From Candidatus Krumholzibacteriia bacterium (GTDB taxonomy: Bacteria; Krumholzibacteriota; Krumholzibacteriia; Krumholzibacteriales; Krumholzibacteriaceae): a stretch of DNA of 64,000 nucleotides. Positions 1 through 64,000 of the stretch are shown piece by piece. The stretch is from contig CAWIIQ010000001.1 in the NCBI GenBank assembly GCA_963836185.1, positions 896,001 through 960,000 of the forward strand, given 5' to 3'. The position numbers and the translations under genes are program-made. The notes beneath the pieces were generated by a model, which made no database searches, was not told where the DNA came from, and was given only the letters and a program-made list of their open reading frames with translations. Position 1 is the first letter of the stretch; each line of letters begins with the position of its first letter.

Positions 1-927
1 TCTGTCATCGTCAGGGATATGCACCCCGACTACTTTACATCGAGGCTGGCCGGCGTGCTCGGAGCCGAGACGATAATCGAGGTGCAGCATCATCACGCGC
101 ACGCGGTCAGTGTCATGGCCGAATACGGACTCAGCGAACCGGTCATCGGGATCTCGTTCGATGGCACGGGGTACGGGGGCGACGGGACGTTGTGGGGCGG
201 CGAGTTCCTGCTGGCGCGTCCGCACGATTTCCGCAGGCTCGCGCATCTGAAGTATGTGCCGCTCCCTGGTGGGGAGAGGGCCGTTATGGAGCCGTGGAGG
301 ATGGCCCTGATGTACCTTCGTGAGCTCTTCGGAGAGGAAGCGATCAGCAAGGCGCCAGCCGGGCTGAAGCTCGCCGAACTCCCGGCGGAGATAATCATGG
401 ATATGGCCGGCCGCAACATCAACTCTATCCCGACCTCCAGCGCCGGAAGGCTCTTCGACGCGGTAGCCAGCCTTCTCGGGCTCGGCCTGAAGGTGAGCTA
501 TGAGGCTCAGGCCGCTATCGCTCTCGAAAGCCTCGCTCTCGAGGCGGGGCCGGGTGAGACGAAGTACAGGTTCGGTCACGGAGAGAACCATCCGATGGAG
601 ATAGATGCATCTCCGGTGATAGCGGGGATACTCGATGATATCAGCGGCGGGATCGAGCCCGCAGTCATCGCGGCGGCTTTCCACGAGAGCACTGCGGCTA
701 TGATAGTCGATACGGCAGTAAGGCTTGCCGGCCTCAACGGATGCTCGACAGCCGTCATATCGGGAGGCGTCTTCCAGAACAGGCTCCTGTGCGAGAGGGT
801 CATCGAACACTCTTCCGGCACGGGGATCGAATTTCTCATGCACAGGACCGTCCCTCCGAACGATGGAGGGGTCTCGCTCGGGCAGGTGCAGATTGCCGCT
901 GCCAGGATCGCGCGAGGTGCGCTATAA
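1..927 (+). CDS. hypF: Carbamoyltransferase HypF, C-terminal part (5' truncated by the window)
   Basis: HPDY, QHHHAH, DGTGYG, WGGE, SSAGRLFDA, SGGVFQN and PNDGGVSLGQ motifs. Confidence 0.95.
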   Translation, partial: SVIVRDMHPDYFTSRLAGVLGAETIIEVQHHHAHAVSVMAEYGLSEPVIGISFDGTGYGGDGTLWGGEFLLARPHDFRRLAHLKYVPLPGGERAVMEPWRMALMYLRELFGEEAISKAPAGLKLAELPAEIIMDMAGRNINSIPTSSAGRLFDAVASLLGLGLKVSYEAQAAIALESLALEAGPGETKYRFGHGENHPMEIDASPVIAGILDDISGGIEPAVIAAAFHESTAAMIVDTAVRLAGLNGCSTAVISGGVFQNRLLCERVIEHSSGTGIEFLMHRTVPPNDGGVSLGQVQIAAARIARGAL

Positions 928-958
928 TGCGCCAGGCAGTGAAAGGGGAATCGCGGGA

Positions 959-1972
959 ATGAGAAAGCTCGAGGATGACAAGATACTCCTCGCCCACGGC
1001 GGCGGCGGAATAATGATGAAGGAGCTCGTCTCTTTTCTCATAGATGCTGTAGGGGGCCAGAAGGGCGCACTGCAGGACAGCGCCGTATTCGACGCTCCCG
1101 CAGGCCGGATAGCGTTTACTACCGACTCGTTCGTGGTCCACCCGCTTTTTTTCCCCGGGGGTGACATCGGCCACCTCGCCGTCTGCGGAACGGTCAATGA
1201 TCTCGCCGTATGCGGAGCGGTCCCGAAGTTTATCTCGCTCGCGATGATCATAGAAGAGGGTTTTCCAACAGTCGACCTCGAGAGGATCGCCGTATCGATA
1301 AGGGCTGCCGCCGAAGAGGCGGGAGTAACCGTAGTCACGGGCGATACGAAGGTCGTCGACCGGGGGAAGGCAGACGGCATCTTCATAAATACGGCGGGGA
1401 TAGGTATCGTGCCCGAGGGCATCTCCCTCTCGTCCGATTCGGCGGTCGCAGGGGACAGGGTCATTGTAAGCGGCAATATAGGCGATCACGGCCTTGCCAT
1501 ACTGAGTATGCGCGAGGGGATCGATTTCGGGAGCGATCTCGAAAGTGACGCGGCGCCTCTTTCAAAACTCACCGTGCCTCTTCTCGGGAAGTTCGCCGGT
1601 ATCCGGGCGATGCGTGACGCTACACGGGGAGGCCTTGCGGCCGTACTCAACGAGATCGCCGTAGATTCGAACGTATGTGTCCATATCGAAGAAGAACTGG
1701 TGCCGGTCTCCGGATCGGTGAGAAACGGCTGCGAACTGATGGGGTACGATCCGCTTAACATCGCGAACGAGGGGAAGCTCGTTGCTGTCGTCGACCCCGC
1801 CGAGGCGGACGCGGTGCTCTCCGCGATGCGCTCCACCGAACTGGGGGAGAACGCCGCTATAATCGGAAGTGTGACCGCCGGTCCCGAGGGGCGTGTGATC
1901 ATGAAGACGTCGTTCGGCGGAGAGAGGGTCGTCGACCTGCCTTACGGGGACCTCCTGCCCCGTATTTGCTGA
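959..1972 (+). CDS. hypE: Hydrogenase maturation protein HypE
   Basis: LAHGGGG, TTDSFVV, GTVNDLA, TGDTKVV, RDATRGG and C-terminal LPRIC; ATG at 959 chosen over the ORF-track start. Confidence 0.95.
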   Translation: MRKLEDDKILLAHGGGGIMMKELVSFLIDAVGGQKGALQDSAVFDAPAGRIAFTTDSFVVHPLFFPGGDIGHLAVCGTVNDLAVCGAVPKFISLAMIIEEGFPTVDLERIAVSIRAAAEEAGVTVVTGDTKVVDRGKADGIFINTAGIGIVPEGISLSSDSAVAGDRVIVSGNIGDHGLAILSMREGIDFGSDLESDAAPLSKLTVPLLGKFAGIRAMRDATRGGLAAVLNEIAVDSNVCVHIEEELVPVSGSVRNGCELMGYDPLNIANEGKLVAVVDPAEADAVLSAMRSTELGENAAIIGSVTAGPEGRVIMKTSFGGERVVDLPYGDLLPRIC

Positions 1973-2025
1973 TCTGGCCGTACATTGTTGCTGAAATCCC
2001 GCAAAAGGTATATCTTGTCAGTACA

Positions 2026-2907
2026 ATGATCGATTATCACATGCACGGCAATTTCTGCGGTCACGCCGAGGGCGAGCTGGAAGAGTATGTCCTCGAGGCT
2101 CTCGGGAAAGGGTTTGTCGAGATAGGCTTCTCCGCCCATCTCCCGAAGGTCGTAGATCCCGATCCATATCACGCCATGCTCGAGAACCGGCTGCCCGATT
2201 ATGTGGGCCTGATCGAGCATCTCCAGATGAAATACCGCGGGAGCATCAATATCAAGGTCGGGATAGAGGCCGATTACTTTCCCGGCCTCGAGGACAAGAC
2301 GAGGGAGCTGCTTTCTAAATACCCCTTTGACTACGTCCTCGGATCGCTGCACTTCCTCGGGGACTGGCACTTCAGCAGCAAGGCGGGACGGCACCGGTAC
2401 GATTCCGAGGACCCGGATGAAGCATTCCCGAGATACTTCGAGCTGCTCGCCGACATGATCCGCAGCGGGCTCTTCGACGTCCTGGCCCATGCCGATGCGC
2501 TTCGAAAGACGACCTTTGAGCCGGGGCCGGGTTCAAGCGAGGATTACAGGCGGCTCGCCGGCCTGCTTGCCAGGCACGGCATGGCGATCGAGGTGAATAC
2601 CGCCGGCCTGCGCAGGGGAGCCGGTTCGATATATCCCGACAGGCTCTTTCTCGAGGCATGTGGAGCGGTAAACGTTCCCGTCACTCTCGGTTCCGACGCC
2701 CACACTCCGGCCGACGTGGGCCGGGACTTCAGGCATGCCTTCAGGCTCCTCGAGGAGGCGGGCATCGAGGATCTGGCGATGTTCGAGGGGCGGAAGATGG
2801 AGCGCAGACCCCTTTCCGAGTTCCAGTCCAGGCCGGCGAGCAGCCGGTTGTACGAGCTGCTGTCGGGCGAAGGCGGGCCCGGAAGGAGCGGGGCGTCTGG
2901 AACCTGA
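2026..2907 (+). CDS. PHP-family histidinol-phosphatase (HisJ family)
   Basis: DYHMH..CGHA, GIEADY, GSLH, AHAD, EVNTAG and LGSDAH motifs. Confidence 0.85.
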   Translation: MIDYHMHGNFCGHAEGELEEYVLEALGKGFVEIGFSAHLPKVVDPDPYHAMLENRLPDYVGLIEHLQMKYRGSINIKVGIEADYFPGLEDKTRELLSKYPFDYVLGSLHFLGDWHFSSKAGRHRYDSEDPDEAFPRYFELLADMIRSGLFDVLAHADALRKTTFEPGPGSSEDYRRLAGLLARHGMAIEVNTAGLRRGAGSIYPDRLFLEACGAVNVPVTLGSDAHTPADVGRDFRHAFRLLEEAGIEDLAMFEGRKMERRPLSEFQSRPASSRLYELLSGEGGPGRSGASGT

Positions 2908-2913
2908 AGAATC

Positions 2914-2942
2914 TTGACACTCCATCTGCCAGAGGGTATGTT
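2914..2942 (+). promoter_or_regulatory. sigma70-type promoter for guaB
   Basis: TTGACA-N17-TATGTT. Confidence 0.6.
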
Positions 2943-3040
2943 CCTGTCAATACAGGACCTTCATATATAAATATACGGGCTGACAGGCGATACAAGGTTC
3001 GAGAGGAGGAAGAGGGAGCGGCATCGCTCCTTCGGCGTAA

Positions 3041-4507
<1,467 letters not shown>

Positions 4508-4535
4508 TATCGATAAAAGTGCACCGGGGGCACCA

Positions 4536-5237
4536 TTGAACGCGCCACTTCAGTCAGACAGATATTTCGAGATGCTCGAGACAGCGGCGAGGCACAGAGG
4601 GATCGACCTTTTCGGCACCGCTCTGATAGACAAAGAGCAGAGACTCCGGTTCCATGAATCGATCGTCGAGATCGCGAAATCTCTTCCATACGCGGTCTCG
4701 ATGGGGATGAGGCTCTCATACCCGGTGCTGCAGACTGTTCTGACCGCTCCCACATGGACATACAATTACCATTACAGACAGATCAACATCGCCCTGGACC
4801 AGACGGCGCTGTTTATCGCCGGGGAGATCCAGAGGGCGGGATTCTCGGCCCTTCCGATTCCCGCCTCGCAGATACTGGACTGGGAAAAACTGAGGGCCCA
4901 TCTCTCGCACCGGGAGATCGCCGGGCTGGCGGGCCTGGGCTGGATGGGGCGCAACAACCTGCTTGTCACCCCGCGTTTCGGCTCTCAGGTGAGGCTTGTA
5001 ACGATCCTTACCGACATGGAACTTCCGGCCCGGAGCGGGGATGATGCAGGTGGGGATTGCGGAACATGCCGGGCATGCGTTAAGATGTGTCCGGTCGAGG
5101 CGATCGATGACGATCCGGAAAATTTCAACCTCGACAGCTGCGCCGCCCAGTTGAGGCGCTTCTCGAAATCAGAGAAGATCAATACGATGATATGCGGCCT
5201 GTGCATCAAAGTCTGCCGCGGACGGAAAGACGGATAA
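4536..5237 (+). CDS. Epoxyqueuosine reductase-like / reductive dehalogenase-like 4Fe-4S protein
   Basis: LSHR..A.LAGLGWMGRNNLL..P.FGS.VRL, CGTCRACVKMCP, CGLCIKVC. Confidence 0.75.
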   Translation: MNAPLQSDRYFEMLETAARHRGIDLFGTALIDKEQRLRFHESIVEIAKSLPYAVSMGMRLSYPVLQTVLTAPTWTYNYHYRQINIALDQTALFIAGEIQRAGFSALPIPASQILDWEKLRAHLSHREIAGLAGLGWMGRNNLLVTPRFGSQVRLVTILTDMELPARSGDDAGGDCGTCRACVKMCPVEAIDDDPENFNLDSCAAQLRRFSKSEKINTMICGLCIKVCRGRKDG

Positions 5238-6142
5238 TGGCAAAGACGCTCGAGAGGATAAACCAGGCGGTGTGGGAGCTCAAAGAGCAGGTACGCCTCA
5301 ATCCTGAGATATACGATTACAGGAAGGACATGCTCGACTTCTGGACCGACAGCAGGATCTTCACCGAGAGGCGCGAAGGGGTGCCGGAGCCGCAGAGAAG
5401 TTTCCTGATGATGCAGAAAAAGGAGTCGGTGGGCGTCCTTCTCATCCATGGCGCGGGAGGTTCTCCAGAGGAGATGCGCCCGATGGCCGAGTATCTTTTC
5501 AGGCAGGGATTCACCGTGCTGGGCATAAGGCTTCCCCTCGACCCGAACTACTCTGACACAGGATTCGTGGAGTATACCAGGGCCATCTTCAGCAAGAGCG
5601 GAGGGAAGCGGGGCAACGGCCGCGGAGTCAACGGAAACGGATCCTGGAGCGCATGCCTGGCGCAGGCGGAAGTCGCTCTCGATACTCTTCTTGCCTACTC
5701 TCCCGATTCGTACGTGGCGGGATTCAGCTTCGGCGGGACGTTAGCGCTGAATCTCATGCAGAAGTTTCCCGTCAAGGGGACGATCCTCTTGTCTCCGGGT
5801 CTCTTTCCGATGAGCGGGACTCGTTTCGCCATGTTCTGGACCGCCCGGCGGTTCATGCCGGGGCTGACGAAGAAGGCCATGCCGGTCCGCTGCATGATGC
5901 TCGATATGATCGAGAGGACCCGTTCGAACATCGGGTCGGGGCCTATCGATAACCCGATCCTCGTGATACAGGCTGCCGACGATCCGGTCATCTCCGCCAG
6001 GGGATACCAGTTCCTTCAGAAGAGGTCGTCGAGTCCGAGGTCGAAGTTCATCCTTCTTTCAGGTGGAGGCCACGTCATAATCGGAGGCGAAGGCGCCGCT
6101 AAGGTCTTCGGCTATTGCGGAGATTTTATCAAGGGCATCTAG
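5237..6142 (+). CDS. Alpha/beta hydrolase (carboxylesterase-like) with N-terminal extension
   Basis: LLIHG, GFSFGG nucleophile elbow, DDPVI and GHV; start overlaps the upstream stop (TAATG). Confidence 0.8.
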   Translation: MAKTLERINQAVWELKEQVRLNPEIYDYRKDMLDFWTDSRIFTERREGVPEPQRSFLMMQKKESVGVLLIHGAGGSPEEMRPMAEYLFRQGFTVLGIRLPLDPNYSDTGFVEYTRAIFSKSGGKRGNGRGVNGNGSWSACLAQAEVALDTLLAYSPDSYVAGFSFGGTLALNLMQKFPVKGTILLSPGLFPMSGTRFAMFWTARRFMPGLTKKAMPVRCMMLDMIERTRSNIGSGPIDNPILVIQAADDPVISARGYQFLQKRSSSPRSKFILLSGGGHVIIGGEGAAKVFGYCGDFIKGI

Positions 6143-6918
6143 CGGATATCGGCGGCGATCGGATCGAAAGAGAAAGATGGATCGGATTTTTTCAACTCCA
6201 TGGCAGCTGACCTGAGCTTTTTCCTCTCCTCATGCCCTCCCGATCTGCGGTATGCGTTCCATGCGTCGAGAAAGCCGTCGTAAAGGGCCGCGACCTCATT
6301 TTTCCTGTCCTCATCCATAACGTTTCGCTCGAGATGGAACATCTCGCCATCACTGATACGCGGGATCATGTTGAGGCAGGATGACCTCATCGATGAGATG
6401 ATACCTACATATTGCTCGAATCCGCGGGAGAGCTTTTCCATCACATCGCCGATCGCTGTCGGCCGTCTGAATGTCTCTGCCGCCGAGGCCCAGGCGAGCC
6501 TGTAGTATGCAGCCCCCCGGCCGATCCACACCTCCCTTGTCCGGGCCATGTGTGAGGCTGACCCCGGCCTGCGTCCCTCCGGATTATCGAAGACTCCAAG
6601 CCTGAGAAGCAGATCGTCGGCGTTGGCCCGGTAGATAGTGAACCGCTTGCGCGGGTCCATCTCCCGGCTCATGGTCTCGAATAGGGGGATGTCGTATCTG
6701 ACTATCGCCGCGGATGTCGAGTCTGCACGGCGGCCGTAGATATTTGATGTGAGAAGCCCGGCGAGGTAGACATTGACGTCCTCATCGAAGAATTCATCGT
6801 TTGAGGGGAAATCGCTCTCTTTCCTGCACTCAAGCAGGTTGTCGATCATGTAGAAATAGGCGGGAGAAGGACTTGTTCCTCCGCTTCCTACCGGCCTCCA
6901 GGCTGTTGAAGACTCCAT
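6139..6918 (-). CDS. Hypothetical protein
   Basis: Long ORF; GGAGAGG RBS before ATG 6918; sigma54-like promoter upstream; no recognised domain. Confidence 0.75.
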   Translation of the reverse strand: MESSTAWRPVGSGGTSPSPAYFYMIDNLLECRKESDFPSNDEFFDEDVNVYLAGLLTSNIYGRRADSTSAAIVRYDIPLFETMSREMDPRKRFTIYRANADDLLLRLGVFDNPEGRRPGSASHMARTREVWIGRGAAYYRLAWASAAETFRRPTAIGDVMEKLSRGFEQYVGIISSMRSSCLNMIPRISDGEMFHLERNVMDEDRKNEVAALYDGFLDAWNAYRRSGGHEERKKLRSAAMELKKSDPSFSFDPIAADIR

Positions 6919-6971
6919 GATGCCTCTCCGTTGCTTTTTTGACGTTGTCATCCGGCGCAGGAGGGCGAAAT

Positions 6972-6987
6972 TGCAAGGTCTATGCCA
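6972..6987 (-). promoter_or_regulatory. sigma54 (-24/-12) promoter
   Basis: Minus strand TGGCAT-AGACC-TTGCA matches TGGCAC-N5-TTGC spacing. Confidence 0.65.
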
Positions 6988-7111
6988 TGGAAAATTCAGA
7001 TAAATCTTATAAGAGGAAAAACTGTTTATTTTTCAGGGGAGACTCTGATATACTGCCTCGAAAGTGTGATTTCGGCTCTTTCCATCGTACCCATCCTTCC
7101 AGGGGGAGCAA

Positions 7112-7921
7112 ATGAGAGTAGGATTCCTTCAGCTCCGCGTCAAGTTTGGGGAAGTCAAAAAGAACGTAAAGAAAGCAGTTACCCTGCTTGGAAAGGTTGA
7201 GGACGCGACCATCGTCCTGCCCGAGCTGTTCAACACGGGTTACCTTTTCAAGAATCAGAGGGAACTGAACTCGCTGGCCGAACCTGTCCTGAAGGGTTAT
7301 ACGGTCTCCGAGATGAAGAAGGTCGCGAAAAAGCGCAATCTGCACCTGATATTCGGGATGGCCGAGAAAAAGGCCAGGTCCATCTACAATTCCGCCGTTT
7401 TCATCTCGCCTAAGGGCAAGGTCGAGGTCTATCAGAAGGTGCACCTGTTCGACCGTGAGAAGCTCTTCTTCACGCCGGGGAAGGCTCTCAAGACGGTCAG
7501 CACACCTGAGGCAAAGATCGGCGTAATGGTCTGTTTTGACTGGATCATGCCCGAGGTCGCCCGCTCGCTCGCTCTCAAGGGAGCCGGGATCATCGCTCAC
7601 CCGGCGAACCTCGTGCTGCCGTGGGGGCAGGAGGCGATGAAGCTCAGGTGTATCGAGAACAGGGTCTTCGGAATAACAGCCAACAGGATAGGCACCGAAA
7701 GGCGCGGCACGCTCAACCTTACATTCACGGGCGGGAGCCAGATAATCAGCCCCGCGGGTGAAGTGCTCGTCTTCGCTGGTGACCGAAGTGAATCGCTCAA
7801 GGTGATCGATATAGATGTCGCCGAGGCCGAAGATAAGCACGTTACTCCAGCGAACGATATATTCGCTGACAGGTTCCCCGGCCTTTATTCGCAGATCACG
7901 TCGAAAGCGAAGAGAAAATAG
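7112..7921 (+). CDS. Carbon-nitrogen hydrolase (nitrilase superfamily)
   Basis: LPELF, YQKVHLF, VCFDW: Glu-Lys-Cys triad. Confidence 0.9.
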   Translation: MRVGFLQLRVKFGEVKKNVKKAVTLLGKVEDATIVLPELFNTGYLFKNQRELNSLAEPVLKGYTVSEMKKVAKKRNLHLIFGMAEKKARSIYNSAVFISPKGKVEVYQKVHLFDREKLFFTPGKALKTVSTPEAKIGVMVCFDWIMPEVARSLALKGAGIIAHPANLVLPWGQEAMKLRCIENRVFGITANRIGTERRGTLNLTFTGGSQIISPAGEVLVFAGDRSESLKVIDIDVAEAEDKHVTPANDIFADRFPGLYSQITSKAKRK

Positions 7922-8052
7922 CCTGAGCGCTCTTCCGCGCTTTCTTGCAAATCGCACTCTAAACGGGCAAATCGGTCCTCTCCGTCCTTTGCACGCCCTT
8001 TCTATTCCCAGTTATTTCCAGTAAATACGCCGGATTTCCGTAATCCAAGCAT

Positions 8053-8067
8053 TGGCATAATCTTTGC
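8053..8067 (+). promoter_or_regulatory. sigma54 (-24/-12) promoter
   Basis: TGGCAT-AATCT-TTGC, about 95 nt upstream of the GTG at 8162. Confidence 0.65.
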
Positions 8068-8161
8068 GGATTCGGCGAGGGAACGGAAACGACTTTGAGA
8101 ACGACTGCGCTCAATGCGGGAGTCGGACAGCCAGTTTTTTATCTGTGCGAAGGAGATAGAA

Positions 8162-10135
8162 GTGGGAAAGCGAAAGCGAAACAGGAAACCCGTGCTTACC
8201 TCTCCGTGGAAGATCGGTACCCTGGTGGCGCTCATGCTCACCGTGACCAGTTTCGGTGTCGGTTATTACATGGTCAAAATGTACAACATCGAACTCTACT
8301 GGCTCAGCTCGGATGTCAGCAAATGGGTCGTCGACTCTTATGAGTTCTTCAGGGAGATCTATCCGGCAGCGGCCGGAGTAGTGCTTCTCGCACTCTTTAC
8401 CTACTTCGTCATCGCTTCCGCTGTGCGCAGATACAAGTACTACCTCAATTCCGGACAGGACTACCGGAAGATGATCTCTCTGGCTGACAGCGTAGACGAT
8501 CTGACCAATCCGGCACAGATAGCGAGGCTTTCCGAGTACCCGGAGCTTCAGGATGTCCTCAGAAACTACGGGGACCAGATCCGCGAGATCTCGGAGAGTA
8601 TGGAGGTCCGTGAGGAAGAGATAAGGTCGGTCGATCTCGAGGTCGAGATCGATTCGATACTGGGCGGCAGAGGGATCAACGAGACGCTTGTCGAAGGCAA
8701 GTGGTGGGCCCCGGTCGCGAAAAAGGTCGAAGCGTATGTCGAAGAGAACTCGGGCGGTACGGAAGAGCTGAAAAGACAGTCGGAGGCTGCCAGGCACGCC
8801 GCCGGCAGAGCTTCCCTTTCCTGCGGCAAGGTGATCGAGACCGCATCGGGCGCGAGCGAAGACATACTCGATATAGTCAGTTCAGTCGAGCTGCTCAATG
8901 CAGCCTCTGATGCGCTCGGTTCGGGCGGATCCGGCGATGGAGCCGATGCCGGTTCAGCCTCGGATGCGATCACGGCGATAGAGAATGCAGCCGCCACACT
9001 GGAAGAGAGGGGCGCGGCGATACACGAGCTCACCGAGGAAAGCAACGGCCTCGCTCTGAATATGGCGCTGATGGCTGCCAGGGGCGATGCAAACGAGAAG
9101 GATCTGGCGCAGCTGGCTGAGAAGGTCAGGTCATCGGCAGAGAGATTCGGCAAGCTCGGCAGAGAACTCGAGAGTCTGGCGAGGACCATTGCCGACAACA
9201 GCAGAAACGCAAAATCAACGGCAGGTGACACGTCTGTCGCCGCTGTTTCCCCCGATGCCTGTCGTGGTATCCAGGAGATATCTGAAAAGATCGAAACACG
9301 AAGCAGGGCCCTTCAGCAGAAGATGGCGGACCTTGGCAACGACATAGATGAGATAAACAGGGCACTTAATTCGGGACCGGAAGAGGCCCCGGAAGACCGT
9401 ATTCGCGCTTCGGACGGTTCGATCGTGAATTTCGGCTCCGATGCAGAAGATTCGGACGAGAAGCAGGTCGAGATCGATGAATCCGAACTCGTTATCGATC
9501 ATGGAAAGATCTGGGATGACTCAGAAGAGGTTTCCGCGGAGGCTGAAGAAGAGAGCGATGACAGCGGGGACCTGCTCATATCGGGATTCCAGGAGGCGAT
9601 GGGCGCCATGCAGACCGATTCCGGGCAGCCGGAGGAGGCCGACGTTACAGAGGATGAGCCTGAAGTAGAAGAGGTCCTGCAGTCAGAAGAAGAGATTTTC
9701 ATGCAGGCGGAAGAGGCTCCTGAAGAGGCCCCTGAAGAGATCCACGAAGAGATACATGAAGAGATAGTCGAAGAAACTGCCGAAGAGATCATCGAAGAAA
9801 CTGCCGAAGAGATCGTCGATGAAGTGATAGAAGAAATCGTGGAGGAAGCACAGGCTGAAGAGCCGGTCGATGTGGTGGATGAGTTGTTTGAGAGTGCCCC
9901 GGCAGTTGAAGAAAACTGGGATGACATGCAGGCGGAGGCGGCACCTGAAGCGGAGATCGCTCCGGTCGATGAAAAGCCTGTAGTCGAGCCCGAGATAGTC
10001 ATGGAGCCACAGGCTCATGAACCGGCGGCCGTCGCGAAGGATGAGGTCGTGCCTGAGGTCGATGAAGAGCCTGTATACGACCTGTTTGAACTCGGAGCAG
10101 TCGAGTACGTGAATGAGACAGAAGTAAATCTGTGA
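8162..10135 (+). CDS. Divergent methyl-accepting chemotaxis-like protein (two TM helices, signalling hairpin, long acidic tail)
   Basis: Two N-terminal hydrophobic helices; TEESNGLALNMALMAARG resembles the MCP tip (QTNLLALNAAIEAARAG); AAGGAG RBS before GTG 8162. Confidence 0.75.
   Translation: MGKRKRNRKPVLTSPWKIGTLVALMLTVTSFGVGYYMVKMYNIELYWLSSDVSKWVVDSYEFFREIYPAAAGVVLLALFTYFVIASAVRRYKYYLNSGQDYRKMISLADSVDDLTNPAQIARLSEYPELQDVLRNYGDQIREISESMEVREEEIRSVDLEVEIDSILGGRGINETLVEGKWWAPVAKKVEAYVEENSGGTEELKRQSEAARHAAGRASLSCGKVIETASGASEDILDIVSSVELLNAASDALGSGGSGDGADAGSASDAITAIENAAATLEERGAAIHELTEESNGLALNMALMAARGDANEKDLAQLAEKVRSSAERFGKLGRELESLARTIADNSRNAKSTAGDTSVAAVSPDACRGIQEISEKIETRSRALQQKMADLGNDIDEINRALNSGPEEAPEDRIRASDGSIVNFGSDAEDSDEKQVEIDESELVIDHGKIWDDSEEVSAEAEEESDDSGDLLISGFQEAMGAMQTDSGQPEEADVTEDEPEVEEVLQSEEEIFMQAEEAPEEAPEEIHEEIHEEIVEETAEEIIEETAEEIVDEVIEEIVEEAQAEEPVDVVDELFESAPAVEENWDDMQAEAAPEAEIAPVDEKPVVEPEIVMEPQAHEPAAVAKDEVVPEVDEEPVYDLFELGAVEYVNETEVNL
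9709..9850 (+). repeat. 12-nt degenerate tandem repeats encoding EEAP/EEIH/EEIV/EETA units
   Basis: gaagaggctcct gaagaggcccct gaagagatccac gaagagatacat gaagagatagtc... Confidence 0.8.
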
Positions 10136-10140
10136 GGTGA

Positions 10141-11814
10141 ATGTCCGTGGTGATGCTGAGCAGTGAAAACAGACAGCTATTTGGCGAACAGGTCAACGAC
10201 CACATCGCCAAGCTAAACGATCTGATGGGACTGGCCTGCGGACAGCCGCTGGACAGGACCCCCGTCGAGAAGGCCTGCTTTGCGGGAAGGCTTCTCGAGG
10301 GCAGCACGCGGATGCTAGGTCTCGATGAATGGTGCCGGGCACTGGAGTTGTTCAGGACCCTTCTGGAGAGATCTCTTGCCTCCGGAAGGCACTGGGACGA
10401 GCAGGTGTCACAGATCGTATCAGAAATACTGGAGACCGAAGAAGTCACGGTCTCCGAGTTAGCCGCCATGGAAGAGGGAGAGATCGACCTCACGCATTTC
10501 GGAGGGCTTCAGCAGGAAATAGAGCTGATCCTTTCGGAACCGTTCGAGGGTGTCGATGAGCCATCTTCAGAACCGGGCGTCCGGCTCGAGAAAGATCCCG
10601 GCGATGAGGAAGAGATCCTTTTCGAGATGCCCGCGCGGGAAAACAGCGCCGATGAACCAGCGCCGCGCAGGAATGAATTCGAATCCAGAGAATCGATGCC
10701 CGGCGAGAGAGACGGATTCGCGACGATAACGAGACTGCAGAATTCTCTGAAAAAGATCGACGTCAGGCTTGAGGAATGTCTCAGTGACGGGAACAGGGGG
10801 GACGCAGCGGTAAGGGACCTCGAGCTCGCTATAGGTGAGAGCGAGTTCTTCATGGCCATGCTCGGGAGTATGCTGAGCAGGCTTGGAGATAATCGCAAGA
10901 CATTCAGGTCAAAGGTATCCAGTTCGACCGTGATGGACGGCCTCAGGGATTTTATAGGTGTCCAGAGCAGGATGAGGAACTGGAAAACAGAGCTGAGGAC
11001 AAGGACCGATGACTTTTCACTCGAGAGGGAGGCCGCGACCGATCTCGCAGTGATCCTCGAAAACTGCGTGTTCGATATCTGCAGGATGAGTGAACGTGAC
11101 AGCAGAAGAGATGTAAGTGTGAAGATCGATGTGTCGAGCGAAGGCTCGTATCTGACCGCAAAGGTGTTCGATGACGCGAGTAACTATCTCAGTGATTCAG
11201 AGATAGACAGGGACGACGCCATGGCGTTCTACCATGGCCTGCTTCAGGCCAGGGGGCTTCTCAGGAAATGGGGAGCGCTGCTGTGGGTAGAGCCGTGTGA
11301 AGGAAGCGAGGACCGCTTCAGGTTCACCTTCCCCCGCACATCTGTGATCACCGACTATCATCTGATAGATTCGGCCGGCATAACAGTTGCTGTTCCGAAA
11401 CACGGAGTAGATGGCGTCATAGATCTGTCACACGCACGTATTGACAGCGACCAGGGAGGCAGGTCCGTCATGTACGGCGGCTCGCGTATCCCTGTCTGCA
11501 GGATAGACGAACTTGCGGCCGATGAGCTTGATGTCGGTTCCGAGGGCGACCACGTAGTGGTACTCGGACTGGCGGAAAAGAGGATCGGCATCCTGTCCGA
11601 CGGACCCGGCCGGAAGGTCGAGGGCCTTATCGAACAGGTAACGGAGAACGGCTGGGCGTCACTGTCCAGGCGTCTTCTCCACATCGGGGAACGGGAATTC
11701 CCTGTACTGGATTTCCAGCTTGTGCTCGATCGATATGGCTGGATCCTGGGTCTTGATGATGAGGCTGGGGAGCCCGGATCATGGGTGGATGAGGTTGCGG
11801 AAGTAAATCAGTAG
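10141..11814 (+). CDS. Degenerate CheA-like protein (Hpt-like, HATPase-like, CheW-like domains)
   Basis: AGRLLEGSTRMLGL aligns with the Hpt motif aaHTLKGsa.mlGl; degenerate N and G boxes; C-terminal CheW-like region. Confidence 0.7.
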   Translation: MSVVMLSSENRQLFGEQVNDHIAKLNDLMGLACGQPLDRTPVEKACFAGRLLEGSTRMLGLDEWCRALELFRTLLERSLASGRHWDEQVSQIVSEILETEEVTVSELAAMEEGEIDLTHFGGLQQEIELILSEPFEGVDEPSSEPGVRLEKDPGDEEEILFEMPARENSADEPAPRRNEFESRESMPGERDGFATITRLQNSLKKIDVRLEECLSDGNRGDAAVRDLELAIGESEFFMAMLGSMLSRLGDNRKTFRSKVSSSTVMDGLRDFIGVQSRMRNWKTELRTRTDDFSLEREAATDLAVILENCVFDICRMSERDSRRDVSVKIDVSSEGSYLTAKVFDDASNYLSDSEIDRDDAMAFYHGLLQARGLLRKWGALLWVEPCEGSEDRFRFTFPRTSVITDYHLIDSAGITVAVPKHGVDGVIDLSHARIDSDQGGRSVMYGGSRIPVCRIDELAADELDVGSEGDHVVVLGLAEKRIGILSDGPGRKVEGLIEQVTENGWASLSRRLLHIGEREFPVLDFQLVLDRYGWILGLDDEAGEPGSWVDEVAEVNQ

Positions 11815-11910
11815 ACGGTTTCGCGTGCCCGGACGCGTGCAAGTATAGAATGAAACGGTTCCGGCGTTCTCTGCCGCTGGTTCCAGTTCACCAAGCGTAG
11901 AGAGGTTGTC

Positions 11911-12153
11911 ATGGTTAAACAGCACCACAGGGACTACGGCAGCATCATAATCGGCGGCAACGACGACGCCACCGAAGTCATGACATCCGTCGAGGCGGCG
12001 GAGTATCTCAAGATGCACGTCAAGACAGTATGCCGTCTCGCGAAGGAAAAAAAGATTCCCGCGAAGAAGGTTGGAAGCGAATGGCGCTTCCTGAGGAGCG
12101 TTCTGGACAGATGGCTCGCTCAGGAAGAAGAGGTGGTATTAACCGCGGATTAA
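11911..12153 (+). CDS. Small HTH_17 (excisionase-like) DNA-binding protein
   Basis: VMTSVEAAEYLKMH..TV.RLA....IPA.KVG.EWRF. Confidence 0.85.
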   Translation: MVKQHHRDYGSIIIGGNDDATEVMTSVEAAEYLKMHVKTVCRLAKEKKIPAKKVGSEWRFLRSVLDRWLAQEEEVVLTAD

Positions 12154-12174
12154 CATCAGGGCGGGAGCGGCTAG

Positions 12175-14028
12175 ATGACAAGGACCAGATTCGAAAGACT
12201 CGAGATCGGAGGAGCCGACACGGCTGGATTCCAGATCTCGGGTAAGCTCGGATTCCACGAAAACGAGAAGATCGGACAACTGACCGAGGAATGCCTCAAG
12301 AGGGAGTTCAAGCAGGTCGTATTCGACTTTTCCGAGCTCACATCTCTTGGAGGCGGCGTGGCCAGGATTCTCCGGGGATTCGTCAAGGATCTCGCGGAGA
12401 CCGGCGGCAAGGTCACGTTTGTCGTGACCAGCAGTGTTGTGCTCGATTTTCTGCAGGATGCCGATACGAAGATCCACATCTGTTCCACGATGGAGGAAGC
12501 CATTCCGGGAGGCAAGGTATCTGTAGCGAAGGAAGAGATAAAAGAGGAGACCGAGGTCACAGCCGATCCTGCTGAAGACGTAAAAGCTGAAGAGGAAGCC
12601 GTCGGGGACAAGGAGGATGCCGGCAAGCAGGAGGAGGTTTCTCCCGAGAGCGAGCCGGCCGGGCAGGACGGTGTCATTCTGATGGCTTATGATGACGGCG
12701 GCCAGCCGGAGGCGGACAATGCCAAAGATCGACCGGCCGTCGATGAACCGGCCGCGGCGGAGGCAGAGGAAAACTCTCAGCAGGAAGTCGCCCAGGAGGA
12801 TACGGGGCAAGAGGAAGAGATCATCTCCGAAATATTCGATTCAGGGGGACGGAGCGTCGATCCGCCCGAGTGGATCGATGATCCGGTATCTCCATTCAGT
12901 CTCGCCGATGAGATAGAGACAGAGGACGCCAAGGATCTCAACAAGAAACTCAAGAGGCGCATTCTCGAGCTCAAGACCCTGTTCTCCATCAGCGCCGATT
13001 TCAACTCGATCAGGGAGCGGAAGAAACTTCTGGATATATTCCTGCTGACCTCGATAGCCCAGGGCGGAGTCGAATCCGCTGTTTTCTACGAAAAGAAAGA
13101 CGGCGTATTCCAGCCCAGGATAGCCAAGGGTATAGATGAGGAGAAACTTTCCCCTATCGAACTGAGCGATAACGAAAGAGAGCGGATCAACTGGGGACGG
13201 GACGTGTTCGAAATCGCCAGCATGGAATTCAACGACAAGACGAAGAAGAACTTGAGCGATGCGGGGCTGGAGTATGTATGTCCCTTCAACCAGGGCGAGG
13301 ATATGGCCGGACTGATATTCCTCGGCAAGAGGCTGGCCGGCAGGGGGATGCAGAAGGAAGATTTCGAGTTCATGAAGATCCTCGTGAACCTCGCGAAGGG
13401 GGCTTACAGCAATGCCCTTATGTTCGAAAGGGAGAATGAGAGGACACTCGGGATAGTCAAGACACTGATATCACTCATAGAAGAAAACACGATGCTCAAA
13501 GGTACATCCGAGATCGTGTCCCGCTACGTGGGTATGCTCGCGAAGAATATGGATTACCCGGAAGAGAACTTCAAGGATCTGATATATGGCACCGTTCTCA
13601 GGGACATGGGCATGGTAAAGGTCAGCGAACTTATTGTACGAAGCCCGAGAGAACTGTCCAAGGATGAATGGCAGATCATAAAGAGGCATCCCGAGGATGG
13701 GGCGGAGATGCTCAGACGCATGAAATTCAACAGTCATGTTGTGGATGTCGTGTTGAGCCATCACGAACGGTTCAACGGTGAAGGCTATCCGCGCGGCTTG
13801 AGGGGAAAGGATATTCCCCTCGGAGCGAGGATAATCTCCGTTGTCGAGAGTTACGCGGCTATGATCAACGAAAGGCCCAACCGTCCACCCCTGTCAGCCA
13901 GGGAAGCGCTTGATACGCTTAAGGAAAATTACGGTCTTCGATACGATCGTGAGGTCGTCAACCAGTTCGCCGCCATCATGGAGAAGGAAATAGCAAAATC
14001 GGTCCAGCCCGTAGGCGCCGTTTCCTGA
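12175..14028 (+). CDS. STAS + acidic linker + GAF-like + degenerate HD-GYP protein
   Basis: N-terminal STAS-like fold (FDFSELTSLGGG); LRDMG in place of LHDIG; HHERFNGEGYP retained. Confidence 0.85.
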   Translation: MTRTRFERLEIGGADTAGFQISGKLGFHENEKIGQLTEECLKREFKQVVFDFSELTSLGGGVARILRGFVKDLAETGGKVTFVVTSSVVLDFLQDADTKIHICSTMEEAIPGGKVSVAKEEIKEETEVTADPAEDVKAEEEAVGDKEDAGKQEEVSPESEPAGQDGVILMAYDDGGQPEADNAKDRPAVDEPAAAEAEENSQQEVAQEDTGQEEEIISEIFDSGGRSVDPPEWIDDPVSPFSLADEIETEDAKDLNKKLKRRILELKTLFSISADFNSIRERKKLLDIFLLTSIAQGGVESAVFYEKKDGVFQPRIAKGIDEEKLSPIELSDNERERINWGRDVFEIASMEFNDKTKKNLSDAGLEYVCPFNQGEDMAGLIFLGKRLAGRGMQKEDFEFMKILVNLAKGAYSNALMFERENERTLGIVKTLISLIEENTMLKGTSEIVSRYVGMLAKNMDYPEENFKDLIYGTVLRDMGMVKVSELIVRSPRELSKDEWQIIKRHPEDGAEMLRRMKFNSHVVDVVLSHHERFNGEGYPRGLRGKDIPLGARIISVVESYAAMINERPNRPPLSAREALDTLKENYGLRYDREVVNQFAAIMEKEIAKSVQPVGAVS

Positions 14029-14041
14029 GAGAGGCATTACG

Positions 14042-15592
14042 TTGAGCGGTAATATTCTCGTAGTCGACGACGATCCCAACGTGGTCGAAATAATCACCGA
14101 ATCGCTGAGGAGCAGAGGGTACAATACCGAGTATGCTATGGACGGCGAGTCGGCTCTGCGAAAATACGACGAATTCCTTCCAGATCTTGTAGTGCTCGAT
14201 GTGGTCCTTCCGAGAAAAGACGGGTTCGCCGTCTGTGATGAGATAAGGACACGTGACGTAAACCGCGACGTGCCCGTTATAATGATCTCCGGGAACGCCA
14301 TCCCTGACGACATGCTCGAAGGATTCAAGTCAGGGGCGCAGGACTATATAAAGAAACCTTTCTCCGTCAAGGAGATGATAGCGAAGGTCGATAACTTTCT
14401 TTCGCAGGCGAACAATCGAAGGGATCTGCGCGAGCAGAACGAGCATCTCGAGGATGAGATACAGAAGAACGTGGATGATCTTCAGCGTGTCAACAAGGAG
14501 CTGAAGAAAAAGGTCCTCGACCTGCGTTCTATCTTCGATCTGAGCCAGGACCTCAACAGGCTGCGTGATCCCGAAGAGTTGACGAATGTCTTCTTTCTCA
14601 CGATCGCCGGGCAGCTCGGAATCGGTTCGGTCTGTCTCTTCTTTGCGCCGAATGACGCTCAGAGCCATCTCTCTTACGCGGGGGGCAGGGGTATAAGGGA
14701 TTCCGTCCTCAGAGCCGTGAGGCTTTCCAGGGAGACGGGGATGAGCCATCTGCTCTTCACCGGCCAGGGGAAACTCGACCTGGGAAACGATGATGTGCCG
14801 GAAGAGGCGAAACGCGAGATCAAGTTCATGCGGGACCTGGGTTTTCTCTACTGTTATCCACTGATCGTAAAGTCTTCCCTGATAGGAATAGTGTTTCTGG
14901 GCAGCAAGGTCAGCGGGCTGGAATATTCAGCCAACGACTGGGATGTCTTCAAATCGATATGCAGTTCTTTCGCGACGGGTCTCGAGAACGCGAGACTCTA
15001 CTCCGAACTTCAGTCCACCTATCTCTCGACGATCAAGGTCCTCGTCTCGACGATCGAGGCAAAGGACTCGTATACGAGGGGTCACACGGAGAGAGTGGCG
15101 ATGTTCGCCAGGCTCATAGCCGAGGAGATGGGACTGGACAAGAAGGAGCTGGAGACGGTCAGCTTCGGCGCGGCCCTCCACGATATCGGAAAACTCGGTG
15201 TATACGAGGATATTCTGAATAAGCCGGGAGAGCTTACAGATGGTGAATGGGAAATCGTAAGGAGCCATCCGGAGGTCGGGGCAAACATCATCAAGAATAT
15301 GAAATTTCTCGAAGCTGCCTGTGATCTCGTAAGGCATCACCACGAACGTCTCGATGGCCGGGGATACCCCGACGGCCTGAAGGGCGAGCAGATATCGCTC
15401 GGGGCGAGGATCGTGGCTGTTGCCGACAGTTTCGACGCGATGACGAGCGACAGGCCTTACCGTATCGCTTTCGGATACAGGGACGCGCTCGAGCAGCTCA
15501 AGCTTCAGACCGACAAGTTCGACGTGGACGTCATCGAGCACCTTATCAGGCTGGTCGAAAGAGGCATGATCAGGGAACCGCGAAGAGACTAG
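14042..15592 (+). CDS. Response regulator: REC + GAF-like + HD-GYP phosphodiesterase
   Basis: VVDDD, LDVVLP and KP receiver motifs; YTRGHTERV, ALHDIGK, HHERLDGRGYP, VADSFDAM. Confidence 0.92.
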   Translation: MSGNILVVDDDPNVVEIITESLRSRGYNTEYAMDGESALRKYDEFLPDLVVLDVVLPRKDGFAVCDEIRTRDVNRDVPVIMISGNAIPDDMLEGFKSGAQDYIKKPFSVKEMIAKVDNFLSQANNRRDLREQNEHLEDEIQKNVDDLQRVNKELKKKVLDLRSIFDLSQDLNRLRDPEELTNVFFLTIAGQLGIGSVCLFFAPNDAQSHLSYAGGRGIRDSVLRAVRLSRETGMSHLLFTGQGKLDLGNDDVPEEAKREIKFMRDLGFLYCYPLIVKSSLIGIVFLGSKVSGLEYSANDWDVFKSICSSFATGLENARLYSELQSTYLSTIKVLVSTIEAKDSYTRGHTERVAMFARLIAEEMGLDKKELETVSFGAALHDIGKLGVYEDILNKPGELTDGEWEIVRSHPEVGANIIKNMKFLEAACDLVRHHHERLDGRGYPDGLKGEQISLGARIVAVADSFDAMTSDRPYRIAFGYRDALEQLKLQTDKFDVDVIEHLIRLVERGMIREPRRD

Positions 15593-15864
15593 ACACCGTC
15601 AAATCAGTTTCCATCACAGCAAATACACTCAGGCAGCGCGGTTACCCGTATGCCCCGTAAACAGCGGCTGCGCCTTTTACCTGTCCGGCAGGATCACGGT
15701 CATGCTGAAGTACGGCGTAACTGACATGTATGTCTGTGATTAGGTGGTGCAGTGCCGTCGGGCACCATCCTTGCCATCATACCCTGCCGGAACGGTCCTG
15801 AAGGAGAAGGGAGCGGAGGTCAGGGCGTGAAGACGTGTGTGGTGAGGCTTCCGCTCCCGTTCCG

Positions 15865-16641
15865 TCACGCGGCGGGAACGGTCTCCGCGGATTTTATTCC
15901 CAGTATGGCGACGAGCTCATTTCGCAGTGCGTTGAGGTCGAGTTTTCGCTTGAGCTTGCCCTCGCGTGCCAGCGAGATCGAGCCCGTCTCCTCGCTGACG
16001 ATGATCACGATAGCATCGGTCTCCTCGGAGAGTCCCAGGCCGGCCCTGTGCCTAGTTCCCAGCGCGCGGCCGATGCGGGGATTCTGGGAAAGGGGCAGTA
16101 TGCAGCCAGCCGCGATGATCCTGTCCTTTTCGACGATCACCGCGCCGTCGTGCAGGGGGCTGGGGGGTGTGAATATCGTCACGAGCAGTTCGCTCGAGAC
16201 CTTGGCGTCGAGTCTTGTGCCTGTCTCGATGTAGTTCTTCAGGCCTACATCTCTCTCAACGACGATTATAGCTCCGAGGCCTTTCTGCACGAGAAGCTGA
16301 CAGGCTTTCACCGTCTCCGATACGGTTCCGGTAGATTCCACCTTCAGGAACATGCCTATGATCCTGTTCTGTCCGAGCTGCGTCAGAGCTTTTCTGAGTT
16401 CGGGCTGGAACAGGATCACGAACGCTATCACCCATACGGTCTTCAGGCTGCTGAGAATCCAGTTGAGAGCGTTGAGATTGACCCACTGGGCGATGAACGA
16501 TACGATGATCAGCAGAAAGAGGCCGATGAACATCTGGATGGCCCTTGTGCCCTTGATGAGCATGAACAGCCTGTAGAAGAGAAAGGCGACGATCAGTATG
16601 TCGAGCATATCGATCGTGAGATTGAAATGAAAAGAGCTCAA
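15865..16641 (-). CDS. cdaA: Diadenylate cyclase CdaA
   Basis: Three N-terminal TM segments; LHDGA, GTRHRA and VSEETG motifs. Confidence 0.95.
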   Translation of the reverse strand: MSSFHFNLTIDMLDILIVAFLFYRLFMLIKGTRAIQMFIGLFLLIIVSFIAQWVNLNALNWILSSLKTVWVIAFVILFQPELRKALTQLGQNRIIGMFLKVESTGTVSETVKACQLLVQKGLGAIIVVERDVGLKNYIETGTRLDAKVSSELLVTIFTPPSPLHDGAVIVEKDRIIAAGCILPLSQNPRIGRALGTRHRAGLGLSEETDAIVIIVSEETGSISLAREGKLKRKLDLNALRNELVAILGIKSAETVPAA

Positions 16642-17855
16642 AAGGAGCCGCCTTTCCCGTTGATAGCCTGCCAGACCTTAATATAATCAGCCGTTTCACT
16701 GACATCATGGACGCGCAGTATCTGGATACCCGCATCGAGGCAGATGCCCGCCGCGGCGAGTCCGCCCGGCAATCTTTCCCCTGGTCTGTCCCGTCCCGTG
16801 ATCGCCCCGATGAACGATTTGCGCGAATGCCCGACAAGAACAGGGTACCCGAGCGTATGGAGATCTCCGACGCGGCCGATGATCTCCAGGTTATCCTCCA
16901 ATCTTTTGCCGAATCCTATTCCCGGGTCAACGATTATTTTATCGCGGGCGACGCCTCCTTCGATGAGCCGGACAGCGGCTGACTCGAGCCAGGTGGATAT
17001 TTCGTCCGGGGCATCATCATAATACGGGTCGTCCTGCATCTTCTCCGGGCTCCCTTTCATATGCATTATGACGGCTGCGGCGCCTGTGTCCGCGGCCAGT
17101 CCGGTCATCCCGGGATCATGCGTGAAGCCGCTGATATCGTTGATGATCGATGCTCCGAGGCGGATAGCTTCCCGCGCTACCATGGAGTGGCGGGTATCGA
17201 TCGATATTACCGCGCCGGCGATGCCTGATATCTTCTCGAGAACCGGGGCGACGCGGTCGAGTTCCTCGGCAGGGTCGAGTTCCCCGGCCCCCGGCCTGCT
17301 CGATTCTCCGCCGATGTCGATTATCGACGCGCCCTCCTCGACCATCCGCGCACCCCTGTCCGCCGCCGCCGATGGGTCGGTAAAGAGGCCTCCATCGCTG
17401 AAGCTGTCAGGCGTCACATTCAGGATCCCCATTATCAGTGGAGCGCCTGTCAGGTCGAGCCGGCCCTGCGGAAGGCTGACGGCCTGCGGGGGAGAGGCTC
17501 TCAATCCCAGAAGCCTGACGATCTCAAGTCCTGCTTCGCCGAGGCCGAACGGCTGGCACGCCAGGTTACCCGCGAGTATCTCGAGCCTTTTAGCGTCAGA
17601 GATAAGGTAGGCGCATGATTCGCCGGGGCCGCCGCGGATGACTTCCCTGTGAACGGCAGCGTCTCCGCCCAACGACAGCAACTGCTGTTTTACGATATTA
17701 GCCGCCGCCGCGGAGAGGCCGCAGATCCGTATCACAACGGTCTCAGCTTTACGGGTCATGATATCAACACCGGCCGGATCTACACCTGCCCTGTGGAGGT
17801 GCCCGGCGAGCGTTGCCCTGCGGGTGGAAGAGATGAGGTGGAGCTTGTAACGCAT
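16638..17855 (-). CDS. folP: Dihydropteroate synthase with N-terminal extension
   Basis: MGILNVTPDSFSDGG, DIGGESSRPGA, DPGIGFGK, SRKS, RVHDV. Confidence 0.95.
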   Translation of the reverse strand: MRYKLHLISSTRRATLAGHLHRAGVDPAGVDIMTRKAETVVIRICGLSAAAANIVKQQLLSLGGDAAVHREVIRGGPGESCAYLISDAKRLEILAGNLACQPFGLGEAGLEIVRLLGLRASPPQAVSLPQGRLDLTGAPLIMGILNVTPDSFSDGGLFTDPSAAADRGARMVEEGASIIDIGGESSRPGAGELDPAEELDRVAPVLEKISGIAGAVISIDTRHSMVAREAIRLGASIINDISGFTHDPGMTGLAADTGAAAVIMHMKGSPEKMQDDPYYDDAPDEISTWLESAAVRLIEGGVARDKIIVDPGIGFGKRLEDNLEIIGRVGDLHTLGYPVLVGHSRKSFIGAITGRDRPGERLPGGLAAAGICLDAGIQILRVHDVSETADYIKVWQAINGKGGSF

Positions 17856-17889
17856 CTGCCGCTGCCGCGCGCCCCTCCTTCCTGAGCGA

Positions 17890-19983
17890 TCAGGCTTTCG
17901 TGTCCGGATCCTCGTCCTTCGGATCGATATCCGAGAAAAGATCGGCCGGACCCGGTTCGTCCTTTATCGTATCTTCGGGTTCATCGATAGAGGGCGGTTC
18001 TTGGTCTGCCTCGGGCTCAGCGGGCTTAACGGGCGGCTCTGGCTTTTTCTGCTCCGGTTTCCTTTTCACGGGAGGGAGTGTGCCGCCGCTGAGGAGTATC
18101 TTTACATCCTCGCCGTCAAGGGTCTCGCGCTCGAGAAGAGCCTCGGCAACCGAGTGAAGCTCTTTTTCGTGCTCGGTCAGGATGCTGCGGGCCTTCTCGT
18201 AGCATTCCGATATGATCCTCTTTACCTCGAAGTCGATCTCCTGGGCCGTCTGCTCACTGTAGTCCCTGTGCGTGGATATCTCACGTCCGAGGAAGATCTG
18301 TTCTTCCCTCTTGCCGAACGCTATCGGGCCCAGCTTCTCGCTCATACCCCACTGCGTGACCATCTTCCGAGCGATGCCCGAGGAGGTCTTGATGTCTCCA
18401 TAGGCGCCGCTGCCGATCCTGCCGATGACGAGTTCCTCGGCGACCCTGCCGCCGAGAGCCATGGTGATCATGTCGAGGAGGTATTCCTTCGACTGGTAGA
18501 AATAATTGTCGTCGTCGGTGAGGAACGAGGTAAGGCCGCCCGCCCTTCCCCTTGATATGATCGTCACCTTGTGAAGAGGATCGGCGTCCTTGAGGTACGA
18601 ACCGACTACGGCGTGTCCGGCCTCGTGGTAGGCGGTCATCCGCCTTGTGTCTTCCTTGAATACGCGGCTTTTTCTCTCCGGTCCGAGGAATACCTTGTCT
18701 TTCGATTCCTCGAACTCGTCCATGTAGACCTTGTCCTTGTCCCGCCTCGCCGCCAGCAGCGCCGCCTCGTTGACGAGGTTGGCGAGGTCGGCTCCCGACA
18801 TCCCCGGTGTGCCCCTGGCGAGTATCTCGAGATCGACATCTTCCGCCATCGGTATATTTCTCGTATGGACCTTCAGGATGCCGAGCCTTCCCCTGACGTC
18901 CGGCATATCGACTATCACGCGACGGTCGAATCGCCCGGGCCTCAGCAGCGCCGGGTCGAGGACGTCGGGCCTGTTCGTCGCGGCAAGCAGGATGACTCCC
19001 TCGTTTGTCACGAATCCATCCATTTCGACCAGCAGCTGGTTGAGAGTCTGCTCGCGCTCGTCATGTCCTCCGCCCAGTCCCGCGCCCCTGTGGCGCCCGA
19101 CCGCGTCGAGCTCATCTATAAAGAGGATGCACGGTGCGTGCTTCTTGCCCTTGTCGAAGAGATCGCGTACACGGCTTGCGCCTACACCGACGAACATCTC
19201 GACGAAGTCCGATCCGCTCATGCTGAAGAACGGGACCCCCGCCTCGCCCGCGACGGCCCTGGCGAGCAGTGTCTTGCCCGTTCCGGGAGGGCCGAGCAGG
19301 ATGACGCCCTTCGGTATCCTGCCGCCGAGCTTCTGGAACTTCTTGGGATCCTTGAGGAACTCGATCACTTCCTGGAGTTCCTCCTTGGCTTCATCAGCGC
19401 CTGCGACGTCGTCAAAGGTGACGCGCGGCATATTGTTGTCCATCATCTTCGCCTTGCTCTTGCCGAACGAGAAGGCCTTGTTGCCGCCGCCCTGCATGTT
19501 GCGCATCAGTATCACCCAGAGGACAAGAAGCGCGATAAGGGGGAGAGCTGTGGCAAGCGCCTTCACCCATACGCTGCTTCCCGGATACTCCGCCTCGATC
19601 TGGGTATCAGGATTGCCTGCCCAGATGCGTTCCGCCAGCTGGGGGTCCTCGGCGGGCAGAATCGTCTTGAAATTCGTTATCGTTGTGCCATCACCGCCGG
19701 TCGGGATCGTTATAGGGGTTACGAGGATTCCGCGTACCTCGATCCCCTTGATCTTTACGCTGGCGATGTTGCCGTTATCCACTTCAGCGATGAACTGGCT
19801 GTAATCTATGGGCCATTCCCTCTCCTTGCTCGAGTTGAAGAGGAGGAAGGCGAGGAAGAACAGGATGATGACCATGACCCAGAGAGCCATCGATCTCGAC
19901 GGTTTCTGCTGTCCTGGTGACCCGCCCGGCGGGATCCATTTCTTCCTGGGATTCTGGTCACGGTTCTTGTCGTCACCGTTCAT
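17890..19983 (-). CDS. ftsH: ATP-dependent zinc metalloprotease FtsH
   Basis: Two TM segments, [28 protein letters not shown]. Confidence 0.97.
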
Positions 19984-20131
19984 ATTTTTGTTACTCCGTA
20001 GATTAATGGCTGTAACGGCCGGAAAGGGCAGAGCGTAATCTCTCCCTTCATGCGGCCGGTAAATCAGTCGCATCCAAGTTTCTGAAATCAAGATAAGCGA
20101 AAACCGGTTCTTTGTCCAACCTAATAACCCG

Positions 20132-20680
20132 TTACGAGTTAATGGTTTTTTTGATACCGGTGGTAAGCTCGGCTATGTAGGGGAGGTTACGGTACCGTTC
20201 CAGATAATCGAGTCCGTAACCCACTACGAAAACGTCAGGTATGGTGAATCCGATGTAGTCCACCTCTATGTTCACCTCACGTGCGTCGGGCTTGTCGAGC
20301 AGGGTGCAGATCCTGTGGCTGCGGGCGTTGTGGTCCTTCAGGGTCCTTATCAGACGGGAGAGGGTATGGCCGGTATCGACGATCTCGTCGATTATTATGA
20401 TATCGCGGTCCTCGATGAGGCTGCGGATATGGTTGATCACTCCGACGTCGGCGCTGCGCTTCATTCCGTTCTGGTAGCTGAAAAGAGTGATGAAATCGAT
20501 CTCGTGCGGTATGGAGAGATTGCGGGTCAGGTCGGCGGCGAAGATGAAAGCGCCCTTCAGGAGAACGATGAACAGCGGGCTTGAATCAGCGTAGTCGGCG
20601 GAGATGCGTTCTGCCATCTCACATACGCGGCGCTTGATATCTTCGGCTTCGATGAGCGTTTTGAATCCATGCTGTTCCAT
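20132..20680 (-). CDS. hpt: Hypoxanthine phosphoribosyltransferase
   Basis: LLKGAFIF, IIDEIVDTGHTL, FVVGYGLDY; tilS-hpt-ftsH synteny. Confidence 0.93.
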   Translation of the reverse strand: MEQHGFKTLIEAEDIKRRVCEMAERISADYADSSPLFIVLLKGAFIFAADLTRNLSIPHEIDFITLFSYQNGMKRSADVGVINHIRSLIEDRDIIIIDEIVDTGHTLSRLIRTLKDHNARSHRICTLLDKPDAREVNIEVDYIGFTIPDVFVVGYGLDYLERYRNLPYIAELTTGIKKTINS

Positions 20681-20766
20681 CGCATCCCGTCTTCCGTAAA
20701 GGTCATCCAGACAATACTAGCACAACCGGCGGGATTTGACATTTAAATTCAGAGGAAAGAGACGGA

Positions 20767-22134
20767 TCATTCCGTTTCAGTGATGCGGATCGCCGTGATC
20801 TTCCTGCTCGCGCCCGTGATCCGTGTTCTCTCTGCGGTTACAAGGTCGGGGACCCAGATGATCCCGCCTCTGTCCTCGAAGACGGGGATGGCACCGCGGC
20901 TGCGAAGGGGGATCTTCGCGTCGATCATGATGTCGCTGAGCTTTTTTGTCCCTTTCATGCCGAACGGGATGAGCCTGTCGCCATCCTGTCTCGGCCTGAC
21001 CCGTACGGGAAATGAAACGCCGGCCAGCGCCGCGCTCTTTCCTGACGACTGGTACGGAGGCCTGTCCTGCCTCGCGGCCGTATTCACCGAGACCGTCATC
21101 TGCCAGCCCGGCAGTTCGAAATCTCCGTCGCCGGGAAGAAGGATGCCGTCCGGCGGGAGTATGGGGCCGCGGCCCTCGATGGATCGTTCGAAACGGACCG
21201 TGCCGTGCTCGATGGTCACCTCGATCCCATGGGGGAGGGAAGTCCTCTTGCCCGACCGTCCCGACCTGATCAGACTGGCTACAGCTTCGTAGTGCGTCCT
21301 GCCGATGTCACGATATACTCCGAGCCTTTCCCTGAGGATCGCGTCGACTAGAAGATATAGCCTGTAGTCGGAGAGATCGCCGGCCATGCGTGTATCGAGT
21401 GTGACGCTTCCATCATCGGCCGTGACCGGCAGTATCCTGCCGATCCCCTCGCTGAGGGCGGCGAGTCCATCGCGCGCGCTGCCCGCGAGCCTGATGACAG
21501 CATCGTCCACGGCAGGATTGAAGTCTCTTCTCAGCGCCGGCAGCAGACTGTGCCTGATCCTGTTACGGAGAAAGGTGATGTCTCTGTTTGAAGGGTCGAC
21601 GGCGTAGCCGATGCCGCGAGCCCTGCAGTGCTCCTTCAGCTCCCTGCCCGTGCAGCACATCACCGGCCTGATAAACGTTCCCCGCCGCACCGGCATCCCG
21701 GCGAGACCGCGGATCCCGGTCCCCCTGATGAGATGGTGCAGCACCGTTTCGACCTGGTCGTCGCTGTTGTGTCCCAGCGCGACGATGCCGAACTTCTCGA
21801 GAAATCCGTATCTTGCTTCCCTGGCCGCTTCTTCCAGCCCGATCCTGCCCTTTTTCGCCAGGGCCGGGACGTTCGCCTCTCCGGTAAACAGGGGTATTCC
21901 AAGGCGCCCGCACCATCTTTCGACGATACGCCGCTCCCGCTGCGTCCCTTTCCTGATCTGATGGTCGAGGTATGCGGCAGACAGGGTATATCCCATACCG
22001 GAGGAGAGACCGTGAAGGATCGAGAGCATCGCCATCGAATCAGGCCCGCCCGAGACCGCGGCCGTGACCCTGTCGCCGCGGTTTATGAGCCCGTTTTCGA
22101 TGATCCAGTCTCTGACACTGTCTGTGCAGTCCAT
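20767..22134 (-). CDS. tilS: tRNA(Ile)-lysidine synthetase
   Basis: AVSGGPDS, EEAAREARY, GHNSDDQVET, DPSN, RNRIR; C-terminal TilS domain. Confidence 0.95.
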   Translation of the reverse strand: MDCTDSVRDWIIENGLINRGDRVTAAVSGGPDSMAMLSILHGLSSGMGYTLSAAYLDHQIRKGTQRERRIVERWCGRLGIPLFTGEANVPALAKKGRIGLEEAAREARYGFLEKFGIVALGHNSDDQVETVLHHLIRGTGIRGLAGMPVRRGTFIRPVMCCTGRELKEHCRARGIGYAVDPSNRDITFLRNRIRHSLLPALRRDFNPAVDDAVIRLAGSARDGLAALSEGIGRILPVTADDGSVTLDTRMAGDLSDYRLYLLVDAILRERLGVYRDIGRTHYEAVASLIRSGRSGKRTSLPHGIEVTIEHGTVRFERSIEGRGPILPPDGILLPGDGDFELPGWQMTVSVNTAARQDRPPYQSSGKSAALAGVSFPVRVRPRQDGDRLIPFGMKGTKKLSDIMIDAKIPLRSRGAIPVFEDRGGIIWVPDLVTAERTRITGASRKITAIRITETE

Positions 22135-22168
22135 GGGATTTCCGCTGATGATAGATTCCGGATAGAAC

Positions 22169-22245
22169 TGGTGGCGGTGCAGGGACTTGAACCCCGGACA
22201 CGCGGATTATGATTCCGCTGCTCTAACCAACTGAGCTACACCGCC
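22169..22245 (-). tRNA. tRNA with CAT anticodon (most likely elongator tRNA-Met)
   Basis: GGCGGTGTAGCTCAGTTGGTTAGAGCAGCGGAATCATAATCCGCGTGTCCGGGGTTCAAGTCCCTGCACCGCCACCA; G1:C72 is paired, so not an initiator tRNA. Confidence 0.93.
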
Positions 22246-22429
22246 ACGCACCAGTGAATAGTATAAAAAAGTACCGCCATGTCAAGCGAAAAGCAGAGAG
22301 ATGACGGCGAAACATGCTGAAATACTGGCAGTTCCGGGATTGCGGAACCTGCTGCTCAACCCTTATATTACTTGCCCGGCCGATGCCCGTTTGCTATAGA
22401 TACTTCGTGCAACCGGAAGGAAAACGGAA

Positions 22430-23440
22430 GTGAAGGTGCTGACCGAAAAGGATGTTCCCCAGGGGACTCTCGATAACCGCAGGATCATCATTCTCGGCTA
22501 TGGTAACCAGGGCAGGCCGCAGGCGCTCAACCTGCGCGACAGCGGGGCGGATGTCGCCGTCGCGGCGAGGCCCGGCGGTACGGCCTGGAAAACGGCCGTG
22601 GAGGACGGATTCGAGGTAATGGAGGTCAGCAAGGGTGTGGCACAGGCGGATATCCTGATGTGCCTTCTCCCCGACGAGGTGCAGGGAGATGTATATATAG
22701 AGGATATAGCGCCCGCACTGTCCGAAGGTTCGGCCATCTGTTTCGCGCACGGCTTTGCCGTCACGTTCGGGCAGATAGCCCCGGGCAGTTTCGATCTTGT
22801 ACTTGTAGCGCCCAAGGGGCAGGGGAAAGCCCTGCGTTCGGCATATCTCGAAGGGTCCGGGCTGCCGTGTCTTTTTGCTGTCGAGCATGATCATTCGGGC
22901 AGCGCCCGTGAAATCGCCCTCGGCCTCGCAAAGGGGCTCGGCTGCCTGAGAGTAGGCGCCTTCGAGACGACTTTCCGCGAGGAAGCGCTCAGCGATCTGT
23001 TCGGCGAGCAGGCGATCCTTGTAGGCGGGGTGCCGGCGCTGATCAAGGAGGCCTTCGACATCCTTGTCGAAAAGGGTTTCAGCCCTGAGGTCGCCTACTT
23101 CGAGTGCATGCACGAATTGAAGATCATAGTAGACCTCTTTACAGTGCACGGCATAGCGGGGATGAGAGAAGTAATCAGCGGGACAGCCGCTTACGGGGGC
23201 CTGAAGTACGGCGAGAAACTGGTCACGAAAGAGACCGCCGCCGAGATGCGAAGGATGTTCGACAGGATAGAGAGTGGAGAGTTTGCCCGTGTGTGGCTGG
23301 AGGAGACAGCCGGAGGGAAAAAGGAACTTTCCGATATGATCGAAAAGGAAAAGGACCTTGATATAGAGAAGGCCGGCAGCGAAGTAAGGAAGCTCTTCGC
23401 CCGGCGGTTGAACGACAAGAAAGACGGAGGCTCGAGATGA
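22430..23440 (+). CDS. ilvC: Ketol-acid reductoisomerase
   Basis: GYGNQG, ALNLRDSG, FAHGF, VAPKG, DLFGEQ, AYFEC.HE. Confidence 0.93.
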   Translation: MKVLTEKDVPQGTLDNRRIIILGYGNQGRPQALNLRDSGADVAVAARPGGTAWKTAVEDGFEVMEVSKGVAQADILMCLLPDEVQGDVYIEDIAPALSEGSAICFAHGFAVTFGQIAPGSFDLVLVAPKGQGKALRSAYLEGSGLPCLFAVEHDHSGSAREIALGLAKGLGCLRVGAFETTFREEALSDLFGEQAILVGGVPALIKEAFDILVEKGFSPEVAYFECMHELKIIVDLFTVHGIAGMREVISGTAAYGGLKYGEKLVTKETAAEMRRMFDRIESGEFARVWLEETAGGKKELSDMIEKEKDLDIEKAGSEVRKLFARRLNDKKDGGSR

Positions 23441-24390
23441 GACTCGTATGGAGAACGACAGCTGTCATATCTCTCGTAGCGGCAATGGCCCTGGCGGCAG
23501 GCTGCGGAGGTGAGAAGAAGCAGGATTCAGCGATGGATGACGAGAGTTTCAGGGTGCCTGATTCCCTTCTCTCGCCGATCGAGGCGTACAACCTCGTCAT
23601 CGATGAATATCACCCGGTCGATGGCGGCCGGATGGCCAACGCCGATCTGGAGGTGCAGTACCCTTCGCAGGAGGTAGCCCGGTTCATAGCTGTCAGGACT
23701 TTCGGAGAGATCCTGGACGGGTACAGGGAGGTAGCAACGAGCATAGGCCGGCCAGCCGTCGGCAGGGTCGTCATAATCGGTGCGAAGGACCTCCCCGAAT
23801 ATGCTGTCATAACCCGCAAGGAATGGTGGTACTACGCCTGGATCAAGGGAGATACGATTTACAGCGAGCCGTTCAACATAATGCTCAAGCGCTTCGATCC
23901 GGTCACTGAGAAGTCGATCGCGCGGATAGGATTGACACAGAGGATGGCGCAGATGGCGCTCGAAGGGATCTCCGGGGGGAAGGTCCCAGTATGGATGAAG
24001 GAGGCCGCCGCTTCCTACGTGGCGGACGAGCGTCCCATACTGCGTATGCAGGTGCATCAGTTCGCATCCGCACTGGAGGTCTTTGCTCCTACCATCGATG
24101 AGCTGGAGATGTACATCCAGTCGGGAGATGACATGGAGATGTCGAGGCTCTCTTACTTCTATGCTTACAGGATGCTCGAGATCCTGCTGGAGAAGTACGA
24201 ATTCTCGAATGTGACAGGGTTTGCCCGCCGTCTCGGCGAAGGTGCCTCTCTCGACGAGGCCGCCAGGCAGGAATTCGGGATGAGTTACGGAGAACTTTTA
24301 TCAGCCGTGATGCCGTCCAATATGATGGATGGAGCCGGCCCGCTGCCTGAGCCGGTTAGGAAGGACGGTACGCACGACCATGACCACTGA
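23437..24390 (+). CDS. Hypothetical lipoprotein, peptidase MA-like but without HExxH
   Basis: Lipobox LAAGC; VPVWMKEAAASYVA resembles the P.W..EG.A motif. Confidence 0.65.
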   Translation: MRLVWRTTAVISLVAAMALAAGCGGEKKQDSAMDDESFRVPDSLLSPIEAYNLVIDEYHPVDGGRMANADLEVQYPSQEVARFIAVRTFGEILDGYREVATSIGRPAVGRVVIIGAKDLPEYAVITRKEWWYYAWIKGDTIYSEPFNIMLKRFDPVTEKSIARIGLTQRMAQMALEGISGGKVPVWMKEAAASYVADERPILRMQVHQFASALEVFAPTIDELEMYIQSGDDMEMSRLSYFYAYRMLEILLEKYEFSNVTGFARRLGEGASLDEAARQEFGMSYGELLSAVMPSNMMDGAGPLPEPVRKDGTHDHDH

Positions 24391-25939
24391 CAGCAGTGAA
24401 AACACCATCAGGGTGAGGTTCGCTCCGAGCCCGACCGGCCATCTTCATGTCGGCGGGGCGAGGACGGCTCTTTACAACTGGCTGTACGCGAGAAAGACGG
24501 GCGGTGTCTTCGTACTCAGGATAGAGGATACGGACGCCCAGCGTTCGACACGCGAGTCGTATGAAGGGATACTCAGGGGGATGCGATGGCTCGGCCTCGA
24601 CTGGGACGAAGGGCCCGACGTCGGCGGCGATTACGGGCCGTACGTGCAGTCGGCCAGGGGCGTGCTGTACCACACCGACGCGGCCAGGCTGATAGACGGG
24701 GGCAAGGCATATCACTGCTTCTGCACTCCGGAGAGGCTCGAGGATCTCAAGCTCGAGCAGAAGGAGAAGAAGCTCCCCATAAAGTATGACGGGTTCTGCC
24801 GTTCGCTGTCTGTCGAGGATGCGGATGAGAAGATCAAGGCTGGTGAACCGCACGTTCTGCGCTTCAGGATGCCCGTAGAGGGCGAGGCGAGGTTCAGGGA
24901 TATAGTAAGGGGCGATTTCAGTACCCCCAATACCGAGCTCGATGATTTCGTGCTTATCAAGTCCGACGGGCTTCCAACCTACAATTTCGCCGTCGTCGTC
25001 GATGACGCGAGGATGAAGATAAGCCATGTGATCAGGGGAGACGATCACATCTCCAATACGCCCCGGCAGGTCCATATCTACCTCGCGCTGGGTTACAAGG
25101 TGCCGAAGTTCGCCCACCTGCCCATGATACTTGGGGGAGACAGGACGAGGCTGAGCAAGAGGCACGGAGCGGTATCTGTCGACTGGTACGCCGACCAGCA
25201 GTATCTGCCGGATGCGATGGTAAACTATCTGGCCCTGCTCGGATGGTCATTCGATGACCGCCAGGAGCTCTTCTCCCGAAAGGCCCTGACGGAGAAGTTT
25301 TCGCTCAAGAAGGTGTCGAAGAATCCGGCGATGTTCGACAACGACAAGATGGAATATATCAACGCTGAGCATTTCAAGAAGATGTCGCCGGCGCAGAAGG
25401 TCATGCATGTCTATCATGTCCTGAAGGACGAGGGATATATCCCGGGTGATTTTCATGTCGACCTGGAGAAACCGGTCGACCTGAAGCTCGTTCCCGGCAC
25501 CGAGCCGCTGACCGGTAACGGCGAAAAGACGGAGAGGGACGAACTGGGACGTCTCTTTCTCATAGTCTCCGCGCTGGGGAACAGGCTGAAACTCCTCAAG
25601 GACGCCCCGGGCCACATAGGGTATTTCTACAAGGACGACTACGAGGTTGATGGGAACGCCGTCGAGACGCATCTCGCGCGCAAGGAGGTGCCCGAGCGCC
25701 TTGAGAGACTTGCCGACGCTCTCGGCAAGCTGAATTATTTTGACAAGGAGAGAGTGGAGGAGGCTGTCAGGACCCTGGCCGACGAGATGGGGATCGAGGC
25801 GGGAGAGCTGATCCATCCGAGCAGGGTCGCCCTTACCGGCGGCACCGTTTCTCCCGATATTTTCCAGGTCATAGTCCTTCTCGGTAAGGGAAAGACGGTC
25901 GAGCGACTCAGAAAAGGCGCCGGAATTGCGAAACGTTGA
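24380..25939 (+). CDS. gltX: Glutamate--tRNA ligase
   Basis: RFAPSPTGHLHVGG, LRIEDTD, RGDDH, RLSKR. Confidence 0.96.
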   Translation: MTTDSSENTIRVRFAPSPTGHLHVGGARTALYNWLYARKTGGVFVLRIEDTDAQRSTRESYEGILRGMRWLGLDWDEGPDVGGDYGPYVQSARGVLYHTDAARLIDGGKAYHCFCTPERLEDLKLEQKEKKLPIKYDGFCRSLSVEDADEKIKAGEPHVLRFRMPVEGEARFRDIVRGDFSTPNTELDDFVLIKSDGLPTYNFAVVVDDARMKISHVIRGDDHISNTPRQVHIYLALGYKVPKFAHLPMILGGDRTRLSKRHGAVSVDWYADQQYLPDAMVNYLALLGWSFDDRQELFSRKALTEKFSLKKVSKNPAMFDNDKMEYINAEHFKKMSPAQKVMHVYHVLKDEGYIPGDFHVDLEKPVDLKLVPGTEPLTGNGEKTERDELGRLFLIVSALGNRLKLLKDAPGHIGYFYKDDYEVDGNAVETHLARKEVPERLERLADALGKLNYFDKERVEEAVRTLADEMGIEAGELIHPSRVALTGGTVSPDIFQVIVLLGKGKTVERLRKGAGIAKR

Positions 25940-26000
25940 TTTTTTTTGACAAAGGATATTGCGCAGGCGCAACAAATATTGTAACTTGTCTTGTACTTTC

Positions 26001-26074
26001 TGGAGAGTCGTCCAACGGTAGGACAGCTGACTCTGGATCAGCCGATGGGGGTTCGAGTCCTCCCTCTCCAGCCA
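26001..26074 (+). tRNA. tRNA-Gln(CTG)
   Basis: Cloverleaf; GCTGA-CT CTG GA-TCAGC anticodon arm; U1:A72; 3' CCA. Confidence 0.95.
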
Positions 26075-26085
26075 TTTTTTATCAA

Positions 26086-26160
26086 GGCCCCTTAGTCTAG
26101 TGGTCAGGACGCATGGTTCTCAGCCATGAATCAGGGGTTCGACTCCCCTAGGGGCTACCA
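26086..26160 (+). tRNA. tRNA-Glu(CTC)
   Basis: Cloverleaf; CATGG-TT CTC AG-CCATG anticodon arm; 3' CCA. Confidence 0.95.
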
Positions 26161-26165
26161 GATAG

Positions 26166-26201
26166 AAGAACCGGCCGCCGTAATGGCAGCCGGTTCTTTT
26201 T
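26166..26201. terminator. Probable bidirectional intrinsic terminator
   Basis: AAGAACCGGC...GCCGGTTCTT inverted repeat followed by a T-run, lying between convergent units. Confidence 0.7.
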
Positions 26202-26219
26202 CTGTCAGCAAGTCCCTCA

Positions 26220-26236
26220 AGCGGCGGACCGCCGCT
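26220..26236 (-). promoter_or_regulatory. Candidate SECIS hairpin for the FmdB-like gene
   Basis: AGCGGCG-GTC-CGCCGCT, starting at +16 after the UGA. Confidence 0.6.
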
Positions 26237-26425
26237 CTATCTGAAGGGGTTTCAGCCGAAACCACCCGACGGGGCGCATCCCGAAGCGGAGCTGGCGAAG
26301 ATAGAGAATTCCCTCTCTACGTCGTCGCTTTCGCAGTCGGGGCAGGAGACTCTCTCCGTGGAGTTCATCACGAGCTCCTCGAAGCGCTTCCCGCACGTCT
26401 CGCATCTGTATTCGTACAGCGGCAT
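26237..26425 (-). CDS. FmdB-family zinc-ribbon protein, candidate selenoprotein (57 aa to UGA at 26254-26252; 62 aa with Sec)
   Basis: MPLYEYRCETCGKRFEELVMNSTERVSCPDCESDDVEREFSIFASSASGCAPSGGFG-UGA-NPFR-TAG; GAAGGAG RBS; absent from the ORF track. Confidence 0.85.
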
Positions 26426-26593
26426 CTATTCTCCTTCGGTTTTCTTTTCTTCCTTCTTTTCTTTATCTTCATACCGGTCCCCGGTATCGCACGTTCCGCT
26501 CATTCAGGTGGGAACGCCCATGCGGGGCAGCACTATCCTCATTATCACGATCCATATCGCAAGAAACAATAAAAGCTGCAGGATCTCACCCAT
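26426..26593 (-). CDS. Small single-TM membrane protein, candidate selenoprotein (UxxxxC)
   Basis: MGEILQLLLFLAIWIVIMRIVLPRMGVPT-UGA-MSGTCDTGDRYEDKEKKEEKKTEGE-TAG; the read-through ORF exactly fills the gap between DUF302 and the next ATG. Confidence 0.75.
26471..26487 (-). promoter_or_regulatory. Candidate SECIS hairpin for the small membrane protein gene
   Basis: ATACCGG-GGA-CCGGTAT, starting at +17 after the in-frame UGA (26506-26504). Confidence 0.6.
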
Positions 26594-26596
26594 TCA

Positions 26597-26983
26597 CTAC
26601 ACTCCCTCTATTACATCGGCCAGCTTGTCGCGGACAATCGCTCCGACCCCCGCGAGGGCCTCGTTTCCTACCACGCTCATCGCGGACATCGGATCTATAG
26701 CGGATACCTCGACGCTTCCATCGTCGGTCTCGCGGACGATGACGTTGCATGGAAGCATAAGGCCCACTCTGTCCTCGGCCTTGAGCGTCTCGTACGCGAG
26801 CGGAGGATTACAGGCTCCGAGTATCCTGTACTGCGTAAACTCGACATCGAGCTTTTTCTTGAGCACCGCTTTGACATCTATGTCGGTCAGTACGCCGAAT
26901 CCCTGCTTCCCGAGCTCCTCGATAGTCTTCGAGACCGCTTCGTCAAAACCCAGTCCGACTCTCTTCGATATATGATAACTCAT
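26597..26983 (-). CDS. DUF302 domain protein
   Basis: GFGVLTDIDV, YRILGACNPPLA, GLMLPCNVIV. Confidence 0.92.
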   Translation of the reverse strand: MSYHISKRVGLGFDEAVSKTIEELGKQGFGVLTDIDVKAVLKKKLDVEFTQYRILGACNPPLAYETLKAEDRVGLMLPCNVIVRETDDGSVEVSAIDPMSAMSVVGNEALAGVGAIVRDKLADVIEGV

Positions 26984-27396
26984 TCCGTGTCGCCTCCGGC
27001 CAGCGGCTGATCGGCAGGGGATATACCGGGATCCCCCGCCGGTCGCCGTGGATAAAAACTGCGCAGCGCGTCCAGTCGATCTGTTGCTGTGTCTTCGATC
27101 GATCTGCAGACCATTCGGCAGATATCCTCAGGAAGGGTGCTGGTAAGGCTGTAGAAGATCTTCCTGTGGTCCCGCCGGGTACTGACCAGCTCGTGCCGTC
27201 GCAGTATACTCAGATGTTTCGAAACGCAGGCCTGGCCGTATCCTGTCTCATCGACGATGCAGGAGACGTTTTTTTCTCCGCCGCACAGGCAATGGATTAT
27301 GGCGAGCCTCGCCGGGTCCGACATAGCCCTGAGCCTGCCTGCAATCGCGTCGAAAGTGCCGTTATCGTTTTTCGCGGCCAAGTCTGCTCCTTTCAT
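26980..27396 (-). CDS. ArsR/SmtB-family transcriptional repressor, Cys-rich
   Basis: AMSDPARLAI, VSKHLSILR, IFYSL; Cys residues in HCLC and DICRMVC. Confidence 0.9.
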   Translation of the reverse strand: MKGADLAAKNDNGTFDAIAGRLRAMSDPARLAIIHCLCGGEKNVSCIVDETGYGQACVSKHLSILRRHELVSTRRDHRKIFYSLTSTLPEDICRMVCRSIEDTATDRLDALRSFYPRRPAGDPGISPADQPLAGGDTE

Positions 27397-27436
27397 ATTC
27401 TCATATATTAATATAACAATATGAAAGGTATGTCAA
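27389..27436 (-). promoter_or_regulatory. sigma70 promoter overlapped by a putative ArsR operator
   Basis: Minus-strand TTGACA (27436-27431) with an AT-rich -10; perfect 11-bp inverted repeat CCTTTCATATT (27389-27399) / AATATGAAAGG (27418-27428) around the palindrome TATATTAATATA. Confidence 0.65.
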
Positions 27437-27451
27437 GGAGTTATTTCAGGG

Positions 27452-28783
27452 TCAGATCCGGATCTTTTTCCAGCCGCCCTCGCGGAACTTCCATGCCATC
27501 ATCAGCGAGAAGACTATCATGTAGAGGTAGAGGCCGATCCAGGCAATCGTCATGTTCCCGCCGTAGTGCTCGACCGCCAGCCAGGAGAAGGGGATCATCA
27601 CCATCCATATGCAGACCATCTCGCAGATCATCACGTACATGGTGCTGCCGGCCCCCTGGAGGGTGCGCGAGAGGACGATCCCGACTCCGTCGATGAGCTG
27701 GAAGGCTCCGAGCAGCCTGAACGATGTGACTCCGAGTTCTATCGTACCCGGGGAATCCGAGAAGATACCCATGATCTGACGCGGGAAGAACATGAAGAGG
27801 GTGCCTGTTATTCCCATCAGCACCGAGCCGATAAGGGCCGATCTCCATCCGTAACGTGACGCGAGTCTCTCGTTTCCCTCGCCGAGACTCCTGCCGACCA
27901 GTGTCGCGGAGGCGACCCCGACCGCCATCCCTATCATGAACGAGAGGTTAAAGGCCTTGAATATGATATTGCTGATCGCCAGCTCCTTTACTCCGATCCT
28001 TCCGATGAAACTCAGGAAGACGAGGAACCCGACGATCGATACGCTCTGCGCCGCCCTCGGCGCCGATATGCGGACTATCGTGCGTACGATCTCAGAAGAG
28101 AGCAGGCCTGCCGCGCGGCGGACTGTTCCGCGGAGGATCAGCCGGTGGACGAGGATGAGGTAGAGGGCCAGGCCGATCACGGTAGAGATCACTGATGCAA
28201 GCGCCGCTCCCCGGACTTCCAGCCGGGGGAACCCGAGCTTGCCGAATATCAGGACCCAGTTAAGCAGTATGTTGAGCAGGTTGATGACTATCGATACGGT
28301 CATATCGATCCTCACCCGCGCGACTCCGAATACGAATCCCCTCAATGTGAATATCATGACCATCGTAAAGAGGCCGAGGAGCCTGATCTCGAGGTAAGGG
28401 ATCCCCGCGGCGACGACTTCCGCGTCGCGGGACAAAGCCGAGAATATGCGCGGCGCGAGGAAAAATCCCGCCGCTGACGCGGCGAGTCCCACGACAAGGG
28501 CGAGCAGGAGAGAATTCGCCACGATCCGGGGAAACTCCCCGGGACGGTTTTCACCGAGGCGCCTGGAGGTCAGCGCCTGCGTACCGATGTTGAGGGCCCC
28601 GAATACAAGCACCGCGACGAGTATGAAGAAAGAGCCGAGCCCCACCGATGCCAGCGCGACGTCACCCAGTCTTCCGACCATGGCCGTGTCGACGATGTTC
28701 AGAGTAGTGTGGGAGATCATGCCCGCTACGATGGGCAGGGCCAGCCGCACTATTTCCCTGTTCATATCGGATCCGGTCTTCAT
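27452..28783 (-). CDS. MATE family efflux transporter
   Basis: LALPI, DTAMVGRLG, NILLNWVLIFG..G.P.L.V.GAA, about 12 TM segments. Confidence 0.92.
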   Translation of the reverse strand: MKTGSDMNREIVRLALPIVAGMISHTTLNIVDTAMVGRLGDVALASVGLGSFFILVAVLVFGALNIGTQALTSRRLGENRPGEFPRIVANSLLLALVVGLAASAAGFFLAPRIFSALSRDAEVVAAGIPYLEIRLLGLFTMVMIFTLRGFVFGVARVRIDMTVSIVINLLNILLNWVLIFGKLGFPRLEVRGAALASVISTVIGLALYLILVHRLILRGTVRRAAGLLSSEIVRTIVRISAPRAAQSVSIVGFLVFLSFIGRIGVKELAISNIIFKAFNLSFMIGMAVGVASATLVGRSLGEGNERLASRYGWRSALIGSVLMGITGTLFMFFPRQIMGIFSDSPGTIELGVTSFRLLGAFQLIDGVGIVLSRTLQGAGSTMYVMICEMVCIWMVMIPFSWLAVEHYGGNMTIAWIGLYLYMIVFSLMMAWKFREGGWKKIRI

Positions 28784-28876
28784 GCATGCCTTTACGGTTC
28801 GGGACTGCTGCGGACATCAGGAACGACGAATATAGTCTAATAGTCGAAAGTGTTCAATGGAGAAGGGGGAGCAGCG

Positions 28877-29404
28877 TCATCTGTGGATAGTCTTGATCCC
28901 GCCCCAGGTGCTCTGTTCGGTCGAGGTAAGTACGGGAAGCGTGATGGAGTAGACCCACAACTCTCCCGCGGTACTGGTAGTAAGCCTTGCCTTGTACACG
29001 GGGCCGTACAGCCCGAGGATGTCTCCGCCGAGTGAGAGGATGTTGCAGCTGCAGCTTCCGAATCCGGCGCCGGTGAAATCGAAGGGGATCACCTGCTGCT
29101 CGCTGGTCAGTATGTTCGTCACGGTCAACTCGAGATGGTACTGCACGCTGTCTTCGCCCCTGGTGGCCATCCGGATCTCGTAGGTGCCGTAAGATTGTGG
29201 AGAGATATCGTACTCGACCCATTCGCCGGGGAAATCGAGGCCTGTCATCCATCCGATAAGGTTGGAGCCTACCGGATCGCCAGCTATGTCGAGGCTGTCG
29301 GTGTATTCGCTGGCGTATAGGAGGATATCCTGCGACGATGCCGCCTGCGGAAATACCAGCGACAACGTGCTAAGGGTGATGATTGCAGCGACCCTGAACT
29401 TCAT
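28877..29404 (-). CDS. Secreted protein, CBM6/35-like, with C-terminal STWGGIK motif
   Basis: Signal peptide MKFRVAAIITLSTLSLVFPQAASS; GEWVEY..G.Y motif; ends TEQSTWGGIKTIHR. Confidence 0.7.
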   Translation of the reverse strand: MKFRVAAIITLSTLSLVFPQAASSQDILLYASEYTDSLDIAGDPVGSNLIGWMTGLDFPGEWVEYDISPQSYGTYEIRMATRGEDSVQYHLELTVTNILTSEQQVIPFDFTGAGFGSCSCNILSLGGDILGLYGPVYKARLTTSTAGELWVYSITLPVLTSTEQSTWGGIKTIHR

Positions 29405-29489
29405 CTGATGGTCTCCATATAAGAAAAACTTACTTGAATTGTAAGTATATATCAGTGGGATGTTTCTGTCAATGCCGCAAGGCGATGCG

Positions 29490-31406
29490 TCAGTCTGTAT
29501 CGACCGGTCTGCCCACGAACCTGACGAATGCCAGCAGGAATCCGGCGCCCGTCGCGAGCGAGAGGACGGCGGGTACTCCTGCCGCCAGGAGGAGGTAACC
29601 GAACACGATCGATGCCGCTCCGACCGTAAGGGCATAGGGGAGCTGAGTGCGGACATGATCGACGTGGTCTGCGCCGGATGCCATCGAGGACATGATCGTC
29701 GTGTCGGAGATAGGTGAGCAGTGATCGCCGAACACCGCTCCCGCGAGGATAGCGGCTATCGATGAGTAGAGTACGCGGTCCAGCTCCGCGCCGCTTCCCG
29801 CCTCGCCCGCGAATGTTCCATAGACGAGCGGAATGACGATGGGAGTGAGTATCGACATCGTGCCCCAGGATGTACCCGTTGAGAAAGAGATGCCGACTGC
29901 CAGAAGGAAGACGAGCATCGGGAGGAACCGGGGCGAGATGAGACCCGACAAGTGATGAACCAGGTAATCGGCAGTCCTTATCTCGGAGCAGACCCTGCCG
30001 ATGCACCATGCCAGAACGAGGATGATCATTGCCGGCACCATCGATTTGATTCCGTTGACCAGCGCCATCACGGTATGCGTGAGGTCGAGCAGTCTCTGTC
30101 CCAGGGCCAGCGCGGCGGCGACGAAGCACCCTGAGAAGGATGCCCAGAGCAGCGCCTTGAAAGAATTCGATTCCTTTATAATGTCAAGAAGGCCGGCGCC
30201 GGTGACCCCCTCCGCTGCGAGGGATGACTTTCCCGTCACGATCAGCCCGATGATAGTTACGATTATCACCGTCGATATCGGAATGATGCCGTTGAGGAAA
30301 CGTGGGGCCGCCCCCGGGGCGGGAGCGATGCTCTCCGCGTCCATGTCGGACATCGGGAGGGCCGAGTCGCTCGCGAGCCTGCCGGTCGTACGCGCGCGGC
30401 GTTCAGCCTTGTACATCAGGGAATAGTCTCTCCCCGACAGTACGATTATAAGGACGAAGAGGATCGCGAGGATCGGGTAAAAGTTGTACGGGATAGCGGA
30501 GACGAACGTGCCGAGCGGATTGCGGTCGACGCCCAGCGCAGTGAAAGACTGTGCGATCAGCGAGATCTGAAATCCTATCCAGCTAGTGATCACGGCCAGC
30601 ACCGTGACGGGCGCGGCGGTGGAGTCGACTATATAGGATAGTTTCTCACGGGAGATCTTCAGCCTGTCGGTGAGGGGCCGCATCGAGTTTCCTACTATAA
30701 GCGTGTTGGTGTAATCATCGAAGAAGATCAGGACCCCGAGCAGCCATGTGGTCAGCTGTCCCCTTTTCGGAGTCGTCGCAAGTCGGGACACCTTGTCGAC
30801 GATGCCCTGCATCCCGCCCATCCTCGATGTGATACCGACCATTCCGCCGAGTAGAAGAGTAAACACTACGATCGAGACATGATCCGCTCCTTCATCCGGG
30901 CTCGAGAGTGTGCCGACTATATAGTAGTCGACTACGTGCAGGAGCGAACCGAGCGGATGGTACCCCCAGAGTATGAACGATCCGAGCCAGACTCCGGCGA
31001 GCAGCGCGACTATGACCTGCCTGAATGCCAGGGCGAAGACGATCGCGATCAGGGGCGGGAGGATCGAAAGAAGACCGTTTACCGCTCTCGTCTCTACATC
31101 CCATGTCTTTCCGCCGGCGGTCGTGCTGATACTGTGCGCGCCCGGGCCATCGATCTCGAGCATGGGGGGAGAGGCCTTCAAACCCTCTGAAGAGCCTGAA
31201 TAGACTATCTTCCCGTCCAGGGCTATGGTGACGGGGATATCGATCCCGATGTATTCTTCTGAGTATCCGGCAGGGGGCGAGTACCTGAAAGGCACCCCCT
31301 TCAGGACCGTCGTTTCAGGTGACGCTATCAGGGCAGACGGCACAATATGCAGAAGGATCATGGTGACGAGGACCGCGAGAAAAATTCGTCGCGGGAAATG
31401 GCTCAT
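29490..31406 (-). CDS. Na+/H+ antiporter NhaC-family transporter
   Basis: IFFDDY.N, DSTAAP, STGTSWGTM, GDHCSPISDTT, HVRTQLPY. Confidence 0.92.
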   Translation of the reverse strand: MSHFPRRIFLAVLVTMILLHIVPSALIASPETTVLKGVPFRYSPPAGYSEEYIGIDIPVTIALDGKIVYSGSSEGLKASPPMLEIDGPGAHSISTTAGGKTWDVETRAVNGLLSILPPLIAIVFALAFRQVIVALLAGVWLGSFILWGYHPLGSLLHVVDYYIVGTLSSPDEGADHVSIVVFTLLLGGMVGITSRMGGMQGIVDKVSRLATTPKRGQLTTWLLGVLIFFDDYTNTLIVGNSMRPLTDRLKISREKLSYIVDSTAAPVTVLAVITSWIGFQISLIAQSFTALGVDRNPLGTFVSAIPYNFYPILAILFVLIIVLSGRDYSLMYKAERRARTTGRLASDSALPMSDMDAESIAPAPGAAPRFLNGIIPISTVIIVTIIGLIVTGKSSLAAEGVTGAGLLDIIKESNSFKALLWASFSGCFVAAALALGQRLLDLTHTVMALVNGIKSMVPAMIILVLAWCIGRVCSEIRTADYLVHHLSGLISPRFLPMLVFLLAVGISFSTGTSWGTMSILTPIVIPLVYGTFAGEAGSGAELDRVLYSSIAAILAGAVFGDHCSPISDTTIMSSMASGADHVDHVRTQLPYALTVGAASIVFGYLLLAAGVPAVLSLATGAGFLLAFVRFVGRPVDTD

Positions 31407-32407
31407 CAGCCGATCTCCTTTATCGTCACTTCCATGTCCCTGCCTAGCAGGCGGGCAGCTTCCTCTACATGCGGATAAGAAGATTTTTTATTGTACTCGG
31501 CGAACCTGTCATTCGATCCGGTCTCTTTTTTAAGGATGTCAAGTGACGCGATGTCGACCGACACCATGTCGGCTCCGCACACGAATCCTGTATCATCGGC
31601 GACGACCGGACCGGAGTCAGCGATGCAGTCGCAGAGCTGCGTCATGTTCTGCATCACATTGATCGCGTAACTGCTGCCGAACTTTTCAAAGGCGATCGTT
31701 GCCGCTTCGGCGAGAAGAAAATCGAAATTCGCCGTTTTCGGCGTAATGCATTTTTCAGGGCACGAAATGATACAGTTGCTGCACCCGGGACACCACGACA
31801 CATCGAAGAAAGGACGTCCCTTGTCGAGCCGGATGTTATCGGTCGGACAGTTTTCAACGCACGCTCCGCATTCGGTGCACCCGTTTCCATACACAGGTTC
31901 GCCGCCAGTGTGTATCGCGCCCTTTGTCGACTTGGACATGCATCCCATCCCCACGTTTTTGATCGCGCCTCCCATGCCGGAGCAGATGTGACCCTTGAAA
32001 TGTGAAAGCAGGAGCACTCCGTCCGCTTCGAGTGGTTCGGAGCAGAGTTCATAGTCCATCAGCTCGCCCTTGAACGTTTCCGAGCGGTTCGAAATGAGTA
32101 TAGGGACACCCATAAAATTCTTTGTAAACCCATTTCTTGCAGCACTTTCCAGGTATCCTGCCTCGTTGTTCCTCGGGCTGGAATAGACCACGGGAGAGTC
32201 GAATATGAAGGGCCTGCACCCACGCGCCACGAGAGTGTCGATCACCTTTTTCGCGAGTTGCGGTGTGAGGTGTGTCCTGTTTCCTGGTTCTCCCATGTGC
32301 AACTTTACGAGGATCGAATCGCCATCAGAAAACACGTCGTCGAATTCTTTCTCAAGAAATTCAACGAGGGTGTTTTCATTTTTTATGTGTGTCACATCAC
32401 TTGTCAT
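31406..32407 (-). CDS. DUF362 + 4Fe-4S dicluster protein
   Basis: VKLHMGEPGN, SHFKGH, GGAIKNVGMGC, CTECGACVENCP, CPGCSNCIISCP, CDC. Confidence 0.9.
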   Translation of the reverse strand: MTSDVTHIKNENTLVEFLEKEFDDVFSDGDSILVKLHMGEPGNRTHLTPQLAKKVIDTLVARGCRPFIFDSPVVYSSPRNNEAGYLESAARNGFTKNFMGVPILISNRSETFKGELMDYELCSEPLEADGVLLLSHFKGHICSGMGGAIKNVGMGCMSKSTKGAIHTGGEPVYGNGCTECGACVENCPTDNIRLDKGRPFFDVSWCPGCSNCIISCPEKCITPKTANFDFLLAEAATIAFEKFGSSYAINVMQNMTQLCDCIADSGPVVADDTGFVCGADMVSVDIASLDILKKETGSNDRFAEYNKKSSYPHVEEAARLLGRDMEVTIKEIG

Positions 32408-32563
32408 TGAGTTGATCTTTTCCTTTGTAAGGTAGAGAAAAAAATTTTGTTTGTTCGGCGTCCATGATAGCAACGTGAAAATATCATGTCAATGTGTGCT
32501 TCTGTCTATGAAGTATGCCGCAAAAAATAATATGATTTTATTTCAAAAAAAGAATTAAAAGTC

Positions 32564-32591
32564 TTGACACTTTTTTTCACAGGTTTATAAC
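32564..32591 (+). promoter_or_regulatory. sigma70-type promoter with AT-rich UP element
   Basis: TTGACA-N16-TATAAC preceded by A/T tracts. Confidence 0.6.
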
Positions 32592-32703
32592 ATGGATTCA
32601 ATTAAAGCAGGGTTGCTTTCACTCTTACATCTGCGCTTGACTTGAAACGTGAAGGTGATGGTGTTCGCTGGTAGGCTTTCAACCTTTTCAAAGGGGTGGG
32701 CAG

Positions 32704-33147
32704 ATGGCCGCGAAGGCAAAGACCAAGAAGAAAGCCAAGGCTAAGACCAAGAGAAAGGTCAAAGTCAAGGCTAAGAAGAAGCCGAAGGCCAAGACCAAGA
32801 AGAAGGTCAAGGCCAAGGCCAAGAAGAAGCCGAAGGCTAAAGCCAAAAAGAAGGCTAAAGCCAAGAAGAAGGTAAAGGCCAAAGCCAAGAAGAAGCCGAA
32901 GGCTAAAGCCAAGAAGAAGGTCAAGGCCAAAGCTAAGAAGAAGCCGAAGGCTAAGGCCAAGAAGAAGGTCAAGGCAAAGAAGAAGCCGAAGGCTAAAGCC
33001 AAGAAGAAGGTCAAAGCCAAAGCTAAGAAGAAGCCGAAGGCTAAGGCCAAGAAGAAGGCTAAAGCTAAGCCCAAGACCAAGGCTAAAGCTAAGCCCAAGA
33101 CCAAGGCCAAAGCCAAGAAGAAGACCAAAGCTAAGAAGAAAAAATAG
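32704..33147 (+). CDS. Histone H1-like Lys/Ala-rich nucleoid protein
   Basis: Almost entirely K/A/P/V/T; repeated KAKAKKK(V/P) units; own promoter and terminator. Confidence 0.85.
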   Translation: MAAKAKTKKKAKAKTKRKVKVKAKKKPKAKTKKKVKAKAKKKPKAKAKKKAKAKKKVKAKAKKKPKAKAKKKVKAKAKKKPKAKAKKKVKAKKKPKAKAKKKVKAKAKKKPKAKAKKKAKAKPKTKAKAKPKTKAKAKKKTKAKKKK

Positions 33148-33180
33148 CGGGTCTTCGCAAATCTGAGTAATATCGGATAA

Positions 33181-33214
33181 GAGCGGGAAGCCACAGCGGC
33201 TTCCCGCTTTCTTT
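33181..33214 (+). terminator. Intrinsic terminator
   Basis: GAGCGGGAAGCC-acagc-GGCTTCCCGCTT followed by a T-rich tail. Confidence 0.75.
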
Positions 33215-33285
33215 ATTGTATTGACATCGCTACATACTGGATAAATAATTCCCCCCACTGATACTTTTACCAAAGAGGTGCTGAA

Positions 33286-33840
33286 TTGGCTGGAATCGTG
33301 CCGACGAGGGTCTTTCTTACGAAAGGCGCGGGGAGTCACAGGGAGAAGCTGACAAGTTTCGAGCTCGCTCTGAGAAGTGCGGGGATCGCACACCTGAACA
33401 TAGTCCAGGTCTCCAGTATCTTCCCGCCGGACTGCGTCCTGGTGACCAGAGTAAAAGGTATCGAGTACCTTGCACCCGGACAGATAGTCCATTGCGTTCT
33501 GAGCAGAAATAGTTCCAATGAACCGAACAGGCATATCGGCGTAGCGGTCGGGCTTGCCATACCTAAAGACAGGGAACGGTACGGATACATATCCGAGCAC
33601 CATGATTTCGGAATCAAGCAGAAGCAGCTCGGCGACTATGCGGAGGACCTGGCGGCATCGATGCTCGCGTCTACGTTCGGCATCGACATAGATCTCGAAC
33701 AGGCTTGGGACGCAAAAAAGCAGCAGTTCAAGATCGCGGGTGAGATAGTCCGCACAACGAATATCACGCAGACGGCAGTCTGCAGGGCGGGAGTATGGAC
33801 GACTGTAGTCTCGGCGGCTGTCTTCTGCAGCTACGAGTAG
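33286..33840 (+). CDS. pdaD: Pyruvoyl-dependent arginine decarboxylase
   Basis: LTSFELALR.AGI, N.VQVSSIFPP (Ser-Ser cleavage site), YGYISEHH. Confidence 0.92.
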   Translation: MAGIVPTRVFLTKGAGSHREKLTSFELALRSAGIAHLNIVQVSSIFPPDCVLVTRVKGIEYLAPGQIVHCVLSRNSSNEPNRHIGVAVGLAIPKDRERYGYISEHHDFGIKQKQLGDYAEDLAASMLASTFGIDIDLEQAWDAKKQQFKIAGEIVRTTNITQTAVCRAGVWTTVVSAAVFCSYE

Positions 33841-33846
33841 AGGGAT

Positions 33847-34677
33847 ATGGAGACGACGCACGATTTTCTCGGTGAAGAGGCGGCAGCGGAAGAGGACGGC
33901 ATTTTCGTGATAGCCGCGCCTGTGGAGGAGAGCACATCCTATATTACCGGCACGGCCAGAGCGCCCCGCGCCATACTCGAGGCCTCACTGCAGATCGAGC
34001 TGTACAACTTCAGGAAAGGTGTAGACCTCGATGGCGCTGGTATAGCGACTGTCGATACAGGGGCGCGCACTCTCGACGAACTTGTCAGTTTTATCAGGCG
34101 CGAAAAGGAGATGTTAGCCAACGGATTCAACTGTTTTATCGGCGGGGAGCATTCGATCACCCCGGTCATACTCGAGGAGATGAAGTACGGGGAGATCGGT
34201 ATCGTCTGGCTCGACGCTCATTCCGACCTGAGGGAGGAGTATCTCGGCAACCCGCGCAGCCACGCCAGCGCGGCCTGGAATTCCCTGCAGTTCGGGAATA
34301 TCGTCGAGATCGGCATACGCAGCGTTTCGAGCGGGGAAGCTGAATTCCTCGCCGGTACCGACAGGGTGAAGGTCTTTGAGAACTGGAACGAAGAGGCTGC
34401 CCGGGCGATCGACGATCTTCCCGGCAGGATATACATCTCGCTCGATTTCGACGCAATAGACCCTTCCCTGATAAGGGCGGTCGGGACGCCGGAGCCTGGG
34501 GGGCTGACCTGGGCCGGTCTGCTCGGCATCTACGATCACATATTCGCCTCAAAGACGGTGATCGGCATGGACGCCGTCGAACTCTGTCCCGACGAATCGG
34601 ACACGGCTTCGAGCTTTACAGCGGCGAAGGCTGTATACGAGGCGCTGACACGTGTAGTCGCCGCGAAAGGAAGATGA
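33847..34677 (+). CDS. speB: Agmatinase
   Basis: GGEHSIT, DAHSD, SLDFDAIDP, GTPEPGG. Confidence 0.88.
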   Translation: METTHDFLGEEAAAEEDGIFVIAAPVEESTSYITGTARAPRAILEASLQIELYNFRKGVDLDGAGIATVDTGARTLDELVSFIRREKEMLANGFNCFIGGEHSITPVILEEMKYGEIGIVWLDAHSDLREEYLGNPRSHASAAWNSLQFGNIVEIGIRSVSSGEAEFLAGTDRVKVFENWNEEAARAIDDLPGRIYISLDFDAIDPSLIRAVGTPEPGGLTWAGLLGIYDHIFASKTVIGMDAVELCPDESDTASSFTAAKAVYEALTRVVAAKGR

Positions 34678-35678
34678 TGAAAAAGAAATTCCTCAAGAAT
34701 CCTACCAGGCCAATAAAGATCGAGCCGGGAATGTCGTGTGACGGGCTGCTCGAGGGCCTGGAAGGGTGCAGTTTCCAGGGGAGACAACTGGCGACAGCTG
34801 CGAAGATATGGGCCGAGGGTCTGGACGACGACATAATCGTCTGGCTGGGCCTTGCCGGCGCGATGGTCCCAGCCGGGATGAGAAGGCTGATATCGACCCT
34901 GATAGACGAGAGTCTCATCGATGTCATCGTCTCGACCGGCGCCAACCTCTACCACGACTATTTCGAGACGGTCGGAAATTATCATCACATCGGTTCGACA
35001 AGGGTCGATGACGAGGAACTAAAGGACGCGAGTATCGACAGGATCTACGATACATATGCAGACGAGGATGTCTTCTTCGACATCGACAAGGAGATCGGGA
35101 ACTGGGCAATGAACGAGCTGGAGGACAGGCCTTATACGACGCGAGAGTTTCTCAAGCTCCTCGGAGACGAGGCGGGGAAGAACTCGAAGGGCGAACATGG
35201 TGTGCTCTCATCCGCCGCGCGCAAGGGAGTGCCTGTCTACTGCCCCGCTATAGGCGATTCCTCGATAGGGATAGGGCTGGCCGAGAAGGAGAGAAAGGTG
35301 ATCTTCGACGTCATCGGCGATGTTGAGGAGACCGCTGCGCTAGCGGCGAAGAAGCCTTCGATGGTCATCTATGTCGGTGGCGGCACGCCGAAGAACTTCA
35401 TCCAGCAGACCGAAGTGACCAATATCGTCAACGGACGCATGCTCTCGGGGCACAAGTACGCGATACAGTTCGTAGTCGATGCCCCGAACTGGGGCGGGCT
35501 GAGCGGATGCACCTTCGAGGAGGCGATCTCCTGGGGGAAGATCGCGGTCGACGCGAGGATGGTCAGCGTCCTCTGCGACGCGACTATCGCTCTTCCGATG
35601 GCGGCAGCCGCTGTGTTGTCGAGAAGAAAGGGAAAGAAGAGGCCGGGTAAACACATCTCAGAGATCGTCGACTGGTAG
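34674..35678 (+). CDS. Deoxyhypusine synthase-like protein (probable homospermidine synthase)
   Basis: AGAMVPAG, STGAN, PAIGDSSIG, GGGTPKNF, GGLSG..EA.SWGK, DATIALP. Confidence 0.9.
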   Translation: MMKKKFLKNPTRPIKIEPGMSCDGLLEGLEGCSFQGRQLATAAKIWAEGLDDDIIVWLGLAGAMVPAGMRRLISTLIDESLIDVIVSTGANLYHDYFETVGNYHHIGSTRVDDEELKDASIDRIYDTYADEDVFFDIDKEIGNWAMNELEDRPYTTREFLKLLGDEAGKNSKGEHGVLSSAARKGVPVYCPAIGDSSIGIGLAEKERKVIFDVIGDVEETAALAAKKPSMVIYVGGGTPKNFIQQTEVTNIVNGRMLSGHKYAIQFVVDAPNWGGLSGCTFEEAISWGKIAVDARMVSVLCDATIALPMAAAAVLSRRKGKKRPGKHISEIVDW

Positions 35679-35718
35679 GGTCCGGTCGAGGCGGTCGTGG
35701 TGGGGGAGATGGGAGGAT

Positions 35719-37243
35719 GTGATGATCGCCGAGATACGCTCGGGTGCGGTTGTGGGGATCGACGGGTACGGCGTAAGTGTCGAGATCGATATAGCGAGGG
35801 GACTTCCTACATTCACTATAGTGGGCATGCCCGACGCGGCAGTGAGAGAGAGCCGTGAAAGGGTCGGCGCCGCTTTGCGCAACAACGGCTTCCGGATTCC
35901 GGGAAGCAGGATCACTGTAAATCTCGCGCCGGCGGATATCAGGAAGGAGGGATCATCGTTCGACCTTCCGATAGCCATCGGGATACTCCACGCCAGCGAA
36001 CAGGCAAAGTTCTCCCTTCCTGACGATGTGCTTCTCACCGGGGAGCTCGCTCTCGATGGCAGGCTTAAGCCTGTCCGCGGTGTCCTGCCCGTCATATGTC
36101 ACGCGAAGGAGATGGGGTACAGGGCGGTGGTGATCCCGGAAGGGAACGGCGCCGAAGCCTCCGTTGCGGGCGGGATAGAGATCATTCCATGCGCTGATAT
36201 TATGGAGGCGATCGGGTCATCTCTCGGGCCGCGTCTCCCCGAGGCCGCTCGATCAGCCGCCCGAGGTCACGTTCGAAGGAGAGGGGCTCGACTTCTCGCA
36301 GGTGATCGGGCACCAGTCGGCGATAAGGGCGCTGCAGATTGCGGCCGCGGGCGGGCACCACACGATGATGGTAGGTCCGCCCGGCTCCGGCAAGACGATG
36401 CTGGCCAGAAGGTTCGCGACGATACTGCCGCCCCTTGAAGGAGACGAGACGCTCGAGGTCGCCAAGATCCTCAGCGTAACCGGCAGGCTGACTGCAAAGG
36501 CTCCGTACTCGAGACGGCCGTTCAGGGCTCCGCACCATTCGGCAAGTGACGCCGGACTGGTGGGAGGGGGGAGGCACGCAAGGCCCGGAGAGATCACGCT
36601 GGCCCACAGTGGTGTCCTCTTCCTCGACGAGCTGACCGAGTTTCGGCGCAATGTCCTCGAGACACTGAGGCAGCCGCTCGAAGAGGGAAGCATCGTTATC
36701 GCAAGGGCTGGTGCGGTGTGCCGGTATCCGGCGAGGTTCCAGCTTCTCGCAGCGATGAATCCGTGCTCCTGCGGTTTCCGCGGTTCCCCGTCGCGAAGCT
36801 GTAGCTGTACCCCGGCGGCGGTAAAACGATACCTGTCGAAGATCTCCGGGCCCCTTCTCGACCGCGTCTCCATTCATATACCGGTGATGGTGGTCGAGCC
36901 GGAGAGATTTGAGTCGAACGAGGAACCCCGCTGCTCGACGGGTGAGATCCTGGAGAAAGTCCAGCTTGCTGTAGAGATGCAGAAGGATAGATACAACGGA
37001 CACGGGGAGTACAGGCGCAACGCCGACCTTCCTCTTTACGCCCTGGACAGTTACTGTCCGATGGAAGAAGACGCCCGCAATCTCCTCGACCGCGCTCAGC
37101 GTACGCTGAAGTTCAGCAGCAGGTCGAGAAGGAACATCATCCAGGTATCAAGGACGATAGCTGACCTCGGTACGGCGGGAAAGATCCGCTCATCGCACAT
37201 CGCTGAAGCGATCCAGTACAGGGTTCCGCCGGATCTGCTGTGA
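35719..37243 (+). CDS. comM: YifB/ComM Mg-chelatase-like AAA ATPase (frameshift near 36200-36300)
   Basis: VGMPDAAVRESRERV and NLAPADIRKEG in one frame; GPPGSGKT, FRAPHH, LFLDE and SGPLLDR in another. Confidence 0.88.
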
Positions 37244-37276
37244 AAAAAAGCCCCGGAACCGCGAGGTCCCGGGGCT
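37243..37276 (-). terminator. Intrinsic terminator
   Basis: Minus strand AGCCCCGGGACC-tcgc-GGTTCCGGGGCT followed by T6. Confidence 0.75.
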
Positions 37277-37299
37277 GGGCGATCGATTTGACTTTAATC

Positions 37300-38451
37300 C
37301 TAGAGATCCCTGGCGTGAAGGACGTCCCTGGCGATGATCATTCTCTGGATCTCGCTCGTGCCCTCGAAGATCCTGTTGATCCTCGAGTCGCGGTACATCC
37401 TCTCGATCGGGAACTCGCAGGTGTATCCATACCCGCCGAATATCTGCATCGCCTTGTCGACGATGCGGTCGAGCGCCTCGGAGCAGTAGAGCTTGACGAT
37501 CGAGGCCTCTCTCGTCACGTTCTGGCCCTGCTCGTACATCCATGCTGTGCGGTAGAGGATCGACTCCATGTTGAAGATCTCCATCGCCATGTCGGCAAGC
37601 ATCCACTGGATAGCCTGGTTCGCCGAGATCTTCTTGCCGAACTGGACTCGCTCCTTCGAGTAGGCTGCGCTCAGGGCGAGGCATTCCTTCGCCGCGCCGA
37701 GAGCGGCGGCGCCGAGACCGAGACGGCCGGTGTTGAGGACCTTCATTCCCACGACAACACCGCGGCCCTCGCGGCCGAGGAGGTTCTCCTTCGGGACCTT
37801 GACGTCCTCGAAGACGAGCTCGGCCGTTTCCGAGCCCCTGATCCCCATCTTCTCCTCGATCTTGCCTACGCTGAATCCCTCGAACTCTTTTTCCAGGATG
37901 AAGGCACTGAGTTTTCCGTTGGCCGGGCCGCCTTTCATCTTTGCGAAAGTCGTGAAGACATCGGCGAAGCTGCCGTTGGTGATGAATATCTTTCGTCCGT
38001 TGATAAGGTAATAGTCGCCCTTGTCCTCTGCAGTCGTTTCCGAATCATATGCGTCTGAACCGGCGTTTGCCTCGGTGAGGGCGTATGCGGCGATCTTCTT
38101 GCCCTCGGCCAGGGGCACAAGATATTTCTGCTTCTGCTCCTCAGTACCGAACATGTAGATGCCGGAGCTGCCGATGCTCTGGTGCGCTCCGATGAATGTC
38201 GCCGTCGACGCGCATCCTCGGCCCATCTCTTCCTGCATGATGCAGTAACCCATCTCACCCATCCCCGCGCCGCCGTACTCGGGCGGGAAGGAAATGCCGA
38301 GGAATCCGAGATCAGCGCACTGCTGTATGATCTCGGCTGGAATCTTGTGTTCTTCGTCTATCTTTGCCGCGATCGGCTTGAGTTCGTTATTTACGAACTT
38401 GCGGACCATGTCCTTGAGCATCTTCTGTTCATCGGTGAATGTCCATTCCAT
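37300..38451 (-). CDS. Acyl-CoA dehydrogenase
   Basis: ALTEANAGSD, NGRKIFITNG, KMGIRGS, RVQFGK, IFEGTSEIQR. Confidence 0.95.
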   Translation of the reverse strand: MEWTFTDEQKMLKDMVRKFVNNELKPIAAKIDEEHKIPAEIIQQCADLGFLGISFPPEYGGAGMGEMGYCIMQEEMGRGCASTATFIGAHQSIGSSGIYMFGTEEQKQKYLVPLAEGKKIAAYALTEANAGSDAYDSETTAEDKGDYYLINGRKIFITNGSFADVFTTFAKMKGGPANGKLSAFILEKEFEGFSVGKIEEKMGIRGSETAELVFEDVKVPKENLLGREGRGVVVGMKVLNTGRLGLGAAALGAAKECLALSAAYSKERVQFGKKISANQAIQWMLADMAMEIFNMESILYRTAWMYEQGQNVTREASIVKLYCSEALDRIVDKAMQIFGGYGYTCEFPIERMYRDSRINRIFEGTSEIQRMIIARDVLHARDL

Positions 38452-38594
38452 CGGCAGCTCCTCCTTAATGTGAATTCTATATTTTTTAGAATCTTTAGAT
38501 TCTTGTGTGAATCGTCAGGATATTAATCGGATTATCAGGGGTCAAGCGAAATGAGTTGTCCCACATCCGTTCTGCGTGATAACTTACCAGTCCA

Positions 38595-39296
38595 ATGATG
38601 GTTACTGCAAGAGATGATTGGTTCCCCATCGGCCGTGAAGGCGCGACTGACCTTTTCAGGAAGGTAGTTCCGCCGATTCGGAAGGCCGTTCAGCATGAGA
38701 AGGACCCCTCCGTCACCCAGATAGCGAAACGCTCCAGGTCCCCCTTCAGGGTGCTCGTATCTACTGTTATAAGCGCCAGGACAAAGGACGAGGTGACCGG
38801 GGCGGCGAGCGAAAGGCTCTTCGCGCTCGCCGGAACGCCGGAGAAGATGTCCCGGCTGAGGGTCCCCTCCATAGAGAAGGCGATATACCCTGCGGGTTTC
38901 TATAAGACTAAGGCGAAGGCGATAAAGAACCTCTGCCGGATGCTCCTCGACGAGTACGGCGGCCAGGTGCCCGACGAGATCGAGGAACTTGTCCGGCTCC
39001 CAGGTGTGGGAAGGAAGACGGCTAACCTCGTTCTGACTCTCGGGTTCGAGAAGCCGGGGATCTGCGTCGACACTCATGTCCACCGCGTATGCAACAGGCT
39101 CGGAGCGGTCAGGACGAAGAATCCGACCGAGACCGAGTTCGCTCTCCGGGAGGTCCTCCCGAAGAGGAACTGGATCGAGATAAACGACCTGCTCGTGATG
39201 TACGGGCAGACGGTCTGCAACCCGGTATCACCGTGGTGCTCGAGATGTGGTATAATTAAGCGTTGCGGCCGCGTAGGAGTCGTTCGGTCGCGTTGA
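38595..39296 (+). CDS. nth: Endonuclease III
   Basis: HhH motif LPGVGRKTA, VDTHV, CNPVSPWCSRCGIIKRC Fe-S motif. Confidence 0.93.
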   Translation: MMVTARDDWFPIGREGATDLFRKVVPPIRKAVQHEKDPSVTQIAKRSRSPFRVLVSTVISARTKDEVTGAASERLFALAGTPEKMSRLRVPSIEKAIYPAGFYKTKAKAIKNLCRMLLDEYGGQVPDEIEELVRLPGVGRKTANLVLTLGFEKPGICVDTHVHRVCNRLGAVRTKNPTETEFALREVLPKRNWIEINDLLVMYGQTVCNPVSPWCSRCGIIKRCGRVGVVRSR

Positions 39297-39319
39297 AAGA
39301 GAATATCAAAGGAGAGGAA

Positions 39320-40665
39320 ATGCGCCTGTTTTCGATGATTATGATAGCGCTCATCCTGGCAGTCCCCGCAGCGGCCGGGGATATCGAATTCAAGGACTAC
39401 TTCACCGACGGCTGTCTCAGGGTGGACCTCTATCACACCGGCACGGCCGAGACCGAGACATACTCTCTCGACGAGCTGATCCGAGAGCCGCACTGGGGCG
39501 GAAATCCGAAGCGGCTGCTCGATACGATGAATCTCGGGGGCCATATAGTGCGCGTATACGACCTCGAGACGAACAGGGAGATCTTCTCGCGCGGATACTG
39601 CTCCCTTTTCGGTGAGTGGGCGACTACCGACGAGGCGATAGAGGGCTTTCCCCGGACATTCCATGAGACTCTCCTGATACCGATGCCGAAGAGCCCCGTG
39701 CAGATACGGATAGACAGGCGCGATCGCAGGAACATCTTCAGAAACGTATACGACCTCGTCGTCGATCCTGACGACTACCATATTACAACCGAGACGAGGT
39801 TCTCGGCATTCAGGACCCGGCCGATAGAAAACAACGGTTCGCCGGCAAACAAGGTCGACCTGGCGATACTGGCCGACGGGTACGACAAGGACGAGATCCA
39901 CAAGCTGCGCGATGACGTGAAGCGTTTTATGAAGGTCTTCTTCGAGACCGAACCGATGGCGAGCAGGCGCAAGGATTTCAACGTGACGCTCATCGAGAGC
40001 GTGTCGGCCGAGTCGGGGGTAGACAATCCGAGGAAGGAAGTCTATCGCGACAACCTGCTCGGACTCTCGTTCAATACTTTCGATCTCGACAGGTACATGC
40101 TTTCGTTCGCTAACAAGACGATCAGGGATGTCGCCGCGAAGGTCCCATATGACCTCGTTATCCTCCTGGCCAACGAGGAGAAGTACGGGGGAGGGGGCAT
40201 CTTCAATCTCTACGCGACCTGCATCTCGGACAACGAGCATGACGGTTACATCTTCACGCACGAGTTCGGACACGCCTTCGCGGGGCTCGGCGACGAGTAC
40301 TACTCATCCGCGGTCGCCTACAACGAGATGTATCCGCAGGGGAATCGAGCCGTGGGAACCGAACATCACAGCGCTGCTCGACGAAGAGAACGTCAAGTGG
40401 GGCGATATGATCAGGAAAGGTACCCCGGTGCCCACGCCCTGACGACTCGCTTCACACCGATGTCGTCGGATGCTTCGAGGGAGCGGGATACTCGGCCGAG
40501 GGACTGTACAGGCCGTATCATACATGCAGGATGTTCGAGAAGGGCCTCATCGATTTCTGCCCCGTCTGTGAAAAGGCGCTCGATGACATGATAGACTTCC
40601 ATACCAGGCTAACCCGCTCTGTGTTCAAAAGCAAAGGGGCTGGAGTTATCTCCAGCCCCTTCTAA
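39320..40665 (+). CDS. Peptidase M64 (IgA peptidase family), with frameshifts near 40340 and 40440
   Basis: Signal peptide; YGGGGIFN, HEFGHAFAGLGDEY; EPWEPNIT, FEGAGY..G.YRP and FCPVC continue in shifted frames. Confidence 0.85.
40634..40661. terminator. Hairpin between convergent genes (probable terminator)
   Basis: AAGGGGCTGGAG-ttat-CTCCAGCCCCTT. Confidence 0.65.
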
Positions 40666-40693
40666 TATATCACTTCATTATTCTTCCCGATGA

Positions 40694-41197
40694 TCACGGC
40701 CCGAAGTGCATCAACCTGTCACCCCTGAGGAAATCGTCGAGGTCCTGGTCGGTCGAGAGCTCGAACTGGTGATACTCGGCCTTCAGGATCGAGAGATGGC
40801 TGAGCTCCATGCTTGCGATATACTCGAGAAGCTTCCTGCTGTTCGGGTCGCGTGTCTTCGACGCGAGATCGGAATAGAAGACGCTGGCCTGCTGCTCCGC
40901 CTCCATGGCGACCTCGAAGAGCTCCTTCATCCCGGCGTCATCGCCGAGATCTCCCGGCATCGGGACGATAGTGTTCTTGGGGACCTTGGCCTCTACATCG
41001 GGAAACTGGTCAGCGAAGGCCTTCCTCATGAAATCTTCGTGGCGCTTCTCCTGGCCTATCAGGTAGTCCATCGTCTCCTGCATCTCCTTTGCGCCGGCCA
41101 TCTCCTTCATCTTCGTATAGAGGGTCTGCGCGGCCATCTCGGCCTTAATCCCTATCGTGAGAACCTCGAGAGTCGTAAGATCTTGTCTTTCTTCCAT
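40694..41197 (-). CDS. Ferritin-like / rubrerythrin-family protein
   Basis: Two ExxH motifs (EKRH, ELSH) with E..A..Y helices. Confidence 0.85.
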   Translation of the reverse strand: MEERQDLTTLEVLTIGIKAEMAAQTLYTKMKEMAGAKEMQETMDYLIGQEKRHEDFMRKAFADQFPDVEAKVPKNTIVPMPGDLGDDAGMKELFEVAMEAEQQASVFYSDLASKTRDPNSRKLLEYIASMELSHLSILKAEYHQFELSTDQDLDDFLRGDRLMHFGP

Positions 41198-41269
41198 TAC
41201 TGTCCTTTCGGGTATTGTCTTCGTAATCGTTACAAATCAAGATATCGCTGTTTCATGTAAATGTCAAAT

Positions 41270-42019
41270 TCAGAGGGTCATGCCCCCGTCAACGACTATC
41301 GTCTGTCCCTGTATCCACCGCGCCTCTTCAGAGAGGAGGAAGGCTACGACCGGAGCGATCTCCTCCGGCTCGGCGATCCTTCCCTGTGGCGCTTTCGCCG
41401 TCCATTCCTCGAGTAGCTCTTCCTTGTCGGGGAAGAAGTCGAGGGCCTCGGTGTGTATCGGGCCGCCCGATACGGCGTTGACGCCGATACCGCGCGCCGC
41501 GAGTTCCTTCCCGAAGTACCGTACCAGGGCCTCCAGCGCCGCCTTGCTCGCGCCGACGGCCGTGTACCCCGACAGGCAGGTATGGCTGCCTATCGATGAG
41601 ATCGCCACTGCCCGGCCGCCCGACTCGGGAAATATCTTCACTGCCTGCTGCATCAGCAGCATGAAGGAGCGGGCGTTCGTGTTGATCGCCTTGTCCCAGC
41701 CGAGCCTGCCGATCCTGTCAGCCGGTCCCAGCACTCCCGACACTGCGTTGGAGACAAGAAGATCGATATGACCGAACTGCTCCTTGATCGACTTGAACAG
41801 TTCCTTGATCGAATTGTGATCGGAAACATCGGCCTGGAGCACGATGCACTCGACGCCTAGCGCCCTGACCTCTTCGGCGGTCTTTTCAGCCGTCTCTGAG
41901 TTCTTCACGTAATTGATCACGATATCAGTGCCGTGCCGGGCCAGCTCGAACGATATAGCCCTGCCGAGTCCCCGTGAACCGCCCGTTATGAGCGCCTTCT
42001 TTCCTTTAAAATGAGACAT
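41270..42019 (-). CDS. SDR oxidoreductase, FabL-like enoyl-ACP reductase
   Basis: TGGSRGLG, NAVSGVL, YTAVGASK (Yx6K), VNAVSGG. Confidence 0.85.
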   Translation of the reverse strand: MSHFKGKKALITGGSRGLGRAISFELARHGTDIVINYVKNSETAEKTAEEVRALGVECIVLQADVSDHNSIKELFKSIKEQFGHIDLLVSNAVSGVLGPADRIGRLGWDKAINTNARSFMLLMQQAVKIFPESGGRAVAISSIGSHTCLSGYTAVGASKAALEALVRYFGKELAARGIGVNAVSGGPIHTEALDFFPDKEELLEEWTAKAPQGRIAEPEEIAPVVAFLLSEEARWIQGQTIVVDGGMTL

Positions 42020-42022
42020 TGT

Positions 42023-42958
42023 CTACCATCCCGCGCTGGCGCCTTCACCTTCCAGGTATTTCAGGGCATCGATTGCGGCTCTGCATCCGCTGCCTGCCGC
42101 CGATATCCCCTGCTTGTATCTCGTATCACCGACATCGCCGGCTACGAATATTCCCGGTACCGACGTAGTCGAGTTCTCTCCGCCCTTTATATACCCGTGG
42201 TCGTCGAGCTCGACCTTGCCGGCAAATACGCCGGTCGCGGGGTCGTGTCCGATAGCCACGAAGACCCCATCGACGGGGAGCTCGGTCGTTTCGTCTGTCT
42301 TCACGTTCCTCAGGACGACCGCGGTGACCTTTCCCTCAGCCTTGTCGAGTATGTCGACCGGGACCGAGTCCCAGATGATCTCGACCTTCTCGTTCTCCAT
42401 CGTCTTTTTGACCATCGCTGCCCCGGCCCTGAGCTCATCGCGTCTGTGCACGAGATAGACCTTCTTGGCGAAGCGGGTAAGGAAGGTGGCTTCCTCCGTC
42501 GCCGCGTCTCCGCCGCCGATGACGGCGACTACCCGGTCCTGGAAGAAGAAACCGTCGCATGTCGCGCATGCCGACACGCCCTTGCCGCGAAGCTCCTGCT
42601 CCGACTCGAGGCCGAGCCATCTCGACGATGAGCCTGTCGCGATGATCACGCTCTTCGCCTCGAAGATGTCGCTGCCCACGGTAAGCTTGAAGGGGCTGCT
42701 GCCTGTCTCTATAGCGGAGAGTTCTCCCGACTTGAACTCGGCTCCGAACTTCTCAGCCTGCTTGCGCATCCGGCCCATAAGCTCGGGGCCCTGTATCCCC
42801 TCGGGGAAACCGGGGAAGTTCTCGACCTCTGATGTGATCATCAGCTGTCCGCCCGGGGCCATCCCGTCGACAACGGCTGTCTTGAGGTCGGAGCGCCCTG
42901 TGTATATAGCCGCGGTGAGCCCGGCAGGCCCTGATCCGATTATCGCTACGTCATACAT
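42023..42958 (-). CDS. trxB: Thioredoxin reductase
   Basis: GSGPAG, GGQL, ENFPGF, CATCDG, GGGDAA.EEA, AGDV. Confidence 0.96.
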   Translation of the reverse strand: MYDVAIIGSGPAGLTAAIYTGRSDLKTAVVDGMAPGGQLMITSEVENFPGFPEGIQGPELMGRMRKQAEKFGAEFKSGELSAIETGSSPFKLTVGSDIFEAKSVIIATGSSSRWLGLESEQELRGKGVSACATCDGFFFQDRVVAVIGGGDAATEEATFLTRFAKKVYLVHRRDELRAGAAMVKKTMENEKVEIIWDSVPVDILDKAEGKVTAVVLRNVKTDETTELPVDGVFVAIGHDPATGVFAGKVELDDHGYIKGGENSTTSVPGIFVAGDVGDTRYKQGISAAGSGCRAAIDALKYLEGEGASAGW

Positions 42959-43039
42959 TTTAGAATCCTCCCGAAGGTTTGATTATCGTGTTTGCGGAAA
43001 TGGAAGTATAGGAGGGGAAAGGCGCTGACTCAAGCGAAA

Positions 43040-43897
43040 TCATTTCTTTCCGGCGCGCAGGCTCCTCAGCAGTGCTAGATTCCTCACGTCATCCTGGAGG
43101 TCGGCCTCCTTGGGCGTCTCGAGCACCATTGCCCTGTCCATAAAACGTTTGTCCTTCATCAGATAGGAAAACGCGTCGATGCCGATCTCTCCCTGCCCTA
43201 TATGGGTATGCCTGTCCTTGTGGCTTCCGAACTCCTTCATCGAGTCGTTTAGATGGAAGGCCTTGAGATAATCGAAGCCTACCGTCTCATCCAGGGCCTT
43301 GAATGTGGCGTTGTATTTACTTTTTGTCCTTATGTCGTACCCGGCGGTGAAGGCGTGGCAGGTGTCATAACATATCCCAGCCCTCGACTTGTCCTCGATA
43401 AGGTCTATGATTGCGGCGAGTTCCTCGAATGTCGAACCGATCGTGTTCCCGGCGCCGGCGGTTATCTCGAGAAGGATCGATGTGTCGTCGCCTGCTGTCT
43501 CTTCGTAGATCCGGTTGATGGTGGCTGCGATCGTCTCAATACCCTGGTCGACACCTGATCCCCTGTGCGAGCCCGGATGGAGTACGAGATAGGGGATGCC
43601 GAGCACAGCGCATCGCTGCAGCTCGACAAGGAGGGCATCGGTCGATTTCTTGAGAAGCTCGGAATCGGGCGAGGCGATATTTATCAGGTAGCTCGTATGA
43701 GCGATGATAAATCCCGGCGTGAACGACTCGCTCTCCTCGTGGAAGAGATCGATCTCCTCGGTGGTCAACGTCTTTGCCCGCCACTGGTTCGAGCTCTTCA
43801 CGAAAAGCTGCACCGCGTTGCAGTCGATCGACTTTCCGCGCTGCAGCGCGAGGTGGACGCCCCCCGATATCGACATGTGCGCTCCGAGATTCATCAT
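43040..43897 (-). CDS. nfo: Endonuclease IV
   Basis: GAHMSISGG, HTSYLIN, HPGSH, DTCHAF, HLNDS, DRH, ETP. Confidence 0.95.
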   Translation of the reverse strand: MMNLGAHMSISGGVHLALQRGKSIDCNAVQLFVKSSNQWRAKTLTTEEIDLFHEESESFTPGFIIAHTSYLINIASPDSELLKKSTDALLVELQRCAVLGIPYLVLHPGSHRGSGVDQGIETIAATINRIYEETAGDDTSILLEITAGAGNTIGSTFEELAAIIDLIEDKSRAGICYDTCHAFTAGYDIRTKSKYNATFKALDETVGFDYLKAFHLNDSMKEFGSHKDRHTHIGQGEIGIDAFSYLMKDKRFMDRAMVLETPKEADLQDDVRNLALLRSLRAGKK

Positions 43898-43964
43898 GCC
43901 TCCTTGCCAGAACCCCCGGTCCGGTAGTAATATCACATACAGGCTCATAGATGCGAGGTGGAAA

Positions 43965-44288
43965 ATGACTGAAGAGCAAAGACACGAAGAAGAGGATGAT
44001 GAAGGGCTGGTCCAACTGATCTCCGTCCAGGGGGAGATGAACGCCCAGGTGATCATCGGCCTCCTCGAATCAGAGGGTATCGAGGGGATGATGAAATCTA
44101 ACCAGACGTTCAGCGCACTCCCGTTCACGGTCGACGGCATGGGGGCCGTCAGGATCATGGTCAGGAAGGAAGACCTCGAAAAGGCTAAGAAGGTCCTGGA
44201 GGCATACAGCAGTGAAGAGGACGAGGATAATCCTTCGCTGAAAAAGGAATTGACCGAATGGACCCCGCCCGAGGGGACGGCTCACTAG
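43965..44288 (+). CDS. DUF2007-like small protein
   Basis: A.VI.GLLESEGI, V.I.V...D.EKA; GAGGTGG RBS. Confidence 0.75.
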   Translation: MTEEQRHEEEDDEGLVQLISVQGEMNAQVIIGLLESEGIEGMMKSNQTFSALPFTVDGMGAVRIMVRKEDLEKAKKVLEAYSSEEDEDNPSLKKELTEWTPPEGTAH

Positions 44289-44351
44289 GATCTGCCGATT
44301 CGCACTTGCCCGCCGGAGCGAGAGTCGTTATCATAGATTCTGCCACAGGGT

Positions 44352-44427
44352 GGGAGCTTAACTCAGTGGTTAGAGTGCTACCTTCACACGGTAGAAGTCA
44401 CAGGTTCAAATCCTGTAGTTCCCACCA
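44352..44427 (+). tRNA. tRNA-Val(CAC)
   Basis: Cloverleaf; CTACC-TT CAC AC-GGTAG anticodon arm; 3' CCA. Confidence 0.95.
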
Positions 44428-44601
44428 TCATTCTTAACGTTGACAGATAAGAATGATTCCCCATAGAATCCACACATTACGAAATAAATCAGTTTTGCTC
44501 CGGGTCGGACATCCGGCATCCGGCACAGGAGGACCATTATCGGGCAATGATGTGTTTGGAAGTTTTTCCGGCGTATTACTTACAATCAGGAGGAATCGGT
44601 T

Positions 44602-45006
44602 ATGGGAATGATGAAGGAATTCAAGGAATTCGCTATGAGAGGGAATGTCGTCGATATGGCCGTTGGTATAATCATCGGCGCGGCATTCGGAAAGATCGTC
44701 TCCTCATTCGTTGGTGATGTTCTTATGCCTCCGATCGGTGTGCTTCTCGGTGGAGTCGATTTCAGCTCCCTCGCGATCACGATCAAGGCGGCCGTGGGGG
44801 AGACTCCCGCTGTCATGGTCAGCTATGGCAAGTTCATCCAGACCATCATCGATTTCATAATCATCGCGTTCGCGGTATTCATGGCGATAAAAGGGATGAA
44901 TTCGATGAAGAAGAAAGAGGAAGAAGCACCGGCAGCTCCGCCGAAGCCCTCTGCCGAAGAAGTATTGCTCGGTGAGATCCGTGATCTGATGAAAGAGCGT
45001 AACTAG
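44602..45006 (+). CDS. mscL: Large-conductance mechanosensitive channel
   Basis: [35 protein letters not shown]. Confidence 0.97.
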
Positions 45007-45051
45007 GATATTTGCCACATGCGGATTCCGCAGTCCAAGGAAGGATCTTTG

Positions 45052-46128
45052 ATGTCGGACAGGATGATCAATCAGTTCATGGAGATGGTACAGATAGACA
45101 GCGAGTCGGGTGAGGAAGCGGCGATGATCGAGTATCTCCACAAGGAGTTCACATCGATGGGCGCCGACTCGACGATAGACAGCTACGGCAACCTCGTCGC
45201 GAAGTTCCCCGAGAAGGGATGCTCGGGCAAGCCTCCGATCCTCCTGTCATGCCATGCCGATACGGTGCAGCCCGGCAAGGGCATCAAGCCTGTCCTGAAG
45301 GACGGAGTGATCCGCTCTGAGGGCGACACGATACTCGGCGCCGACGACAAGGCCGGGATCGCCGAGATGCTCGAGGCTCTCAGGACCGCCGAGGTCCATC
45401 CGCCGGTCGAGGTGGCGATCAGCCGCCAGGAAGAGGTCGGGCTGCTCGGCGTCAAGAACATGGACTTCAGCCTGATCACAGCGAAGATCGGATTCCTGCT
45501 CGACAACGACACCCTCGATACGATCGTGATCGGCGGGCCTTCGTACTTTGCCATCGACGTCGAGATAAAGGGCAAGGCGGCTCATGCCGGGATGGAGCCG
45601 GAGAAGGGTATCAACGCGATCCAGGCAGCCGCGAAGGCGATCGCCGCCCTGGAGCTCGGCCGACTCGACACCGACACGACAGCAAACGTCGGCGTCATAA
45701 AGGGCGGGCTCATCCGTAACGGTGTTCCCGACAACGCCAGTTTCCTCGCCGAGGCGAGAAGCCTCAACCACGAGAAGGGGCAGGCGCTCGCCGACAGGAT
45801 GGTGGCCACGATAAAGGCGGAGGTCGAGGGCTTCGGAGCCGAGGTCGAGATCAAGGTCGACAACCTCTGCAAGGCCGTCGATATCCCCGAGGATTCGAAT
45901 ACGGTCGAGATATCGAAGAAGGCGCTGAAGACTGTCGGGATCGATGCCGAGACGACATTCATCACCGGATTCACCGACGCATCGATCTACAACAACGAGG
46001 GGATCGAGGTCGCGGTCGTCGGTATCGGCGCGCATGACGAGCATTCGACCGACGAGCACATCGCCGTCGCAGACATGGAGAAGGCGCTGAAGATGATCAT
46101 CGAGATCATGCGTCTCTGCGCGGAGTAG
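45052..46128 (+). CDS. M20-family peptidase (peptidase T-like)
   Basis: HADTV, LGADDKAG, QEEVG, GKAAHAG, HSTDE. Confidence 0.9.
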   Translation: MSDRMINQFMEMVQIDSESGEEAAMIEYLHKEFTSMGADSTIDSYGNLVAKFPEKGCSGKPPILLSCHADTVQPGKGIKPVLKDGVIRSEGDTILGADDKAGIAEMLEALRTAEVHPPVEVAISRQEEVGLLGVKNMDFSLITAKIGFLLDNDTLDTIVIGGPSYFAIDVEIKGKAAHAGMEPEKGINAIQAAAKAIAALELGRLDTDTTANVGVIKGGLIRNGVPDNASFLAEARSLNHEKGQALADRMVATIKAEVEGFGAEVEIKVDNLCKAVDIPEDSNTVEISKKALKTVGIDAETTFITGFTDASIYNNEGIEVAVVGIGAHDEHSTDEHIAVADMEKALKMIIEIMRLCAE

Positions 46129-46132
46129 TTAT

Positions 46133-49100
46133 TTAGGAGATATGGCCCTTGAAGATGACAGAGGTTCCTTCCCCCGGGGAGGAACCTACTGTCAGGGTAC
46201 CCTTTATACGCTCGGCCCGTTCCTTCATGTTCCTCAGGCCGTTTCCGTCGCGCGCTTCATCGATCACGAATCCATTTCCATCATCGACAAGCTGCATGAC
46301 GAGATTTTTCCCCGACAGCTCTACCTTCAGGGATATCTCTTTCGCGCCGCTGTACTTCAGGCTGTTGTTCAGCGCTTCCTTGAAGATGAGGAAGAGGTTC
46401 TGCCGGTATTCCATGCTGAGCCTGACATTCTTCAGTGATTCGAGATTCTGCGTATTAAAATGAATGTCGGTGGCGTGAATCGTCTCCTTGAACGAATCGC
46501 CGAGCCTCGAGATCAGGTCGTACAGTGAATCCCGCCGGGGATTCACCAGCCATACGATATCGCTCATGCTGTCGATAAGATGCCTCGAGGTTGTTCCGAT
46601 CCGCTCTATCTCCGGGGTGACAAGGCCTTTTGATTCCGGTGGCAGTTTGCGCGTGATTACCTCTCCCATGATCGAGATCTCGGTCAGCCCCGCGCCGATA
46701 TCATCGTGGAGGTCGGCTGCGATCTTGCTTCGCAGGCGCTCGATCGCCAGAAGCTGTCTTACGCGGTAGGTGATCAGGATCACGATGCCGCCTGTCAGCA
46801 CCAGGGCGGCGAGAGTGATGAACCACCATCTCTTCCAGAAGGGGGGAGTGATGATGATCCTGATAGATGCGACCTCGTCGCTCCAGACCCCGTCCCCGTT
46901 TGTGCCCCTTACCTTGAATACGTACTTGCCGGCGCCGACATTCGTGTAACCGGCAAACCTTCTCGTGCCGGCGTTGGTCCATTCCCTGTCGAGACCCTCG
47001 AGAATGTACGAGTACCGGTTTCTGTCCGGTTTTGAGAAATCGAGAGAAGCGAACTCGAATGAGAAGTAATTGTCCCTGTAGGACAGGGTGATCTCTTCGG
47101 TGCTGGAGATCGATCGCTCGAGTTCTGCCGGTTCGTCGAATATATTGAACCCGGTCAGTACGACAGGAGCATTGAAGGTGCTTTCATCGAGACTGTCGGG
47201 ATGGAACTCGGTGGCGCCGTCGACTCCTCCGAATATGAAGGTGCCATCGTCAGTCGTCGCAGAATGTCCCGGTGTTGAACTCGTTGCCGTGCAGGCCGTC
47301 ACGGGTGTCGAAATTCCTGAATGTCTCAGTTTCGGGGTCGAGGCGGGAGATACCGTAATTGGTGCTGAGCCACAGGGTGCCGCCCGTGTCTTCGAGAATT
47401 CCGTAGATAACGTCATTGGGAAGCCCGTCCTTCACCAGGTACCGCGTGAATACCGGCCGTTCCCGGTCCTCTTTCCGCAGGCGGGACAGGCCCTGCATCG
47501 TCCCGAACCAGAGGTCCCCGTTTTTCGCCTCATGGATAGTCAGGATGTAGCTGTTGCTCAGCGAACGGGGATCGGAAGGTTCATGGAAATACCGGGATAT
47601 GTCAGCTATCGAGACGGGCGGCAATGACGGGTCCATCTTATTCTTCGTGAAGGTGATCCTGTTCAGGCCGTCCGCGGTGCCCAGCCAGAAGATTCCTCTG
47701 CTGTCCTGAAGGATAGTTATTGTCTTGTAACTGCTGATACTTCCGGAATCGCCGGGGCGGGAGTTGAAATTCGTAAAGGTACCGGTCTCCGGAACGTAGT
47801 GGTCGAGTCCTCTGGATTCTGTGCAGAACCATATATCGCCGTCACTGTCCAGGTAGATATCGCGGACTACGTTGCTGCTGAGAGAATTCGGATCTTCAGA
47901 ATCATGTTTTAAAAAAAAGCTGTTGTTATCTGACGGATCAAAACGATATACACCATTCCTGTAACTGCTCAACCAGAGCCTGCCTTCATCATCCCAGTGC
48001 TGGGATCGAATATTCCCCTTTCTGCCATCAGGCCGCTTCTCCGGGATCTGGCTGTAATGTCTGTATTTACCCGTTTTCCGGCCGTAGCGGTCCAGATCCC
48101 CCGTATTGGTGCCGAACCAGATATCGCCGCGGGGACCACAGGAGACCGACCAGAGGATCCTGTCACTCAGGCTGTTCGGATCCGCGGGATCATGGATGTA
48201 ATGGCGGAACCTTGCTGTGCCCGGATCGGATGCGCTCAAACCGCCTCCGGAGTGGCCGGTCCACAGCATTCCACTCCTGTCCTCGCAGATCGATCTGATA
48301 CTGCTGCTCCCCAGGCTGCTCGGATCCGCAGGATCATGCCTGAAAGAACTGAATACATCTTTCTCACGATCGAGAAGGCACAATCCTCCCGCGACAGTCG
48401 CGAAATACAACCGGCCCCGCCTGTCCTCGTAGGCTTTCCTCAAATCATTGGTGCTGATACTGCCCGGATCGTCATCATCGTGAAGGTAATTGACGAACTG
48501 TCCCGATCCCGGATCGAAGCGGGAAAGGCCTCCTATCGTCGATATCCAGAGTATTCCCGAGCGGTCCCTGAGGATATGCCTGACATTATCATGAACAAGT
48601 GAACCGGATCCGGGGTCACCCGACCGATAGTGTGTGAATATTTCACTGTGGATGTCAAAACGGTCGAAGCCCGCACTTGTTGCGATCCACAGGATGCCGC
48701 TTGAATCCGGACATACGAATCTGACATTGTCGCTGGCCAGGCTGTTTTCTGAATCCCCGTCGTGAATGAATCTCCTGAATCCTCCGTTGCCCGGCGCGAG
48801 CATATTCAGTCCGCCATCCCGCGTCCCGATCCACATATTCCCGGACCGGTCCTGGTTTATCGAACGTATGCGGTTGCTGCTGATGCTGTTCGGATTCCCT
48901 GAATCGTGGAGGTAGCGGGTGAAGGTCCCGCTCTCATGATCGTATCGATTGAGCCCTGTCGAATAGGTGCCGGCCCATAGAAATCCATCACTGTCCACGA
49001 AGAGGCACCAGACATTGTTGTCGGAGAGTGATGCCGGATCATCCGGATCGTTCCTGAAAATGGTGAAATCATAGCCGTCGTACCGGTTAAGGCCGTCCTC

Positions 49101-49289
49101 CGTGCCGAACCACATGTAACCGGCATGGTCCTGGACAATCGTCTCTACCGTCGACTGGGAAAGGCCCTGCTCTATAGAGAAACGTTTGAACTGCATGCTC
49201 TGCCGAGAGAGAGCAGGCATGGACCAGTACAGGACGAGGAGCACTGTGCAGATCGTCAGTATCGTGCTTTTTCGGGATGGGAAATCCAT
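46133..49289 (-). CDS. Beta-propeller + Y_Y_Y + HisKA_3 sensor histidine kinase (frameshift near 47255-47270)
   Basis: Repeated LS.N.V..I..D..G.LW.GT units; Y_Y_Y domain; PPFW TM segment; IAADLHDDIG, EALNN..KY, DDGNGF, GNGL. Confidence 0.9.
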
Positions 49290-49401
49290 AAATCTCCGGA
49301 ATTGGTGGCTGTTTCCCCTGACATTACACCTATGGCTCCGATTCTAGACATTTTTCGTCTGTTAAACAAGCATCTTCGCTTTCCGGGACAATGTCTGAAT
49401 A

Positions 49402-49417
49402 CTACATATTCATGCGA
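49402..49417. promoter_or_regulatory. Putative response-regulator box in the divergent kinase/regulator promoter
   Basis: CTACAT-ATTC-ATGCGA, resembling the CCGCAT-N4-ATGCGG boxes at 52149 and 52201. Confidence 0.45.
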
Positions 49418-49484
49418 TTGATATAGATTCCCTCTTTGTATACAATCCGTTTGTAAGTGCGAGGAACCGGAGGAGGAGTCATTC

Positions 49485-50120
49485 ATGACGAGGATTGTAA
49501 TAGTCGAGGACAAGAAGCCTATCCGCGAGGGACTGGTCGTCCTGCTCGGTACTACCGAGGGAATCGAATGCGTCGCCGATTACGGCAACTGCGAGGATAT
49601 GCTCGCGAAGCTCGAGGCGGACAGGCCCGACGTGATCCTCATGGACATCGGGCTCCCGGGGATGTCGGGCATAGAGGGTACGAGGGAAGTGAAGAAGATA
49701 CTGCCCGAAGTGGTGATCATCGTCCTGTCCGTTTACGAGGATGATGAGAATATCTTCCAGGCGCTCTGCATGGGCGCGTCCGGTTATCTCGTCAAGAACA
49801 CTCCGCCGGCCCGCCTGATCGAGGCGGTCAAGGAGGCTCACGAGGGCGGCTCGCCGATGTCATCGAATATCGCCCGCCGGGTCGTCAATCTCTTCCAGAA
49901 GAACTTCGTTAATCCGGGAGACTCGGATGTGCAGCTGACCGAACGTGAGACCGAGGTTCTTTCGGGGCTCTCCGACGGCCAGAGCTACGTGTCAGTGGCC
50001 GACTCGCTCTTTATCAGCGTCGACACGGTCCGCTATCATATAAGGCACATCTACCAGAAACTCGAGGTCCACTCCCAGTCTGCAGCAGTGTCGAAAGCGA
50101 TCCGAAAGGGACTGATCTAG
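49485..50120 (+). CDS. NarL/LuxR-family response regulator
   Basis: IVED, MDIGLPGMSG, GYLVK; LTERETEVL...TVRYHIRHIYQKL HTH. Confidence 0.95.
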   Translation: MTRIVIVEDKKPIREGLVVLLGTTEGIECVADYGNCEDMLAKLEADRPDVILMDIGLPGMSGIEGTREVKKILPEVVIIVLSVYEDDENIFQALCMGASGYLVKNTPPARLIEAVKEAHEGGSPMSSNIARRVVNLFQKNFVNPGDSDVQLTERETEVLSGLSDGQSYVSVADSLFISVDTVRYHIRHIYQKLEVHSQSAAVSKAIRKGLI

Positions 50121-50150
50121 CCGGAGACAGCCGGTCGATCGACCCTGAAA

Positions 50151-50182
50151 AAAGCCGCTTCCGGTTTCCCGGAAGCGGCTTT
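50151..50182. terminator. Bidirectional intrinsic terminator
   Basis: AAAGCCGCTTCCGG-tttc-CCGGAAGCGGCTTT. Confidence 0.8.
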
Positions 50183-50225
50183 CCTGTGTACACTCAGCCT
50201 TTCGGCCGAGCATGCGGGGATCTTT

Positions 50226-52047
50226 TTAATCTGCCTTTCTCACAAGACGCATCCCATGATAAGGCCCTCCGCTCCAGGGGCGGATAGCGGAGCGATGGTT
50301 TCTGGCATAGCCGCTCGCGTAAGCGCGAAAGACATAGTAGGTGCCTGTAGCGGGCCCTGTGGGATCGATATCGGGGCTCTCGAAGGTCCCCGTTCCATAC
50401 GGGCCGTAACGGTCCCAGACATGTTCACCGGCATTACCATGCATGTCGTACAGCCCCCAGTCGTTGGGGATCTTCGTACGGGTCTCGTAATTCGGGTGCG
50501 GATCGTTCCCGCAGTAACGGGCGATCAGATCGAGTACCGGATCGTCGCACAGTTCGTTCGTGATCTCACCGTTGGCGAATGCGGTCGTGCTGCCCGCCCT
50601 GCAGGCGTACTCCCACTCCGCTTCCGTAGGCATGCGGTATCCATTGGCGTTCCAGTCGCATGTCACCTCGTCACCGTCGGGATCTGTTCCGATGATCGTA
50701 TAGCAGGGGGTACAATCCTTCCGCTGTGGACAGCGCATTGCAGAACTCGAACCAGTCCATGCGGCCTTTATTGTATACCGCACGGTTTTCATACCCTTCA
50801 CTATATGCGTGCTCCGGAACGACTGACTGATACTGGGAGTGGGTGATCTCGTTCACGCACATATGGAAGGAACTGACCTGCACCCAGTGCTGGGTCTCGT
50901 CGTCCCTGCGGCCCAACTCGCGCCACCGGGCTTCCCATCTCGAACTTGCCGCCAGCGATAAGGACCATCTCGGGGGTCCATTCCTGGGTGTAGTTCCCTG
51001 TAAAGGTCTGATTGGGGGTCCCGTCCAGGGTCATCGTCTCCGTTGCAGGATCAGGAAGGTTCCATCCGGAAACCGCGCCCCAGGTGATCGTATACTCTCC
51101 CCATGGCCTGTCGACATAAGTACGGTCACCGGAACGATCGGCGGTCCATCCATCCGGGCCGTCGATGTGCCACGGCGCGTCGATCGCGTCGGGATTGGCA
51201 TCGATATACAGGTCCGAAACCTGGGCCGCGTAAGATCCCATAGAAGGTTATGATTCCGCCTTCGGTTAATGTCTTGCTATCCGGCGAGGGCGTGTTATAT
51301 CCAGATACCTCACCCCAGGTCACCGTGTACTCGCCGACGGCCATGTCGAGCAGTTCCTCGTATCCCGTCCCGTCGTGGCTGTAGCCGGCCGGGCCGTCGA
51401 GGTGCCATGGAGCATCGGTGGCGTTCTGCGGCTGGACGCGGACAGTCCCGGTGCTCGCAGTCTGTTCGGTGTAAGTCCCGTTGAAGGTCACCGTGCCCCC
51501 GTCGGTTAGGGCGAGCATCTCGGTGGCCGGATCGGGAAGATCCCATCCCGTAACGGCCTCCCAGGTTATCGTGTACGAACCCGGAGTAAGGCCGGGAATC
51601 GTCTCGTCGCCTGTGCCGCTGTGGCTGTAGCTGCTCGGGCCGGTCAATGTCCATGGAGCGTCGATCGTATTCGGCTCGGGATTGACCGTGATCGAGCCTT
51701 CCTGCAGTACGTAGGTGCCGGTAAAGGTGGTCGTATCGGCCGGCCGTCACAGTTTTCATCTCTGACAATGGACTCGGGCTGTTCCACCCGGACATCGCTG
51801 TCCAGGTGAGCGTGTAGTCGCCGGGCTCGAGGTCCTCAAGTGTCTCGTCGCCCGTTCCGTTATGAAGGTAACTGTCAGGTCCCGTCAGCTGCCATGTGCA
51901 GCTCAGGGTGTTCGGGCTCCTGTCGACGACGACCGTTCCCGTGGTTTCAGGTTCGGGATCGGGCGCCGCCGGATCGTCTTCTCCACAGCCGATGGCTGAA
52001 ACACAGATCAGCGCAAGGACCATGAAGATGGAAGTAAATCTGGTCAT
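50226..52047 (-). CDS. Lipoprotein with four ~80-aa beta repeats and a C-terminal FGE-sulfatase (SUMF1) domain; several frameshifts
   Basis: Lipobox AIGC; repeats W..GP..Y...G.GD....G.YT.TW....GW..P.P; F.MGS, RMPTEAEWEYACRAG, PNDWGLYDMHGN. Confidence 0.8.
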
Positions 52048-52148
52048 TTACTACCCCCCCGCAATAAATGAAATGAGTGTTTGAAAGGAAAGCGTTGCTT
52101 CCTTTCGCCGCTTGTCCTGATTTTAGTTGAGACCGGCCGGTACGTAAG

Positions 52149-52216
52149 CCGCATGACTATGCGGTTTCAGAGTGAAAAAGAGAGTATAGGGGGGATACCC
52201 CCGCATATTTATGCGG
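52149..52216. promoter_or_regulatory. Two palindromic boxes CCGCAT-N4-ATGCGG
   Basis: CCGCATgactATGCGG at 52149-52164 and CCGCATatttATGCGG at 52201-52216. Confidence 0.6.
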
Positions 52217-52218
52217 GG

Positions 52219-53274
52219 TCAGATAGCGCCGGCTTTCTTCATAGTACGTGCCAGCCACTTCGTGTATCTGGTCGCGCCTTCACCGGTCATGTGACCGTAA
52301 TCCATGAAGAAACCGTTTTCCCCTTCACCGATATTGCCTGGAGTCTCGGCTATGAAAGAGTGGACGCCGTTTCCGTTCAGCGATCTGGCGAAAGAGAGGA
52401 AGCGTCCATACCCGTCCGGGTAGTTCTTCCTGAGAATTCTGACGAATTCCCGTGAGGCGGGGGGTATGATTACAACCACGGTAATGTCATTTGCCTTGCA
52501 GAGATCTATAAGGCGGTGGACGGCTGTTTCCATGAATACCGAGTACTCGAAGTCGTTCATGTGTCTTTTAGCGACGGTAGCCGGCTTGAAATAATCGCGC
52601 TTATACCTTTCCTTCATTCTTCTGCTGATCTTGAACGCGGCCCATCTGGCGTCCATCGGTTTGAACGTGGCTTTTTCTGATTCTACGGTCATGCGCAGGG
52701 TCACCGCAGACTCGAAGTCCATGCGTTCGCGGTGCACGGGCCACAGGTCCTTAGCCATCTCGAAAGCGAAGAAGTTACCGTTCAGAGCCGTTCTTTCACT
52801 CCAGGAAGAGAAGATATTGAGGTTGTTTCCGCGCCTGAACCTCGTCGGACAGTTGTCGTTGAACTGGTAGACCTGCATGTCGAAGATCAACAGATCGATA
52901 TCGTCGAGAAGATCTTCCCTGATGTTGAAAAGCTTCAGGATCTCCCATGGGGTCGTCCCTGAGAGAGCCGCTTTCCCGACATCGCAGCCCGAAAGCTTCG
53001 AAAGTGTCTTCTGGTCAAGACAGAGCCCGAGGCGCGATGACCCGCTGGCAAAGTATACAGGCCTGTCTCCGGCAAATGATTTTCCCGCCACCTCGAAAAA
53101 GTTGCCAAACTCATTCTTGATCCAGCCGTCGGTAGCCCTGACCATCGCAGGCCCTGTAAAGAGCAGGACGATCCTGAAGGCCGCCATGACTGCCAGTGCT
53201 ATCCAGAAAGACGGCACCGGCCTGGGAAAGCCGGTCAGCGTCTTAAAACTGAAAATAGATGAAGGGCTGCGCAT
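52219..53274 (-). CDS. MBOAT-associated SGNH/DltD-like protein
   Basis: N-terminal TM; GSSR and DYGHMT..GA motifs; directly downstream of the MBOAT gene. Confidence 0.7.
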   Translation of the reverse strand: MRSPSSIFSFKTLTGFPRPVPSFWIALAVMAAFRIVLLFTGPAMVRATDGWIKNEFGNFFEVAGKSFAGDRPVYFASGSSRLGLCLDQKTLSKLSGCDVGKAALSGTTPWEILKLFNIREDLLDDIDLLIFDMQVYQFNDNCPTRFRRGNNLNIFSSWSERTALNGNFFAFEMAKDLWPVHRERMDFESAVTLRMTVESEKATFKPMDARWAAFKISRRMKERYKRDYFKPATVAKRHMNDFEYSVFMETAVHRLIDLCKANDITVVVIIPPASREFVRILRKNYPDGYGRFLSFARSLNGNGVHSFIAETPGNIGEGENGFFMDYGHMTGEGATRYTKWLARTMKKAGAI

Positions 53275-54664
53275 CAGTCGCTCCTATAAAAGACAACAGA
53301 AGTATCATTATTCCATATATCAGTCCCGAGACGGCCGCAGGCCATTTCGATGAGAACGGGACCTCGTCGTTTCTCCACCATGAGCCGAGATCGAGAAGGA
53401 AGACGATCGATCCGTAAAAAAGGACCGCCAGGATGAATATCCCGCTTTCCTTCAGTGTGAGTGATATCAGAGAGATGTAATCAAGCGCTGCTCCGAAGCT
53501 GTCGGCGCGGAAGAATATCCAGGCGAAGCAGACAAGCATAAAGGTCACGCCTGATGTCACTGCCCAGAACATGAAATCCTTCAGACTCGCCGGCCTCGGA
53601 CTCAGCCCGGCCTTTCTGCCTCGAAGGATCATCTTGTGTATCGACAGGTAAAGCCCATGCAGGCCTCCCCACGCGACGAAGTGCCAGGCGGCGCCGTGCC
53701 AGAGGCCGCCGAGGAGCATCGTGATCATGATGTTGATATATGTCCGCGTGCCGCTTTTCCTGTTCCCCCCGAGGGGGATGTAGAGGTAGTCGCGAAGCCA
53801 TGACGAAAGGGACATGTGCCATCTTCGCCAGAATTCGGTGATGTTTCTCGATAAGTACGGCTGCTTGAAATTGAGCCGCAGTTCGAAGCCGAGCATCCTT
53901 GAGATTCCCCTGGCGATGTCGGTATATCCCGAGAAGTCGCCGTAGATCTGCAGGGCGAAGAGGATTGCTCCGGCGATCAGGGAGATACCTGCGAAGCTTG
54001 CCGGATCATCGAAGCAGCGGTCGACGAGGGGGGCGACTCCGTCCGCCACGAATATCTTCTTGAAATATCCGAGGAGGACGAGACGAAGTCCCGAGTAGAT
54101 CTTGTCAGGTGTTACCTCGCGTTCTCCGGTTATCTGAGGGAGAAGGTTCTGCGAGCGTTCTATCGGTCCCGCCACGAGCTGCGGGAAGAATGAGACATAG
54201 AGGGCGAATTCCGGCAGGTCGTGCGCCGCTTTCTGTTTCCCGCGATAGACATCTATCGTGTATGCGAGGGTCTGGAACGTATAGAAGCTGATGCCGACAG
54301 GGAGGATCAGGTTCAGTGTCGGCATGTCGGCTTTCATGCCGAATTCCCCCAGCAGCCTCGCTGCCGAGTTGGCGAAGAAACCGAAATACTTGAAGACTCC
54401 GAGTATTCCGAGATTGACGATGAGGCTTATCAGCAGGTATTTCTTCCTTCCCTTTCCCGATCCGCCGTCGTGGATCTTCAGGGCGCAGAAGTAGTCGACG
54501 ATAGTAGATGTGAGCAGGAGCGAAAGGAAACGCCAGTCCCACCAGCCGTAGAAGACGTAGCTTGCGACGAGCAGGAGAAGGTTCTGATACCTGTGCTTCA
54601 GGCAGATGTACAGGAGGAAGACTGTCAGAAAAAAAACAGGGAATATATAAGAGTTAAAAAGCAT
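53243..54664 (-). CDS. MBOAT O-acyltransferase (AlgI/DltB family)
   Basis: MLFNS, LPVGISFYTFQ, FPQLVAGPIER, DFSGYTD, EFWRRWHMSLS, GLWHGA. Confidence 0.95.
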   Translation of the reverse strand: MLFNSYIFPVFFLTVFLLYICLKHRYQNLLLLVASYVFYGWWDWRFLSLLLTSTIVDYFCALKIHDGGSGKGRKKYLLISLIVNLGILGVFKYFGFFANSAARLLGEFGMKADMPTLNLILPVGISFYTFQTLAYTIDVYRGKQKAAHDLPEFALYVSFFPQLVAGPIERSQNLLPQITGEREVTPDKIYSGLRLVLLGYFKKIFVADGVAPLVDRCFDDPASFAGISLIAGAILFALQIYGDFSGYTDIARGISRMLGFELRLNFKQPYLSRNITEFWRRWHMSLSSWLRDYLYIPLGGNRKSGTRTYINIMITMLLGGLWHGAAWHFVAWGGLHGLYLSIHKMILRGRKAGLSPRPASLKDFMFWAVTSGVTFMLVCFAWIFFRADSFGAALDYISLISLTLKESGIFILAVLFYGSIVFLLDLGSWWRNDEVPFSSKWPAAVSGLIYGIMILLLSFIGATDAQPFIYFQF

Positions 54665-54821
54665 CCGGGTGCAGTTCCAATCACATAATTGCTTTTAGTA
54701 CAATTGATTGCTTGAGCACATAATGATATCATACGGCTGTGTCATGTTCAACCTGAGAAACCGCCGCACGGTAGAAGTTGATACTGCCCAGGCGTGGCGT
54801 TTCTGATATAATGGCCTGACT

Positions 54822-56033
54822 ATGAAGATCGTCGTAACAGTACCGTACACTCCCTGGCCCGTGACCCGGGGAACGGACCGGCTCATCATCAATCTGATCG
54901 AGGGGTTGTCAAAACGCCATGAGGTGACCCTTGTAACTATGACCCTTTCGAAAAACGGCCTGGAAAGGCTTGCGGAGATCGAGAAAAAGGGGATCAAGGT
55001 CAGCGCGATGGTCGCGCCTCACCGGCAGGGAGCGTCGGGGAAACTGATCCGTAAGGTGCGCAACATCATATCCGCATACTTTCGCGGTATCCCGCAGGAT
55101 GTCAGCTACAGCGCGCCGCCCGAGTTCCTCCGTCTTATCGCCGATACCGCCGAGGAGGAGTCGGCTGATATCGTCCTTGCCTCTTACTGGCACATGTACA
55201 GGCTCTCCGATTATGTCAGCGATTCGAAGCTCGCCCTAGTCACCCATGACATGGAATACATCGTCAACCGCGACAGGCTGAAGCTTGCGAGCACGGGGGA
55301 CAGCCGGATAAAGAGCGAGAAGGAGGCAGCGAGGCTCGAGCGGATAGAGACCGAGGCCTACCGGAGATTCGACACGATACTGACGGTGACCGCCTCGGAT
55401 GCCGGAGTGCTGAAAGGTATCGCGGCATATGAAGACAAGAAGATACTGCCCCTTCCTCTCGCGCTCGATCTTTCCGTTTTTTCACCTGGAGCCTTTGAAA
55501 GAGAATCGGACAGGATCCTCTTCCTCGGATCGTTCCACTCCGATTTCAACAGGGACGCCTTTCGATATTTTACCTCGGATGTCTTCCCCCTGATCCGACG
55601 GGAGGTGCCGGGGGCGGTGCTCGAAGTAGTCGGGCACGGCGTGGACGACAGACTGAGGAACGAAGCGGGGGAGGGTGTCGAGTTTACCGGAGGAGTGGAG
55701 GATATCGTTCCATACCTCGGACGATCTTCCCTGATGGTGCTGCCTCTGAGGTTCAGCGGCGGGGTACGCATCAGGATGATGGAAGCGGCAGCGATGGGAA
55801 CCGCCGTGGTGAGCACGCCGGCAGGAGTAGCTGGAATGGGACTTGAAGCGGGCAGTGATTACCTCGAAGCTCCCGACGCGAAATCGATGGCCGATTCGGT
55901 CGTCTCCCTGCTTCGAAACAGGGATGAAGCGGCAAGGATAGGCGGGAACGCACGCCGGTGGGCCGAGCGCAGCATCTCCATGGAAAACTACCCCGACCGT
56001 CTCGATGCGATGTTCGCAATGCTGCGTGACTGA
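54822..56033 (+). CDS. Glycosyltransferase family 4
   Basis: P.P..G near the N-terminus, FLGSF..N, FTG.V.D, PLRF.GG...MEAAAMG.AVVST. Confidence 0.88.
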   Translation: MKIVVTVPYTPWPVTRGTDRLIINLIEGLSKRHEVTLVTMTLSKNGLERLAEIEKKGIKVSAMVAPHRQGASGKLIRKVRNIISAYFRGIPQDVSYSAPPEFLRLIADTAEEESADIVLASYWHMYRLSDYVSDSKLALVTHDMEYIVNRDRLKLASTGDSRIKSEKEAARLERIETEAYRRFDTILTVTASDAGVLKGIAAYEDKKILPLPLALDLSVFSPGAFERESDRILFLGSFHSDFNRDAFRYFTSDVFPLIRREVPGAVLEVVGHGVDDRLRNEAGEGVEFTGGVEDIVPYLGRSSLMVLPLRFSGGVRIRMMEAAAMGTAVVSTPAGVAGMGLEAGSDYLEAPDAKSMADSVVSLLRNRDEAARIGGNARRWAERSISMENYPDRLDAMFAMLRD

Positions 56034-56427
56034 TCCGGCCCTCCGCACAACCCCTCTTAATTTCATGTATCCCAACAAGAAACAGTGTTAATTCCTGAGC
56101 ATAACTCTCTGTAAAATATAGTTTACACTCATCTTCCGCTGTGATACAATTAGCGGGTATCCATATATAAGCGGGGAACATAAATAAACCTTCATCGGTA
56201 AGGCGTACTACTATTCGGTCATCCGGGGGGAGGGCTTTTTCGGCTATGTGCTGCAGGGTCCGTGCATCTCTGTCCTTATCCTATCCTGTCCATATTCTAT
56301 ACGTACGTCCGAAACCGCTTCGTTGAGGGATCAGAGCGGGCAGCGCCGCCGTCCGGCCGCGTGCCCCTGTTAATAGAAGACAGCCGTCGTTGCGGCGGCT
56401 GAACGAACCACCCGGGGAGGGAAGGTT

Positions 56428-56970
56428 ATGAAGAGAGCGGCTTCAATCCTCCGGGTTTCGATACCTGTTCTGATGCTCCTGACAACCTTGGCTCAGGCGA
56501 CCCAGATCATCTACCGAAGCCCGCAGCAGATGGGCGAGGAATCAGCCCTTGTCGTTTCAGGAAGGGTGACCGGCGTCCGGTCATACTGGAACGACAGCAA
56601 CACCAAGATATTTACGGAGACGAGTGTCGCGATCGACCAGTCGTACAAGGGGGGCGCTGGCGGGACCGTCAACGTCGTCCAGCTCGGCGGGATCGTCGGC
56701 CACGTGCAGATGAAGGTCGAAGGAGCTCTTGCCTGGAACACGGGCGAGGAGGTCCTCCTCTTCCTCGAGCCCTTCAACGGCGACAGGTACATGGTCTACG
56801 GGCTTTCCCAGGGCAGGTACGAGATCGAGCGCGACGACAGGGGCCGTCCCTTCGTCAGCCGCGGCGCCTTCGAGGGTGTCGAGATGCTCGAAGCCCCTGA
56901 AGACAGGTCTCCCGAAACGGAAAAAGTCCCTCTGGGAACATTCATCGACAAGGCCCTCGGTGGCCGGTAG
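56428..56970 (+). CDS. Secreted hypothetical protein preceding the giant protease gene
   Basis: Signal peptide; VVSGRV..V.S.W, I.T, GG.VG, GEEVLLFL, GLSQG. Confidence 0.75.
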   Translation: MKRAASILRVSIPVLMLLTTLAQATQIIYRSPQQMGEESALVVSGRVTGVRSYWNDSNTKIFTETSVAIDQSYKGGAGGTVNVVQLGGIVGHVQMKVEGALAWNTGEEVLLFLEPFNGDRYMVYGLSQGRYEIERDDRGRPFVSRGAFEGVEMLEAPEDRSPETEKVPLGTFIDKALGGR

Positions 56971-56985
56971 GAAAGGAGGATCGTC

Positions 56986-59900
56986 ATGAGTTACCGTAAG
57001 TATTCTTTTCTGTTTCTCGCAGTGATCCTTCTCGCCGCCGGTCTCGGCGTGCAGGGCGGGATGAGAGACTTCGTCGGCATAGCCGGCGACGCCGACGGGG
57101 ACGGGGTCCCCGATACGGCTGACGCGTGTCCCGCTGAGGACGCGTCCTTTTTCGACCGCGATGGCGACGGGTGCATCGACGACCCGGTCAGTGCGCGGCA
57201 CACCGAATTCTGGGTAGCGTCGGACCTTCCGTTCGTCTACTACATACAGGAAGACGGAGCAGCGGGTATCGGGGACGGCAGTGATTTTACCGCGATACAG
57301 AACGGCATGGACGCCTGGGGCGCCATTCCCGATGTCGACTTCTCCGTGTCATACGGCGGGACGACCGCCCAGGAGGATGCCGACGCGATCGATCTTGTAA
57401 ACATGATCACCTTCAGGGACGACGAGTACCCGTTCCCTTCGGGCGTCCTGGCGGTCGGCATCTCTACTTCGTTTACAGTCGACTCGACGCATAACGCTGT
57501 CTATTACAGGCCGGGACAGATCATCGACGCGGACATGATCTTCAATCCGTTGATGAGCCTCAGTACCCCATCGGCGGGTTCGGGCCTCGATATCCAGAGC
57601 ATCGCCACGCACGAGGCGGGGCACCTCTTCGGTATCGCCCACTCGGCAGTCAGGACATCGACGATGTTCTATGTGCTGCCTTACGGTACGACAGCCACTA
57701 CACTCGAGGCCGAGGATATTCATGCCTTCTTCAAGGCGTACGGCGATCCGACCGCTCTCGCGAACGCCAACCGTATTGAGGGAAAGGTGACCCACGGCCA
57801 GTCAGGCGAAGGCGTTCCCGGCGCGGCAGTCTTCGCTATTGACGCGGCCGGTGGAGACACCGTCGCCTGCGAGTATACTTTCCCCGACGGCAGTTACTCT
57901 TTCGTCGGCCTGGCCGATGGAAGCTATTATGTCGGGATCCATCCCCTCGATGGAACGTCGTCGATCGGATATCTCCTCCCCGCTTACATAAACGCGCTCG
58001 TCGATTCAACCGCCGAGCAGCTTTTCCTGCCCGAGTACTGGGATATTGCCGAATCGAACGGTGATAACGTGACCGACCAGGATCCGGTGGCCGTGTCGGG
58101 CGGATCGTCAGCGATCAACATCGACCTCGTCACCAACATCGATTCGACGCCTCCGACGGTCGTGTCGATCACCCCGCTTACGAGTTCGAACGGCGTTCTC
58201 ATAAACGCGGCGGTGAAGATCACCTTCGATGAGGCGATCGATTACACGACGATCTCGGGGAATTTCGTCCTGATGGACGAGGACAGCAACTTCGTCCCCG
58301 GCTCGGTCGCCGTTCTCAACGACGACTCCGTGCTGGCGTTCACACCGAGCTCGCCGTTCCAGTTCGACAAGAGGTACGACCTTACACTGGAGACCGGCCT
58401 TCAGGACAAGTTCGGCAACGGCCTGCCGGCCGATTACGAATCGGATTTTACTACCGAACCGGTGCCGCCGCTGGCGATCACAAATCTCACACCGAACAAG
58501 GGTGTAGCGGGATCGGTAGTTGTTATCAGTGGTGTTGGATTTGACTCGTGGCCCGCTGGAAACACAGTGATGTTCGGCGCCGAGCTGGCAACGATAACGG
58601 ACGCTTCGCCATACCGACTGGTCGTGACAGTGCCTTCCGGCGCTATCACAAGCGAGGTCTCGGTAAATAACGGAGTAGAGACCGTAGGTGGGCCGACGTT
58701 CACGATCCTCTCCCAGGATGAGATAGCCCGCGGATTCCAGACCGGCGTCACGGAGCTGGAAGCATCGCCGCGTTCTATAGAGGTCACCTCGAACGGTGGC
58801 TAGGTCTATGTCGCGACCGATGTCGGAGCGGCAGCAGTCGCTGCGGATCCCGGGCCTCGATGATTATCTCGACGTCATCCCTATTGGAATACCGGGAGGA
58901 CTGGATGATATCGATCTCAGCTCCCGATGGTTCCTCGGCCTACGGCGTCAGCACTGCGAACGAGAAGATCTACGTGATCGATACCGATCCGGCTCATGTC
59001 GGACTCTTCAATACAGTGGTCTATGAGCTCGACATGGATGCCGGGCCGCTGGGGATAGCTATAGATCCCGGTGGAGAGAAGGCGTATATCCCGACCGACG
59101 AGGATGAGATCCAGGTCTGGGATATCCATCCGTGACAGCGAGACGCTCAACGAGCAGATAGGCGTGATCATCCCCGATGAGACCTCGCTGAGAGGAAAGA
59201 TGTGATCGATCCTTCCGGGAGACAGACTGGTCGCGCTGACCGGCACCGGCAGGCTCCTTGCCATACGATCTCGGTCCCGATACGCTGCTCGCTTCATTCG
59301 CCGTCAATGTCGATCCGAGGGACCTCGCGATCGATCCGGCGGGTCAGAGGGCTTATGTGAGCGGCGGTGACGGGAATATGACGGTCGTATCACTGGCCGG
59401 ACTCTTCAAGGTGCAGGACATCAATACGGGCGGATCGCTCAGGGGAGCGGCCATCACGCCCGCGGGATCGTATATCTACGCGGCAAACCGCGAGCTGAAC
59501 ATTCTCGACGTGATCGATCTCAACGAGGACGCGAAGTACTTTCCGCAGCGTTGTGGCCACTGTCACGCAGGATCCCCGTCCGGTCGATATCGCACTTTCA
59601 CCGGATGGCTTCTACGCATTCTCGATGATCGAGAGCTCAGAGCAGCTCGTCGTCACAACGATCGGCCTCGGGCCGACACTGAGGAGTATGTCGCAGCGTG
59701 CCGCGATCCCCGGAACGAAAGTGGTTCTTGCAGGTGACGGGTACGGAACGGATCCTGCGGACCTGAGGGTGAGATTCTCCGGATTTGCCGGAAACTTTGT
59801 CTCCGTGCAGCCGGAACGAACGACAGGTACGGCTATTACAGTGACCGTTCCCGACTCGGCCCTGACCGGGCCGGTCGATATCGTGTACAATCCTCCTGTC

Positions 59901-62900
59901 GTCGTGCTTCCCGGTGAGAGATCCTCCGGCGGCACAGATATCCAACTCTCTATATATGAAGATACTCGATGCATACAGCGGTACGCAGCGGCAGAGGCTG
60001 GCCGGCAGGTTCCAGCATTCAGCTGCCTGGGAACTCGAGGATGCCTTCGCAATCTCGCCCACGGGTGACTTTGCCGTGGTGGGAGGATCGACAGGAGAGA
60101 TAGGTATCATCGATATCGATCCGGACAGCCCCTACTTCAATACCCTGATCAACAGCTTTCCGACTGGCTGCTGACGAAGTCGCTGACGTTACGATTACTC
60201 CTGACGGCGAACGGGCCTTCGCCGCGGTTCCGAGTGATTCGGTATACATCAGGGCCTACAACGTGAACCGATCACTCGGGATACGTACGGGAAGCCTGTC
60301 GGTGAGATCCACTTCAACGAGCAGGGATACTATATCGGACGGATCAACCGGATAGAGGTCAGTCCCGACGGGGAACTTCTTCTGGCGACCGACTTCGAGG
60401 TCGGCGTGGTATTTGTCATAGATATCAGGTCAGGCTCGACGACGGAGTACGATATTCTGACAGTCTCTCGATCTGAGACAGGTGTACGGGTATAGCGTTC
60501 CATCCATCCGGCACGCACGCCTATCTCACTGATTCCGGCTCGAACTCTGTCCAGGTCCTCGATATCGATCCGCTAAGCCTGCACTACCTGACCCTGGTCG
60601 GATACGTGACCTTCCCCGGAGCACCGGCATCCGGTCGGACAGGACCTCGATTTCCTGCCTGACGGGTCCGAATGCAAGGTCCTGACGGTAAATATTGACT
60701 GGGTATACGAGAAGAGGGAGCTCTTCACGATCGATACGAGCGATCCTGCTTTTCCCATTCTCGACCCTGACCCGATCGAGATACCTGTGGGTTCACGCTA
60801 TAACAACCTTGAGAAGATCGATGTCTCACCGAAGAGGTGACAGGGCGATGGTCCAGATAACCCAGGGTGGATATTACAACATCGACCTTACAGCCTATCC
60901 CGATACGATACTGGGGGGACTGCTTGATATGTCGGTCATGCTGGTCACCGATTTCGCCTATACGCCTGACGGATCGAGGCTGTATGTATCAGGCGTCTTC
61001 CCCGACAGCATCTATATATATGATTACACCGATGCGGCATACATCTATCATCAATTCAGGTAACCTGCAGACCGGAGTGGTCGACCAGATCCTGCCTGCC
61101 CCGCTGCAGGTACTGGTGACAGGTGACGATCAGAAATCCCTGTTGAAGGTGTTCCGGTCACGTTCAATGCTGAAAACGGTTACTTCCCGGCTGCAGCGGG
61201 TGGGGTGATATCTAGAGTCGTTGCGACGGACGTGACGGGATATGCCTCGGTCGAATGGACTCTCGGTGCAACCGAGGGCCTGCAGCATGCCAATGTCCAG
61301 GCAGAGGGACTTGATCGGGCTCCGCTGACATTCGAGGCGAACGGTATAGCCGATCCGGGGACACTGCCCCTTTCGGTCGCGCAGGTGCTGCCGTTCCCGT
61401 TCCAGAACGGCGTAAGCGTAACGACCGGGGTACAGGTGACTTTCAACAGGCCGGTCGATCCGGCGACGATAACAAGCAGCACGTTCTATCTGCACGTCGA
61501 TGGAGCGGCGACACCCGTGACGGCCCTGAACGGTTACGCCGACAGCAACAGGAAGGTGGCGCTTCTGCCTTCAGCTCCCCTCGACTACAACGCCTTTTAC
61601 CTCGTAGAGTATACGAGCGGGGTGCAGGATGCAGAGGGCGGGCCGTTGACCACGCCGGGTGTCTCCGAGTTCTTCACACAGGCAAAGCCGGTGATGCAGA
61701 TAACCTCGATAAGTCCGCCGAGCGCTGCCGCCGGAGTGAACCTGCTGATCTCGGGCGTGGGATTCGAGCCTCTTGCGAGCGACCATACCGTGCTGTTCAA
61801 CGATGAGGAAGCGGTGCCCTATGAAGCGGGCGCCGGCTATCTGAAGGTGAGAGTGCCTCTCGATGCCATACCCGGAGACGTCAGGGTAGCGGCGGCAGGG
61901 GATACTTCAAACGCTCTGCCTTTCACCGTGCTCGTTCCGAGTACATCTCCCGTCGATGAGGTGCTTGCTACGATCGGGACCGGAACGACGACAAAGAGCG
62001 TGACAGTGACGCCGGACGGCGCCATGGCATACTCGGTCAGTCCTGATGGCGATGTCGTCATACCTATCGACATCAATGGTCAGAACACCTATCCGAGTAT
62101 ATCTGTCGGTGACAACCCGATAGCGATCGCGATACATCCGGACGGCAACTACGCATACGTAGCGAACTTCGGTTCCGCTTCGGTGAGCGTCATCTGCGTC
62201 GATCCCGATTCAGCCGGTATATTCAACACGGTCGTCACTACGATCAATGTCGGGACGAATCCTCTGGATGTCGCCCTGCATCCCAACGGCGACAGGGTAT
62301 ATGTCGCTAATGCCGGTTCGAGCAACCTGAGCGTCATCGACGGCGACACGGGGAGCGCGACACATCACTCGGTACTGGCCACGGTCGGTACGGGAACGTC
62401 GGCGAAGAGTGTGACGGTCACGCCAGACGGGACGAGGATCTTTGTCGGGACAGATACCGGTTACGTCATCATCGATTCCCTCACAAACGGCGTGACTGCC
62501 ACGGTGGGCACCGGAACCTCGACGAGAAGCGTTACTATCACACCGGATGGAGCGCTGCTCGTCCTTCTGACGACAGAGGGTGATATCCTGCTGATCGACG
62601 TCCAGCCGGGGAGCTCGACGGAGAACCAGGTGCTGGCGACGGTAGGGACCGGGACGACGACAAGGGCGGTAACGGTCAGCCCTGACGGAGCCCTTCTGTA
62701 TATCATTCTGGAGGATTCCGACTACGTGATCGTCTACTCGATCGAGACGCTCGGTTCGGTCGGCGTGCTTGAGCCCGGCATCAGCTATCCGCCGCCGGAG
62801 ATACAGGTTACCCTGATAGATTCGATCCTGGCCGGATCGAGCCCGGCAGATATCGCCTTCGATCCTTCCGGATCGGGAACGGCGATAATAACGAACGCCG

Positions 62901-64000
62901 GTGATATGACGGTAACGATAGTCAACGCCTCTTCGGTTCCGACCGGACCGATCGAGGTCGAGCTTTATATCACGCCGAGAACACTCAACCTCGATTCGAA
63001 GGGCCGCTGGATAACGGCTCACATCGAATTCCCGGAGGCGTACTTCGCTCAGGAGGTCGACATCTCCTCGATCCTGCTCCAGGACGAGATTCCAGCCGAA
63101 CCCGACAAGTGGGCGATCGAGGATTGCGACAATGACGGGATCGGCGAATTGATGGTCAAGTTCTGCCGCGCCGCTTTCCAGGAGGTCATGCCGCAGGGTG
63201 AGCGCGTGCCCGTGACTCTTACCGGTATTATCCGCGGGAGGGAGTTCGCCGGAGAGGACACGATCCGTACGATCCGGCCCACGGTAAACCATCCTTCGGG
63301 CTGTGCCATCACTCCTGGCGTACCGGTGACCGTGAGATGGACGTCGCCGGCAGGATACAGTGTCGATCACGTGGATGTCCACTGGACGCACGATGACGGC
63401 GAGACATGGATGCCGGTTGCCGAGGGCATAGCCGACATCGGATATACGCTGTGGATCACTCCCATCGAGCAGTATGACGACTGCCGCGTGATGGTCACCC
63501 TCTACAAGGAGAACGGTGAGGATATCGGCATAGGTATGAGTCCCGATCAGTTCATCATCGCCTTCCCGGTCGCCGTGGCGATATCGAGGTTCCATGGTGA
63601 AGCGGGCGAGGGCGGCGTCGTGTTGAAGTGGGAGACTTCGTCCGAGGTCAACACGACAGGATTCAACCTCCTTCGCTCGGAGGAAGAGGACGGCGACTAC
63701 GATCTGGTCACGAAGGAGTATGTGCCGGCCAAGGGGCTTGCTTCGGGAGCTGACTATGAGTACAGCGATGAAGAGGTCTCCATCAACACGACATACTGGT
63801 ATGTGCTCAAGGAGGTCTCGGGCGAGGATTCCAAGCTCGTCTTCGGGCCGTACAAGGTGATCGTGAAGGCGCCGTTCGCTCTTTCGCAGAACATGCCCAA
63901 CCCGTTCAACCCGTCCACGATGATCAGGTTCACCGTACCCGAAGACAGCGACGTCAACCTGACCGTGTACGATGTCTCCGGCCGCAGGGTGAAGACACTC
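56986..64000 (+). CDS. Giant secreted multidomain protein: matrixin-like metalloprotease, Ig-like (Big_5, IPT/TIG), YVTN-type propellers, C-terminal T9SS/FlgD-type domain. Broken by a TAG at 58801 and several indels around 58850-61200; runs off the window
   Basis: DADGDGVPD Ca-binding loop; HEAGHLFGIAH with Met-turn STMF; PPTVVSITP; repeated P..IA..PDG..AYVAN; LSQNMPNPFNPST near 63880-63920. Confidence 0.8.

Follow-up and report, generated by a model that had tools for sequence, protein, structure and literature searches.

A putative phosphorylation-independent scaffold of chemosensory origin, with a predicted kinase-dead CheA-like protein and a predicted c-di-GMP phosphodiesterase, in Candidatus Krumholzibacteriota

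The window analysed here (the whole 64,000-nt stretch of DNA from a Candidatus Krumholzibacteriia bacterium) carries a five-gene operon that, on a reading to which we give about even weight, would encode a membrane-anchored, phosphorylation-independent scaffold controlling a predicted c-di-GMP phosphodiesterase in a pilus-linked sigma54 regulon. The operon appears to derive from a chemosensory pathway whose CheA was a receiver hybrid; the residues for ATP-dependent histidine phosphorylation have been lost, and the scaffold would position and control the predicted phosphodiesterase by binding, not by phosphotransfer. The first-pass annotation of this DNA had proposed a chemoreceptor-array architecture reused as a non-phosphorylating scaffold; its residue loss in the CheA-like protein and its linkage to HD-GYP genes stood, but the array architecture did not. 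All five open reading frames were found open in the window sequence and are listed here with the associated elements:

6139-6951, minus strand: divergent gene for a 270-aa protein without known family; a sigma54-type site of its own lies at 6972-6987
8053-8068, plus strand: sigma54-type -24/-12 site in front of the operon, TGGCATAATCTTTGCG (TGGCAT-N5-TTGC)
8114-10135, plus strand: receptor-like open reading frame, 673 aa; likely start, GTG at 8162
10073-10108, plus strand: C-terminal motif of the receptor-like protein, VYDLFELGAVEY, aa 654-665, conserved as DLxxLGAV
10141-11814, plus strand: CheA-like gene, predicted kinase-dead, 557 aa
10288-10290, plus strand: Arg50 (codon AGG) at the P1 phospho-His position, by profile alignment to an intact CheA-receiver hybrid
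11074-11076, plus strand: Asp312 at the P4 N-box Asn position, aligned to the Asn of intact CheAs
11911-12153, plus strand: stand-alone helix-turn-helix gene, 80 aa (HTH_17, excisionase-like; Pfam E 5e-14)
12175-14028, plus strand: STAS and degenerate HD-GYP gene (Pfam STAS and HD_5)
14042-15592, plus strand: receiver and intact HD-GYP gene (Pfam)

In agreement with the earlier description of the cluster, the ORF list and a Pfam scan of nine proteins revealed no cheR, cheB, cheY or stand-alone cheW within positions 4000-20000, and in relatives the orthologous loci compared gave no hit to either CheR or CheB of this genome. The comparison of orthologous clusters showed the gene order to be kept in eight of the nine families of Ca. 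Krumholzibacteriota; a strong CheA-like match (E<1e-60) was obtained in 99 of 101 genomes from seven families, and full-length CheA-like copies occur in some genomes of the eighth. Of 125 good-quality genomes from the phylum, 124 encode a single copy of the HTH_17 protein at E<=1e-22. The divergent 270-aa gene, which gave no hit in Pfam or NCBIfam, adjoins the cassette in most loci, and its membership of the cassette is uncertain.

The GG-N10-GC element of the upstream site is kept well above background, at least 9 of 10 sigma54 consensus bases being found upstream in 37/47 orthologous loci as against 0.4% of random 450-nt windows, and rpoN is encoded in the same genome, in support of the annotated sigma54-preceded cassette. 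Strict sigma54-type sites number 24 genome-wide, and some precede pilB, pilM, an MglA-like gene and two GGDEF genes (names taken from sequence motifs, PilT and GGDEF excepted); no FliG was found in the source genome.

The CheA-like protein has the architecture P1-P3-P4-P5 without P2, comprising P1 (aa 5-135), a disordered linker, the P3 hairpin (194-248), P4 (255-400) and P5 (401-536). It falls below the Pfam and NCBIfam cut-offs, and for this reason surveys can miss a dead CheA of this kind. A Foldseek search with its structure model (pLDDT 83.7) placed CheA on top (E 2e-14); P1 matched CheA P1 1i5n with Z 15.1 and rmsd 2.8 over 127 aligned residues, P4 reached Z 14.2 and P5, as a CheW fold, Z 15.4, and hhalign to an intact CheA-receiver hybrid (Hpt-P3-P4-P5-receiver), with which the protein is colinear, gave a probability of 99.9. 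The structure searches thus returned the CheA P1, P4 and CheW folds, and the proposed CheA ancestry with a retained CheW-like domain was borne out by all core folds in order. Relatives add a degenerate C-terminal receiver that the window copy has lost; distant orthologues are CheA-receiver hybrids without P2, and the closest intact relatives are Hpt-P3-P4-P5-receiver proteins; the quick tree of the family included just five intact CheAs. Two divergent members without a receiver, P0198 and P0203, gave close matches only to each other, and two metagenome scans turned up no locus for either. In the Atlas, the first cluster bears mostly the label Ca. Eiseniibacteriota (15 records), which may be a labelling effect or real.

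At the phospho-His position the annotated Arg50 was confirmed, and the loss of His proved to be conserved, with the distribution R67 K12 N4 S2 G1 T1 D1 H1 in 89 orthologues and R48 K16 T3 S3 N2 G1 H1 in 74 family representatives (one intact CheA excluded). L134, the His-bearing orthologue that was placed on a quick tree, was rejected as a retained ancestor, since it is nested there among Arg relatives and its N-box position is still Asp; its His codon is one base away from an Arg codon. His21 was also rejected as an alternative acceptor, since its counterpart in intact CheAs is an ordinary His of helix A, and 24 of 89 orthologues have Gln there. The H+4 Gly, linked to receiver docking in PMC6341664, is retained in 82 of 90.

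In P4, the N-box position is Asp in 95/95 non-gap rows (81/83 in a second alignment); the earlier comparison of ILENCVFD with LLRNAIDH was four positions out of register, the Asn aligning with Asp312 and not with Asn308. The first G1 Gly is present in 51/93, the second G1 glycine and the G2 glycines are gone, the G2 loop is replaced, and the ATP lid is about 30 residues shorter and carries a new conserved motif, DS-x-ID-x-x-D-x-x-A-x-Y-x-GL. In the G1 box, 90 of 95 orthologues retain the first Asp, Asp344 (the full-length copies of family f4 have Arg), which indicates a remodelling of the pocket rather than simple erosion, and P4 may still bind a nucleotide; of the ATP boxes that had been called eroded, the N-box Asn and the G2 glycines are indeed lost, but not this Asp. 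Lacking the phosphorylation site and the ATP-lid residues, the protein is predicted to be kinase-dead, and by sequence it offers neither a donor His nor an ATP site for phosphotransfer to the output receiver.

In four same-genus comparisons, dN/dS was 0.10-0.13 for the whole CheA-like protein, 0.02-0.05 for P4, its most constrained domain, and 0.02-0.04 for the intact HD-GYP domain, values far below 1 that favour selection over decay, as had been suggested. That the operon is a decaying relic of a once-active pathway, as the stepwise loss in f4, the absence of the receptor in f7 and the faster evolution of the receptor hairpin (dN/dS about 0.2) might indicate, is hardly credible given these values, the open frames, and invariant replacement residues and a promoter kept across seven families; for this lineage, the reading is already largely refuted. 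The P4 data also bear on an unlikely nucleotide-gated pseudokinase, in which P4 would bind ADP/ATP or a cyclic dinucleotide without phosphotransfer and would switch the complex or aid receiver dephosphorylation; EnvZ with the same Asn-to-Asp change is kinase-negative and phosphatase-positive according to a reference title in PMC2688746. The kept Asp344, the invariant Asp312 and the strong constraint on P4 with its new lid motif would fit such a protein, but the glycines are gone, the lid is short, Asp344 is Arg in the f4 full-length copies and P4 is deleted in eight loci. EnvZ-type phosphatase activity presumably requires the DHp His region, and the CheA-like protein has no such region. Nucleotide gating would be a sub-mechanism compatible with the scaffold reading, and the two can coexist.

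The likely GTG start of the receptor-like protein sits behind AAGGAG, and the protein comprises two predicted membrane helices joined by a very short outer loop, a helical region, a degenerate signalling hairpin (about aa 279-372) and an acidic, disordered tail of 219 aa with 38% Asp+Glu. The D, L, G and A of the terminal motif are invariant in 63 tails chosen for carrying it; the motif ends the upstream gene in most loci, occurs in 1-3 copies in relatives (2-3 in f4 and f8) and is undetectable in four f5 and other loci. Pfam MCPsignal matched at E 0.003, below cut-off. A solved-structure search with the canonical MCP among its aligned rows is biased, and the profile test was made without that protein; with the canonical rows removed, the genome's canonical MCP was the only other match to the family profile (E 8e-13). 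The hairpin model reached Z 7.9 against 1qu7 (rmsd 1.7 over 98) and Z 7.8 against 3g67 (rmsd 1.9 over 100), scores that unrelated helical bundles reach as well, and the top matches of a fold search with the receptor model were only generic helical bundles. The methylation consensus used here occurs once in the receptor, in 1/47 orthologues, and only once in the canonical MCP control. The MCP-like assignment is kept for the hairpin homology, but the tip is recognisable only in its first helix, which retains Ala314, Ala318 and often Arg323; the G, F and first V of the GRGFAVV half occur in 0/56-57 orthologues, and the hairpin tip is lost from the f5 receptors.

These features, together with the distribution of CheW, argue against a true array, in which receptor trimers of dimers and P5 rings would form a lattice holding the phosphodiesterases. 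P5 keeps its CheW fold, the first tip helix is retained, and nearly all genomes of orders f1-f3 encode CheW elsewhere in the genome, but in family f6 the cassette is present in 23/23 genomes and CheW in 1, and CheW is absent from a one-contig, 96% complete f6 genome, which makes a CheW-built array unlikely; with half of the tip gone, the f5 hairpin lost, and P3-P5 deleted in eight f4 loci that keep the receptor, we consider any such lattice very improbable, and the annotated array architecture was given up. Extremely improbable, too, is that the CheA-like protein acts as inhibitor or split partner of a canonical chemosensory cluster, in the manner of CheA3/CheA4 of Cereibacter sphaeroides. The source genome does have such a cluster (cheR-mcp-cheW-cheD-cheB-cheA-cheC-cheY, C1:681155-688539), and the CheW of f1-f3 would agree with this, but f6 and most f9 genomes carry the cassette and match neither CheW nor CheA, and the CheA-like protein can supply neither half of a split kinase because its His and its ATP site are both gone.

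Downstream, the product of 12175-14028 is laid out as STAS, acidic linker, coiled coil, GAF and degenerate HD-GYP, and that of 14042-15592 as receiver, coiled coil, GAF and HD-GYP, the two being 30% identical over 373 columns. In a pairwise alignment, H348, H380, K384 and D462 of the intact paralogue are replaced by T444, R476, M480 and E558 in the degenerate domain, where RD stands instead of HD in 84/84 motif-bearing orthologues and Glu instead of Asp in 83/83 motif-bearing rows (of 111 rows). The STAS domain, whose best solved matches were anti-anti-sigma factors (E 0.002-0.004), has an invariant Gly60 at the position of SpoIIAA Ser58, and the phospho-Ser is absent. By the motif definitions of 10.1101/2021.11.05.467447, the second HD-GYP domain has complete metal ligands, GYP, loop Glu339, KPG and RPYR, in agreement with RxY[K/R], and HD is present in 79/80 orthologues. 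Of the two HD-GYP proteins first annotated, then, the second has an intact site and is predicted to be an active c-di-GMP phosphodiesterase, and the first is dead (HD to RD). Since the receiver Asp53 of the intact protein is kept in 29/33, ordinary phosphorylation probably still controls the phosphodiesterase.

We compared 76 loci with full flanks, which are not a random sample and whose nested losses come mostly from one family. The complete cassette was present in 57; eight, in f4, have the receptor, an Hpt-receiver fusion and the dead HD-GYP, with P3-P5 deleted and no intact HD-GYP; two have the receptor and the dead HD-GYP without a CheA-like gene; six have neither a CheA-like gene nor an intact HD-GYP; and three have a full CheA-like gene without an intact HD-GYP, the one of these three genomes that was searched containing no full-length intact HD-GYP orthologue elsewhere. 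The intact HD-GYP never occurs without P4 (57/57 loci), and the dead HD-GYP domain vanishes in loci losing the receptor. It is this nested loss, with the gene linkage, that suggests a regulation of the phosphodiesterase by the CheA-like protein. The same pattern and the order fixed across eight families make it decidedly unlikely that the operon holds separate modules, with a receptor/CheA-like pair (for instance a polar landmark or for pilus localisation) unrelated to the HD-GYP pair, although three loci lose the intact HD-GYP alone and a further sigma54-type site just before the HTH gene (50/108 upstream regions at >=8/10, many in distant loci) would split the cassette into two transcription units in those loci.

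The receptor is present in 90/121 genomes, all 90 with a strong PilT (E<=1e-130, a threshold set after a gap in scores was seen, with PilM as check). Among the 49 f4 genomes, 30 have receptor and PilM together, 15 have neither, and in 4 the two disagree; the 15 form one clade in the FliF tree (support 99; the FliG and FliF trees hold one wrong-frame row each, g28 and g36 respectively) and therefore count as one co-loss, not 15. In f7 the receptor is absent from 9/9 genomes, yet five have a strong PilT.

In the scaffold reading, the receptor-like protein would be the membrane anchor, and its long acidic tail with the DLxxLGAV motif a tether, whose partner is more likely the STAS-GAF-dead-HD-GYP protein than P4/P5, because the receptor and that protein persist together in loci that have a reduced CheA-like gene or none at all. 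The dead and intact HD-GYP proteins, which share coiled coil, GAF and HD-GYP, may form a heterodimer with the dead subunit as adaptor or regulator. The CheA-like protein would be an allosteric adaptor, whose Arg-Hpt with its small H+4 Gly could dock on a receiver and whose strongly conserved P4 could be a binding surface, with the STAS domain or a nucleotide as candidate ligands; a complex prediction of CheA-like aa 1-540 with STAS and the receptor tail motif as partner, the GAF and HD-GYP domains not included, scored 0.00, which speaks neither for nor against these contacts. The output would be a local c-di-GMP sink, co-expressed under sigma54 with the genes for the type IV pilus, MglA and diguanylate cyclases and serving surface motility or attachment, and phosphate on the phosphodiesterase receiver would need another kinase. 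We propose more tentatively a chain of pure allostery, in which a membrane signal would pass from a receptor-derived anchor and its tethered binding motif, through a dead CheA whose one-time ATP domain acts as a switch for the Ser-less STAS by docking or by nucleotide sensing, and through a dead/live HD-GYP heterodimer, to c-di-GMP turnover and the behaviour of the type IV pilus.

Chemosensory systems are defined by CheA kinase chemistry, and here an entire CheA appears dead at both ends, is conserved across most of the phylum, where selection holds its former catalytic domain as tightly as a working enzyme, and in one family occurs without any active CheA. Chemotaxis parts have thus likely been reused to signal through protein binding instead of phosphate transfer; if true, the pure-allostery reading would make this a signalling system of a new kind rather than a damaged chemosensory system. 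The natural reduction series (full, Hpt-receiver only, none) lets one ask which roles chemoreceptor and CheA folds have apart from phosphorylation and what a His-less Hpt, a Ser-less STAS and a dead HD-GYP bind, and the soluble parts are all testable in vitro though the organisms are uncultured.

A literature search whose reach ended short of supplements and most subscription papers found no description of the cassette system. SpoIIAA, a STAS protein, pairs with the HATPase-fold kinase SpoIIAB, and as in such partner-switching proteins a STAS fold and a HATPase-fold domain are encoded here next door to each other; unlike them, the cassette has an invariant Gly at the phospho-Ser position, and its cluster encodes neither a sigma factor nor a phosphatase. 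The ACF class of chemosensory systems with a CheA-receiver hybrid is defined in PMC10782961. As in Wsp of Pseudomonas and Frz of Myxococcus, both ACF-class, a receptor gene precedes one for a P2-less CheA, a receiver is found at the C-terminus of distant orthologues and the nearest intact relatives are Hpt-P3-P4-P5-receiver proteins, and a receiver-bearing c-di-GMP enzyme lies downstream; the cassette differs in being without phospho-His, ATP-lid glycines, CheW, CheR and CheB, and its output is a phosphodiesterase with a dead paralogue, not a cyclase. The broad survey PMC10782961 treats four core domains as the minimal functional unit of CheA and does not settle what Hpt domains without the His do. 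It describes CheA3 of Cereibacter (Rhodobacter) sphaeroides as having, like our protein, a non-functional HATPase and Hpt domains whose fold is preserved although the His is missing, but CheA3 retains one Hpt that can be phosphorylated, and its operon also encodes an active partner, CheA4, whereas the sole Hpt here is His-less and, judging from f6, no active partner is needed. The Hpt fold without His and the type IV pilus context are shared with ChpA of Pseudomonas aeruginosa, in which, however, the His-less Hpts are extra domains of an active kinase (PMC10782961), the CheA-like protein being by prediction wholly kinase-dead. HD-GYP proteins that are inactive and work by way of protein contacts have been described before, and the second cassette HD-GYP has the full residue set of RpfG-type receiver-HD-GYP proteins (10.1101/2021.11.05.467447, in whose main text the words "STAS" and "chemotaxis" are absent). 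Unlike the RpfG type, the cassette encodes a fixed intact/dead pair, the dead member with an N-terminal STAS domain, linked to chemoreceptor-derived genes.

The five open reading frames of the first-pass annotation, its sigma54-type 16-mer (8053-8068) and its AGG codon at 10288 were all found in the sequence. Pfam recognized the third protein as HTH_17, the fourth as STAS plus HD_5 and the fifth as receiver plus HD_5; the receptor-like and CheA-like proteins gave sub-threshold matches to MCPsignal (E 0.003) and CheW (E 0.012), respectively, and neither had a match in NCBIfam. The AlphaFold2 model of the CheA-like protein, built from 101 sequences (pLDDT 83.7), begins with an N-terminal bundle of five helices, continues through a disordered linker and a hairpin of helices, and ends with an HATPase fold followed by a CheW fold. 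CheA structures were its best Foldseek matches (E 2e-14), and VIA-align assigned residues 4-135 to the Hpt domain P1 of CheA (Z 15.1), 255-400 to its HATPase domain P4 (Z 14.2) and 402-539 to CheW (Z 15.4). Furthermore, a family profile of 35 sequences aligned over its full length with an intact Hpt-P3-P4-P5-receiver CheA (probability 99.9).

In this alignment Arg50 occupies the phospho-His position and Asp312 that of the N-box Asn, where the first-pass annotation had chosen another residue in a wrong register, and the ATP lid is about 30 residues shorter than in intact CheA. The orthologue set consists of 104 ORFs differing in sequence, including fragments and possibly the same gene with an alternative start; its 89 non-gap rows at position 50 carry R67 K12 N4 S2 G1 T1 D1 H1. 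Asp312 is present in 95/95, the G1-box Asp344 in 90/95 and the Gly at H+4 in 82/90. A role of the H+4 Gly in receiver docking is treated in part of PMC6341664, and a reference cited in PMC2688746 concerns, by its title, EnvZ N347D. Among 1.84 billion representatives searched, the hits form a compact family, after which they drop off to intact CheA-receiver hybrids and other receiver-bearing proteins; once one intact CheA was excluded, His occurred in 1 of 74 family rows. The His-bearing orthologue, L134, branches within a group of Arg relatives, whose codon is CGN or AGA where L134 has CAC. Two divergent members, P0198 and P0203 (40% mutual identity), have Lys at the His position and lack a receiver. 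Judged from its sequence, the CheA-like protein cannot function as a His kinase.

Selection nevertheless shows that this protein retains some function. By the Nei-Gojobori method against four same-genus relatives, with values that are rough because dS is near 1, dN/dS was 0.10-0.13 for the whole protein, 0.02-0.05 for P4, 0.03-0.09 for the P3 hairpin and 0.11-0.18 for P1. That P4, the most constrained of these domains, works as a nucleotide-binding switch appears rather unlikely to us. Frameshifts split the gene at L059:9679-10737 / 8606-9682 and at L147:874-2520, in low-completeness or fragmented assemblies, and could be assembly errors.

Two membrane helices, one of them strong by hydropathy, are predicted on either side of a tiny loop in the receptor-like protein; the model of this protein shows a hairpin (about 279-372) and also a disordered tail, in which confidence rises only at the terminal motif. 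This motif, (V/I)xDLxxLGAV, is its most conserved cytoplasmic element and occurs in two or three copies in receptors of families f4 and f8 (f1-f9 being families of Ca. Krumholzibacteriota, the label of the close homologues). Conservation of the tip motif does not extend to its second half, and in f5 the hairpin tip is absent. A receptor profile made without canonical rows matched one other protein of the genome, the canonical MCP (E 8e-13), and CheW was detected in 1/23 f6 genomes. A lattice-type array, the architecture that the first-pass annotation had proposed, is very unlikely.

In the fourth protein, RD replaces the HD of the HD-GYP domain in 84/84 motif-bearing orthologues, further ligands and the KPG motif have also been lost, and the STAS domain has Gly where SpoIIAA has Ser58. 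Together with the Hpt and P4 domains, this makes four catalytic or phospho-sites predicted to be dead. Section 6 of 10.1101/2021.11.05.467447 lists the motifs of active c-di-GMP phosphodiesterases, and the fifth protein carries all of them; its receiver Asp is present in 29/33. It would be the one working enzyme of the cassette, a predicted phosphodiesterase. The HTH gene is single-copy in 124/125 good genomes, which makes it almost universal as a single-copy marker for the phylum. It persists alone where the remaining cassette is lost, and its synonymous divergence is unusually low (dS 0.15-0.37 vs about 1 in neighbouring genes).

The CheA-like profile matched at E<1e-60 in 99/101 sampled genomes of f1, f2, f3, f5, f6, f8 and f9, and three f4 genera have more divergent full-length copies. 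Across the compared loci the order between hydrolase/nitrilase genes and cdaA-folP-ftsH is constant. The gene at 15865-16641 (-) of the window is convergent with the operon in almost every locus. From its motifs we take it to encode a cdaA-like diadenylate cyclase, and it is probably just part of the conserved ftsH-folP-cdaA block. Twenty extra f4 and f7 loci, picked via the HTH gene, form a reductive series. Among 76 loci with full flanks (6 loci missed by the HTH pattern were left out), the cassette is complete in 57, 4 of them having no detectable terminal motif; 8 join the Arg-Hpt straight to a degenerate receiver and have no intact HD-GYP protein, one of them with only the Hpt in frame; in 3 the CheA-like gene is full but the intact HD-GYP protein is missing; 2 retain the receptor and the dead HD-GYP protein without the CheA-like gene; and 6 have none of these parts. 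In five reduced genomes, the query used found no full-length orthologue of the intact HD-GYP protein elsewhere.

Mere co-transcription of the cassette genes is improbable. As the simplest account of the fixed linkage, the four dead sites, the tethered motif and the nested loss, we propose a binding scaffold, which would place and tune the one working enzyme, a reading to which we give an even chance; we infer the binding partners within the cassette from co-retention.

The sigma54-type site upstream of the receptor matches at least 9/10 bases in 37/47 loci and at least 8/10 in 41/47 (background 0.4%), the loci missing it including 2 mis-anchored upstream regions and 4 from f4. A second such site, some 130-190 nt upstream of the HTH core, was seen in distant families (L035, L038, L039, L055, L161-L174) and not in the window's order. 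The genome has 24 strict sites, among them those of pilB, pilM, an MglA-like GTPase gene, two GGDEF genes and a neighbour of the cassette:

6139-6951, (-) strand: 270-aa gene that belongs to no known family; a sigma54-type site of its own lies at 6972-6987

This gene adjoins the cassette in most loci; it is retained in three f7 loci of genomes with strong PilT and absent from seven inspected weak-PilT loci. Its Atlas matches are unnamed clusters only, the Omnitrophota label also occurring among them. The genome has matches for rpoN, PilT and three GGDEF proteins, and a Myxococcus-like pilus cluster (C1:1996926-2013342, (-), pilB-pilT-pilC-pilS-pilR-pilA to pilM-Q) in which pilB and pilM are preceded by sigma54-type sites; the N-terminal repeat of its PilB lacks the Arg of what we take to be the c-di-GMP-binding motif. 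The receptor profile matched 90/121 genomes, all 90 with strong PilT, and in f4 receptor and PilM are concordant in 45/49 genomes. However, the seven f4 genera lacking both are one clade and f7 has no receptor even where PilT is strong, so the link between cassette and pilus is suggestive only.

Separate from the cassette, the same genome carries an intact canonical che cluster (C1:681155-691597; gene names from motifs: cheR, mcp, cheW, cheD, cheB, cheA, cheC, cheY, then two TPR-type genes). FliG had no match in this genome, and the cluster likely has a target other than flagella. No description of the operon was found in the literature searched, and part of PMC10936416 reports flagellar chemotaxis genes only; the system is real, conserved and undescribed in that literature. 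That it is a phosphorylation-free signalling system of a new kind is possible, if somewhat doubtful. The cassette departs from CheA kinases and chemosensory systems in the His, the ATP site and CheW; if our reading is right, it works like a scaffold made from chemosensory parts. The dead CheA domains of CheA3 and ChpA, as described in section 10 of PMC10782961, differ in that they adjoin active kinase parts.

Follow-up and report, generated by a model that had tools for sequence, protein, structure and literature searches.

A conserved two-gene cassette of predicted selenoproteins, likely repressed by an ArsR protein encoded upstream in a Krumholzibacteriia bacterium

Operons of the Tso and SAO systems (PMC13188914 section 9) combine, as does the locus described here, several small selenoprotein genes of unknown function, and for Tso NCBIfam names an ArsR/SmtB-type regulator, TsoR (NF045707), of the ArsR type also found here. 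The Tso/Sao models gave no match to either the membrane peptide or the FmdB protein of our locus. The FmdB zinc ribbon (TIGR02605) is itself catalogued as a predicted selenoprotein (PMC2398784, PMC13188914) and belongs to the same family as the protein encoded here; the catalogued form carries selenocysteine (Sec) in its first zinc knuckle (UxxU), whereas ours has Cys throughout the four knuckle positions, its Sec being placed in a Gly/Ser tail and the SECIS element beyond the stop codon. Deep-Sep Data S1 already includes the peptide family among its known predicted selenoproteins; the entries, compared by eye on those shown, exhibit like our peptide one hydrophobic helix, the motif W-x7-LP(K/R)xG(I/V)xT-U-x4-C and a charged tail. 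The displayed part of Data S1 gives the family only a label, with no partner, regulator or function seen there; the family is absent from the 119-family table of PMC13188914 and, under that name, from deep-Sep Table S1. None of the published lists that we found contains the tail-Sec form of FmdB, its pairing with the peptide or the present ArsR subtype. The original suggestion of a possibly undescribed module is upheld only in part, the peptide family being listed. We do not regard the locus as a novel type of system, and the role given to it below is an inferred one.

The window, a 64,000-nucleotide stretch of DNA from a Candidatus Krumholzibacteriia bacterium, carries the locus on its minus strand. 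Tightly spaced genes encode an ArsR/SmtB-family repressor (133 aa; 26980..27381; NF033788, 69 bits against a cut-off of 55), a DUF302 protein (128 aa; 26597..26983; PF03625, 89.5 bits, over the gathering threshold), a single-pass membrane peptide (55 aa; 26426..26593) and an FmdB-family zinc ribbon (62 aa with read-through; 26237..26425; TIGR02605, 60.7 bits, cut-off 31.3). The close coupling of the four genes noted originally is confirmed: the ArsR gene, which starts with TTG, overlaps the DUF302 gene by ATGA, and gaps of 3 nt and 0 nt separate DUF302 from the peptide and the peptide from FmdB. The Cys motifs named in the same context, HCLC and DICRMVC in ArsR and GACNP and LPCN in DUF302, were all found. 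A gene for a MATE family transporter lies upstream (27452..28783, minus strand; TIGR00797, 232 bits, over the cut-off). Downstream, a terminator-like hairpin (26166..26198; z -8.4) with T-rich tails on both strands is located between the operon and the plus-strand genes for tRNA-Gln (26001-26074) and tRNA-Glu (26086-26160). The hairpin postulated as a terminator common to operon and tRNA genes therefore exists, and its sharing amounts to convergence of opposite strands. The Rfam scan returned tRNAs only, and the consensus scan of the window listed neither the promoter of the arsR operon nor its terminator.

Both UGA codons, that of the peptide (26504..26506, predicted Sec30) and that of FmdB (26252..26254, predicted Sec58), almost certainly encode selenocysteine, as judged from comparative sequence evidence. 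The Sec assignments made originally for the two proteins draw support from the conservation of the codons, from SECIS hairpins and from Cys homologues of the peptide. In the FmdB frame the next stop is TAG at 26239-26237, so that with read-through of the UGA the gene extends to 26237. The bacterial SECIS model (PMC13188914 section 5) calls for a loop of 3-9 nt containing G, at 16-37 nt past the UGA and with a stability of at most -7.5 kcal/mol. It fits the peptide hairpin (26471..26487; 7-bp stem, loop at 23 nt, -7.7 kcal/mol) and that of FmdB (26219..26237; loop at 22 nt, -12.4 kcal/mol), and it was passed by 23/30 peptide loci and 27/30 FmdB loci compared to 82 of 1326 ordinary TGA stops used as control. 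Covariation in the peptide hairpin (92% of cells paired, 32 with both sides changed) exceeded all 500 shuffles. The genome provides tRNA-Sec, an intact selA and a selD that itself contains a TGA. With selA present almost throughout the phylum (193/201 genomes), a test of peptide-selA co-occurrence has no power.

Were the two UGAs true stops, the DNA would encode a membrane peptide of 29 aa, then another tiny ORF (UGA-AUG), and an FmdB protein of 57 aa. This reading, which we regard as extremely improbable, could appeal to the ATG directly after the peptide UGA in 24/30 loci of the order, to database records that terminate at the UGA and to the frameshifted selB of this assembly. It is opposed by a non-start codon after the UGA in 30/40 and 46/120 other loci, by Cys homologues reading straight across the position, by the existence of the SECIS hairpins and by the constancy of the codon, which TAA or TAG nowhere replaces though later stops vary. 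Regarding selB, the gene is intact in 5/5 relatives, and since this error-prone assembly also splits rpoB, rpoC, fusA and one of the tuf copies, the shifts in selB look like sequence errors; a real loss of selB was rejected.

The peptide has its hydropathy peak (2.7) at residues 4-22, with basic residues past the helix, and its predicted Sec30 occupies a U-x4-C motif just beyond. P23, T29, U/C30 and C35 are invariant in the alignment, and the coding sequence past the UGA is conserved, with C35 and R40 unchanged at 30 loci. The peptide was found in 30/41 relatives, every copy with one TGA (30/30 loci), in 138/201 genomes of the phylum (TGA in 139/143 match rows), in 63/151 sampled genomes of the Geomobilimonas phylum, the one with the Geobacter group, and in 9/121 genomes of a planctomycete's phylum. 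Among 150 database homologues the Sec position is filled by Cys in 100, by Trp in 22, by the end of the protein in 18 and by other residues in 8, with the motif not parsed in 2; a true TGY codon stands there at 55 metagenome loci. Present in about two thirds of the phylum's genomes, the peptide may be one of the more frequent selenoproteins in anaerobes of sediments, and protein databases truncate or overlook both its gene and that of FmdB. No NCBIfam or Pfam model scored the peptide over its cut-off, a word-indexed protein search returned one truncated relative, and the Atlas gave for a Cys homologue only an unnamed cluster, at 0.85. Longer, fused forms were not found, which is weak evidence; in two cases (P0154, L111) there is an in-frame connection to thioredoxin, which was not counted as a real fusion, the thioredoxin keeping its own start. 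In RNA runs the relatives made up small fractions (0.04-0.06) and were represented by short pieces of contigs, which have no bearing on expression or operon structure.

The FmdB protein consists of two CxxC knuckles with invariant C8, C11, C28 and C31, a Ser-rich stretch, and a Gly/Ser tail that bears C50 and the predicted Sec58, positioned 3-5 residues from the end. In thioredoxin reductase the Sec likewise sits at the very C-terminus, on a flexible arm. The KCU-star and UXX-star families, which have a C-terminal Sec arm too (table of PMC13188914), resemble the FmdB tail in design only, as no model of a C-terminal-Sec protein matched. The tail TGA is found in every FmdB copy beside the peptide (30/30, 36/36, 17/17 and 8/8 in the sets studied), always as TGA, and the later stop varies (TGA 18, TAG 8, TAA 4; n=30). 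Among the FmdB homologues listed, 118/120 end in a Gly/Ser/Thr-type tail resembling the cut form; the remaining 2/120 have Cys-rich tails whose register with the Sec position is uncertain. Solved structures homologous to FmdB were generic zinc fingers only. The tail-Sec form would hand the functionally dark FmdB family a testable reactive residue.

The conserved core of the locus is the pair of peptide and FmdB-Sec, and the four-gene module is not conserved. Peptide and tail-TGA FmdB are linked in 30/30 loci of the order, 36/40 further out in the phylum, 18/79 in other phyla and 8/30 in a further set of loci, in both gene orders. The pair is separable: one near-complete genome retains arsR-fmdB without the peptide and two retain both genes at separate loci. 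The gene linkage expected across genomes holds widely for the pair, partially for ArsR and in only part of one genus for DUF302. ArsR occurs at 22/30 loci of the order and 6/40 further out in the phylum; the ArsRs that stand beside the peptide in other phyla belong to different, unrelated subtypes, with 20-32% identity and Cys at other positions. DUF302 is a genus-level accessory, a local passenger that is decaying in sister species: seven genomes of the genus show three intact genes, three remnants and one clean absence, and intact copies occur in 0/23 other loci of the order and 0/40 elsewhere in the phylum. It was rejected as a core member, as was MATE, the membership of which had been left undecided. 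MATE is syntenic with the cassette in 19/30 loci of the order and 0/40 further out, a separate promoter lies between it and arsR, and it is a family-level neighbour, probably outside the core.

Upstream of arsR, the -35 hexamer TTGACA (27431..27436, minus strand) is followed by a perfect 11-bp inverted repeat (27389..27428; arms 27418-27428 and 27389-27399) that extends across the -10 region and into the ribosome-binding site, forming a hairpin of z-score -6.2 matched by 0/200 shuffles. The overlap of repeat and TTGACA originally described needs amending, for both exist and the hexamer itself is uncovered, the repeat beginning 2 nt downstream of it. Either TATATT, with a spacing of 15 nt, or TATTAA, with one of 17 nt, could be the -10 box. 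The inner part of the repeat constitutes a conserved 28-bp operator candidate (27395..27422) of four ATAT boxes with 8-nt period and dyad symmetry over the -10 region. In leave-one-out scoring 16/17 arsR loci reached at least 26 bits, and most of the 22 arsR loci have a TTGAC-like box 5' of the candidate. The site here is the best match genome-wide (39.5 bits), and the two other sites above 18 bits likewise precede arsR-containing operons. Among five arsR-less loci with enough upstream DNA, one matches strongly (36.6 bits) and another in part (15.2); no ArsR orthologue was found elsewhere in the genomes of those arsR-less loci. From the conserved operator candidate we infer support for the self-regulation proposed originally, and the cassette is likely repressed here by the ArsR encoded upstream.

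The ArsR fold is common to BigR, SqrR and HlyU, which are among the nearest solved structures and have Cys in the helix 2 region and in helix 5. The original prediction had invoked a Cys pair of this type, and here it fails. The helix-2 Cys of BigR/SqrR aligns with His30, a position occupied by Cys in 0/22 orthologues, and the neighbouring C31 of the HCLC motif is retained in 7/22 only. The helix-5 Cys falls, by offset, near residue 96, where Cys is present in 0/22 orthologues, with 3/22 at residue 97 and neither in this protein. Conserved instead are C33 (21/22), C88 (22/22), C92 (17/22) and H30 (16/22). Scores of 49.8 bits against the BigR model (cut-off 155) and 47.7 against TsoR NF045707 (cut-off 115) are below threshold, and the BigR/SqrR filing was rejected on Cys positions and BigR score. 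The single-sequence fold of ArsR was too poor for use (pLDDT 49). This ArsR subtype with its defined operator candidate offers a direct route to the inducer.

Gene neighbours in other lineages point to a role in thiol-redox stress, which lends support to the redox flavour suggested at the outset. At 79 loci in other phyla we counted thioredoxin-fold proteins (14), ArsR (16), ECF sigma factors (11), zinc anti-sigma factors (10), YgaP-like proteins (4), OsmC (3) and rhodanese (2). At least one tested family occurred at 49/79 loci compared to 0.8% of random sites in this genome, a comparison in which the families were picked after looking, the profiles built from the same 79 loci, many of them close kin, and the control was a single genome. 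Profile searches served for high-GC loci, where gene calling and clustering were swamped by shadow frames. Cys-form loci had tested neighbours in 50/55 cases (YgaP-like 31, anti-sigma 26, thioredoxin 17, CcdA 11), and one is flanked by a lactamase-rhodanese fusion on one side and by a TauE exporter on the other. In a fresh sample any tested neighbour appeared at 11/30 (Desulfobacterota) and 2/9 loci, most of the 11 being FmdB only, and beside the pair in the window's own phylum thioredoxin or sulfurtransferase occurred in 0/40.

Taken as a conserved two-gene predicted-Sec cassette, likely ArsR-repressed here, the locus would function as a small thiol/selenol redox unit, switched on by oxidative stress or by reactive sulfur, a reading to which we give about an even chance. 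An ArsR dimer would occupy the 4xATAT array, covering the -10 region, until modification of the C33/C88/C92 thiols makes it release the DNA. With the N-terminus outside and the C-terminus inside, the peptide would place U30-x4-C35 at the cytoplasmic membrane surface, there to alternate between selenolate/thiol and selenenylsulfide or to take up sulfane sulfur, with re-reduction by thioredoxin. In FmdB the four-Cys knuckles would form a scaffold around zinc, and the flexible tail with C50...U58 would swing as a redox arm, DUF302 and MATE being lineage-specific additions. We put forward tentatively, as a further possibility, a widespread and overlooked two-selenoprotein relay of anaerobes, in which the Sec-tipped FmdB arm would pass electrons or sulfane sulfur to the U-x4-C peptide at the cytoplasmic face, switched in this order by an undescribed ArsR class (C33/C88/C92 triad, 4xATAT operator). 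The relay advanced originally, with four members, DUF302 integral and a persulfide sensor of BigR/SqrR type, retains both Sec calls and the redox flavour. It can cite the tight coupling of the genes here, DUF302 beside the peptide at three further, unrelated loci (L176, L290 and L239/L269, the latter one locus seen twice) and the occurrence of DUF302 in sox clusters of sulfur oxidisers (PMC5037610). DUF302 is homologous to solved TT1751/1j3m, with CNP and LPC motifs common to 1j3m and 1q9u. With DUF302 intact in only 3/7 genomes of the genus and in none of the 63 other phylum loci, and with the sensor analogy gone, the four-member version is improbable and, as a conserved unit, largely refuted.

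An alternative that we judge less likely has the ArsR sensing As(III), Hg, Cd or Cu via C33/C88/C92 and the selenoproteins binding or passing the ion by Se/S donors. Three conserved Cys could coordinate trigonally, like As(III) sensors (PMC11672702), several small selenoproteins have been tied to metal ligation (PMC13188914 section 7), MATE lies upstream, and NikR, ZnuA, DUF364 and an ArsP permease that carries an HMA domain occur among the neighbours. None of the metal-site motifs alpha3 CxC, alpha5 DxHx10Hx2(H/E) and alpha5 CCx5C (PMC11672702) is present in this ArsR or conserved in the 22 orthologues, however; within the phylum the locus has no conserved metal exporter or reductase, and thiol-redox neighbours outnumber metal ones. 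Against any stress-island view, the largest family of the phylum, with a single-copy peptide in 82/87 genomes and no ArsR nearby in 30/30 loci examined, looks more like the bearer of a standing function. The pair would then be a small membrane subunit or a cofactor/selenium-handling factor, near-universal in the phylum and captured by various stress promoters, consistent with variable neighbours, with the 19/30 fresh Desulfobacterota loci lacking any tested neighbour and with the cytochrome bd subunit I-like gene that the Cys form precedes in planctomycete-type loci. Absence from two whole selA-bearing families (0/7 and 0/23) and the lack of any one partner complex common to the lineages make such housekeeping a rather doubtful proposition. 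Cultured strains, Geomobilimonas luticola, Pelotalea chapellei and Geobacter sp. OR-1, carry the peptide, so that ordinary genetics is possible.

Based on the collective evidence, the membrane peptide and the FmdB protein form a genuine pair that is widespread, both being predicted small selenoproteins, with predicted Sec30 in the former and predicted Sec58, in a Gly/Ser tail, in the latter. Their genes close an operon on the minus strand, in which a TTGACA box (27436-27431) precedes arsR (27381-26980; NF033788 over cut-off), a DUF302 gene (26983-26597; PF03625 over cut-off), the 55-codon peptide gene (26593-26426; no match among NCBIfam and Pfam models) and the FmdB zinc-ribbon gene (26425-26237; TIGR02605 over cut-off). 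A terminator hairpin (26198-26166) follows downstream, and then two tRNA genes convergent with the operon; a MATE gene lies on the same strand at 28783-27452 (TIGR00797 over cut-off). The gene junctions are as the original prediction had them, and its observations hold overall, with its interpretation as a self-regulated, BigR/SqrR-like operon supported in part only. The inverted repeat and the terminator hairpin fold far better than shuffled sequences; a simple consensus scan reported neither operon promoter nor terminator.

The peptide occurs in 30 of 41 related genomes with exactly one TGA in each, and in 138 of 201 genomes of the phylum, where 139 of 143 match rows have the TGA and three of the other four stop short of that codon. 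A search pattern demanding TGA matched at least 120 loci, spread over Desulfobacterota, Planctomycetota, Acidobacteriota, KSB1, Armatimonadota, Chloroflexota and others, and unbiased profile searches of two other phyla found the peptide in 63/151 and 9/121 genomes. Among the best 150 of 631 database homologues, the Sec position is occupied by Cys (100), Trp (22), a stop (18) or another residue (8), with 2 not parsed; Trp or Gly there would represent TGA as rendered by alternative gene-calling codes. The bSECIS model of PMC13188914, applied at a threshold of -7.5 kcal/mol, accepts 23/30 peptide loci in the order and 23/40 and 65/119 more distant ones, against 82/1326 ordinary TGA stops taken as control. 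The peptide's SECIS stem, analysed in 27 of the 30 loci with three close relatives dropped, has 32 cells with both sides changed, a value reached by 0/500 shuffles and inflated by relatedness and coding constraint.

In every FmdB copy adjoining the peptide, the first tail codon is TGA (30/30, 36/36, 17/17 and 8/8, the third set being the 17 parsed of 18 profile matches), and the stop located 2-4 codons farther on varies in identity among loci. The bSECIS model (-7.5 kcal/mol) is satisfied by 27/30 FmdB loci in the order. Database records of FmdB stop at the tail TGA, and a Cys counterpart of the tail Sec was not established among database homologues. The genome of the window encodes tRNA-Sec, selA and selD, the last also containing an in-frame TGA, together with a fragmented selB. 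Since what we recognise from translations as rpoB, rpoC, fusA and one tuf copy are also broken, and selB is whole in 5/5 relatives tested, the selB frameshifts are taken as assembly errors. The frameshifted selB, tuf, rpoB, rpoC and fusA lie outside the window at C1:47900-88600; the assembly contains indel errors, and its broken genes call for caution.

The peptide family is already listed, if obscurely, as a label in deep-Sep Data S1; that label is absent from the deep-Sep main text and Table S1, and the 119-row table in PMC13188914 has no such family. The tail codon puts the predicted Sec at a position that is new for a known family: the catalogued FmdB selenoprotein, according to PMC2398784, has Sec in the first knuckle, and the deep-Sep supplements, searched for tail motifs, hold no FmdB entry. 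No description of the pair, the tail-Sec FmdB form or the operon was found in the literature searched, which included passages of PMC9312934, PMC5029168 and PMC5037610 and, by term search, the text and part of the supplement of PMC13326102.

Linkage across genomes is conserved for peptide and FmdB, and DUF302 and MATE are not counted as core members. The 30 loci of the order have FmdB in 30, ArsR in 22 (three of the eight lacking it are at contig ends) and MATE in 19. DUF302 is confined to the window's genus, where 3 of the 7 genomes carry it intact, 3 keep a remnant and 1 lacks it cleanly. At 40 more distant loci of the phylum, chosen for spread over genera, FmdB is adjacent in 36 and ArsR in 6 (all one family, ordered peptide-arsR-fmdB), with DUF302 and MATE at 0 each. 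In other phyla, FmdB accompanies the peptide at 18 of the 79 loci analysed, in either gene order (from the at least 120, 40 were left out for short flanks and 1 as a same-genus duplicate). DUF302 genes occur somewhere in 16/41 relatives, and three inspected from other genomes had none of the cassette genes near; DUF302 does adjoin the peptide gene at three unrelated locations and is therefore a recurring accessory. The peptide/FmdB/arsR unit is modular: among ten genomes checked, one has arsR-fmdB without the peptide and two have both genes at separate loci, and in the other seven no tail-type FmdB was parsed. L321, on contig C2 of a genome that is 97% complete, is such a locus, with arsR followed directly by tail-Sec fmdB and no peptide gene.

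The BigR/SqrR-type Cys pair envisaged for the regulator is not present. The helix-2 Cys of the solved BigR and SqrR chains aligns with H30 of ArsR, and ArsR has no Cys near residue 96 where, by the numbering we assume, their second Cys would fall. An alpha2/alpha5 Cys pair occurs in all known persulfide sensors, according to PMC10054925 and PMC11672702, and the metal-site motifs named there are absent from ArsR. Across 22 orthologues, C88 is invariant and C33, C92 and H30 are kept in 21, 17 and 16, respectively; C31, C41 and C52 occur essentially within the genus alone. Judging from the fold, C33, which closes helix 2, may come close to C88/C92, where helix 5 begins. The ArsRs that neighbour the peptide in other lineages belong to different subtypes, none passing the BigR or TsoR cut-offs, and the ArsR of the window could not be filed in any of the classes compared.

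The region before arsR carries, after the TTGAC box, four ATAT boxes that form an array of 28 bp. With a matrix from 17 arsR loci (5 same-genus loci dropped), 16/17 score at least 26 bits in leave-one-out and the 17th, mis-registered, scores 13 bits; the window site is the top of the whole genome, and the only two other sites above 18 bits both precede arsR-containing operons. For these reasons the array resembles the operator of an ArsR, perhaps one of general type. Five loci without arsR and with enough upstream DNA gave no operator in 3, a partial match in 1 and a strong match in 1, and no arsR orthologue was found elsewhere in their genomes. The second-best match (C1:1509246-1512500, outside the window) precedes genes that we take to be TusA-like, ArsR, MvhD-like and HdrA-like; this ArsR has Cys at the BigR helix-2 position, and the operon is a better candidate for persulfide sensing than the one studied. 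After the third (C3:223669-224372, outside the window) come an arsR-like gene and a thioredoxin. In the largest family, with no arsR near (L059-L089), a GTCAAT-containing motif recurs in the 300 nt before the peptide gene, and some loci have it flanked by ATATT...AATAT at a distance of 28 nt.

Regarding function, the single helix of the peptide (residues 4-22) is followed by a mean of 2.0 basic residues and preceded by 0.14, so that by the positive-inside rule U30-x4-C35 would be cytoplasmic. Neighbours outside the phylum lean towards thiol redox: thioredoxins, TlpA/Prx-like proteins, CcdA and ECF sigma with zinc anti-sigma, further YgaP-like membrane proteins, OsmC, rhodaneses, DsrE, rubrerythrin and hybrid cluster protein. 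Most Cys-form loci have the arrangement anti-sigma/peptide/YgaP-like/CydA-like or thioredoxin/peptide/CcdA; one has a lactamase-rhodanese fusion on one side and TauE on the other. The tested neighbour families occur at 49/79 loci in other phyla compared to 0.8% of random sites, a partly circular contrast, at 50/55 Cys-form loci that are new to the profiles but redundant, and at only 11/30 and 2/9 loci in fresh Sec-form samples. Given these limits, we favour a thiol/selenol redox-stress unit, at even chances; metal(loid) handling is an unlikely reading of the same unit, and a standing role appears rather improbable.

In a recurring operon (L228, L249, L251, L268), a zinc anti-sigma-like gene and the Cys-form peptide are joined by a YgaP-like gene, a gene whose product fuses a cytochrome bd subunit I-like protein to a c-type cytochrome domain, and the gene of an unassigned membrane protein. 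At L111:2501-2971 and in record P0154, the peptide is in frame with a downstream thioredoxin, which may be chance stop loss. Downstream of the peptide at L073:3421-3984 (minus strand), a CMD/AhpD-like gene is seen in the form of two ORFs, perhaps interrupted by a candidate Sec codon. Elsewhere in the window, 28877-29404 (minus strand) encodes a 175-aa protein that belongs to neither a Pfam nor an NCBIfam family; its N-terminus is signal-like and its C-terminus bears a TWGGIK motif, presumably common in secreted proteins of the lineage. At 32704-33147 (plus strand) lies a 147-aa Lys/Ala-rich repetitive ORF of histone-like composition.

Follow-up and report, generated by a model that had tools for sequence, protein, structure and literature searches.

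A 55-residue membrane peptide predicted to be a selenoprotein, encoded beside a probable zinc-ribbon selenoprotein in a Krumholzibacteriia genome

A small gene in the genome of a Candidatus Krumholzibacteriia bacterium very likely encodes a selenoprotein, in which an in-frame UGA is predicted from sequence comparison to be read through as selenocysteine (Sec). The gene lies on the minus strand at positions 26426..26593 of the window, the 64,000-nt stretch of DNA that was analyzed, and consists of 55 codons with a single in-frame TGA at codon 30 (26504..26506). An initial annotation had placed a candidate selenoprotein at this position. The feature is real, but the annotation gave no strand and the plus strand yields nonsense. 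The candidate is now strongly supported by conservation of the UGA, by homologs with cysteine at the same site, and by a covarying bacterial SECIS (bSECIS) hairpin. The peptide is a new member of a family that has been predicted in the literature but never characterized. The adjoining zinc-ribbon gene probably encodes a second selenoprotein.

The initial annotation was accurate about the outline of the gene. Its ATG lies 3 nt past the TAG of a DUF302 gene, and GAGGGAG (26602..26608, minus strand), a putative ribosome-binding site, lies 8 nt upstream of the ATG within the last DUF302 codons. The hydrophobic helix, the sequence LPRMGVPT-TGA that follows it, and the read-through to TAGATG were all reproduced on the minus strand. 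The closing TAG of the micro-protein directly abuts the ATG of the following FmdB gene, an arrangement common to most of the genus. Hydropathy gave a single hydrophobic helix, assigned to residues 4-22 (26528..26584, minus strand; mean Kyte-Doolittle 2.7). In the AlphaFold model of a Cys homolog, a helix covers residues 2-26 with a pLDDT of about 90 and is followed by a low-confidence tail. Among 119 homologs, the N-terminal side of the helix carries a mean of 0.4 K/R and 0.9 D/E, and the C-terminal flank carries 1.4 K/R and no D/E. The predicted orientation is N-out/C-in, which would make the Sec cytoplasmic. A 204-nt short-read contig, which may come from the same sample, matches 26345-26548, including the TGA and the hairpin, without differences. 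RNA-library contigs overlap the region only as short or divergent pieces.

The codon at the predicted Sec site was compared among homologs. When 61 related genomes were searched, all 42 matches under E 1e-5 carried one TGA. Across 169 distinct loci, the codon was TGA in 124, TGC in 34, and TGT in 11; these counts include kin and hence are not independent, and treating them as independent overstates significance. TAA and TAG occurred at 0/169 loci, and homologs with Cys at the site are plentiful (45/169); both results go against conditions under which the initial annotation would have abandoned its selenoprotein call. A profile that spans the site favors read-through forms, so 14 weak or truncated matches were also fetched. 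Twelve were homologs, and 12/12 had the TGA. Two weak matches, L145 and L146, were dropped as non-homologs. A search of database representatives gave 270 matches; among the best 150 of the 270, the residue at the site is Cys in 97, the protein stops exactly before the site in 36, and 17 have other residues there (13 Trp, 2 Ser, 1 Gly, and 1 Leu), which are probably gene-caller readings of the TGA or substitutions. The 36 shortened entries bear out the expectation of the initial annotation that gene callers would truncate this gene. One family member with Trp at the site, P0004, carries the source annotation "p-aminobenzoyl-glutamate transporter AbgT" and looks misannotated. A tree built on 30 columns requires 13 Sec/Cys changes, and its resolution is too poor to exclude a single origin.

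The sequence past the TGA is constrained first as protein and then as RNA. In 30 loci, codons +1 to +5 behave as coding, and the Cys at +5 (Cys35, the second residue of the U-x4-C pair; 26489..26491, minus strand) is invariant in 30/30 close relatives with its third base free. The third positions of codons +7 to +9 are frozen in these loci, as required of an RNA element. Across the family, the helix is followed by the motif C/U-[ML]-S-G-x-C, and the Cys at +5 is found in 95/96 Cys-type proteins. The UxxxxC arrangement emphasized by the initial annotation is thus common but not universal, since a TGA subfamily of 12 loci (L133-L144) lacks the Cys at +5, as do four other loci. Because the +5 Cys is missing from these, a U/C ring is not essential. 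In the L133-L144 subfamily, the motif reads U-[AG]-[VMA]-x-x-P and several members have a Cys further down the tail; one genome (G067) has two copies of this type, 2.7 kb apart. Three loci from another Krumholzibacteriota family (L244, L246, and L247) have a P-G-U variant with one extra residue before the TGA and retain a GG[GA] loop.

The putative bSECIS element is the hairpin ATACCGG-GGA-CCGGTAT (26471..26487, minus strand). As the initial annotation described, it is a perfect 7-bp hairpin with a G-containing loop: the stem starts at +17 past the TGA, and the GGA loop, 23 nt after the UGA, starts at +24. The hairpin folds at -10.5 kcal/mol with a z-score of -1.8 to -3.0, depending on the stretch that is folded. 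The bSECIS consensus, as given in PMC13188914, has a 3-9 nt loop, a 4-16 bp stem, an MFE of at most -7.5 kcal/mol, a G among the first two loop positions, and a spacing of 16-37 nt. With its 3-nt GGA loop, 7 bp, 23 nt, and -10.5 kcal/mol, the hairpin lies within all of these limits. In an alignment of 26 distinct relatives, 95.6% of cells were paired and 38 two-sided changes were counted; 0/500 shuffles scored as high, and slid controls reached at most 34%. Members from other phyla have unrelated stem sequences at the same place.

The hairpin follows the TGA and is mostly missing from the Cys forms. A stem of at least 6 bp was found in 75/124 TGA forms and 3/45 Cys forms when the loop window was narrow. 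Widening the loop window raised these values to 108/124 and 9/45. As a control, true TGA stops in this genome were scanned. Such a stem was present at 71/1326 of them (about 5%) in the narrow window, and at 70/668 in a control window slightly wider than the wider window of the test. Because about 5% of true stops have a stem of this size there, a single hairpin is only moderately unusual, and the significance of this one comes from its conservation across relatives. When the whole genome was scanned for TGA-hairpin sites of this kind, no other convincing gene emerged, and an Rfam search returned two tRNAs and nothing else.

The genes for Sec incorporation, which the initial annotation had named as a check, were found with one complication. 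The genome has selA (above cut-off), the tRNA-Sec gene selC, and selD, which has its own TGA and a SECIS-like hairpin with GGA at +21. selB is present along its whole length but is repeatedly frameshifted in this assembly. The murA gene flanking selB is likewise frameshifted, as is tuf at C1:71 kb; at C1:46400-49800 and 71100-72000, selB, murA, and tuf have several single-base frameshifts compared to congeners, which suggests that these are poorly polished stretches of the assembly. selB is intact in 6/6 congeners and above cut-off in 18/20 relatives. Given the similar damage to murA and tuf and the intact selB of the congeners, the selB frameshifts are likely an assembly error.

The main objection to Sec insertion would be that the TGA is a true stop, in which case the product would be a 29-aa membrane peptide and the hairpin would have another role. 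The frameshifted selB of this assembly and the presence of the 29-aa form in databases favor this explanation. The absence of TAA and TAG among 169 loci, the Cys codon at 45 of them, the conserved Cys at +5, a hairpin that tracks the TGA, and the state of selB, murA, and tuf described above all argue against it, and we regard a true stop as extremely unlikely.

selA is found in 200/208 genomes across the phylum. Among 21 genomes tested, 17/17 TGA-coded genomes had selA or selB (selA in 14, selB in the remaining 3); among the four Cys-coded genomes, three had neither selA nor selB and one had both. A fifth Cys-coded genome also has selA. Since 2/5 Cys-coded genomes have selA, the Cys form is more than a mere fallback.

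The initial annotation recognized no named family, and on this point it needs correction, as the family is already in print as a predicted selenoprotein. The published deep-Sep family consists of proteins of about 50-60 aa with one hydrophobic helix that has a conserved W, followed by LP[RK]xG[VI]xT-U, a Cys five residues on, and a charged tail. By eye, against six entries, the peptide shares all of these features. Three of the proteins collected here (P0095, P0113, and P0151) closely resemble two published entries and match the peptide profile with E values of 1e-5 to 9e-5. The accessible part of the published prediction gives no function, topology, range, or gene context for the family. What is new here is the range, the predicted cytoplasmic position of the Sec, two thioredoxin fusions, the sulfur/redox neighbors, and the probable second selenoprotein. 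The family is missing by name and motif from Table S1 of the predicting paper. It is also absent by name and motif from Table 1 (119 families) of a 2026 review, and from the searched passages of a 2022 review and of SelCysML. Either gene may be listed in BSepDB Table S2, in Haft and Tolstoy 2025, or in a groundwater study of deep-Sep.

Pfam and NCBIfam have no family that matches the peptide, its alignment, or several Cys homologs, and weak matches to ATP synthase b and EmbB were rejected as generic TM similarity. Matches from a PDB sequence search were no more than chance TM similarity (E at least 0.16), a word-indexed sequence search found only one truncated relative, and the ESM Atlas yielded a single unnamed cluster (0.87), which is only a lead.

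The family is widespread in some phyla. By profile search, it was found in 150/208 genomes of Krumholzibacteriota, 64/121 of KSB1, 78/251 sampled genomes of Acidobacteriota, and 17/201 genomes of Planctomycetota. In the Chloroflexota sample, 1/201 genomes matched; this was the seed genome only, so the family is patchy in Chloroflexota. Additional members were found in Armatimonadota and Chloroflexota records. Because the family is common in Krumholzibacteriota, KSB1, and Acidobacteriota, selenoproteome counts for these three phyla are likely too low; many database entries are also cut short.

The peptide gene is the third of four genes in the order arsR, DUF302, peptide, FmdB zinc ribbon. The first gene of this likely operon encodes an ArsR/SmtB-family repressor (26980..27396, minus strand; NF033788 above cut-off), and the DUF302 gene (26597..26983, minus strand) matches PF03625 with E 1e-25. 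An inverted repeat with 18-nt arms (89%) lies over the arsR start at 27389..27428, with TTGACA just upstream, and is likely an autoregulatory operator. A promoter scan called no minus-strand promoter at the arsR start. The ArsR protein scored 49.8 bits against the BigR model (cut-off 155); its Cys is one residue off the alpha-2 Cys of BigR, and alpha-5 lies outside the aligned part. In close relatives, FmdB adjoins the peptide gene in 31/31 and ArsR lies upstream in 25/31. FmdB is also adjacent in 19/20 further loci (16 from KSB1 and 4 from another Krumholzibacteriota family), and the one exception is Cys-coded. FmdB is absent from 63/63 metagenomic loci; since it is missing from Sec and Cys forms alike, its presence or absence may reflect lineage. 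The spacing between peptide and FmdB varies, and at some loci FmdB lies upstream.

Neighbors within 1.5 kb of the peptide gene were labelled by Pfam searches on representatives, and the labels were extended by local profiles. Outside Krumholzibacteriota, 72/127 loci have at least one sulfur/redox neighbor within this distance, the set being YgaP-TM, DUF302, FmdB, Trx, rhodanese/MBL, TauE, CoA-disulfide reductase, OsmC, AhpF-N, DUF1858, and cysteine desulfurase. The commonest neighbor outside the phylum is YgaP-TM (46/127 loci). None of the set was found at 55/127 outside loci, many of which are on short contigs. Genes for USP, zf-HC2 anti-sigma factors, and cytochrome bd-like proteins also recur near the outside loci and point to general stress. 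In KSB1, DUF6132, CoA-disulfide-reductase-like, thioredoxin-like, SelD-like, and multiheme cytochrome genes are added to the neighbors. Two Cys-type proteins, P0157 and P0148, are fused to thioredoxin; each occurs on one contig, and P0148 looks frameshifted.

Several of these neighborhoods form recognizable cassettes. In metagenomic loci L147-L179 and L200-L214, a zf-HC2 anti-sigma gene, the peptide gene (mostly in the Cys form), YgaP-TM, and a gene like cytochrome bd subunit I occur together, and the last of these bears a c-type heme domain. Six Acidobacteriota loci (L091, L097, L099, L103, L104, and L107) have a cassette of cysteine desulfurase, YgaP-TM, peptide, thioredoxin, and FmdB. At seven KSB1 loci (L228, L230, L233-L235, L237, and L238), genes for DUF6132-type small membrane proteins adjoin the peptide gene, and several of these proteins have C-x-[ST]-G-x-C past the TM helix, with the spacing of the peptide motif. 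In one KSB1 genome, the peptide gene is closely preceded by a SelD-like gene (L239:2031-2900, minus strand).

The FmdB-family gene next to the peptide gene (26237..26425, minus strand; TIGR02605, 61 bits against a cut-off of 31.3) would encode 62 aa if the TGA at its annotated end (26252..26254, minus strand) is read through. The predicted Sec would be five residues from the C-terminus, at the tip of a Gly/Ser tail, and all four knuckle cysteines here are Cys (CxxC). FmdB genes adjoining the peptide gene end in TGA in 45/45 and 19/19 cases from several phyla; in this genome, TGA accounts for 668/1232 long-ORF stops. A second in-frame stop follows 1-6 codons on in 64/64 of these FmdB genes versus 131/668 ordinary TGA stops. 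A second hairpin with SECIS geometry, an 8-bp stem with a GTC loop at +23, lies at 26219..26237 (minus strand), almost wholly beyond the read-through stop. A hairpin of at least 6 bp follows the FmdB TGA in 38/45 loci; in 15 of the 45, picked for similar spacing, 95% of cells were paired with modest covariation. A GC hairpin past the last gene of an operon could instead be a terminator, and no terminator-like site was called in this region. No Cys-tailed FmdB form was found among 18 matches. On the pattern of TGA, second stop, and hairpin, we consider it likely that the zinc ribbon carries Sec near its C-terminus.

An FmdB selenoprotein has previously been predicted from the GOS metagenome (PMC2398784; Table S1 of PMC12013277). 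It has the same TIGR02605 domain and its Sec is likewise a prediction, but it has UxxU in the first zinc knuckle, whereas the gene described here has a C-terminal TGA and a hairpin beyond the final stop. If its Sec is confirmed, the zinc ribbon would be a different form from the published one. A zinc ribbon with C-terminal Sec and a SECIS past the stop does not appear in the selenoprotein lists searched; BSepDB Table S2 and other catalogs may have it. This C-terminal Sec with a SECIS past the stop codon is the more novel half of the pair.

The initial annotation proposed that the peptide is a redox protein or a carrier of sulfur or selenium, and a redox or sulfur-carrier role fits the neighboring genes. 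We tentatively propose that the peptide is a Sec/Cys redox arm, tethered to the membrane, that handles sulfane sulfur and is recycled by thioredoxin-type reductants, a reading whose chances fall somewhat short of even. In this mechanism, SelB would bind the GGA-loop hairpin and Sec would be inserted, a step about which there is little doubt. N-out/C-in insertion, which is likely, would put Sec30 and Cys35 at the cytoplasmic surface of the membrane. The selenol would then attack a persulfide, polysulfide, or disulfide, Cys35, where present, would resolve the product to a selenenylsulfide, and an enzyme of the thioredoxin or CoA-disulfide-reductase type would re-reduce it; this chemistry is as tentative as the overall proposal. 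In this lineage, the peptide would be co-expressed with DUF302 and the zinc ribbon, likely under ArsR autorepression, and the zinc ribbon, with its probably Sec-bearing tail, would be the soluble partner of the peptide.

Several known systems resemble parts of this proposal. Eukaryotic SelK and SelS resemble the peptide in being small selenoproteins with one TM segment and a disordered tail in the cytoplasm; they differ in that their Sec is near the C-terminus rather than at the membrane boundary and their SECIS is in the 3' UTR. A thioredoxin-fold selenoprotein of the UxxC/CxxU type was ruled out by the single helix with a disordered tail and by the four-residue spacing. According to PMC9669993, the class Ia ribonucleotide reductase of E. 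coli has a C-terminal CXXXXC on a disordered tail that acts as a redox shuttle. Its Cys pair, four residues apart as in the U-x4-C arm, is only an analogy; there is no homology to the peptide, and the reductase is a large soluble enzyme without Sec or a membrane anchor. The YgaP-like TM domain (PF11127/DUF2892) has a C-terminal helix-LG-x3-C end that aligns in register with the peptide motif, but it has a pair of TM helices and an invariant Cys in a WCP motif, whereas the peptide has one helix, no WCP, and no Pfam match. This relation is a lead only (17 columns, probability 59-78%). E. coli YgaP is described in PMC4730233 as a membrane rhodanese, and rhodaneses cluster with sulfide-oxidation genes (PMC9163753).

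The same neighborhoods can be read in other ways. The Sec/Cys pair might chelate a soft metal or metalloid such as Hg, Cu, or As in an ArsR/SmtB response with the zinc ribbon. The ArsR/SmtB regulator upstream in most close relatives, the zinc-ribbon and zf-HC2 neighbors, RND membrane-fusion genes at a few loci, and the Cys-rich tails of many Cys forms are consistent with metal binding. The recurrent neighbor clusters include no metal ATPase, MerT, or ArsC cluster, however, and the thioredoxin fusion and the rhodanese, TauE, and CoA-disulfide reductase neighbors better fit sulfur redox, which makes metal binding unlikely in our judgment. It is similarly unlikely that the peptide acts as a general factor against oxidative or disulfide stress, or as a small accessory subunit of a membrane redox complex with YgaP-TM or a cytochrome bd-like protein, with no specificity for sulfane sulfur. 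USP, thioredoxin, OsmC, AhpF-N, and cytochrome bd-like neighbors would fit such a role, and so would the similarity to the YgaP-TM end, which 0/60 shuffles reached. Yet the cytochrome bd-like neighbors are confined to one metagenomic lineage set (15/127 loci), and the YgaP match is short, was obtained only in pairwise comparison, and has a shape that unrelated TM helices also give by chance.

A further explanation assigns the peptide itself a minor part: the gene would be a regulatory leader in which Sec-dependent read-through ties translation of the following gene to the availability of selenium. The abutting TAG and ATG in most of the genus and an unconserved tail past the SECIS are what such coupling would predict. 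We find it quite improbable, given that Cys forms retain the peptide and its motif without the hairpin, that the position of FmdB relative to the peptide is so variable, and that the TM and motif residues are clearly constrained as protein sequence.

The redox-arm reading can be extended to both genes. The U-x4-C peptide, itself derived from the tail of YgaP-type membrane proteins, and the C-terminal-Sec zinc ribbon with its 3' UTR SECIS might form a widespread but unannotated two-selenoprotein module, a selenium relay for sulfane sulfur at the inner face of the membrane in several anaerobe phyla. This extension is doubtful; if true, it would assign a function to DUF302, DUF2892, and FmdB-type zinc ribbons. 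The two products, of 55 and 62 residues, are easy to synthesize or express, so their redox chemistry and the function of several DUF neighbors are directly testable.

Elsewhere in the window, at 32688-33194, there is a highly repetitive, Lys/Ala-rich, histone-like ORF (32704-33147, plus strand) with a long open hydrophobic frame opposite.
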